NCBI GenBank assembly: GCA_038741355.1
Contig: JAVYLC010000054.1
Location: 1 to 9,977, forward strand
Source: Nitrososphaerota archaeon
GTDB taxonomy: Archaea > Thermoproteota > Nitrososphaeria_A > Caldarchaeales > Calditenuaceae
Direction: 5' to 3'
Length of the DNA: 9,977 bases
Below the pieces are notes generated by a model. It was not told the origin of the DNA, did no database searches, and saw only the letters and a program-made list of their open reading frames with translations. Made by a program: the position numbers and the translations under genes. Positions 1 to 9,977 of this stretch are shown in pieces (the first letter of the stretch is position 1; every line of letters begins with the position of its first letter).

Positions 1-2
1 AG

Positions 3-899
3 GTGAGGATCACGGGCCGGCTCCGCACGCTTGAGCCGCTGAGGGTTGGGATGGGGAGGGTTGATACTCCGGACGTTACGACGGACCTGCCAGTCATAAG
101 AGTTAAGGAGCTGAGGAGTGGGATTGAAGTCCCCTACATTCCAGGCTCATCACTTAAGGGGGTCTTCAGGAGCGCGGCTGAGTCTATAGCTAAGTCTGAG
201 GGGGTTAAGCCGGATCCCTGTTCTGGGCTGTCTAAGAACAACTGCATGGCGGCGAGGAGGGTTGAGGGGCAGACTCTGGAAGACTTTGTGAAAACACTAC
301 TCAGGAAGAATGCGATCCGAGACGCTCTTAAGAGCTTCGCGGATAACGCCTGCCTCCTCTGTAAGGTCTTCGGGGCTCCGACCTATAGGAGTAAGGTCGT
401 CTTCGAGGACGCCTACCCGGTGGACGAGGGAGGCAAATTGACAAGCGTCCCCACAGGGATAAAGATGGGGATTGCGATCGATAGGACAACAGGAGCCGTG
501 GCCACGGGGGCCCTCTACAGGGTCGAGTATGTCGAGCCCGGCGCCCTATTCAGCTTCTCCTTCAACTCCACCAATCTCCCCAACTACGCTCTCGGCCTCT
601 TAGCCGAGGTCTTCACACTCCTTGACGACGGTTTGATCCGAGTGGGCGGGTTCAAGTCTAGGGGCTTCGGAAGGGTTAGAGCAGATGATGTGAGCCTAAT
701 GGTTAGGCACTACTCACCGATCTCCGGGGAGGCGGGCAGGCTCGACACGCTGGGAGACCCCGGCGATAGGAGTGTCTCTCTGACGCCAAGCGATGTGAGG
801 GACGAGTGGGTCATATTTAGGGGCCCCGAGCTCGAGGCGCTCTTGAAAGAGCTTAGAAGGGTGTGGAAGGATTATGCAGCCTCAGCGAGTAAGCGTTAA
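3..899 (+). CDS. cas7: Type III CRISPR RAMP protein, Cas7 group (Csm3/Cmr4-like backbone subunit), 298 aa
   Basis: GTG start at nt 3, so the true start could lie off-window, but MRITGRLRTLEPLRVGMG looks like a native Csm3 N-terminus. Motifs seen: D28 in TTDLPVIRV (position of the Csm3 catalytic Asp), YIPGSSLKGVFRS, CLLCKVFGAP, IDRTTGAV..GALYRVEYVEPGA, and the G-rich loop VGGFKSRGFGRV. The 3' end overlaps the next gene by 26 nt. Confidence 0.85.
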   Translation: MRITGRLRTLEPLRVGMGRVDTPDVTTDLPVIRVKELRSGIEVPYIPGSSLKGVFRSAAESIAKSEGVKPDPCSGLSKNNCMAARRVEGQTLEDFVKTLLRKNAIRDALKSFADNACLLCKVFGAPTYRSKVVFEDAYPVDEGGKLTSVPTGIKMGIAIDRTTGAVATGALYRVEYVEPGALFSFSFNSTNLPNYALGLLAEVFTLLDDGLIRVGGFKSRGFGRVRADDVSLMVRHYSPISGEAGRLDTLGDPGDRSVSLTPSDVRDEWVIFRGPELEALLKELRRVWKDYAASASKR

Positions 900-1890
900 G
901 CGGATTCCCTACAGGGATCGTAGAAGCTTCAACCCGATCGAGGGGGTTCTCGACGTGGAAATAGTCGTCTGCAGCCAAAAGATTCATGGGTTCGATTCCT
1001 ACCTCTTCGTCGGCTCCGGCGAGGAGGAAGCAACCTTCCCTGCTGAGAGGTTGAAGGAGTTGTTGAGTGAAAGCCGGTGGAACGAGTCGGTGTTAAGAAG
1101 ATATGCGGATGAGATACAGGCTGGGGTGAGGGCGTTCCAGAGCCTGCTCGACCCACGTGCCGGAGGGAGGGCCTACACCATACCCGGGGCCTCGGTGAAG
1201 GGGAATGTAAAGGCTAGGCTGCAGCTCACACTCCAGCCGTACGGTGGCACAGCCATAGCCTGTCTCTACCCCGCAAGAGGGTTGAGAGCACCTCCGCCCA
1301 AAGGTAGTCATGGATGGAGGCATTACGGTATCTGGAAGGAATCCCTCCAATACGATAGAGGCCCGCCATGCAACGTCACGGTTGACAGGAATGTCTGCGT
1401 CGTCTGCGACCTCTTCGGGGCTCCGGGGCTATCATCGATTATAGACTTTGGCACTTTCTATATGAGGGAGGGGAAGTCGATACAGGTTGGGGAGGGGCCT
1501 GAGAAGCTATTCGCTGCGGAGCCGGGCTCTAGGTTTCACGGGTCGATAAGTTTTCGGGGGCTTGGGCTGCATGAGCTTGGACTCCTCCTTATCGGGATGG
1601 GGTACTGGCTGTCCGGGGAGAGGGCTGAGGCTAGACCGGTACTGCTAGGCTCGCACAAGTACAGGGGGTTGGGAGAACGGATAATGGGCAGGGTAGTGTA
1701 CAGAGTGAACTGTCTGAAGACCTCCACAAGGTGCTCGGGTGGTGGTGTAGGCCCCGGCTCGAGATACGAGGGGGCCGAGCTCGAGAACATTCTTGCCAGG
1801 GCCTTAAATGCGGCTTATGAAGAGTATAGACCATACATTAGACAGGTCGACGAGCATAGAGAGGCGCTGGAGGTGATGAGGGCTGGCTGA
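874..1890 (+). CDS. Type III CRISPR RAMP protein, divergent Cas7-group paralog with insertions, 338 aa
   Basis: ATG at 874 lies inside the 3' end of the preceding gene. Motifs seen: YTIPGASVKGNVKARL, CVVCDLFGAPG, and a G-rich C-terminal loop LLGSHKYRGLGERIMGRV. A ~50-aa helical insertion lies between the first strand and the PGxSxKG motif, and a Pro/Gly-rich insertion precedes CxxC. Exact subfamily (Csm3 paralog versus Csm5-like) is not resolvable by eye. Confidence 0.7.
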   Translation: MQPQRVSVKRIPYRDRRSFNPIEGVLDVEIVVCSQKIHGFDSYLFVGSGEEEATFPAERLKELLSESRWNESVLRRYADEIQAGVRAFQSLLDPRAGGRAYTIPGASVKGNVKARLQLTLQPYGGTAIACLYPARGLRAPPPKGSHGWRHYGIWKESLQYDRGPPCNVTVDRNVCVVCDLFGAPGLSSIIDFGTFYMREGKSIQVGEGPEKLFAAEPGSRFHGSISFRGLGLHELGLLLIGMGYWLSGERAEARPVLLGSHKYRGLGERIMGRVVYRVNCLKTSTRCSGGGVGPGSRYEGAELENILARALNAAYEEYRPYIRQVDEHREALEVMRAG

Positions 1891-1948
1891 CAGGATACCC
1901 GTCTACAGGAGCTATACAATACCGTTCGAGGGCAGGAGTGTAAGGGAG

Positions 1949-4555
1949 GTGACCGGGGAGGATAGGAGGTTCTGGGAGGAGCTCATAAAAGTAGATCTCA
2001 GAAGATTCCTCCAAACCAATCTCAGCATCGCGAGGGGGGCTGGTGGCGGCGAGCTGGCCGGGGCTGAGAAACTCGAACTAGTCGCCGACCTGATAACATT
2101 CTTCTTCAAGGCGCCTCTAACCTTTGAGCCTCTCCTAAGCCTAGCCCCGTCTCCCCCGAGTCTTTACCTAGCTCTAAGACTCAATAAGCAATTTCTAAAA
2201 GAATTCAATAGGGCTCCGGTGGATTATCTCCCCACACTTATCAGAATGGTGGATGTAGGGTCATTTATTGATGAAGGGCTGAGGGGGAAGATTACTAAGG
2301 CTTGGCTCGTCTTTCCAGCTGACACTAGACCGGGGGCAAACACGTCGAGCCTAGTAGCACATCTTTTAACCACACCGGCGATAGCTTGGTCGCTGGCGTA
2401 CAACTACAACTCCACTAAAGACCGCAGGAACCTAGCTATTCAGAGAATATCATCCCAGCTACACGATATAGCTAAGCCGATAGAGCCCAGAATTCATTAC
2501 AGGGTTGAGGTCTTTGGAGAGCTGGTGGATTCGCTGCTGAGCAGTATATTGGATGAGAGGGAGGTGGATGAGGTTAAGGAGGCTGTTGAACAGCATCACA
2601 GGGATGAGAAGAGTCCTGTACGTAGAGCGGACCAGATTTCGGCGGCCATCGACAGGATAAGGGATGTCATAGAGGTGCTGATTGGTAATGAGTTCAGAAC
2701 CCCCCAGTTTATGGAAATTGCATCGAGGTATCAGAGGGATGTGTTCGAGCTGGCATATGGAGGGGGGAGGGATGCGTGGGACTTCTGGGAAACCGTGGAG
2801 GAGAGGATGCCTGGAAAAATTAGGGAGTTGTCGGAGAAGTTTGTTGAGAGGCTAGGTAGCGTGTCTGAGGTCAGGCATAGTTTGAGACCTTATAGCGATC
2901 TCAGCTACTTCCTCGTGGATATCGGCGGGGTCCAGCAGTTTGTCTATCGCTCGCCTAAGCTCAGCGCCGTGGCCGCTGCCAGCCTCTTCATAGACTATCT
3001 AACCTCCACAATCCTCCCAGTATTCATTCAATCTTGGTTTGAGGAGGAAGAGGGTGTGTGGGTTCCCCTAGAGTCGTTCCTGCTGACTTCCGGGGCGAAT
3101 GTTGCGGGCATCCTTCCCGGTAGGATAGGGGCGGACTCTCTGTTGAAGGTGGTTGAGGAGCTGTGTAGACGGCTGAAGCCGCTTGAGGTGGATTTCAAGG
3201 TAGCCGTCGCCCAATTTTATGAACACTACCCGCACATGTGGGACGAGGTGAATAAGGATATGGCTCTGGCGAAGATTTCTCCTAGGCCCGGCTCAAGCAT
3301 TACTGACGTTTCAGGAGGCATAGAGCCCAGCAGAATATGCACACTTTGTTACAGGGAGGAAGCGAGTATAGGCGAGCTCTGCGCCACTTGCAGCAGACTG
3401 GTCGAGTTTGGTAGGAATCTCGGTTTTAGGACAAAGTGGATGAATGGATTCATACTTGGGCAGAAGAAGATAGTTCCAAGAGATGTGTGGGGCGTGGATT
3501 ATGGCGATGAAAAAGATCCGGATAGCATTGCATTGAATACTATCGAGCTGATATCCGGGATGGAGCCCCCGTTCACGGGCAGGGAGCTTAACGTCGCGGT
3601 GATTAAGGGCGACGGGAATAGGATGGGGGAGTTCTTCTCCAAGTCTATATCCATTTCAGACGCCATTGAGAGGAGCTTCCGCCTAGACCATTCCCTCAAA
3701 ACAGCTTATGGGAGGGCTCTCCAAGCCATACTCTCAGCCGATAGTGCCGATGGTATGCGTGAGAGAGACGCGTGCAGGATATGGCTCGGAACCCTCTACA
3801 TGGGTGGAGACGACTTTCTAATACTATGCCCATCATGGCTGTCGCTCCCCTTCTCATACATTCTTGCGAAGGAGTTTGAATCGGGGATGGGTGGGAAGTG
3901 TACTTTATCTATCGGAATAGCTGTTGTCCCTCCGGAACACAGCGTCTGGCACGCTATAAGGGCGGCTGACGAGTTGATGGAGGTTGCGAAAGGCGAGATA
4001 GGCCGTAAGGGCCCCGCGTCGGCCATATCGTTTGACGCGGCTGAGCAGGGATTGCTATCCGGTGAGACTGTCTTGAGGAGGCTGGAGGTGCAGAGGTCAA
4101 ACGGCCTCACCGCCCGTCCAATCCCTGTTGAAAGCGGGTCTGGATTCAGCTTGAAGCACCTGCTATCCTTCTTCGGGTATAGCTTAGACTACCACCCGGC
4201 TGACATTATGAGGCATGCATACAGCCACAGGCCGTCGAAGGATGGCTCGGGAAACCCTACCATTTCGCGGCTAAGGCTTGTCAGGAAGGCTGTGACAGCT
4301 GCTGTCGAGTGCGCCACGTCCATGCTTGGTAGGTGGGATGAGGGTAACCGGGATACCGCACTAAAGATAGCCACCCTCTACTGTTATAGAGAGTCGAACG
4401 ACGATAGCAGGGAGGAGGCATTGAGAAGAGTCTTCAGGGATGTTGGTGAGCTCTGCCGGCGGCAATTAACTGACCAGGCCGCCGAAAGCTTGAGGGCTGC
4501 ACCACTACTGGATCTCGACGCCGCGGCCAAGATCCTTGGGGGTGGAGGGATATGA
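1949..4555 (+). CDS. cas10: Cas10 (Csm1-like large subunit of the type III effector), 868 aa; HD nuclease motifs plus zinc finger plus GGDD cyclase palm
   Basis: HD region resembles Csm1: SLVAH138LL, QLH172D173IAKP (nt 2462-2467), H183, EQH216H217RD, RRADQISAAIDR. Palm1 start is FLVDIGGVQQFVY. Zinc finger is C464-x2-C467-x10-C478-x2-C481 (nt 3338-3391). Palm2 is VAVIKGD555GNRMG (nt 3611) and YMGGDD622FLIL (GGDD at nt 3803-3814). The C-terminal ~150 aa are helical. The first canonical start in frame after the TGA at 1877 is GTG 1949, which sits inside a GGGAGGTGA Shine-Dalgarno-like string, so the exact start is uncertain. The stop overlaps the next start (ATGA at 4552-4555). Confidence 0.93.
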   Translation: MTGEDRRFWEELIKVDLRRFLQTNLSIARGAGGGELAGAEKLELVADLITFFFKAPLTFEPLLSLAPSPPSLYLALRLNKQFLKEFNRAPVDYLPTLIRMVDVGSFIDEGLRGKITKAWLVFPADTRPGANTSSLVAHLLTTPAIAWSLAYNYNSTKDRRNLAIQRISSQLHDIAKPIEPRIHYRVEVFGELVDSLLSSILDEREVDEVKEAVEQHHRDEKSPVRRADQISAAIDRIRDVIEVLIGNEFRTPQFMEIASRYQRDVFELAYGGGRDAWDFWETVEERMPGKIRELSEKFVERLGSVSEVRHSLRPYSDLSYFLVDIGGVQQFVYRSPKLSAVAAASLFIDYLTSTILPVFIQSWFEEEEGVWVPLESFLLTSGANVAGILPGRIGADSLLKVVEELCRRLKPLEVDFKVAVAQFYEHYPHMWDEVNKDMALAKISPRPGSSITDVSGGIEPSRICTLCYREEASIGELCATCSRLVEFGRNLGFRTKWMNGFILGQKKIVPRDVWGVDYGDEKDPDSIALNTIELISGMEPPFTGRELNVAVIKGDGNRMGEFFSKSISISDAIERSFRLDHSLKTAYGRALQAILSADSADGMRERDACRIWLGTLYMGGDDFLILCPSWLSLPFSYILAKEFESGMGGKCTLSIGIAVVPPEHSVWHAIRAADELMEVAKGEIGRKGPASAISFDAAEQGLLSGETVLRRLEVQRSNGLTARPIPVESGSGFSLKHLLSFFGYSLDYHPADIMRHAYSHRPSKDGSGNPTISRLRLVRKAVTAAVECATSMLGRWDEGNRDTALKIATLYCYRESNDDSREEALRRVFRDVGELCRRQLTDQAAESLRAAPLLDLDAAAKILGGGGI

Positions 4556-5178
4556 TAAGGTTTGACGTGGAGCTGAAGTCTCTGGGCTTGTTCCTCGTGG
4601 GAGGCCCAACCCCCATCTACACCCACTTGGACATAACCGTCCACAGGACGCGGGACCCGGATAAGGGCGTTTACGTTCCGACGATACCGGGCTCGAGTGT
4701 TAAGGGCGTCTTGAGATCCTCGCTTAGCAGGGTGGCACATGTATTCGGGATAAAGGTTTGCGGCGACTGGCCCCAAGCATATGATGACTGCGACTCGTGC
4801 TACCTCTTCGGAGCGCCCGGCTCTGGTGGGCGCGTCTGGGTCAGCGACTTTACTGGAGAGAGGAGCACCGTATCACTCACCCACGTCTCCCTAGACGATG
4901 GCGCCGGGACTGCTAGGGAGATGGCGCTCTACACGTCCGAGTATGTTAAGCCCGGCTCGGTCTTCAAGGGCAGGATAGAGTATAACGGTGGCGTGGAAAG
5001 GCTGGCTCCACTCTTGGTGGCCATGGCTGCTCTGAGGACTGATAGGGCGGGTAGGAGTGGATTGATCGACCTAAGGATAACCAATGCCGACGAGCTTAGA
5101 GGCGCCTTGAGCGGTCTGGGAGAATACTCCATCCTGCTCGAATATCTGGGGGTGTGGGCCTGGGATGAGGGTGTATAG
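4552..5178 (+). CDS. csm3: Type III CRISPR RAMP protein, Cas7 group, Csm3-like, 208 aa
   Basis: Csm3-like size and position directly after cas10. Motifs seen: FLVGGPT..THLD27ITVHRTRD (catalytic-Asp position), TIPGSSVKGVLRSSL, CDSCYLFGAPG, ALYTSEYVKPGSVF. ATGA overlap with the cas10 stop suggests translational coupling. Confidence 0.85.
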   Translation: MIRFDVELKSLGLFLVGGPTPIYTHLDITVHRTRDPDKGVYVPTIPGSSVKGVLRSSLSRVAHVFGIKVCGDWPQAYDDCDSCYLFGAPGSGGRVWVSDFTGERSTVSLTHVSLDDGAGTAREMALYTSEYVKPGSVFKGRIEYNGGVERLAPLLVAMAALRTDRAGRSGLIDLRITNADELRGALSGLGEYSILLEYLGVWAWDEGV

Positions 5179-6226
5179 GTGCGTCCTCCAGATCAGGTCC
5201 CCCACAGTGATTAGCAATGAAAGGGGTGCGAGGGGCTTTTACACGGCCACCGAAGCATTACCAGGATACACGGTTGGTGGAGCGGTCAACAGAGCCCTCT
5301 TCGGGAGCGTGAGCCCTGACAGGATGCTGGTCTCGTCGCCGGCATACCCTGTGCTTAACGGGCATAAAACCCTCCCCGCCCACCCATTCTACTACAAGTG
5401 TAAGGTCTGTGAAGGCCTGTTCGTCTCCACCCTCAGGGAAGCCAACCTATTAGAGCTCATGCGGCACGGGTGGGAGGTCGTCAAGGAGAGGCTGATAGCG
5501 CTTCGAGACGAGCAGTCCCACCCGCTCAAATCCCTGCATCCAAGGCCTGTGACGCCTAGGGGTGGGAGGGCGGCGAGAGTTGCCATCCAGTCGATAGTGT
5601 CTATAGGGATGAACAGACATGCAGCGGCGTCCCAGATAGGACTCCTATACGAGTACACCGCGATAGAGCCTGGCCAAGAATACTGGTTCACACTCGCCTC
5701 GAGTGGGGGGTCTGAAATACCGGACGAGTTTGATGTAAAGATTGGGAGGGGCGCTACGAGAGGTTATGGGAGGGCGGTGGTCAGGGTTGAAGAGAGGTTT
5801 ACAGACCCGCCCCTCGCCCAGAGTATAGGCGATGAGGCCGCCTTCTATGCTGTGTCGCCGATCCCGTTGAGATTCATCGCCGGGCAGATCAACCTAGCGG
5901 AGTGTTCTTCGAGGTATGGTCTCAAGGGGATTGACGGCGTGCTCGAGCCCATCTACACCGGCGGGAGGCCCGCCGCCTTTGGAAGGGCGGTGAGAAAAAT
6001 GGTCGCGGGGTGGCCCCACGGAGCCTCCGTCTCGAGGGAGAGGATCGACTGTCTTAGCGCGGGAAGCATAGTTGCATATCGGTGGAGGCAGAGGCCTGAC
6101 GACCAGGCTAGGGCGCTGGCCGCACTGAGATACTTCGGAGTGCCTGTCTGGCTTGCCAGCGGCTATGTCGACGGGCTTTGCATGCTCTACCCCTTCAGCA
6201 GGGAGCCGCTAGAAGAGGAGGTGTAG
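5165..6226 (+). CDS. cas5: Type III CRISPR RAMP protein, probable Cas5 group (Csm4/Csx10-like Cas10 partner), 353 aa
   Basis: N-terminus VYRCVLQIRSPTVIS....EALPGYTVGGAVNRALF resembles the Csm4/Csx10 first motif. It also has a CKVC pair and a G-rich loop IGRGATRGYGRAVVRV, and it lacks the CxxC-LFG Cas7 signature. Its position (cas10-csm3-X-csm5) matches csm4 in III-A order. The Cas5 versus Cas7 assignment is an inference. Confidence 0.6.
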   Translation: MRVYRCVLQIRSPTVISNERGARGFYTATEALPGYTVGGAVNRALFGSVSPDRMLVSSPAYPVLNGHKTLPAHPFYYKCKVCEGLFVSTLREANLLELMRHGWEVVKERLIALRDEQSHPLKSLHPRPVTPRGGRAARVAIQSIVSIGMNRHAAASQIGLLYEYTAIEPGQEYWFTLASSGGSEIPDEFDVKIGRGATRGYGRAVVRVEERFTDPPLAQSIGDEAAFYAVSPIPLRFIAGQINLAECSSRYGLKGIDGVLEPIYTGGRPAAFGRAVRKMVAGWPHGASVSRERIDCLSAGSIVAYRWRQRPDDQARALAALRYFGVPVWLASGYVDGLCMLYPFSREPLEEEV

Positions 6227-6227
6227 C

Positions 6228-7154
6228 ATGCACTTAAACCCCCTTACTTTTAGGACCATAGGCCGGCTAGCCTTCACGTGCGAGACAGGTATATACGTGG
6301 GGGCTGGCGGGGAGGGGTTGTACAAGACCCCCCTGAAGATCGGCGATATGCTGCTCATACCAGCCACCACTTGGAAGGGAGTCTTCCGCGCACTCTCCGA
6401 GAGGATCATTAAGTCGATGAGGCTTGACGGCGTACAGTCCACTCTGAGGGAGCTGTATTACGAGGATGGCGGCGAGTATTTTAGGATCGATGGTGAGGTT
6501 TTGAAGGAGCATGTCAACGCGCTCCGGGAATATCTAGCCCGGCGCTACGGCGGGGTTATGAGTGCCCTGCGCCAGCTAGCCGCCGGGAATGGCGAGTTGG
6601 TCAGAGAGATTGAAGGCCTCCGCGACGGGGAAAGTATGTGCAAATACCTGTTTGGGAGGGGTAGAACCCTGCTCCAGAGATACCTAGGCATGCTCTACCC
6701 CATAACATCCCTCTACGGCTCCCAGGGTGTGGCTGGCAAGGTCAGGTTTCTAGACACTCTCGCTAAGGCTTACTCATATTTTAAGCCGGGTGTTGGCATT
6801 GATAGGAAAACAATGACAGCTGCGGAGGGCAGGCTATACATTATCGAGACCCTGATCCCCCAAGATGGCTCGATAACTCTACGGATACTAGTCGACAATG
6901 TTGAGAGGGGCACGCTAGAGGCGAGGGTCTTGGCTGCAACGTTGAGGTATGTCGAGTCTGAGGGCCTGGAGGTGGGAGGGTCGAGGAGCAGGGGCATAGG
7001 CCACCTCGAACTCCAGGCAGACAAATCGTACTTCAGGGTCCTTAACCTCTCCGAGAAAACAGACCTCCCAACCATGCTCAAACAGTTAGCATCGCCGGCA
7101 AGCTGGAAAACTTATAGCCTCAAACAATTCATAAGAGAGGTTCTTGCCGGATAG
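6228..7154 (+). CDS. Type III CRISPR RAMP protein, Cas7 group with large helical insertion (Csm5/Cmr6-like), 308 aa
   Basis: ATG lies 1 nt after the preceding stop. Motifs seen: IYVGAGGEG, LLIPATTWKGVFRALSE, CKYLFG, SLYGSQGVAGKVRFLD, GVGIDRKTMTAAEGRLYIIETL, and the G-rich loop VGGSRSRGIGHLEL. A ~90-aa helical insertion follows the TxWKG motif. There is no Asp at the Csm3 catalytic position. Confidence 0.72.
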   Translation: MHLNPLTFRTIGRLAFTCETGIYVGAGGEGLYKTPLKIGDMLLIPATTWKGVFRALSERIIKSMRLDGVQSTLRELYYEDGGEYFRIDGEVLKEHVNALREYLARRYGGVMSALRQLAAGNGELVREIEGLRDGESMCKYLFGRGRTLLQRYLGMLYPITSLYGSQGVAGKVRFLDTLAKAYSYFKPGVGIDRKTMTAAEGRLYIIETLIPQDGSITLRILVDNVERGTLEARVLAATLRYVESEGLEVGGSRSRGIGHLELQADKSYFRVLNLSEKTDLPTMLKQLASPASWKTYSLKQFIREVLAG

Positions 7155-7157
7155 TGC

Positions 7158-8327
7158 ATGAAGCTAGTGAAGCTAAATACAAGGGATCTGTTTAACAACT
7201 CAATAATAGAACTACTCGAAGAGTATAGGCTTGAAGATACTAGAGCAAGATTAGAGGATTGGCTTCGCAAAATGGATATTATGTCTGACTCGCTAACCTA
7301 TATTATGTTTCGCCAAGCGATTAGGCTATGTAATTCTATTGTAACCCAAATCGAGAATAATGCGCCTTTAAAAGAAAAGGTTGAGAATATTCTCAGCACA
7401 GTTTCAGCAGAATTCAGTAGGAGTTTATCAGAGCTCTTAGCTAGGACTTATATTTCTCAGTTAGCGCAACGGCTACATACTTTCGGTGTGGGACGGGGTG
7501 AAGAGCAATTAAAACACTTATTGAGCTTGAAATCGGTTCTACAAAATACGCTAATAGAAGGGTACGCAAGGGAATATCGCAAACAAAATATGGGGAGTGC
7601 TGACTACCTAATTGGAAAATTAGACACACTAAAAGAGGATGAGACTGAATGGACGCTTTTCATGTTAAAGTCAATGGATAGTCATCATATAGAGACATTG
7701 GATACTCTCTTATACCTGTTTACGTCCTATCGATTCGATAAAACAAAATTCTTTGAGCAATACTCTAAAGCTAAAGGTGAGGAGGCTAAAGAAAAGGTTG
7801 TTGAAGAATTGGTTGAGGACGCCCGTAAAAGACAGGCTATTGAAGATGAAAAAATAGAGTGTGATCGTAGTGATTTAACGGGACTAATGAAAGAGACTAT
7901 AGACATGGCTTTTTCGTTGTATAGTCACAATCCAGCTACTGAGTTAAGTAATAAGTGGGGGAGACTCTGTGAAATTATGCTCTATGCTATTTTGTTTAAA
8001 AATGATGTACTGTTTAGTTTTAATGCTCTCCTTAATCCGAATGTAGTTGGGCAAGAAGGTATGATTAACGAGTTTGACTCTATAGTCTTGTCGGAGGATG
8101 GGGGATTAGTTTTTATCGAGGTTACAAATAGAAAAGAGTTAGGTGATAAACTCGGGAAATGCTTGACTCTCCTACAGAGGCTGCCTGAGATTGGAATAGT
8201 GGGGCTGGATGAGGGAGATGTAAAAGTCTGGATCATTCACTCTATGTATAATAAACATGATCGTCCTCCCCCCTCAAATGTGAGTATGATGTCGTTCCCC
8301 GAGTTAGCAAAGTTGTGTAGTTGCTAA
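7158..8327 (+). CDS. Uncharacterised type III-associated protein, 389 aa: helical N-terminal region (~aa 1-260) plus C-terminal PD-(D/E)xK-like (restriction-endonuclease fold) signature with a non-canonical E-V-T triad
   Basis: A long clean ORF with ATG 3 nt after the csm5-like stop, AT-rich and Lys-rich unlike the upstream genes. The C-terminus reads as helix WGRLCE272IMLYAILF, strand NEFD307SIVLSEDGG, strand LVFIE321VT323NRK326, helix ELGDKLGKCLTLLQRL, strand VKVWIIHS. NEFDSIVL..LVFIEVTNR resembles the GEIDLI..LVFVEVKTR pattern of YraN/Hjc-type nucleases. I saw no DxTHG-type CARF motif, no R-x4-6-H HEPN motif and no transmembrane segments. That it is a CDS is well supported; the function is an inference. 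Confidence 0.6.
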   Translation: MKLVKLNTRDLFNNSIIELLEEYRLEDTRARLEDWLRKMDIMSDSLTYIMFRQAIRLCNSIVTQIENNAPLKEKVENILSTVSAEFSRSLSELLARTYISQLAQRLHTFGVGRGEEQLKHLLSLKSVLQNTLIEGYAREYRKQNMGSADYLIGKLDTLKEDETEWTLFMLKSMDSHHIETLDTLLYLFTSYRFDKTKFFEQYSKAKGEEAKEKVVEELVEDARKRQAIEDEKIECDRSDLTGLMKETIDMAFSLYSHNPATELSNKWGRLCEIMLYAILFKNDVLFSFNALLNPNVVGQEGMINEFDSIVLSEDGGLVFIEVTNRKELGDKLGKCLTLLQRLPEIGIVGLDEGDVKVWIIHSMYNKHDRPPPSNVSMMSFPELAKLCSC

Positions 8328-8478
8328 ATGGGTTGGGTAGGAGAACTCAGGGAGTGCAGCTAAATAATGCGGCTCCTATATAGGCCCAGTCGTCGCCGTA
8401 GCTTCTCAAACGTCAATTTAGCTATCTTATATGTGGGGTTTGTGAATATTCTTCTGAGAGTGATTTGGGTTAGACCTG

Positions 8479-8498
8479 AAAATTTTGCCACTGGTTTT
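8479..8498. terminator. Weak candidate bidirectional oligo-T termination region between the convergent genes
   Basis: AAAATTTT (8479-8486) gives a T4 run on both strands, and GGTTTTGG (8493-8500) adds another T4 on the plus strand. Archaeal terminators are oligo-T tracts, but these are short and no better signal is visible in 8328-8516. Confidence 0.15.
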
Positions 8499-8516
8499 GG
8501 GACGGTTGTGTGTCTG

Positions 8517-9842
8517 CTATGAGTGTGGTTTACTTAACCACGACCTGATTTCGTTTATTTTTTCTTGGTTGTATTTTACGTATTTTTTGCCATTTTCCTC
8601 GATCTCCCTTATTGTATCTTTGGAGAGTCCTGCATGTGCGAAAAAGTTTCTCTTGATGTCGGATGGTCTCTCCCCCTTAATTTTTGAAATTTCGCTCTCG
8701 AGGATCAGTGAGTTTACTTGCATGTCGATGAGCTCGTATATATCTTTAAAAACTAAGAGTTTTTCGATGTCGACGCCCTTCTCGTGGATGGGGATGTTTA
8801 GTGTCTTGACTTTTCGCGCGATGAAAATGTAGAGGGTGAGTGATATGAATAGGTTGGCGAGTGACCTGAAGTCTATTTCGGTGACTTTGACGCGCCCCTC
8901 TGATACGGTTGGTTTGAGTATTTCTTTGAAGAGGCTGGAGAGTCTTTTCATCACTGCTGTGACCTTCTCCAGGTCAAGCTCGATTAATTCTTTGTTTAGG
9001 ATGGCTAAAGGGGCGTTGTATTTTACCGCGTTGAAGGCTAGGAGTGCTTCGCATAATAGTTTCTTTAACTCCCCCCTATCTCCGAAAAGGTCTGCTACCA
9101 TCTTTTTCTCCTCGGGGTCGAGCTTGATGTAGGCTGGTATGTTGGCGGCTTTGTCGAGTTCTGTATGATTGTAGGGGAAGCTCATGAATGCTTTTACATT
9201 GTAGTCGATTAGGAATATTTGGTAACTGTCCTTTTTGATTTCTCTGCTTACTGGCTCTGCTACGGCGTATTTGACCTGCGTTAACTTGTAGTTTTTCAGC
9301 CCTCCCAATATTTTGTCCAATACTGTGATTGCCCTTGCCGCGTCAAATAGTGGCGGGATGTAGGCGTTGTGGCCTGTCGATACATCTAGTATTAGTTTGA
9401 CCTTTTTCTGGTCGTCTTCTATCAGGTTTACGTCTTCTAGCATTTTGAAGAAGACGGTTGCGGCTATGGATTGGGGCGTTGCCTCGAATTGATAGTATTT
9501 CCCGCCCAACCTGTAGTTGCCTATTGCTGGGATGGGAGAGACACCTATCTTTACATCGCCTTCCCCATCAGTCTCCAGCTCCTCCATTATTTCCTGGGTG
9601 AAAGACTGTAGGTCTAAGGTGCCTTTCTCGCCCACTGGAGGTTCTCTGATGCTTAGTGGGATTAGAAATTCGACTCTTGCCTCCGCCCCCTTGGTTATAA
9701 AGTGTCTAGCTAGCGCTAGGGAGGAGAATTTTGCCACCTTTCTCGTCTCATTCTCAACCACGTATTGGACGCGCTCATAATTTAGGTTACCCACTATCTG
9801 ATAGATAAGAGCTACTGATTCTTGACTTGTGGAACCGCTCAC
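8517..9842 (-). CDS. csx1: Csx1-family CARF-HEPN ribonuclease (cyclic-oligoadenylate-activated type III ancillary effector), 441 aa
   Basis: The N-terminal CARF-like domain has LILDVSTGHNAYIPP (nt 9386-9366), a variant of the Csx1 DxTHGxN signature. The C-terminal HEPN motif is R398-N-F-F-A-H403-A-G (nt 8651-8634), the canonical Csx1/Csm6 R-N-x-x-A-H. GTG start at 9842, with no in-frame ATG near the N-terminus. The gene is convergent with the effector operon. Confidence 0.88.
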   Translation of the reverse strand: MSGSTSQESVALIYQIVGNLNYERVQYVVENETRKVAKFSSLALARHFITKGAEARVEFLIPLSIREPPVGEKGTLDLQSFTQEIMEELETDGEGDVKIGVSPIPAIGNYRLGGKYYQFEATPQSIAATVFFKMLEDVNLIEDDQKKVKLILDVSTGHNAYIPPLFDAARAITVLDKILGGLKNYKLTQVKYAVAEPVSREIKKDSYQIFLIDYNVKAFMSFPYNHTELDKAANIPAYIKLDPEEKKMVADLFGDRGELKKLLCEALLAFNAVKYNAPLAILNKELIELDLEKVTAVMKRLSSLFKEILKPTVSEGRVKVTEIDFRSLANLFISLTLYIFIARKVKTLNIPIHEKGVDIEKLLVFKDIYELIDMQVNSLILESEISKIKGERPSDIKRNFFAHAGLSKDTIREIEENGKKYVKYNQEKINEIRSWLSKPHS

Positions 9843-9865
9843 CGCTACTCTAACCGGTTTAGGAC

Positions 9866-9890
9866 AAACTTAAACATTCTCTAAAAGCTG
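9866..9890 (-). promoter_or_regulatory. Candidate archaeal TATA-box region for csx1
   Basis: The minus strand reads ..CAGCTTTTAGAGAATGTTTAAGTTTGTCCTAAACCGGTTAGAGTAGCG-GTG. TTTAAG (9874-9869) is centred ~29 nt upstream of the GTG, which fits a leaderless transcript. TTTTAG (9886-9881) is an alternative ~40 nt upstream. This rests on motif and spacing only. Confidence 0.25.
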
Positions 9891-9977
9891 TCGAGCATTC
9901 TTAAGGATCATAACCAATAGCTGGCAGGAATCAACCATCCCCTACCGACACCCCCACAGTTTAATCTAATGCACCAA

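Follow-up and report, generated by a model that had tools for sequence, protein, structure and literature searches.

ORF389, the terminal gene of a type III effector operon, encodes a protein of 389 amino acids with a C-terminal domain that is predicted, at moderate confidence, to adopt the PD-(D/E)xK nuclease fold. Our tentative reading is that this protein is an accessory nuclease specific to its lineage, that a helical domain other than CARF controls it, and that it is likely tethered to or gated by the effector complex and costly to its host. We assign this reading a probability of roughly 45%. The gene was found in a stretch of 9,977 nucleotides (the window) from a Caldarchaeales (Nitrososphaerota) MAG, and its product is a 100% match to the NCBI entry 'hypothetical protein QXM16_08610 [Nitrososphaerota archaeon]'. 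The features discussed below are collected in Table 1.

Table 1. Positions of ORF389, its domains and candidate active-site residues, and neighbouring genes in the window.
Feature	Position	Strand	Remarks
Cas10	1949..4555	+	conserved HD (SQLHDIAKP) and cyclase GGDD motifs
Last RAMP (Csx7-like Cas7) gene	6228..7154	+	directly upstream of ORF389; profile matches
RAMP/ORF389 junction	7152..7160	+	TAG stop of RAMP gene (7152-7154), TGC, then ATG of ORF389 (7158)
ORF389, complete CDS	7158..8327	+	389 aa plus stop, ATG start; terminal gene of type III effector operon
N-terminal domain, aa 1-232	7158..7853	+	predicted all-helical (low-confidence model), soluble, acidic
A6 tract, codons 231-233	7849..7854	+	A5 in 6/10 close loci
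Linker helix, aa 233-258, between the domains	7854..7931	+	
C-terminal PD-(D/E)xK-fold domain, aa 259-389	7932..8324	+	AF2, Foldseek, dN/dS
C-domain elements			alpha1 259-281, beta1 286-288, beta2 308-311, beta3 317-323
C-domain elements, continued			alpha2 325-345, beta4 355-361, beta5 375-378, alpha3 380-388
E272, helix alpha1	7971..7973	+	candidate first acidic active-site residue; kept in 27%-identical homolog
VLFSxNAxLNP block, aa 284-294	8007..8039	+	beta1 and the loop after it; most conserved stretch of the family
D307 in invariant E-F-D	8076..8078	+	beta2 start, 'PD' position
E321-V-T323	8118..8126	+	beta3 end, '(D/E)xK' position; E/D/D - V - T in three lineages
First turns of helix alpha2	8133..8159	+	K326 (K/R/K), K331 invariant, K334 invariant
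C-terminal tail, aa 336-389	8163..8324	+	hypervariable among close alleles; dN/dS about 1.2
csx1 (CARF-HEPN, RNFFAH motif)	8517..9842	-	convergent, separate transcription unit

The operon around ORF389 is type III-D-like. A first-pass annotation of the window had placed the start of ORF389 three nucleotides past the last RAMP gene and had counted it as a member of the operon, and both statements hold. The tight junction is kept in all 10 close loci, where it is identical, and in the diverged locus L006 there is an overlap of 11 nucleotides between the last RAMP gene and the homolog. There is no space for a promoter at this junction, which implies co-transcription, and translation of ORF389 is probably coupled to that of the upstream RAMP gene. 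Scans of the window with Rfam and for CRISPR repeats, promoters and terminators returned nothing relevant. ORF389 is a real gene rather than a chance open reading frame, as indicated by the 27%-identical homolog in the matching slot and by a dN/dS of 0.16 in its core.

The homolog in question (phmmer E 1.9e-20) is found at the corresponding operon position in the diverged but syntenic locus represented by L006 and L011, whose effector subunits are 44-60% identical to those of the window, versus 27% for the ORF389 homolog. ORF389 or its homolog directly follows the last RAMP gene in 12/12 loci with upstream sequence, comprising the window, nine close relatives and L006/L011, which amount to two independent lineages. 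Linkage to type III effector genes was scored on these two lineages and was found in both. A third lineage is uninformative on this point because the end of its contig truncates the gene. A CARF-PIN gene stands in place of csx1 in the distant lineage. Thus, ORF389 tracks the effector operon and not the CARF partner, which is Csx1 in one lineage and CARF-PIN in the other. The earlier suggestion that ORF389 may regulate csx1 is weakened, since the distant homolog is paired with a different CARF protein. Because the HD and GGDD motifs of Cas10 are intact and CARF effectors are present, there is no obvious functional gap that ORF389 would fill.

An exhaustive search of 1.8 billion representative proteins confines the relatives of ORF389 to three Caldarchaeales lineages, and a search of a 5.8-billion-protein set with a profile of the C-terminal domain recovered no additional relatives at E<=10. 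The description of ORF389 as an orphan was therefore nearly true, although it fails in the literal sense. Two giant proteins returned by the exhaustive search (P0004 and P0005) are spurious, being built of tandem Ig-like repeats that match only a short KEDETDW-like stretch 7-9 times. The full protein and the C-terminal domain, used singly and as alignments, were searched against the Pfam, NCBIfam, PADLOC, PHROGs and PDB collections. There was no match at E<=1 apart from noise in the first four, and neither single-sequence nor profile queries matched any PDB sequence. Matches to ABCD3, eIF5 and PRK11616 were non-significant and were dismissed as noise. These searches gave no confident match to any named type III accessory family, in agreement with the first-pass annotation.

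The G+C content of the gene is atypically and persistently low, an observation that raised the idea of a viral or plasmid origin, including anti-CRISPR or mobile-element cargo. We rejected this idea given the stability of the slot, and tblastn gave 0 matches in 50,697 phage and 72,556 plasmid records and none in IMG/VR. The possibility of a membrane protein was likewise set aside, because the maximum Kyte-Doolittle hydropathy over 19 residues is 1.39 and thus indicates no transmembrane segment. The protein is acidic, with a pI of 5.2 for the whole and 5.0 for the C-terminal domain.

The nuclease assignment is carried by the C-terminal domain. An AF2 model of aa 236-389 (pLDDT 69.3, pTM 0.63) represents structural evidence of moderate strength from an alignment of only 6 sequences. 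Its topology is alpha-alpha-beta-beta-beta-alpha-beta-beta-alpha, and it contains the alpha-beta-beta-beta-alpha-beta core of the PD-(D/E)xK fold in the order that had been proposed from the sequence. A Foldseek comparison of the model bears this out, in that nearly all of the best 50 PDB matches are PD-(D/E)xK nucleases. The match to Can2 (8q3z) has an E value of 1.9e-3, and the PDB matches also include Card1 (6xl1), Can1 (6sce), Cdn1 (8z4i), NucS, McrC, FokI, Upx, R2 endonuclease, EcoO109I, Nt.BspD6I, Bse634I and Shedu, while viral cap-snatching endonucleases are found among the matches as well. The same picture was obtained with BFVD. Over both collections, probabilities reach 1.00, E values range from 3e-4 to 1e-1 and TM scores from 0.4 to 0.6. 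The sole Pfam signal is a match of NERD (PF08378) to the EFD...EVT segment NVVGQEGMINEFDSIVLSEDGGLVFIEVTNRK, obtained with 1/5 members at E 0.19 and 12.7 bits versus a gathering threshold of 22.1. ORF389 is not a member of NERD by this score. The pattern 'EFD ... hhFhEV' seen in this match is the core signature common to NERD and other PD-(D/E)xK families.

Acidic residues are located where this fold carries them, D307 where beta2 begins, E/D321 in beta3 and E272 in alpha1. All of them, as well as T323, K331 and K334, are retained between lineages that share 27-34% identity. The first-pass annotation had named E272, D307, E321-V-T323 and K326 with correct coordinates, and it had recognised that Thr replaces the catalytic Lys expected two residues past the beta3 acid. 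This Thr proves to be invariant across the three lineages. The option of a migrated Lys is still viable, but K326, to which that annotation pointed, is K, R and K in the three lineages, whereas K331 and K334, which it had not flagged, are invariant. All three, in the first turns of helix alpha2, can be regarded as candidates for a relocated catalytic Lys. Relocation of the Lys to the helix that follows beta3 is a known active variant of this fold, as in viral cap-snatching endonucleases.

There is less to be said about the N-terminal domain, which is weakly conserved between lineages and which the low-confidence modelling depicts as all-helical. The full-length AF2 model, made from a two-sequence alignment, was unusable (pLDDT 42). 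Its Foldseek matches were noise (E>2) to long helices of the ESCRT-III/VIPP1 kind, and the domain therefore has no fold assignment. The charged stretch KAKGEEAKEKVVEELVEDARKRQAIEDEK that had been pointed out is present at aa 204-232. The absence of a CARF, SAVED or HEPN sensor, claimed at first reading, agrees with the lack of any match to these domains in Pfam, NCBIfam and PADLOC at E<=1. This lack of a CARF or SAVED match is meaningful because the PADLOC library recognised the neighbouring Csx1 (5e-37) and other CARF proteins of these loci. A literal R-x6-H does exist (RGEEQLKH, aa 113-120), contrary to the wording of the earlier claim. The relatives with 85% and 27% identity (P0002 and P0003) lack this R-x6-H, which thus is not a HEPN motif, so that the claim stands in substance, and the conserved HEPN R-x4-6-H of Csx1/Csm6 is not found in ORF389.

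The closest comparison is with Can2, Card1 and Cdn1 (DUF1887 family) and with Can1, which also occur in type III loci, provide the best structural matches to aa 236-389 with their PD-(D/E)xK domains, and resemble ORF389 in combining a regulatory N-terminal domain with a nuclease C-terminal domain in about 370-440 amino acids. In these proteins, the N-terminal domain is a CARF domain of Rossmann-like fold with cA4 as its ligand (PMC7969007, PMC12825302). In contrast, the N-terminal domain of ORF389 is predicted to be all-helical and the CARF domain of Can2/Card1 is not found in it. Furthermore, there is no relationship at the sequence level, as no Pfam, PADLOC or PDB sequence match assigns ORF389 to the Can2/Card1 (DUF1887) group, and Thr takes the place of the canonical Lys in ORF389. 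Can2, Card1, Cdn1 and Can1 are also separate accessory genes, whereas ORF389 lies within the operon of structural subunits.

Among other defence proteins, Shedu (SduA), Upx and Lamassu LmuA, which appear in the Foldseek matches (8ti9, 9wuf, 9nxx), share with ORF389 the architecture of a variable or fast-evolving N-terminal module and a C-terminal PD-(D/E)xK domain. However, they are stand-alone systems outside CRISPR operons and have no sequence similarity to ORF389. Csx29 (TPR-CHAT) of type III-E systems joins a helical N-terminal module to a catalytic domain and acts by physical association with the effector rather than through cOA. Csx29 is a protease of a different fold and serves as a mechanistic analogy only. 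Conceptually similar to ORF389, as judged from their descriptions only, are the non-CARF restriction-endonuclease-like proteins of clusters 37 and 45 encoded in archaeal type III operons (Shah et al. 2018). Because the exhaustive search placed all relatives of ORF389 within Caldarchaeales, a tie to clusters 37 and 45 would be at the level of the fold at most. To our knowledge, neither cluster has been experimentally characterised.

Selection acts unevenly along the gene. Its overall dN/dS of 0.57 is the highest in the locus, versus 0.157 for aa 261-335, and purifying selection on the nuclease core is clear (omega 0.16). The N-terminal domain evolves about neutrally (nd=17 and sd=2 between L010 and L003), and within the variable tail the strand VW(I)(I/V)xS at aa 357-362 is an exception in being conserved. 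In addition, three different homopolymer frameshifts disrupt the gene in relatives, and the 8 effector genes are intact. They affect 6/10 close loci and, with one each in tracts of G7 and A7/8, both assemblies of the distant lineage, where the tracts lie at 9053 and 9896 of L006. Joining the N-terminus of L006 to the C-terminus of L011 reconstructs a Calditenuaceae protein of 397 amino acids. In the close loci, the A5 allele creates GAA-AAA-TAG and the protein terminates after K232, leaving the N-terminal domain as a free-standing ORF of 232 amino acids. M250 is the start of a 142-aa C-terminal ORF called in L007. Each disrupted allele differs by a single homopolymer change, and its original frame is without further stops or indels. 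The gene is intact in the window, in L001/L002 and in L010. Mere density of homopolymers was rejected as the cause of the frameshifts, since csx1 is richer in runs per kb and yet is intact. Three independent frameshifts suggest that carrying ORF389 has a cost. The neutral-like N-terminal domain and the frequent frameshifts fit gene loss equally well as they fit a costly effector.

These observations leave several explanations to be weighed. One possibility is that ORF389 is a stand-alone nuclease activated by a second messenger, wherein the N-terminal domain would be a new sensor, neither CARF nor SAVED, for a Cas10 product (cA3, cA4, cA6 or another nucleotide), and binding of this ligand would allosterically activate the PD-(D/E)xK domain as in Can2/Card1. 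This is encouraged by the fact that Can2, Card1, Cdn1 and Can1, the nearest structural neighbours of the nuclease domain, are all activated by cOA, and by conservation of the Cas10 GGDD motif in both lineages. Moreover, non-Rossmann folds that bind cOA have recently been found, for example in Crn4 (PMC12830947). ORF389 itself was rejected as a Crn4-type ring nuclease, given the small size of Crn4 and its novel, unrelated fold. However, no sensor-like family or fold was detected in the N-terminal domain, and its near-neutral evolution and weak conservation are unlike the conserved ligand pockets of CARF and SAVED domains. Also, the cOA-responsive Csx1 and CARF-PIN are encoded in separate convergent units, unlike ORF389 with its probable translational coupling to structural subunits, which together cause us to consider this explanation doubtful. 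It is unlikely that ORF389 instead has a catalytically dead PD-(D/E)xK fold and serves as a dispensable extra subunit or regulator of the type III complex, perhaps as an adaptor that binds nucleic acid or protein. An inactive domain would account for the invariant Thr and would suit an acidic protein, and inactive nuclease-like domains are known in the Can1 group, where domain 2 of Can1 has been described as a divergent inactive nuclease domain (PMC7969007). Nevertheless, the three acids and two adjacent-helix Lys residues are conserved in a pattern typical of a retained metal site, the core has a low dN/dS, and the helix after beta3 is an established alternative location for the Lys.

The frameshifts invite two further explanations, both improbable. 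Perhaps ORF389 encodes a phase-variable immune nuclease. Its homopolymer tracts, which are A6 at codon 232 and, for the distant lineage, G7 and A7/8, would then act as on/off switches for a costly nuclease in populations of archaea, and the N-terminal domain would be a novel control module that links the nuclease directly to the complex with no cyclic-nucleotide sensor. There might even be two products as for dnaX, because most product of the A5 allele (GAA-AAA-UAG) would be the 232-aa helical domain on its own, and a tRNA-Lys that slips by -1 on A-AAA, ahead of the stop, would return translation precisely to the original frame. Such switching strikes us as a long shot. Least probable of all is that ORF389 is a decaying remnant that was once functional and is now being lost, with an intact copy in the window that has no current role. 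The number of disrupted alleles, the elevated dN/dS of the whole gene and tail, and the low G+C could all be read in this manner. However, intact copies persist, the disrupted alleles have gathered no damage beyond one homopolymer change, the core is constrained, and the slot was retained while the effector subunits diverged.

The accessory-nuclease reading, which we prefer, could operate as follows. ORF389 would be produced from the same transcript as the subunits of the effector complex, and its C-terminal domain would be catalytically active as a metal-dependent nuclease whose active site is a variant one. The metal would be held by E272, D307 and E321. With Thr323 at the canonical Lys position, K331 and K334, and possibly K326, on the next helix would provide the function of the Lys. 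The helical N-terminal domain would hold the regulatory place that CARF has in Can2. Most likely, the target-bound effector complex would tether or gate the nuclease, rather than the protein sensing a diffusible signal. For non-CARF restriction-endonuclease-domain genes in crenarchaeal type III operons, Shah et al. (2018, PMC6546367) predicted an association with the effector complex. Nuclease activity would be costly to the host, and this cost might give rise to the recurrent frameshifted alleles in natural populations. Counting against the accessory-nuclease reading are the missing canonical Lys, the moderate structural support, for which Foldseek E values of about 2e-3 at best and TM scores of 0.4-0.53 were counted, the restriction of type III linkage to two independent lineages, and the acidic character of the protein, which gives no hint of strong non-specific binding to nucleic acids.

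The family is very small and is found only in uncultured hot-spring Caldarchaeales, such that its general impact is limited at present. If the variant active site is active, it would add a documented variant to the PD-(D/E)xK superfamily, and if phase switching were true, ORF389 would offer a rare case of an archaeal immune gene that is turned on and off. From the recurrent homopolymer frameshifts, one can read in nature what it costs to carry an effector of this type. The ancillary effectors for which type III systems are known have CARF or SAVED sensors and are switched on by cyclic oligoadenylates. A PD-(D/E)xK nuclease with neither domain, encoded in the effector operon, makes a candidate for coupling of another kind, whether the complex recruits or gates it directly or a new sensor fold is involved. 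It is a stronger candidate because ORF389 stays in the operon while the CARF partner changes.

The window, a 9,977-nt contig from a metagenome-assembled genome (MAG) of Nitrososphaerota (order Caldarchaeales), carries the greater part of a type III-D-like effector operon on its plus strand, and ORF389 follows the last RAMP gene of this operon. The TAG stop codon of that gene (7152-7154) is followed by TGC and then by the ATG of ORF389. Every residue and coordinate quoted for ORF389 in the first-pass annotation proved to be correct.

Coordinates of the window genes, the modelled C-terminal domain and two variable homopolymer tracts
Feature	Location	Strand	Remark
Csx7-type RAMP	3-899	+	
338-aa RAMP-like protein	874-1890	+	
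Cas10	1949-4555	+	
208-aa RAMP	4552-5178	+	
353-aa Csx10-like protein	5165-6226	+	
308-aa Csx7-like RAMP	6228-7154	+	directly upstream of ORF389
ORF389, 389 aa	7158-8327	+	
csx1 (CARF-HEPN)	8517-9842	-	opposite to operon
Helices	aa 239-254, 259-281		AlphaFold2 model, full-length numbering
Strands	aa 286-288, 308-311, 317-323		AlphaFold2 model, full-length numbering
Helix	aa 325-345		AlphaFold2 model, full-length numbering
Strands	aa 355-361, 375-378		AlphaFold2 model, full-length numbering
Helix	aa 380-388		AlphaFold2 model, full-length numbering
G7/G6 tract, codon ~71	L006 9053 (G7), L011 9107 (G6)		
A8/A7 tract, codon ~352	L006 9896 (A8), L011 9949 (A7)		

The HD motif (SQLHDIAKP plus a downstream His/Asp) and the cyclase GGDD are kept in Cas10 of both the window type and L006, a locus from a distant Calditenuaceae lineage. 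A conserved extension of ~135 aa without family assignment precedes the HD domain (aa 1-137, window 1949-2360), and segments such as LADLITFFFKAPLT and FPADTRPGANT are common to both proteins. The close locus L001 carries a large CRISPR array (12840-16650, ~58 copies of the 25-nt repeat CTTTCAATTCCTTTTAGGATTCAAG) followed by cas4, cas2, cas1, csa1, csa3 and cas6, while its effector operon is preceded by a second cas6 and a gene for a CARF5/NE0113-family protein. The window stops short of the array and holds no copy of this repeat.

There are very few relatives of ORF389. It matches no Pfam, NCBIfam, PADLOC or PHROGs model and no PDB sequence, in keeping with the first-pass annotation, which could assign it to no named type III accessory family. 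A word-indexed search of 5.8 billion proteins returned only ORF389 itself and one 85%-identical relative, and two further true relatives emerged when 1.84 billion cluster representatives were scanned exhaustively with phmmer, namely P0003 (355 aa, 27-29% identity, E 1.9e-20) and P0006 (a 105-aa fragment, ~33% identity). Two giant repeat proteins from the same scan are spurious, with a KEDETDW-like stretch being matched repeatedly. Extra copies from profile searches and scans of genome and metagenome contigs all fall within the same three lineages: the window type (10 loci, 83-100% identical), the Ca. Calditenuaceae type (L006 and L011) and the Ca. Terraquivivens type (L012-L014). Every relative comes from Caldarchaeales in hot-spring-type MAGs, and the phage, plasmid and IMG/VR collections yielded none.

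ORF389 is located directly after the last RAMP gene, with an identical junction, in all 10 close loci. The gene order of L006 is the same as in the window (Cas11-like, RAMP, RAMP, RAMP-like, Cas10, RAMP, Csx10-like, RAMP), and there the last RAMP gene and the homolog share 11 nt of overlap. Linkage of homologs to type III loci, which the first-pass annotation proposed to score, holds for the same operon slot in two lineages. Identity between the window and L006 is 44-60% for the effector subunits, versus 27% for ORF389 and P0003, and thus the slot has been kept over substantial divergence by a gene evolving at roughly double the rate of the complex. The convergent downstream CARF effector differs: the window type has Csx1 (CARF-HEPN), whereas L006 and L011 have CARF-PIN, which weakens the earlier proposal that ORF389 may regulate csx1. 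ORF389 tracks the effector operon rather than csx1, and it is a genuine, lineage-restricted gene tied to that operon. In the Terraquivivens lineage, both available contigs begin inside the gene and continue into housekeeping genes. Two independent MAG contigs of this lineage, L013 (37.6 kb) and L014 (108 kb), share the same start at ~aa 281 of the homolog (1-319 in each), which suggests that assembly was interrupted there by differences between strains, either in the N-terminal part of the gene upstream of this point or in the CRISPR-Cas locus.

An AlphaFold2 model of aa 236-389, built from six diverged sequences (pLDDT 69.3, pTM 0.63), has the predicted alpha-beta-beta-beta-alpha-beta core of the restriction-endonuclease fold. 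The top 50 Foldseek matches in the PDB are essentially PD-(D/E)xK nucleases only, and they include Can2 (8q3z, E 1.9e-3), Card1 (6xl1), Can1 (6sce), the dual PD-(D/E)xK defence nuclease Upx (9wuf, TM 0.53; PMC13099982) and Cdn1, a Can2-family protein with CARF and PD-(D/E)xK domains (PMC12825302). Also represented are the R2 retrotransposon endonuclease, EcoO109I, Nt.BspD6I, Bse634I, NucS/EndoMS, McrC, Shedu, LmuA, FokI, Vsr, cap-snatching endonucleases and the Cas4-family ACE1. A search of BFVD gives the same picture (PD-(D/E)xK, DUF2726, Mrr-like), and the sole sequence-profile signal is a NERD match that falls on the EFD...EVT segment and stays below threshold. Because the structural matches are unanimous, though their individual scores are modest, the assignment of this domain to the PD-(D/E)xK class, as originally proposed, is probably correct and reasonably safe.

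Conservation within the C-terminal domain was judged from a five-sequence alignment that includes one reconstructed full-length Calditenuaceae protein. The invariant positions are V284, L285, F286, S287, N289, A290, L292, N293, P294, E305, F306, D307, D314, L317, F319, V322, T323, K331, K334, V357, W358 and S362, and E272 is conserved in every sequence covering that region. In the model, D307 begins beta2 and E321-x-T323 ends beta3, which are the canonical PD and (D/E)xK positions; since the conserved acids sit there (position 321 is E/D/D in the three lineages), the acidic set is retained. As first noticed, the canonical Lys position holds a Thr, and this T323 is invariant. Active superfamily members are known in which the Lys has moved to a neighbouring helix, such as the viral cap-snatching endonucleases that occur among the matches of this domain. 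ORF389 may likewise possess a migrated Lys. The nearest candidate, K326, had been put forward for this role and is basic throughout (K/R/K), but it is not invariant, unlike K331 and K334 on the first turns of the next helix.

The N-terminal domain (aa 1-232) is predicted to be helical from a low-confidence model (pLDDT 42), with which a fold search returned only noise. It has a pI of 5.6 and no transmembrane segment and, in line with the first-pass annotation, no match to CARF, SAVED or HEPN in profile libraries. The accompanying statement that R-x4-6-H is absent is not literally true, since RGEEQLKH occurs at aa 113-120 (window 7494-7517). This is not a HEPN motif, however, because even the 85%-identical allele lacks it. 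The best-conserved motif between lineages, LD(T/Q)(L/V)LYLF(T/S)(S/N)Y(R/N)F (aa 181-193), is a hydrophobic helix that looks structural. Among close alleles there is no visible purifying selection on this domain: L010 and L003 differ in it by 17 nonsynonymous and 2 synonymous changes. Elsewhere in the 10 kb these two loci mostly differ by 0-2 nt per 300 nt, with one other hot spot (see below). The ratio in the N-terminal domain is compatible with neutrality (binomial P ~0.2) and incompatible with the omega of ~0.3 of neighbouring genes (P ~1e-3).

Exactly at the start of ORF389, G+C falls from ~57% to ~39%, and this discontinuity (7155-8327) is sharp and persistent. GC3 is 0.38 in ORF389, 0.60-0.70 in the effector genes and 0.55 in csx1. 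The same contrast is present in L001 (10001-11176), in the 27%-identical L006 homolog (8846-9913; GC3 0.43 versus 0.50-0.63) and, beside housekeeping genes, in the L012 homolog (1-1000). Its presence in all three lineages indicates a persistent property of the gene rather than an unameliorated recent transfer, for which the discontinuity is too old. The first 85 codons are almost invariant, while from ~aa 86 on synonymous divergence, as in csx1, is approximately twice that of the effector genes, which suggests a recombination boundary inside ORF389. Divergence within the locus peaks at 8101-8700 (35-45 differences per 300 nt versus 5-17 elsewhere, window versus relatives), from the ORF389 tail across the 189 nt between the two convergent genes to the csx1 3' end. 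This hot spot may mark a recombination boundary or a stretch under rapid evolution. A second hot spot, in the Csx7-type RAMP gene (301-600; L003-type loci versus others, ~25 positions), includes a 24-nt indel within one 300-nt bin; elsewhere the effector genes hardly differ.

ORF389 is recurrently disrupted in natural populations. Six of the 10 close loci (L003-5, L007-9) have A5 in place of A6 at window 7849-7854, which yields GAA-AAA-TAG and splits the gene into a 232-aa ORF for the N-domain and a separate C-terminal ORF. The stop lies right on the tract, where slippage by -1 would bring back the original frame. The frameshifted L007 differs from the intact L010 at only 3 N-domain positions, versus 17 for the other frameshifted alleles, and thus the frameshift has recurred or moved by recombination. 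Over 12.1 kb, L006 and L011 share 99.975% identity, and there are only two indel differences between them, both inside the ORF389 homolog, with each assembly broken at a different tract; these are the only homopolymers of at least 7 nt in the whole L006 locus. Three distinct tracts inside this one gene vary in length between loci, every change breaks the frame, and the effector genes on these contigs are intact. The CARF-PIN gene (L006 10504-12013, L011 10556-12065, both minus strand) consists of three overlapping ORFs, which align with positions 1-130, 124-179 and 252-426 of a single CARF_PIN model in PADLOC. It is probably frameshifted too, so that both accessory genes of this locus look disrupted beside intact effector genes. 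Homopolymer density does not account for the pattern, as runs are more frequent per kb in csx1, which is intact. Recurrent loss of a costly gene and tract-length heterogeneity within populations, resembling phase variation, are both possible causes; consensus errors are less likely in assemblies from short reads.

ORF389 thus joins a fast-evolving, helical, non-CARF domain to a PD-(D/E)xK fold with conserved acids and a non-canonical Thr. At the sequence level it is unrelated to any described family, and none of the known sensors is present in it. We consider it a putative accessory nuclease in which the helical domain would replace CARF as the control module. Such control would most plausibly be exerted through the effector complex, because translational coupling to the structural subunits is tight and conserved, because ORF389 is independent of the identity of the CARF effector, and because the N-terminal domain lacks the conservation expected of a small-molecule pocket. 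There is also a precedent in the restriction-endonuclease-like 'cluster 37' genes inside type III operons, which are predicted to join the complex (PMC6546367). Only slightly less probable is a new second-messenger sensor, given that the nuclease neighbours are Can2-like and that the Cas10 cyclase is intact. It is also possible that ORF389 encodes an inactive binding module or is a decaying remnant; selection on the core (dN/dS 0.157 over aa 261-335, window versus L001) agrees with function.

Ancillary type III PD-(D/E)xK nucleases such as Can1, Can2, Card1, Cdn1 and NucC are well known. The non-CARF restriction-endonuclease-like genes of type III cassettes have been catalogued, and to our knowledge none has been characterised. 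The reach of ORF389 is limited, since its family is tiny and partly decaying, its hosts are uncultured and its mechanism is inferential. The gene is nevertheless a credible lead, both to a coupling mechanism of a different kind and to an archaeal immune effector that is switched on and off.
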